NCBI GenBank assembly: GCA_963811165.1
Contig: CAWEQH010000005.1
Location: 1 to 19,549 of the forward strand
Source: an uncultured Nitrospiraceae bacterium
Lineage (GTDB): Bacteria > Nitrospirota > Thermodesulfovibrionia > Thermodesulfovibrionales > UBA6898
Reading direction: 5' to 3'
Length of the DNA stretch: 19,549 bases
A model generated the notes under the pieces. The model ran no database searches. It was not told the origin of the DNA and saw only the letters and a list, made by a program, of their open reading frames with translations. The translations under genes were made by a program, and so were the position numbers. This document shows positions 1 to 19,549 of this stretch, piece after piece. The first letter of the stretch is position 1; the number at the start of each line of letters is the position of its first letter.

Positions 1-2845
1 GCTTATTCGCTTGGCCCTGAAGTCGTCAATCGCCTGCTGAATCAGCTTGGAGAATTTCTCGTAGAAAGCAGGGTCTTCCTCCATTTTTTCGGTGATGGCT
101 TTCTTGGTAGCATGGGCGATGGCGTCGGCCGTGGCACGCCGTCGTCTTCGTCGATAAATGCCCCGTTCTTCCTTGACCATCCCGAACATCCTGTCATCGA
201 AGATATTGACCGGCTCATTGAGCTTGATAACTTCGTTTGCCTCGATATGGGTATCAAGGAGCTTTTTGATTTTCGGCTCATAGTCGCGATAGTCGATTGT
301 CTTCGGCATACCGTAGCTTGACGGCGGCTTTCAGATTATGGAACCGCTTCAGGTCATTCCGGTACTGGGCCATCTTGGCGTCCGGCGTATCCATGATGAA
401 CTGTTCGGTGGAGAGTGCCATCGCAGAGTACTTGCTGTACTCGGCCAGTCGCTGGTAAAACTCCTCTCTCAGCGCGTCATCGCCAAGCAGCAACTCATAG
501 GCCTCTTCGTCATAGTCGGTTCTTCACCTCTTTAAAGAGGTCCCAGAGATCGGAGTAGACCTGCGGCAGCTTGCGCTGCTTCCTAGTGATCGAGGTCAGC
601 GTGCCTTCAAGGTCTGCTTCGTCAAAATCCTCCAGTCCTGCATCGGCGTACATGGTGAGGGCCTTGATCCAAGCTCACCGAGAATACTGGCATAGTCAAC
701 GATATAGCCAAACTCTTTTTCTGCCCAAGGTTTCGTCCTCGTAGAGCCGGTTCACCCTGGCGATCGCCTGGAGCAGGGTATGCTCCTTCAGAGTGCGCAC
801 AGATACATTACCGTATTGCGGGGCGCGTCAAATCCGGTAATGAGCTTATCTACCACGATCAGAATTTCCGGTTCGTCGCCATAGCAGAAACTGATTGATG
901 ATCTGCTTCATGTATTCTTCTTCCGAGCCATAACGCTTCATCATCTTCTTCCAGAACTGGACTAACTTCTTCTCTGTCGGCCCTTCCTCGACCTCTTCAT
1001 AGCCTTCCCGTGTTATCCGGCGGCGATATGATCACCTCGGAAGTGACCCATGCCCAATTCGTTCAGGAATTCATGGTATTTGAGGGCCGACACCTTGTTC
1101 TGTGCGACCAGTTGGGCCTTGTAGGGCGTATCCTGCCAGGTGGAACGATAATGTTCGCTGATATCGAAGGCCCGCATATAAATGACTCTTTCCGCCTTGT
1201 TCAGCATTTCCGCACGGGCATATTTCTTCTTCAAATCAGCCTTCTGTTTGTCGGTAAGCCCCTGGGTATGGCGCTCAAACCAGAGATCGATGGCGTCCTT
1301 GTTCTGCTTCATATCCACATGACGGCCTTCATACAGAAGGGGCACCACCTGCTTGTCTTTCACGGCCTGCTGCATCGAATAGTGGGGCTCGATAAGCCCT
1401 CCGAATTTGATGAAGTTATTCTTCTCTTTCTTCATCAGCGGCGTGCCCGTGAAGCCAAGGTAGCAGGCGTTCGGGAACATCTGCCGCATCCGGGCATGAA
1501 AAGATCCCGAAGTTGGTGCGATGGCTTTCGTCCACCAGCATGAAGATATCGGTGCGATTCATCCTGGAGTATTTCTTTACTTTAAGGGCCTTATCGAACT
1601 TGTGGATCAGGTGGTGACAATGGCAGCCTGCTTTTCCGAAACCAGCTCGAGCAGATCCTGGCCGGTTTTGGCGCGTTGTGGCTCAAGACCGCAGGCGGCA
1701 AAGGTATTGCCGAGCTGTTTGTCGAGGTCGACCCTGTCGGTGACCAGCACGATACGAGGATTGGGGATATCGTGGTCAAGGGCAAGGTTTCTGGCAAGCC
1801 AGATCATGGTGAGGGATTTCCCCGAGCCCTGCGTGTGCCAGATGATGCCGCCTTTGCGCCGTTCGCCTTGCGTGCGTCGAATTGCTTCATCCGTTCCAGG
1901 GCGGACTTGACCACAAAATACTGTTGGTAGCGGGCGATCTTCTTTATGCCGCCATCAAAGATGGTGAACTTGAATGCCAGCTCCAGAAGCCGCTCCGGGC
2001 GGCAGAGGCTGTAGATTGCCTTGTCCTGCTGCGTCACCTCTGCTCGCCCTCAGCCTCCAGGGCATCAAAGAACTTTCGTGCGGCAGCGAAGTCCCCTGAA
2101 AAGAGCCTCTCTTTTCCGCGGGCTTTAAGGATTCTGATTGACGGTGCCGCAACATCCTTTTCCTTGTCCTGCAGTTCCTGCCATACGCTCCAGAATTTCC
2201 TGCCTGTTCCGGCCGTGGCATACATGGCGGCGTTCTTGTTGATGCCCATGACAAGCTGCACATAAGAGAAGAGCTTGGGGATATACTCATCCTGCTGGTT
2301 GCGGATGGACTGGGAAACTGCCTGCTCGAGTCCTATCTTGGGCGACTTGCATTCGATGACCGCAAAGGGAATGCCGTTCACAAAGAGCACAATATCGGGC
2401 CGGGCTGTTTCAGTGCTCCGGGTGCGCTCAACACTGAATTCCGCGGTGACATGAAAAGTGTTATTCTTCCAGTCCTGCCAGTCGATATAGCGCAGGGTGA
2501 AGCTCTTGGAGTCGCCTTCAATGGACTGCTCCAGCGCCGTGCCCAGGGTAAGCAGGTCATAAACGGCTTCATTAGTCTTCTGCAGTCCGTCCCACTTACG
2601 TTCTTCAGCTTCTGGATGGCGGACTGGATGTTTTCCTCACTGAAGAGATATTCCTGGCCTTTGTACTGGATGCGGTTGATGGCCTTGAGCTGGTTGCGCA
2701 GGATCTCTTCCAGCAGCACATTCCCATCTTTCTGCCGCGCAGCCACCGCCTGCTCGGGGGTAAGGTACTTGAAACCAAGGTTGATGAGCTGCTGAAGCGC
2801 CGGGATCTGGGAAAGATACTTTTCGTTAAAGCGGAAGCCCTTCAT
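1..2845 (-). CDS. hsdR: Type I restriction enzyme R subunit (HsdR); multiply frameshifted, 3' end outside the window
   Basis: Stitched frames give MKGFRFNEKYLSQIPALQQL, the nuclease motif RPDIVLFVNGIPFAVIECK, Walker A WHTQGSGKSLTM, the DEAH-like VDESHR (~1520-1535), GFTGTP and ITGFDAP. ATG at 2845 with RBS GAGGTGA. Confidence 0.95.
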
Positions 2846-4038
2846 GAGGTCACCTCTTCGGGTCTTCACCCGCCATTCGCCGGTGAGGAGTTTTTGCATA
2901 AGGCCGCGTTTTTGGCTCTTGAGCAATTCCAGTTTGTTTTCAAGAAGAGATATCTCTTTAAGAGAGGTATTTAAGACATCGCCAATTTTCGCCTGCTCCC
3001 TAGATTTCTGGCAAAGAATATTTTCAAGTTAAGAAAATCCGATTTGTTTAGTACTCGGTTGCTCCCTGCCCCGCCCGGAGATACTATAGCCAAGACTACG
3101 TATAAATCTTTTTTGAACTATTACATGTCGCAGATAATCAGGCAATGCTTTGTTGATATCAACCTACAAATGTCGGAAATCTATGCGAAACAAAACAATC
3201 TTCATCAGCTTGCCAACAAAAAAGCAATGGCGCCCTCCCATGCAAAGTTATATTTACAATAAGATCATCCTGCTTAACCCTGTAAAGAGTATCCATTGCA
3301 ACAGTATCTGGATTTTCAATAAAACGCCGAAATGTGCCTTTGCCGTGACTCCTAATTCCTAAAGCCCAATATGGTTTGTTCGGTTTCGCAACTACCCTCA
3401 AGGTCGGCTTAAGAAAAGTCTTTAGGGACGGCACTTATTTTTCTGTTTAGCAACATATTAGACAAAGCGGCATGCCGTGACATTTGCGCCTCAATCAGCC
3501 TTTCCATTTTTTCGATAGCGATGTTCCATGCAGTGATCAGCTCTACTATCGTCTTCTGAATGTTTAAGGGAGGAACAACTACAGGAAGTGCGCCAACACC
3601 ATCCTGATCAATTGTTGTCATAGTTGTAGTTTTTGCATTCCTCATGAAATATTTTCTAGCAGTATCAGAGCGGCAATATTCTTTCAGGTAGGTAGGCAGC
3701 ACAAGGTCTTGTTTTGGACGCACCCTCATTACATGGCATTCATATATTACATCCTCAGTATCTGAGTCAAAAATATTACAGTGAGCAATGCCTTCCAGTT
3801 TTAGGGACGATCTTGTAAGAAATATATCACCCCGTTTAACAGAGAAGTTATGAAGCTCTTTCGGTGTCACTTCAAGAAGGGTTAGATTATTGACATTAAT
3901 TTTTGATCCAACATAGAGATCGGAAACATTTATTAGGCGATAGCCCTGACCTGCTTTTTTCGGATCGTTAAAAGCTCCGTTTGAAATTCGTGTTTCACAA
4001 AGCTCTTTCAAAAGATATGTTGGTCCGATACTTTTCAT
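2842..4038 (-). CDS. hsdS: Type I RM specificity subunit (HsdS), two target recognition domains; frameshifted
   Basis: TRD1 (VKRGDIFLTR...LPVVVPPLNIQKTIVELITAWN), TRD2 (LGIRSHGKGTF...QDDLIVNIT) and the conserved C-terminus LKSQKRGLMQKLLTGEWRVK. About 1.2 kb, visibly AT-rich. Probable TGA at 2844-2842 overlaps the hsdR ATG (ATGA). Confidence 0.92.
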
Positions 4039-4163
4039 ATATAAACCTCAACATGTGACACCTTGCCGTGATGGGTGAGCACTTCGCGTTCCGCTTCAGT
4101 TGTCACGTTTTCCTTAATAGTTGTCTGAGGGGTGCCGAATTTAACATTTTCACAGTGGATCAT
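4035..4163 (-). pseudogene. 42-aa mini-ORF, probable internally deleted RhuM-family remnant
   Basis: Manual translation: MIHCENVKFGTPQTTIKENVTTEAEREVLTHHGKVSHVEVYI*. EREVLTHHGKVSH resembles the RhuM C-terminal 'ERDILTHAGKISH'-type motif. GGAGG lies upstream. The ATG directly follows the likely abi stop and the TGA overlaps the hsdS ATG. Confidence 0.5.
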
Positions 4164-5074
4164 TCAGCCCCTTGCCTCCGCAATCCAAAAATGGACTCTG
4201 CTCCCAATTCACAGGATATCCCATACTCCCGAGAGATATTTCAGGATACTCATTCTTCAGTGCGGCCAGCCTATTCGACCAGCCGCTTTGAGGAGCTATG
4301 AGGTTCAAAGATATTTCAGGATCGTCAGAATGATGAATATACGGTTGTTTGATAATGCCACCGGCTTGTGCCAATCCGGATATTTCCTTTCGTGCGGCAA
4401 CTTAGGCTTATAGCCGAGCTCACGGTTCCAAGAGGCGACCGTGATGGGCGCAAATATTACGTATTGCATTAAGCGCCCGAAGCCAGGAATGGGGAGCACT
4501 TCATCTGGAATATTGTATTGCTCAGCTACTGCCTGTTTTATATGAGCATCAACTCCGTTGAAGAATGTGAGCATCATACCGAATGTCATTATCTCCGCAG
4601 TCATCCAGAGCGGCAGGTGTTCATGCCTATCGCCATATTTGCTTAAAAAGTGCTTAACGAAAATTTCGTGGCTTTTACGAGTTTCTCAAAGTCGATACAG
4701 TCAGCCATTTTTTCATGTTCTTCTAACGTCAGACGTGGCAGGTTGGTTGCAACAGCATGGCCGAAGGGACCTTTATGATGTACAAAGTGGTATACGGTCT
4801 GCGTCCTGACAGCAACTTCGACTCTTTCAATGGCATCCATTACCGAACTCGCAGGGACGGTCAAATGTATAATGTCGCCAAACTTGTTCGAACGTTGTCC
4901 CGGGAATGAAATGTATCGTCAGAGTTCCGGAAAGGATAAAGATAGCCGCTAAACCGATAATAATTTACAGAGCGGAGACGGTCAATCAGCAGGTTGCGGT
5001 CAGCGACGAGACCTCTGCTGATGAGAAGATCGGCTTGTTGTTCAAAAGGTGAGCGCCTGTTTAGGATATTCCAT
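4164..5074 (-). CDS. abiF: AbiD/AbiF-family (Abi_2) abortive-infection HEPN RNase; frameshifted
   Basis: Stitched frames: MEYPKQALTFEQQADLLISRGL...VNYYRFSGYLYPFR, MDAIERVEVAVRT, LPLWMTAEIMTFG, the HEPN R-x4-H motif IRNICAHHGRL (~4435-4464), and C-terminal MGYPVNWEQSPFW. All are typical of Abi_2 proteins. Confidence 0.9.
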
Positions 5075-5084
5075 CGGCGCCTCT

Positions 5085-5138
5085 AAAATAAAATTCCCCC
5101 GAATGACGCATGCTAAGCAGAGGCGCGGGGATATGCTG
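5085..5138 (-). ncRNA. Structured leader/small RNA upstream of abiF (abiF-motif-like, putative RNA antitoxin)
   Basis: 5'-CAGCAUAUCCCCGCGCCUCUGCUUAGCAUGCGUCAUUCGGGGGAAUUUUAUUUU. It has a CCCCG/CGGGG outer stem, a CGC/GCG stem with a bulge, a UGC-UUA-GCA apical hairpin and a U-rich tail. It lies between a consensus promoter and the abi ATG. Confidence 0.65.
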
Positions 5139-5143
5139 TATTT

Positions 5144-5172
5144 ATTGTATGAGAATGAACAACTGCTGTCAA
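5144..5172 (-). promoter_or_regulatory. Sigma70 promoter for the abiF cassette
   Basis: Minus strand TTGACA (5172-5167), 17-nt spacer, TACAAT (5149-5144), with an A-rich upstream tract. Confidence 0.8.
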
Positions 5173-5184
5173 CAATTTTTTGTT

Positions 5185-6751
5185 TCAAGAAATTATACCC
5201 CGAATCTCCTCGATATATTTGTTCATCTTGTCCCTTACCTTGACCAGTTCCCTCTCGATCCGATCAATCTCCTTCTTTTGGACCGCAGCCACATCTATCT
5301 CCTCTTCTTTCCTCAAAGGTATCAACATATCGCGGAATGTTGAGATTGAAATCGTTCTCCTTTATCTCATCAAACGTCGCGACATGGGCATATTTATCAA
5401 CATCGTTGCGGGCCTTGTAGGTGGCGACAATCTTTTCAATATGCTCTTCAAGCAAAAGGTTTCGGGTCTTGGCCGACTGGTAATCGCGGCTGGCATCAAT
5501 GAAAAGTACATCCCGATGGTCTGCATTTACTCCGCCTTTTTCACGTGAACGGTCGAAGATCAGGATTGCCACTGGTATTGACGTAGTAGGAAATAGATTG
5601 GCAGGAAGCCCGACAACGGCATCAAGCAGATTGTCTTCGATCAGCTTCTGACGAATGCGCCCCTCAGCTCCTCCCCGAAACAGCACCCCATGAGGTACAA
5701 CCACTGCTACCCGTCCTTCTTTTTCAAGAGCCACTTCTACCATATGGCTGATAAAGGCATAGTCACCCTTGCTTTTGGGGGGAACGCCGCGCCAGAAGCG
5801 GTTAAAACGGTCATGTTCAGCTTCTTCTGCGCCCCACTTGTCGAGGGAAAAGGCGGGTTTGGCAACAACGATGTTAAACTTCATTAGACGGTCTTTTTCC
5901 ACCAATGCCGGATTTGTCAGGGCATTGCACCATTCGATGCGGGCGCTGTCCATACCGTGCAGAAACATGTTCATTCGGGCCAGCGCCCATGTGCTTCCAT
6001 TTACCTCCATTCCGAAGAGCGCAAAATCACGGCTGCCTACCTCCTTGGCCGCCTCTATCAGAAGCCCGCCGGAACCGTTCGACGGATCACAAATGTGATC
6101 ACCTGGCTTTGGGCTGTACAAGCTTGGCGAGCAGCTCAGAGACCTTGTGCGGCGTATAAAACTCGCCTGCCTTCTTACCGGCGTCAGATGCGAAGCGCTC
6201 TATGAGATAAATATAAGTGTTGCCAATCACATCCTCTGAAACCCGGCTTGGCCGTAAGTCGAGCTGAGGCTTGTTAAAATCCTCCAAAAGATGCTTCAGT
6301 AACCGATTCCTGTCTTTGGTCTTTCCGAGATTTGCCTCGCTGTTAAAATCGATGTTACGGAACACCCCTTCAAGCTTGGCCTTATTGGCTTCTTCTATTG
6401 CATCCAGAACAATATTGATGAGTTCCCCGACATTAGCCCTTGTTCTTCGTTCGCAGAGGCTGTAAAAATCTGCATGAAACTGCTCTTTTTGGCCGGTGTC
6501 CTTGTCCTCATAATTTACATAGGGCAATGTGAAGCGTTCCCGGTCGAGCTTCCGGCGGATTCGTTCGTCGTCACCACCATATTCTTTCTTATATAAGTCA
6601 TAATGGTCCTGCCACACGTCGGAGATGTATTTCAAAAACAGCATCACAAGGATGTAGTCCTTATACTGGGCAGGGTCCACGGACCCCTGAAGGTGTCACA
6701 AGCTGCCCATGCGATATTATTGATTTCGTCCTGCGATACTTTCGAGGTCAT
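5185..6751 (-). CDS. hsdM: Type I RM N6-adenine methyltransferase (HsdM); frameshifted
   Basis: MTSKVSQDEINNIAWAACDTF, DPAQYKDYILVMLFLKYISD, GKKAGEFYTP, motif I ICDPSNGSGGLL, motif IV read as VAKPAFS (NPPF after removing a +A/-T indel pair), VVVPHGVLFRGG, and NDFNLNIPRYVDTFEE. The stop is at 5185, or at 5193 if there is a further indel. Confidence 0.95.
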
Positions 6752-7337
6752 TTTCTCTTCTCCTTATTGGCCTTGGTTGCACTTAAACATACTACATTTA
6801 TAATAAGGGACCGCTTGTCCTGAAGTTCTGTCATTAGTTTTTTTTCCATCGCCATTAACCTACTCAGCTCTATGATCTTCTTCTGAGATTCTAAGGCAGG
6901 AACTTCAATCTTGAGTCCTTTGAATGCGGACATAGGAACAAGCGGCATATGAGACCCATGCCGGGCGTTGGTATGCAGATATTCTTGTGTCGGTGCCTGG
7001 TTAATGTACCATGCCAGATATTCCGGCAAAACATCTGAATTCCTAATTCTTAGGATGAAAAAATGACTCACGGCGACAGAGTTTTCAATATCCGCCATGA
7101 TCGCTGTGGCCCAGTTCTTGTGCCCCCGGGACAGAAAAAGGACATCGCCCTTGTTTACAGGAAACTGATCAGGCTTATCCAGGTTAACGCGTAAAAGGCC
7201 CTTCTTATTTAGATTACGATTCTCGTCAAAGTCCCGGATCTAATAACCGAATGCGCGCCGTCATCAGAGGGCTCCATTTTTTTGCGGAACTGATATCCCA
7301 TTCGAATATCTGCTATTTCTGTTATTTTCTTTTTCAT
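6748..7337 (-). CDS. Half-size HsdS-like protein (single TRD plus helical tail), one frameshift near 7240
   Basis: MKKKITEIADIRMGYQFRKK...IRDFD...VNKGDVLFLSRG...FFILRIRNSDVLPEYLAWYIN...LKIEVPALESQKKIIEL. Its TGA overlaps the hsdM ATG (ATGA). Confidence 0.8.
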
Positions 7338-7447
7338 AGGAACGTGCGGATGTTCCTTTCTTTTCTTGGCAGTATCGGCCTAGATAAAGAAACAGGCCCC
7401 ATGTTCACAGCACAGAGCCGGATCGTTTCCTGGTTATAACTGTTCAT
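7334..7447 (-). CDS. Possible 37-aa leader peptide
   Basis: MNSYNQETIRLCAVNMGPVSLSRPILPRKERNIRTFL*. It starts ~30 nt after the promoter and its stop overlaps the next ATG. No strong RBS and no recognised homology. Confidence 0.3.
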   Translation of the reverse strand: MNSYNQETIRLCAVNMGPVSLSRPILPRKERNIRTFL

Positions 7448-7457
7448 AAAATGTGAT

Positions 7458-7506
7458 GTATATAGCATCATGTGCTACTATATACCATAATATCACCTTC
7501 TGTCAA
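7458..7506 (-). promoter_or_regulatory. Sigma70 promoter of the RM operon with an overlapping inverted repeat
   Basis: TTGACA (7506-7501) with TATAGT 18 nt downstream (or TG-extended TATATA at 16 nt). The inverted repeat GTATATAG-N12-CTATATAC (7458-7485) overlaps the -10 and the start site. Confidence 0.65.
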
Positions 7507-7842
7507 GGGGAAAAAACAATAAAAAAAGATGTATTCAAAATACTGTTAATAAAATAGTTTGTGGCTGGGATGTAACCGCTGCAGCGCTTACTCGCCGCAA
7601 AGGCGCGGGACAATGTGGGGTAAAATGCCTCCAAGCAGTCAAGAATGCACATGATTGCAAAGATTTCCGCTTGTACTCCGCAGAATGATCCGGATGATCG
7701 TCGGTGTCGACTCCTGTGAGAACCAACCGATAAACATAGTTTTTCAATTTTGTTTTTTTGTAGGAGTACACTTATGCCGACCTTTTCAGACATTGTCCGT
7801 CAGGTCGCGTGGTGGTAACTACAATCACAGACCTTATGATAG

Positions 7843-8784
7843 TCACCATGTCCGGGGAATAATTCTCATCCGTCTTTCTCGTCTATCAAATCTTCTTATG
7901 CCTTCTTCACGGGCCGCTCTCAGAGCCTCCTCATATTCATCATGGGTAATACAGCGGTCGAGCGGTGGATATTTGCTTGCTTTGCCGCATGGATGATATT
8001 GATCCATTATATTTACATACGTGTCAGGTGAGATTTCTCCGGCGATAAAACGCATGATCTCTCTCGTCCCTGCTACACCTTCCGGCATGACGAGGTGGCG
8101 CAGGAGGACCCCCTTTTGCGCGATGCCTTTGTCATTCAAGGCGAGATCACCCACCTGCCGATGCATTTCCCTTATAGCATCTTTGGCCCTTTCCGGATAA
8201 TCCGGGGCCTTCAAATACCTGCGGGCCATCTCAGGGTCCCAGAATTTAAAGTCAGGCATATAAATATCAAAAATCCCTTCCAGGAGTTTCAGGGTTTCAA
8301 CCGAATCATAGCCTCCGGTATTGTAGACAAGAGGTACATTGAGACCGCTGTCTACGGCATAAGCCAGGGCATCGAGTATCTGAGGGACTACGTGCGTTGG
8401 GGTAACAAAATTGATGTTATGGCATCCCAGCCTTTGGAGTTGCAGCATCATGCCGGCGAGGGTTTTAGAGTCTACTTCGCTTCCTTCGCCAAGATGGCTG
8501 ATCTCCCAGTTTTGACAGAACACACAGAGGAGATTGCAATTGGTCATAAAGATGGTCCCGGAGCCGTCGGTCCCCACCAGAGGGTCTTCCTCTCCAAAAT
8601 GAGGAGTGAAGCTCGACACCATGGCTGCCCGTCCGGTACGACAAATACCTTTCTCACCCTCCAGCCTGTTGACTTCACACCTGCGGGGGCAAAGGCAGCA
8701 ATTTTCAAGAATCTTGTAAGACTCTTTTATGCTGTCGACGAGCCTTCCGGTCCGATGGGCTTCAATGTATGATGGCGTAAACAT
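7843..8784 (-). CDS. pflX: Radical SAM protein, PflX (PFL-activating-enzyme-like) family
   Basis: Intact 313 aa. CxxxCxxC motif CNLLCVFCQN, N-terminal CCLCPRRCEVNR, HFGEEDPLVG, GCHNINFVTPTH, DIYMPDFKF, LLRHLVMP. Confidence 0.88.
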   Translation of the reverse strand: MFTPSYIEAHRTGRLVDSIKESYKILENCCLCPRRCEVNRLEGEKGICRTGRAAMVSSFTPHFGEEDPLVGTDGSGTIFMTNCNLLCVFCQNWEISHLGEGSEVDSKTLAGMMLQLQRLGCHNINFVTPTHVVPQILDALAYAVDSGLNVPLVYNTGGYDSVETLKLLEGIFDIYMPDFKFWDPEMARRYLKAPDYPERAKDAIREMHRQVGDLALNDKGIAQKGVLLRHLVMPEGVAGTREIMRFIAGEISPDTYVNIMDQYHPCGKASKYPPLDRCITHDEYEEALRAAREEGIRRFDRRERRMRIIPRTW

Positions 8785-8798
8785 AATACCCTATAACC

Positions 8799-9013
8799 TA
8801 TTAGGACCTATCTCAAAATAGGGTCTCGTTTTTAAATCTGTCATTCCCGCAAGCGAAGCGCGTCGGGAATCCAACCCCCCTCTACCCCCCTTATCAAGGG
8901 GGAAGGGGCGGATCCTCCCCTGATAAGGGGAGGCAGGGAGGGGTTATCGGACAAGCCGGAATGACAAACTACCGGCTAATGATATTATTTCGATTTTGAG
9001 ATAGGTTCTAATA
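8799..9013. mobile_element. MITE-like element with nested REP-like palindromes
   Basis: 21-bp terminal inverted repeats TATTAGGACCTATCTCAAAAT (8799-8819) / ATTTTGAGATAGGTTCTAATA (8993-9013), 20/21 match. Inner pair TGTCATTCC (8839-8847) / GGAATGACA (8958-8966). Innermost C/G-rich palindrome at 8873-8945. No transposase. Confidence 0.75.
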
Positions 9014-9024
9014 AAAACAATCTC

Positions 9025-9130
9025 AATCTTTCCAACAGCGGCCTCGTGTGACATCTCGACATTGGGAAGCTTTCCCTCAAGCTCGGGGATTGCATAGATC
9101 CTGCCCTTTTCCTTCAGGAACATGGCCCTT
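9025..9130 (-). pseudogene. Short internal fragment of a SufB/SufD-family Fe-S assembly gene
   Basis: Manual translation of 9123-9025: MFLKEKGRIYAIPELEGKLPNVEMSHEAAVGKI. This matches the SufBD C-terminal motif 'AIPELE...EMSHEAAVGKI'. Similarity stops abruptly on both sides. Confidence 0.75.
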
Positions 9131-9197
9131 ATTCATCAGGGGCCTTGCGAGACGAATCGAGATATTGTCCCTTGCCGCACAGCACAAGGAAAATCCC

Positions 9198-9866
9198 CTA
9201 AAGAAGATCGACAAAGGCCTCAATCCTCGACCTGTCCCCCATCTCCATATCGGTGAACTCGATCCCTGTTTTGTAATGCCTGACACCCTCTGTCTGTATC
9301 TCCTGACAGCAGGCGATCTTCCCCCTGAAATGTATTGGGATGTCGTCGTCAGGGAAGGTGAGTTCCATCGGGAATACGTCTTCCACGGGCAGTCCGTGCT
9401 TTGTCTTTATTAGCATGCCGCCGAGGCTTATCAACTTGACTGAGTATGTCTCCATGCAACGGAGGACCGCCTTTTCATGTGTGCGGATTTTAACCCTGAT
9501 GCCGTTGAGCCTCTCATCCTTTACGTCAACGATTTTCTTTATGAAATCTATGAGGTGTGCCGCCTTTTCCGTCAAGACATCTTTAAATTCAATCCCAGCC
9601 AAATAGATGGGGACAACTTCTTCCTGCGACGCCATTCTGTTTCCCGCCAATACCTCCCACTTAACAATACCCACGACAGGGAGCATATCGTCTTGACCTC
9701 CAAGGTTAAGGGTGTATTCCCGGCCGATGTTGAGCCTCTTTGGTCCGCTGACGGCGACCCCGGTAGGGCTGATATCATGAATGTCGACCTCTGTTGAAAC
9801 CACAGTTGAGGTCCGGAGATCCAGTTCTTCGACGGAGAATCTCGGATATGCTCTCTTTTCCTTCAT
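9198..9866 (-). CDS. Tandem PilZ-domain protein (putative c-di-GMP receptor)
   Basis: N-domain KRAYPR (RxxxR) and DISPTG (DxSxxG), ending YLAGIEF. Second domain ERLNGIR...LISLGG...YKTGIEF. Start at ATG 9866 or GTG 9899. Confidence 0.85.
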   Translation of the reverse strand: MKEKRAYPRFSVEELDLRTSTVVSTEVDIHDISPTGVAVSGPKRLNIGREYTLNLGGQDDMLPVVGIVKWEVLAGNRMASQEEVVPIYLAGIEFKDVLTEKAAHLIDFIKKIVDVKDERLNGIRVKIRTHEKAVLRCMETYSVKLISLGGMLIKTKHGLPVEDVFPMELTFPDDDIPIHFRGKIACCQEIQTEGVRHYKTGIEFTDMEMGDRSRIEAFVDLL

Positions 9867-10042
9867 AGGAGTTACCTGTCTTTCCGACGTCAGGGACACT
9901 CAGATCACAAGATGCTGATTAACTAGTTATAGGCTATCACATATAGAAAGCGAATAGTATTATTGCTGGCGGAAGAACTGAGAAAACTCTATGTTCAACC
10001 GTAAACAAATGGTTACTCTTGACAGTTTCTCCGATCGCTTTT

Positions 10043-10079
10043 TTTTGCACAGATGCAAAAGGATTTGCGGGAATGCATT
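10043..10079 (+). promoter_or_regulatory. Putative enhancer (bEBP-binding UAS), two tandem sites
   Basis: Perfect palindrome TTTTGCA-CAGA-TGCAAAA (10043-10060) and a degenerate copy TTTGCG-GGAA-TGCATT 20 bp downstream, ~75-100 bp upstream of the predicted sigma54 start site. Confidence 0.55.
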
Positions 10080-10120
10080 GGGATTGGAGTGAGGAATCAT
10101 TTAGAATCGGCGAGTTAGTA

Positions 10121-10137
10121 TTGGCATGGGGAATGCA
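10121..10137 (+). promoter_or_regulatory. Sigma54 (RpoN) -24/-12 promoter
   Basis: TTGGCATGGGGAATGCA: GG(10123-10124)-N10-GC(10135-10136), ~40 nt upstream of the ATG at 10176. Confidence 0.8.
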
Positions 10138-10175
10138 CTATATATTTGCAAGAACATAAGAAGGAGGACGGGAAG

Positions 10176-10496
10176 ATGAAAGACAAAGGATACGCAAAGA
10201 AACTGGCATACATGGGAGCAGGGTGCGGAGTAGTGCTGTTTGGAGTATTTGGGTTGCTTCCCGGGTCATTCCTTGGCGGGGTGATGGGACTTAATATCGC
10301 AGGGAAGCTGCTTGGAGTGCCTTTGGCCTCGGGTATCCTTTCGAGGCTGATAGTTGCGGCATCGATGGTAATAGGGGTGATGGTCTCTGGGATCATGTTC
10401 ATCACTGCCAGTTCGATTGCGGGCTGGCTTATAGGGACGGTGCTGGATGCGATCACGGCAGAGAAGAAAGAAATGGCTGAAGTAGGGCATAAATAA
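10176..10496 (+). CDS. Small Gly-rich membrane protein of unknown function (106 aa)
   Basis: RBS AAGGAGG at 10161-10167. Hydrophobic segments with GxxxG repeats. Paralogous to the next gene. Confidence 0.85.
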   Translation: MKDKGYAKKLAYMGAGCGVVLFGVFGLLPGSFLGGVMGLNIAGKLLGVPLASGILSRLIVAASMVIGVMVSGIMFITASSIAGWLIGTVLDAITAEKKEMAEVGHK

Positions 10497-10528
10497 TATA
10501 CCAAATAAAAATCAAAGGAGGAAGTGTC

Positions 10529-10864
10529 ATGAAAGAGGAAAGAAAAAGGACGATGAAGGTAGGGACGAAGATCGGTGCGGCGTTGGGTGCGATAGTATTT
10601 CTGGTATTTGGGATAGTGCCGGGGTTTTATTTCGGCAGTTACGGGGCGCTGGTATTGATGAGCAGGCTTGCAGGCGGACCGGTAGAGCCCACGACAATCG
10701 TAAGAATGATCACCGTGGTGGGCGTTGCCCTGGGTATCTTCTGCGGCGCAGCCGCCAGCATCGTGCTGGGTTCGGTATTCGGCACAGCCCTCGCCTGGAT
10801 AGTCGATGTGATCGGCAGCCTCGGAAAGGTAAAAGAAACCGAGGAAGTGAAGGCACACAATTAG
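10529..10864 (+). CDS. Small Gly-rich membrane protein of unknown function (111 aa)
   Basis: RBS AAGGAGG just upstream. GAALGAIVFLVFGIVPGFYFGS aligns with GAGCGVVLFGVFGLLPGSFLGG of the previous gene. Confidence 0.85.
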   Translation: MKEERKRTMKVGTKIGAALGAIVFLVFGIVPGFYFGSYGALVLMSRLAGGPVEPTTIVRMITVVGVALGIFCGAAASIVLGSVFGTALAWIVDVIGSLGKVKETEEVKAHN

Positions 10865-10890
10865 TGGAAGTTTCCCGACCGACCGTGTAT

Positions 10891-10924
10891 AAGGCCCTTC
10901 CGGCAACGTGAAGGGCCTTCTTAT
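10891..10924 (+). terminator. Intrinsic terminator-like hairpin between convergent units
   Basis: 10-bp stem AAGGCCCTTC (10891-10900) / GAAGGGCCTT (10910-10919), with a short T-rich tail. Confidence 0.65.
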
Positions 10925-11071
10925 GAATAATCCAATGGACGGGGACCGAAGCACTCCATTATTTCTTTTCTCGTGATCTTTGCGTTATACCCATACCGGA
11001 GTACATCAACGTCTGTCAGAAGATTGCCGACCTCGGCTGCCAAGAGGAGTAGCGGCCGATAAGAGAGGGGC

Positions 11072-11575
11072 CTAAATATATCTGCAGAGTCTCGGTTCCG
11101 CACCCAGCCTGTAAAGGAGATTGGCCATGATGCAAAATCCGGTGAAGGAAAATACGATCGTTGCGCTCCCGACAAAGCCCGTAAAGAATAGCCAGTTAGA
11201 ATTGTAAAACCTGGCAAGCATTGAACTAATGGAAAGGTTGACCCCCACGAACAAGTAGATATACCTTTCGAGGAACCATCTGTCGGTCTGCATGAAGTAT
11301 AAAGACTTGCGCCACCTCCCGCTGAAATTCGCCTTCATCGGTATCATCGGCTTAGCGCCAAACAGACAAAGAATGTTGCCGACTATGCAGAATCCGGTCA
11401 GTGCTACCGTTATGGAACAGAGCCCCACAAAGAGGATCGAATACGCCCAGTTAGGGTTGTGGATGGAGGCGAGGACGGAACTTGCCAGGACATCGGTCCC
11501 CGCAACCATCCATACGAGCCTCTCCACATACCATGTGTAGGTCTTAACGAGATACACCCCTTTCCGTTTGCCCAT
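11072..11575 (-). CDS. Membrane protein with two tandem DUF2892 (YgaP-like) domains
   Basis: Internal repeat: WYVER...AG...FVG...LTGFCIVGNIL..FGAKP and WFLER...VG...FVG...FTGFCIMANLL..LGAEP. Confidence 0.75.
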   Translation of the reverse strand: MGKRKGVYLVKTYTWYVERLVWMVAGTDVLASSVLASIHNPNWAYSILFVGLCSITVALTGFCIVGNILCLFGAKPMIPMKANFSGRWRKSLYFMQTDRWFLERYIYLFVGVNLSISSMLARFYNSNWLFFTGFVGSATIVFSFTGFCIMANLLYRLGAEPRLCRYI

Positions 11576-11655
11576 GAGCTTCTTTCCCCTGATATCAAAA
11601 AAGGTCTATAACACGTCCCATATACTCGGCATTGTTTCTCACTCGGGGTACTTTT

Positions 11656-12294
11656 TCAAAACTTTTCCCGCAGTCCTGACGGTCTCCTGTCTTTGAAGTG
11701 CTTGAGCCTGCAGTAAGCCTCTCTCTCCCTCTCTCCGATATGCTGTGAAATCGCCTTTATCTGTGCTCTCAATCCCGGCAATACCCTTTCTTCAAGGACT
11801 CTCATCCTCCTCGTCGTCTTCAGTATTTCGTCACCAAGTCTTTTTAATTTTGCTTCGAAGACTGCCATGTCAAGCATAGATTCGAGGATCTTTTCGAACT
11901 GGAGCGTGCATTCTTCAAGATACGGAGTTGTCGATAGATAGTCATACCCCCTCTCATCAGGGTCTCGCACGGGGCGATCATGGCTGGTGACTTCCTTATA
12001 CTTCAGTCCCCATATGCTTTTCTCTATTATGTCGATCCCAAAATTCCTGGATGTTGCGAAAGTAATGGATTCGATCGTCTCTCTTCCTTCGTGTCCCATA
12101 CTTAAGGCAAGTTTTGCAAGAGCCTTGCCGTATCGTTCCCTGATTTCGTCCCTTGACCTGAGGAACGGCCTTGTGGCAGCCAGGAATTCCCGTGTCAATG
12201 CCTGCTTCCGGGCCTTCAGTATTCGTATGCTGTTGAAGACAGAAAGCGTCCTTTCCCTTATGAGGAGGAGGTTTGTCCTTGTGGGATGTATCAT
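11656..12294 (-). CDS. atpD: V/A-type ATPase subunit D
   Basis: PTRTNLL, ILKARKQAL, EILKTTRRMRVLEERVLP, EREREAYCRLK; last gene of the operon. Confidence 0.93.
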   Translation of the reverse strand: MIHPTRTNLLLIRERTLSVFNSIRILKARKQALTREFLAATRPFLRSRDEIRERYGKALAKLALSMGHEGRETIESITFATSRNFGIDIIEKSIWGLKYKEVTSHDRPVRDPDERGYDYLSTTPYLEECTLQFEKILESMLDMAVFEAKLKRLGDEILKTTRRMRVLEERVLPGLRAQIKAISQHIGEREREAYCRLKHFKDRRPSGLREKF

Positions 12295-13619
12295 ATGATC
12301 GCCAGCGAGAATTTCTTCATGAGGCGGATGCCTGTGTCGAGAGTCTCTTCGATCGTTCTCCGGCCTCCGCCCTGATTTACAAACTCCTTCTCGAAGGAGT
12401 CCGCGAAATCGAGCATCTTCCTGTCTTTCTCCGTCATGCCGTCCCTTCCGACTATCGCCTCAAGTCTTCTCATGTCCCTTCCGCTTGAATAATATTTATA
12501 GAGGTTGTCTGCGATCTTCCTGTGGTCTTCTCTTGTACGGCCTTTGCCTATGCCTTTCTGCATCAGCCTTGAAAGACTGGGGAGAACATCGACGGGAGGG
12601 AATATATTCAGGCGGTGAAGTTCCCTGCTCAGGACTATTTGTCCTTCGGTGATATATCCGGTAAGGTCGGCAACCGGATGGGTGATGTCATCTTCGGGCA
12701 TGGTCACGACCGGCAGCATGGTCACAGAACCTTCGATATTCTTTACCCGTCCAGCCCTTTCATAAAGTGAGGCAAGGTCAGAGTACATGTAGCCTGGATA
12801 TCCCCTTCTTCCGGGCAGTTCCTCTCTTGCCGTGGATATCTCCCTGAGGGCATCGCAGTAATTCGTCATGTCTGTGATAATCACCAGCACGTCCATCCCT
12901 TTGTCAAAGGCGAGATGTTCTGCGACCGTCAACGCGAACCGCGGCGCAAGGAGCCTCTCCATAACCGGCTCCCCGGCACCGTTTATAAATGCGACAAAGC
13001 CTGTCTTGACATCCTCGAGCACTCCCATGTAATAGGAGTATTCGTAGAATGTAAGACCAAGCGCTGCGAATACGACAACAAACCTGCCTCCTTTCGCAGA
13101 GAGCCGTGAATGCCTCAGCACACCCGCGACTAGTTCCTTTGACGGAAGTCCGGCGCAGGAGAATACAGGGAGCTTCTGCCCCTTTACAAGCGTGTTCAGG
13201 CCGTCTATCACCGAAAAGCCGGTCGCTATGAATTCCTCAGGCCTTGCGCGGGCCGACGGGTTCATGGGCATGCCGGAGATTGGCGCCCATTTCTCAGGGA
13301 TGAACATCGGCAAGCCGTCAACAGGACTGAAGGAGCCATTAAAGATCCTTCCTATGATGTCCGCAGAAAGGGGGGCCTTCCTCACGGAGTCGGTAAACGC
13401 AACGGATGTTTTCCCCGTGTCGAGGCCTCTTGTCTCTCCAAAGACCTCGATCAGTACAGTATCACCATCTATCTCCAGCACCTCTGCGTCCATCTTTCCC
13501 CCGTCCGGGGATATTACCCTGACGACTTCTCCTATCCGGGCACTGAAGACCTTCTTTACAAAAATGAGAGGGCCCGCTATAGCAGATATGGTGCGGTAAG
13601 TGTGTTCTGAAAGTCTCAT
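12291..13619 (-). CDS. atpB: V/A-type ATPase subunit B
   Basis: YRTISAIAGPL, GQKLPVFS, TDMTNYCDALREIS, PGRRGYPGYMYSDLASLYERAG, DLTGYITEGQI, LPSLSRLM. Confidence 0.97.
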   Translation of the reverse strand: MRLSEHTYRTISAIAGPLIFVKKVFSARIGEVVRVISPDGGKMDAEVLEIDGDTVLIEVFGETRGLDTGKTSVAFTDSVRKAPLSADIIGRIFNGSFSPVDGLPMFIPEKWAPISGMPMNPSARARPEEFIATGFSVIDGLNTLVKGQKLPVFSCAGLPSKELVAGVLRHSRLSAKGGRFVVVFAALGLTFYEYSYYMGVLEDVKTGFVAFINGAGEPVMERLLAPRFALTVAEHLAFDKGMDVLVIITDMTNYCDALREISTAREELPGRRGYPGYMYSDLASLYERAGRVKNIEGSVTMLPVVTMPEDDITHPVADLTGYITEGQIVLSRELHRLNIFPPVDVLPSLSRLMQKGIGKGRTREDHRKIADNLYKYYSSGRDMRRLEAIVGRDGMTEKDRKMLDFADSFEKEFVNQGGGRRTIEETLDTGIRLMKKFSLAII

Positions 13620-15245
13620 GCCTTGTCTTCCGTCTTAGACGCCTCTTCGAGAGAAACACCCTCCGAAATTTTATTGAGCGCGTAGTCATAGTATTCGAAT
13701 ATGTTTTTGATTAGAGCGCAGGTGTTGGCAGGAGGAGAAAATGCGTCCGCGGCATATGCGTTTTGCGATAAGAACTCCATCCGTATTTTTTCCGCCACAA
13801 GCATGAGGAGCCTGTCGGAGTCCTGCAGGCCTTCGGCGCCTACAATCTCGGCCACTTCCCTTAACGTCGCCTCCTTCTGAAGAACCTCCCTGCAGCGCAC
13901 CTGCAGACTTCTCCCATTCAGGAGAGACCATCTCCCCGTAATGACTTCCCATTTCAGAGGAGTAGAGTGAATAACTCTGGAACCAGTTTATGGCGGGGAA
14001 ATGCCTGCGGTGGGCCAGGGACGTATCCAGCATAAGGAAGGCGCCGGTCGTCCTAAGGCACGCCTGAGTGACCGGCTCCGTAAAGTCGCCTCCCGGAGGA
14101 GACACGGAGAGGACCATGGTAAGGGACCCAATCTTCCCGCCTAGTGTCTCCACGACGCCCGCTCTTTCTAAAAAACCCGAAAGCCTTGACGTAAGATATG
14201 TCGGGTACCCCTCTTCTCCGGGCATCTCCTCAAGCGATGACGATATCTCCCTCAGGGCCTCGGCCCATCTGGAAAGGCTGTCGGCAAGAAAGAGCACATG
14301 ATATCCCATGTCCCTGTAATACTCTGCCATGGTGACCGCGGTATATATGGAGGCCTCTCTTGCCACAACAGGCATATTGGAGGTATTAACCACAAGTATC
14401 GTCCTTTCCATGAGACGTCTACCCGTCCATGGGTCCGAAAGCTCCGCGAACTCCTCGATCATCTCTGCCATCTCGTTGCCGCGCTCCCCGCATCCGACAT
14501 AGACGACGATATCAACGTCAGCGAACTTGGCCAGTGACTGCTCCAGGACCGTCTTGCCTGTGCCGAACCCTCCCGGGAAGACTGCGGTCCCTCCCTTTGC
14601 GACGGGGAAGAGAAAATCTATGCTCCTCTGGCCGGTCACAAGAGGCACTGTCGGGGAGAATTTTTTCCGGTACGGCCTGGGACTCCTTACCGGCCATTCA
14701 TGCCATCCGTAAAACATTCTGCCGTCTTCATATTCACCGAGCGGCGCATCAAGGCTGAACCCTCCTGAGATGATCCTCGATATCCGCCCCGTGTCGGCGG
14801 GACCGCAGGAAATATAGTGTCTGAAGGCCCCCTCTTCCACCGTCCCAAGGATGTCCCCCAGGGCGGTCTCGTCTCCGGTTCTTGCCTGCTGAGAAAAGTC
14901 CCACCTCTTTTCAAAATTCAGGCCATATATCTCCTTACCCCCGGTAATGAAAGGACCCATCTCCTCTTGTAACTTCCTAAGCGGCCTCTGGAGGCCATCG
15001 AACATCTCAGAAAGAAGGCCGGGCCCGAGCTTTACGGTGAGCGGGAGACCCATGCCCTTAACAGGCTCGCCGACCGCCAGGCCACTGGTGTTTTCGTATA
15101 CCTGGACGACGGCACCGTCATGTTGCAGTCTCACAACCTCTCCGGTGAGCATAGAATGTCCGACATAGACGCGCTCATAGAGCTTCAGTCCAGTGAGGTC
15201 AACGCTCACGGTGGGCCCGGAAATGCCGCGTATCCTGCCGGTCAT
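13616..15245 (-). CDS. atpA: V/A-type ATPase catalytic subunit A; one +1 frameshift near 13907-13910 (~542 aa when corrected)
   Basis: Walker A GGFGTGKT, YVGCGERGNEM, AREASIYT, EEMPGEEGYP, SPPGGDFTEPVTQ, HFPAINW. The C-terminus continues in ORF 13616..13900 (EVLQKEATLREVAEIVG). Confidence 0.96.
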
Positions 15246-15562
15246 AACTGCAGCCTCACATGGTAGCCTATCGCCCTTCTTATGAGGCGTGACGCGTAGT
15301 CTTCCACTTCTGTCGCCGGTCTTATCGGCGAAGGAAGCACAAGCAGGATTCCGCTCCAGTGTTTCTCCATGTCCCTCATTTTCTCCGCGCTCATCCCCCT
15401 TATTGTCCTTTCGTCAATGATGATGAGTCGGATATCGGGCCAGGCCATTATTTTTTGCATGGTCTCCTCTGCGTTTTCAGGTTCGGCGGTATATTGCGGA
15501 ATGCCTGCAAGGCCGAACCCGTATTCTGCGTCCATGGGGGTGATAAATGCGACTTTATTCAA
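15242..15562 (-). CDS. atpF: V/A-type ATPase subunit F
   Basis: KVAFIT...GFGLAGI...IRLIIIDE...LIRRAIGY. Probable TTG start at 15562 overlaps the subunit C stop, with GGAG upstream. Confidence 0.88.
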   Translation of the reverse strand: MNKVAFITPMDAEYGFGLAGIPQYTAEPENAEETMQKIMAWPDIRLIIIDERTIRGMSAEKMRDMEKHWSGILLVLPSPIRPATEVEDYASRLIRRAIGYHVRLQL

Positions 15563-16515
15563 TAGACCAGCTCCATCATGACCATCTCCCTTTCCATGTC
15601 CCGGCCGTAGTAAAGGACACTCAGGTCCATCACTTCCAGAGAACTCCTCCATAGATAATCAAGTACGGGCCCTATGTCCGACGGGTCCCTTCCCGCCCTC
15701 TTCAGGAAAACGGTCATCCTCCTGTAGAGGGCGTTTTCCACGTTCAATTGGCCGGACCCCGGTTTTTTTATCCCTGCCAGTCTGCCGACCTCGGCGATGT
15801 CCTTTCTTTCGATGGTCCTGAGAAACACGGTTTCGCTGATGCTGCCGTAAGGGATGAATGAAGGGGCCGTTTTTGGTCCCAGCCTTAGGCACTTATACAG
15901 AGAGATGATATTGCGCGAATCGATGATGCGTACAAAAAAATTCTTTATGAGCGGATGAAGCCGCCTCCTTACGATCGTCGCCAGATACCTGACGGTCAAT
16001 TCACGCTCAAACCCCTTTATCCCTTCCCTGTCGCAGACAGCTGCAACCCCGGCGAATGAATCGGAGATTGCCAAAAAGCGTTTTTCAATTACCTTGACGG
16101 TTGCCGGGACGTCCCGGCCTTCCCTGAGGACACTTCGTATATCTTCCGACAGGAGACTTGTCAGCAGGGTATCCCCGGTCTTCTCCACCTTCCCCCCATG
16201 GATGTTCCTGAGGCAGATGAAGATCGTCCTGAGTTCGCTATAGATGAAAAATGGCCTGAAAATCTCCCGCAGTTCGCTGTTCATTCTGATGTAGACCCAT
16301 CGGTATTCTCTTGCAAGGTCCCTCCAAACCCCCTCAGGCGAGCGTTCAGTCACAAAGCCCCTGTATCGGGAAGAGACAAGATATTCAAAGGGGGCCGCGC
16401 TAAAGACAAGAGCCGGCCAATCGGATATGAGTCCCGCACGCTTCCCTCTTATCCTGGAAACCAGATATTCCCCGGGATATCCTCTGTCTTCAAACGGCTC
16501 CAGTAGTTTTTTCAT
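15559..16515 (-). CDS. atpC: V/A-type ATPase subunit C (d-like), divergent
   Basis: 318 aa. N-terminal YLVSRIRGKRAGL, RIIDSRNI, and C-terminal IGPVLDYLWR. Positioned between E and F. Confidence 0.78.
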   Translation of the reverse strand: MKKLLEPFEDRGYPGEYLVSRIRGKRAGLISDWPALVFSAAPFEYLVSSRYRGFVTERSPEGVWRDLAREYRWVYIRMNSELREIFRPFFIYSELRTIFICLRNIHGGKVEKTGDTLLTSLLSEDIRSVLREGRDVPATVKVIEKRFLAISDSFAGVAAVCDREGIKGFERELTVRYLATIVRRRLHPLIKNFFVRIIDSRNIISLYKCLRLGPKTAPSFIPYGSISETVFLRTIERKDIAEVGRLAGIKKPGSGQLNVENALYRRMTVFLKRAGRDPSDIGPVLDYLWRSSLEVMDLSVLYYGRDMEREMVMMELVY

Positions 16516-17074
16516 CCAGAACCTTCCGGTATATGTCGTCCATCAGCGCAGGGAGCATCTGCTGCCATGCCCCTTGAAGTCTTTTTTCAAAGGTATTGGA
16601 GACCCTCACCCTGCCTTCCTCTGCCTCCGCTTCCATGCCCCCGGTGATGTCCGTGTCAGCTACTATAGTTGCATTGGGGAAGCGCTTCCTTGCCAGATCA
16701 GAATCGTCCGGGTTCACTTTGACTGTATGCCACGCTGCATGAGGGAGTTCAAGGGCGAGTTTACTGAAAATATTCTCATATCCCTTCTCCCGCAGAAGGC
16801 GCAGGGAAGAGACCGAAAGAGAATAAAGACGGGCAGAGAGCCTGTCATCAGAGATGAGTCTGATCTTCTTTGCCCTCCTGTCAGCCTCCAGGAGCAGCCT
16901 TACCCGTTCTTCTTCTGAAAAATGGCCCGCGATATCTTCAAGGCGGAGGACCTCAAGTCTGAGAGCGACCCCCGCCCTTATTCCTCCGGCTTCTTCCTCC
17001 GTCTCCTTCCAGAGCTTGCGGACCTTTTCCTCTGCCTCTTTTCTGAGGGACCTTATAAGTTCCTCGCATCCCAT
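16490..17074 (-). CDS. atpE: V/A-type ATPase subunit E
   Basis: Charged helical N-terminus and C-terminal ITGGMEAEAEEGRVRVSNTFEKRL; positioned after K. Confidence 0.88.
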   Translation of the reverse strand: MGCEELIRSLRKEAEEKVRKLWKETEEEAGGIRAGVALRLEVLRLEDIAGHFSEEERVRLLLEADRRAKKIRLISDDRLSARLYSLSVSSLRLLREKGYENIFSKLALELPHAAWHTVKVNPDDSDLARKRFPNATIVADTDITGGMEAEAEEGRVRVSNTFEKRLQGAWQQMLPALMDDIYRKVLDEKTTGAV

Positions 17075-17075
17075 C

Positions 17076-17294
17076 TTATTTCACGGTGAAGAGTATCATG
17101 GCAGCAACTACGAACCCGAGGATCACCATCGTCTCCGGAATGGCGACGAGTATGACTATCGTACCACTCAGCTCAGGCTTTTCTGCAAGTGTTCCCGCGC
17201 CGGCGGCCCCGATTTTTGATTGGGCCCAAGCTGTCGCTATCGCGGTAAGGCCTATCGAGAGTGCCGCTGCAAATGCGATCGGTATTCTTTCCAT
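17076..17294 (-). CDS. atpK: V/A-type ATPase proteolipid subunit K (c), single hairpin
   Basis: 72 aa, two TM helices, AWAQSKIGAAGAG and the ion-binding VAIPETMVILG. Confidence 0.95.
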   Translation of the reverse strand: MERIPIAFAAALSIGLTAIATAWAQSKIGAAGAGTLAEKPELSGTIVILVAIPETMVILGFVVAAMILFTVK

Positions 17295-17307
17295 CTCTCT
17301 CTCCTTT

Positions 17308-19191
17308 TCATCTTTCTTTTTTTAAAGGTTCAAACTTTCTTCCGCCGTGTTCGAGGAATTTACTGAAAAACTCGACATAGTGAAGCCTGAGGGAATGTAT
17401 GGTCGGTGAGAAGACCCCGAGAATGATATTCAGAAGGTGAAGCAGCCCTGCCACAAACACGCCGGTCACGACATCTCCTGTCAGACCTCCGAGGCTGTTT
17501 GCGACAAAGGCAAGGAGGACCGAGGTGAGCCCTATCGCCATGATTCTTACATAGGAGATGATATTGCCGATGCTCTTAAGCAGCTCAAGCGGCGCAAGAA
17601 GTCCTCCCGCAAAGAGGAGCAGAGGGGTAAGGAACAGTATCGCAATAATTACCGGGCGAATAAACAGGGAAGGGAAAAATCCGAAGAATGACGCGACCAC
17701 GGCCATGATGCAGAGAATTACTGCGATACTGACGAGCCTGTAGACGGCATCTTTCTTCTTTCCCCTCCTGAATGATGTGACAGCCCCGAGAGAGAGGCCG
17801 AGAAACACATGGACCACACCCACGGTCACCGCGAAACAGATCATGGGGACTATGGCTGTGCGCCGTTCGATACAGAGGGGCTCCATGCCGAAGAGCCTAT
17901 GGGGGAGGTCTCCGAAGAACTCGCCGTAAAGTATGCCGAAAAAAATCGAATAGAACGATGAGATAAAGAGTATCTTTGCGGCATCTCTCACCGTCCGTCC
18001 TTTCCCCGGCATTTTCATCAGGGCAAGAGACGTGATCCCGAGGACAAGGCCGTATCCTGCGTCACCGAGTATCATCCCGAAAAATACCGGGAAGAATATT
18101 CCGATAAAAGGCGTCGGGTCATATGACGCATAAGCGGGCAAGGGCAGAAGTCTTGTGAACAGTTCGAAGGGTTTGAAGTAGGGCGGGTTTCTCAGGACAA
18201 TCGGCACGCGGCTAAGGTCCTCCTCACACATCTCCTTTTCTTCCAGTACTACCTTGCTTCCAAACGACTCATCCAGACTTCTCCGGAGTCTCTGCAGGTC
18301 CTTCGACGGCATCCAGCCGTTTACAAAAAAACACATCCGCGTCTCAAAAGCCCAGGCCGTGGCTGTAATGAGGGACAACCTGTCCTGTGCCCATTCCCTG
18401 ACCCTGTAGTAGATCGGCAGCCACTGCCTGGACAGCCGCTCCATGTCTGAATGTATGTGCCGGACCTCTTCGGACACTTTCTCCGTCCGGTTTCTGACAT
18501 AGGCGACTTTTTCAGGGAAGGAAAGCCCGTTGAAAGAGGCCGGTAGACTCAGCTCCGGGACGTGTTCGTCACTGAGAGACTTCTTGACCTTGTCGGTGAT
18601 CTCCTTTTCCACGGCTATCAGACCGACCAGTGTCCCGTCTTCCGCGGTCCTGGTCGTGAGTTCGAATTTCCAGTCCGTGGTGCGCGAGAGCGCGTCCCTC
18701 AGGCTGTCCAGCATATCGGGTTCATGTATGGTCAGACCGATAAAATCGAGGTCGGGTGTCTCCTTCGCGCTGCCGACAAGTGAGGTGAGGGCGTTGAGGA
18801 ATATCGTGTAATGTCCGAGGTCGGCCTGCTCCTTATGCAGCGCATCGAGCCTGATGTGTAAATCTCGCAAGCCCGATATATGCCGGTCTACGGTCGCTGC
18901 GATAGAGTCTATGACCGAGCCTGGTTCGATGTAACTCTTTCTCACCTCAACCTTTGGCAGCAGGGAGATGATCTCGTCTATCTTCAGCAGGAACTCCCCG
19001 AGAAAAAGTTTTTCGAGAACGGTCTTTTTGTCCGGGTCAAAAGTCCGTATGTGCTTCTGCAGCCCTCCATCCACAAAACCTACCGCCGCCGGTTCGACAT
19101 GGAATATCCCCAACTCGCGAACAAGTTCCAAGGTGTCTTGCAACAGCGCCTTCGGTCCTACGATCTCGACCTTTGACATCCTGGCTATCAT
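17308..19191 (-). CDS. atpI: V/A-type ATPase subunit I (a)
   Basis: MSKVEIVG, YDPTPF, FFGMILGDAGYG, the essential Arg in NIISYVRIMAIGL, and HSLRLHYVEFFSKF. Confidence 0.96.
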   Translation of the reverse strand: MIARMSKVEIVGPKALLQDTLELVRELGIFHVEPAAVGFVDGGLQKHIRTFDPDKKTVLEKLFLGEFLLKIDEIISLLPKVEVRKSYIEPGSVIDSIAATVDRHISGLRDLHIRLDALHKEQADLGHYTIFLNALTSLVGSAKETPDLDFIGLTIHEPDMLDSLRDALSRTTDWKFELTTRTAEDGTLVGLIAVEKEITDKVKKSLSDEHVPELSLPASFNGLSFPEKVAYVRNRTEKVSEEVRHIHSDMERLSRQWLPIYYRVREWAQDRLSLITATAWAFETRMCFFVNGWMPSKDLQRLRRSLDESFGSKVVLEEKEMCEEDLSRVPIVLRNPPYFKPFELFTRLLPLPAYASYDPTPFIGIFFPVFFGMILGDAGYGLVLGITSLALMKMPGKGRTVRDAAKILFISSFYSIFFGILYGEFFGDLPHRLFGMEPLCIERRTAIVPMICFAVTVGVVHVFLGLSLGAVTSFRRGKKKDAVYRLVSIAVILCIMAVVASFFGFFPSLFIRPVIIAILFLTPLLLFAGGLLAPLELLKSIGNIISYVRIMAIGLTSVLLAFVANSLGGLTGDVVTGVFVAGLLHLLNIILGVFSPTIHSLRLHYVEFFSKFLEHGGRKFEPLKKER

Positions 19192-19195
19192 GCCT

Positions 19196-19510
19196 TCATT
19201 CCGGAAGGATCATGTTGAGTCTTCGTATAATGATCCTCCCGAGGGTTTCGTCACTGAGGGCCTGAAATCGCTCTGACTTGTCTTGCGCATCCTGAATGAT
19301 CTTTCCGGCCCTTGCTGCGGCCTCTGCCTTCGCCTGCTCTGCAGACCTTCTGAGTGTCTCTCTGGTCTGATCCACTTTTCTTGCAAAGTCTTCTTCTGCC
19401 TCTTTCTGTATACCTTCAAGCCACTCCCGGGCCTTGCTTTTCTCGGTTTCGAGACATGCCTGAATCTCCTTTTCTGCGGAGATCACCTTGGCCAATGCAT
19501 CGTCCTCCAT
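19196..19510 (-). CDS. V/A-type ATPase peripheral stalk subunit G/H
   Basis: 104-aa E/K/A-rich coiled coil (LAKVISAEKE...) immediately upstream of subunit I. Confidence 0.75.
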   Translation of the reverse strand: MEDDALAKVISAEKEIQACLETEKSKAREWLEGIQKEAEEDFARKVDQTRETLRRSAEQAKAEAAARAGKIIQDAQDKSERFQALSDETLGRIIIRRLNMILPE

Positions 19511-19549
19511 AGCACCATTCTATCAAATAAGGGCCCACATTATAATAGC

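Follow-up and report, generated by a model that had tools for sequence, protein, structure and literature searches.

A predicted AbiF toxin cassette with an abiF-family RNA inside a type I restriction operon, and related RNAs without the toxin in phages

The best described relatives of the cassette reported here are the AbiF systems of C. difficile and PbAbiF. According to the accessible part of a preprint on C. difficile (10.1101/2025.04.15.648962), the AbiF RNA represses in cis, neutralises the toxin in trans and binds the protein, and review passages (PMC12737573, PMC13064643, PMC12165695) ascribe the same type III behaviour, together with a link to Cas13, to PbAbiF. The RNA is described in these excerpts as binding the toxin dimer and blocking its active site; most transcripts end after the RNA, and the free toxin cuts RNA and arrests growth (10.1101/2025.04.15.648962; PMC12737573, PMC13064643). 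PDB entry 8VZ6 is, according to one review passage, the structure of PbAbiF with its RNA. An earlier reading of the present DNA from the letters alone (the sequence-only reading) had described AbiF as an RNA-held toxin related to Cas13, in agreement with this published type III system.

The sections of the C. difficile preprint at hand do not discuss a restriction context. Such a context was recorded by Anantharaman et al. 2013 (PMC3710099), whose Table 1 gives Abi2/AbiF/AbiD as ‘embedded in R-M operons’ and whose text suggests a backup role like that of PrrC for genes placed in this way; both ideas put forward by the sequence-only reading, embedding and PrrC-style backup, were thus already in print. 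Family and context there are the same as in our locus, and the RNA is unmentioned in the parts of that paper available. PrrC-EcoprrI and Ronin are also comparable, in that a toxic effector gene is tied to type I hsd genes. However, the portions of the literature at hand describe PrrC as carrying an ABC-ATPase sensor domain and being held by the restriction complex (PMC3710099, 10.1101/2023.04.06.535777), and ronA as always linked to hsdMS (10.1101/2023.04.06.535777), whereas the AbiF described below lacks a domain of this sort and is tied to no particular partner.

The window, that is, the whole stretch of DNA analysed, comprises 19,549 bases and is the entire contig C5 of genome G000. Its features around the cassette are as follows.

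1..2845, minus strand: hsdR, restriction subunit; at least five frame segments, continuing past the contig end
2858..4038, minus strand: hsdS, specificity subunit (Pfam Methylase_S); at least three frames
4035..4163, minus strand: frame of 42 codons lying between abiF and hsdS; may be a remnant of a cargo gene of the RhuM family (weak)
4164..5074, minus strand: abiF (Abi_2, HEPN RNase) gene of about 300 codons; ATG at 5074, likely stop at 4166..4164
4441..4461, minus strand: HEPN catalytic motif RNICAHH
about 5085..5137, minus strand: putative abiF-motif RNA (Rfam RF03085 family, below the cut-off), located with model R1; predicted antitoxin and attenuator
5144..5172, minus strand: sigma70-type promoter TTGACA-17-TACAAT (−35 at 5172..5167, −10 at 5149..5144)
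5185..6748 (ends approximate), minus strand: hsdM, type I methyltransferase (Pfam N6_Mtase, HsdM_N); three frameshifts, no in-frame stops
6748..7337, minus strand: short hsdS-like gene before hsdM; open frame 7098..6748, upper end placed by DNA similarity

On the minus strand the order is short hsdS-like gene, hsdM, AbiF stretch, hsdS and hsdR, with frameshifts in every one. Because hsdM, hsdS and hsdR share one strand, the locus qualifies as a type I restriction-modification operon (all three genes are frameshifted and hsdR is incomplete at the contig end). The short hsdS-like gene has about 195 codons in relatives, and genomes G489 and G436 have the identical gene order. The 42-codon frame begins directly behind the stop codon of abiF and shares 4 nt with the start of hsdS. 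It bears a weak resemblance to the C-terminal part of RhuM (9 of 13 residues at E 1e-4; 9 of 22 at E 0.003 with a 400-nt subject), and a Pfam search with it gave no match. What the window shares with PbAbiF/AbiFr (8VZ6) and C. difficile AbiF/RCd22 is an Abi_2 protein, the R-x4-H motif and the order promoter, abiF RNA, gene; it differs from the published systems in that the cassette lies in a restriction operon and not in a lysis module. Elsewhere in the window, a V-type ATPase operon spans 11,656-19,510; its A subunit gene (13616-15245, minus strand, annotated by sequence reading) is interrupted by a frameshift at about 13,700-13,900. At 10146-10864 on the plus strand lie two similar glycine-rich small membrane proteins in tandem (116 and 111 aa), for which no Pfam family reaches its cut-off. 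Genome G000 also has another type I set of hsdM, hsdS and hsdR and a further pair of methylase and helicase genes (C4 at about 111-120 kb; C1 at about 33-39 kb).

The promoter between hsdM and hsdS matches the consensus at 11 of 12 positions, as the sequence-only reading had noticed. It is the best of three sites in 3500-6000, where shuffled sequences yield 3.9 sites at a looser cut of 9/12. Its position is conserved among homologues: a promoter-like site (at least 8/12) occurs in the 55 nt preceding the RNA in 105 of 140 homologous loci, compared with 19 of 140 control stretches, and the distance from the end of the −10 box to the first stem is 12-13 nt in 85 of the 105 homologues with a site and 12 nt in the window. 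Transcription is predicted to start near 5137.

Four collinear pieces of the abiF stretch match Pfam Abi_2 (PF07751), and one of them alone exceeds the cut-off. The R-x4-H motif proposed earlier is intact and aligns with RN.C.HH of 8VZ6; R204, N205, A208, H209 and H210 are invariant among 64 aligned relatives. The closest intact relative, P0002, is 93.4% identical to the window AbiF over 286 codons, scores 180 bits against Pfam Abi_2, matches PADLOC AbiD (E 3e-75) and aligns over residues 3-295 with 8VZ6 (E 5e-46). We regard the AbiF fold as settled by the 8VZ6 match. In Pfam this relative shows a single domain and lacks an extra sensor domain. Two other loci have tandem Abi_2 gene pairs (L527:1550-3046 and L110:873-2880); in L527 the first gene has a stop and the second is open.

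The sequence-only reading acknowledged the broken frame of abiF only by calling the gene “frame-corrected”; the Abi_2 match stands, but the frame is not open. Compared with residues 1-294 of P0002, it has eight single-base frameshifts (near 5047, 4902, 4855, 4844, 4689, 4495, 4431 and 4309), a probable ninth near 4188, and no in-frame stops. Six of the eight adjoin runs of at least three bases (background 33%). hsdM has three similar breaks and the first 560 residues of hsdR have five, again with no stop in either. Open-frame coverage drops to 0 within the first 5 kb of the contig, and the error rate climbs toward that end. Because stops are absent, base runs lie nearby and the same pattern is seen in hsdM and hsdR, the frameshifts are likely to be assembly errors. 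The competing view, in which the whole island is a decaying, inactive cluster of pseudogenes, draws on the density of eight or nine frameshifts in a 0.9-kb gene and on the lost coverage over the first 5 kb of a contig whose ATPase genes, at 11-19 kb, are mostly open. We consider it unlikely: abiF, hsdM and the 560 aligned hsdR residues are free of in-frame stops, protein identity is 93%, the breaks mostly sit beside base runs, the ATPase A gene is split too, and the rise in error rate is toward one end of a 19.5-kb contig. Two DNA sequencing runs yielded only 151-nt pieces from relatives (other genomes, not G000), one of which lacks the extra base at 5048, and a DNA search of 60 relatives gave no match.

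The window hairpin occupies 5131..5095, and its U-rich tail reaches 5085. The putative RNA consists of an outer stem (5131-5127 with 5100-5095), an inner stem of three pairs, a conserved CUCU bulge, a short variable third hairpin and the U-rich tail. Folded alone it is no more stable than shuffled sequences (z = +0.48), and a terminator scan of the window did not call it. The Rfam scan that the sequence-only reading had proposed for this region gave no direct match: RF03085 is absent from scans of the window even at E up to 10, the 37-bit cut-off not being reached, and two snoRNA matches (E 1.7 and 4.1) were set aside as chance. An RF03085 search across the genome, which contained no positive control, also gave no match.

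We therefore judge the hairpin to be real from comparison with homologues, and not from its own stability or from Rfam. Relatives were taken as the best-scoring 80 loci each from genomes (590 confirmed matches), metagenomes (576) and viral contigs (135), 240 in all. A script found a matching RNA element upstream of the gene in 193 of the 233 loci with sufficient flank, and when 20 close and 20 viral loci were scored, four and two, respectively, passed the RF03085 cut-off, in line with the earlier statement that structured abiF RNAs precede abiF genes. For covariation, 100 elements were chosen out of 136 distinct ones, with typical lengths favoured. In this set, 96.0% of 1362 cells are paired and 13 of 15 pairs show two-sided changes, and none of 500 shuffles was as high; slid-structure controls gave 30-47% pairing, a comparison that favours the structure, since it was drawn from the same sequences. 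The covarying hairpin upstream of homologues, whose absence would have counted against the sequence-only reading, is thus present. A model built on the 100 homologues with the window excluded (R1) matches the window at 5136..5086 with 42.3 bits (E 7e-12), which is its sole match in the genome, and recovers 47 of 53 held-out loci (some of them near copies of training rows). At least five T follow within 8 nt of the outer stem in 141 of 145 relatives. With the consensus fold and the conserved GCCUCU core before the abiF gene, supported by covariation, the window element is, as judged from sequence comparison, a sub-threshold member of the Rfam abiF family (RF03085).

The two stems are the same as those of RF03085. 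The third hairpin, which lies in a loop that Rfam draws unpaired, shows two-sided changes in four of its five pairs; the model extended by this hairpin detects abiF RNAs missed by Rfam. RCd22 of C. difficile is described in the accessible preprint text as having two motif copies and a separate terminator hairpin (10.1101/2025.04.15.648962), whereas the window has one copy, with the U tail directly after the outer stem. Allochromatium palmeri carries two abiF RNA copies about 120 nt apart before one abiF gene (L071:5716-5782 and 5904-5963). A more distant Abi_2 gene in G008 (L004:1243-2367) is preceded by a different hairpin, to which model R1 gives no match; leaders of a similarly divergent kind before the genes of L236-L240 and L191/L196 suggest further RNA subfamilies. 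Plasmid searches returned 445 records with Abi proteins and 10 records with RNA-like matches; matches H31-H38 represent an abiF-like RNA on Legionella plasmids.

Within the window, a single promoter is followed by the RNA and then the toxin gene, which is the type III order. The three parts, their conserved spacing and the covarying RNA fold are accompanied by a slot that holds other cargo or none in relatives. The reading that we favour, with good though not full confidence, is that the cassette is a self-contained AbiF unit, predicted to be a type III toxin-antitoxin system, which sits in the operon as an interchangeable guest adding an independent layer and not as a dedicated guard. By analogy with the published systems, the outer stem and U tail would stop most transcripts and leave an excess of an antitoxin of about 50 nt, and read-through would give a little toxin mRNA continuing into hsdS and hsdR. 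If a phage shut off transcription in its host, the RNA would run out and the toxin would be released; restriction and AbiF would therefore act as independent layers that move as a unit. Possession of the toxin may, in addition, hinder loss of the island. Where the toxin gene itself is lost, the promoter and RNA would stay behind and serve as the leader of whichever cargo gene comes next.

The sequence-only reading had described a composite of restriction and toxin, in which AbiF backs up or guards restriction. Both are indeed found at one locus, but the guard or backup role receives little support from the contexts of relatives. We surveyed 160 genome and metagenome loci, of which 69 have 3 kb on both sides. 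Restriction genes were counted as type I, type III, ISP and what we take to be a DISARM-like helicase. They flank the cassette on both sides in 23 of the 69 well-flanked loci, on one side in 10 and on neither in 36, the last being an over-count because type II, IIG and BREX genes were not among the queries. The junctions in 38 loci flanked on both sides are hsdM|hsdS (12), mod|res (11), hsdS|hsdR (6) and others (9), so that five kinds of junction harbour the cassette, in type I and type III operons that are unrelated to one another; the labels hsdS|hsdS (3) and hsdM|hsdM (1) probably reflect wrongly labelled fragments. Cassette and restriction genes point the same way in 69 loci and opposite ways in 3. 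In 25 of the 38 flanked loci, the restriction gene that follows begins no more than 55 nt from the matched end. As the location of one third of the well-flanked loci inside operons, the co-orientation and the tight spacing exceed what random landing would give, some selection for pairing AbiF with restriction is likely.

The pairing is nevertheless with no particular system, and AbiF shows no fixed linkage to one kind of hsd complex. On a quick tree of 69 of the 160 rows (one-sided, short-flank and broken rows were left out), the no-restriction label changes 18 times, 10 of these forced by well-supported branches; it is slightly clustered (shuffled mean of 22.9 changes, 9 of 500 as low). Sister proteins are split between type I operons, type III operons and loci with no such operon (L051/L068, L047/L036, L152/L135, L161/L162). 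The RNA was found by script in 37 of 38 operon loci and 31 of 34 without restriction genes, and model R1 recovered the four misses. Loci in restriction operons (n = 37) and those with none (n = 31) are alike in promoter score and U tail (p = 0.99 and 0.81), and the idea that operon-embedded cassettes have weaker leaders was rejected. In the reverse survey, which drew 22 related hsdM loci from 300 genomes, AbiF was found in none within 0.5-1.4 kb downstream of hsdM. hsdS follows hsdM directly in three related loci at 85-91% identity, and in others the slot contains RhuM, YhcG, Fic, Bro-N or CBASS-like genes. The hsdM-hsdS slot is interchangeable, and the AbiF cassette is one guest among several.

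A functional coupling without contact has also to be weighed, in which AbiF arrests the cell, restriction destroys the phage DNA and the cell recovers, the leader setting the dose of the downstream hsdS/hsdR or res. Consistent with it, the available text of one preprint reports that restriction rescues cells from Cas13 dormancy (10.1101/2022.07.05.498905), and AbiF is presented in the excerpts seen as a bacteriostatic relative of Cas13 (10.1101/2025.04.15.648962; reviews). The cassette lies after a methylase and before a restriction gene in at least 29 of the 38 flanked loci, but methylase-first is the usual gene order, so that any internal guest would sit there. The leader is retained before other cargo in three genomes (below); its features, however, are equal inside and outside operons. 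We consider coupling improbable, at about the same level as decay of the island. A dedicated guard of the PrrC or Ronin kind, in which the restriction complex holds or senses AbiF and anti-restriction proteins of phages free it, is the least probable of these alternatives: the embedding is frequent, co-oriented and tightly spaced, PMC3710099 makes a general proposal of this type for HEPN genes in restriction operons in the part available, and PrrC, Ronin and EcoR22I are precedents in the accessible text of 10.1101/2023.04.06.535777, but type I, type III and operon-free contexts are scattered over the tree, unlike the linkage of ronA, AbiF follows none of the 22 related hsdM genes, and this single-domain protein keeps its own RNA inhibitor in every context. 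Set against the backup idea of PMC3710099, our counts favour a guest with its own RNA inhibitor, and not inhibition by restriction subunits. The locus thus supplies a further AbiF cassette, in a setting already on record, plus counts that argue against a guard role; the main lead came from following the RNA, namely phages that carry the antitoxin RNA alone.

The leader also occurs without abiF in bacteria. Two of the 22 related hsdM loci (G489 and G436) have the promoter and abiF RNA but no abiF. In G489 (L273:9373-9588), where HsdM is 89% identical, the leader precedes rhuM, followed by patatin and nucleotide cyclase genes; its element is 86.6% identical to that of the window over 67 nt, with one extra C in the 5′ arm. 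In G436 (L274:3214-3332) the promoter and RNA lead yhcG (DUF1016), and in a third case, G398 (L519:194-307), they precede a gene paired with DUF5131. Searches for Abi_2 gave no match in G489 (99% complete) or G436 (94%), where positive controls matched, nor in G398. The simplest reading of these three cases is that the toxin was lost and the leader retained. ‘RhuM’ matches over the RNA region in ten loci were rejected as artefacts of frames that cross the RNA. In G489, the patatin gene and a DncV-like cyclase with an AGS_C domain form a CBASS-like pair (L273:5750-8351), nested behind the orphan abiF RNA in a type I restriction operon close to that of the window.

When IMG/VR was searched with a strict RNA pattern that ignores the protein, at least 120 stretches matched, 80 of them with flanks. 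Removal of nine duplicates and three shortened loci left 68 distinct loci, and an AbiF gene follows the RNA in 4 of these and is absent in 64. No Abi_2 match was found in 49 toxin-less viral records searched whole (12 of them at least 90% complete), in which search a positive control matched. The next genes in toxin-less loci include those for endolysin, portal, terminase, scaffold, HNH and ssDNA-binding proteins. The fold is kept: a position that the pattern leaves unconstrained pairs with its partner in 59 of 67 cases, compared with a shuffled mean of 30.6 (0 of 5000 as high), related phages not being independent. A promoter-like site precedes only 11 of 65 viral copies, so most phage copies would be cut from, or end, longer transcripts. 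Among cellular matches found pattern-first with slightly looser patterns, AbiF is at the locus in 6 of 7; these came from 2 of 401 and 5 of 251 genomes. A looser viral pattern was excluded from the counts, model matches being present in only about 30 of its 80 loci. A weak match in G501 was dropped, and a model search of 150 genomes, with 38 candidates scored per genome, gives no frequency.

Cultured carriers without AbiF are Aeromonas phage PZL-Ah8, Salicola phage CGphi29, Acinetobacter phage Acj61 and Mycobacterium phage Thibault. In PZL-Ah8, which is T7-like, the RNA lies between the portal and scaffold genes; Acj61 is T4-like. A blastn search returned 49 phage records, duplicates included, 36 of them mycobacteriophages; the four carriers just named were the ones checked. 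Prior sightings exist: an accessible passage of PMC9964418 reports that cyanophage S-CREM1 carries an abiF RNA and that Rfam includes three members from phages, giving no function.

We propose, as about an even call, that the abiF RNA moves freely: toxin-less copies in phages unrelated to one another, among them strictly lytic phages of the T7-like and T4-like kinds, would be decoys that silence the host AbiF RNase, a widespread natural RNA anti-defence against an ancestor of Cas13, while bacteria that lose abiF would keep the promoter and RNA as a leader. The pseudo-ToxI of phage PhiTE, a phage RNA neutralising a type III toxin in the account available (PMC3594212), is a precedent. A phage RNA acting against AbiF is partly in print, since passages of PMC13064643 report, citing a 2025 Cell paper, that the sk1 cos hairpin inhibits AbiF; it is said there to be unlike the AbiF RNA. 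The phage copies described here differ from pseudo-ToxI and sk1 in being true abiF-family RNAs (up to 59.8 bits with Rfam), natural and spread across unrelated phages. Literature listings yielded no report of abiF RNAs that lack the toxin and act in counter-defence; toxin-less copies may already be described in the 2025 Cell paper (PubMed 39970912) or in the supplement of PMC5737381, where the abiF motif is defined. Alternatively, phages may have borrowed the RNA to terminate or process transcripts, or it may be bound by another protein. If the decoy proposal is true, it would define an RNA anti-defence class invisible to protein-based searches, explain why anti-phage activity of AbiF is sometimes difficult to demonstrate, and predict phages that escape AbiD/F systems.

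The toxin-less phage loci are L399-L477, L333 and L520-L523. The abiF RNA adjoins tRNA genes in L400, L439, L441 and L522 and elsewhere often lies in late-gene regions. Tandem copies are present in L428 and L464 and, by eye, also in L409 and L333.
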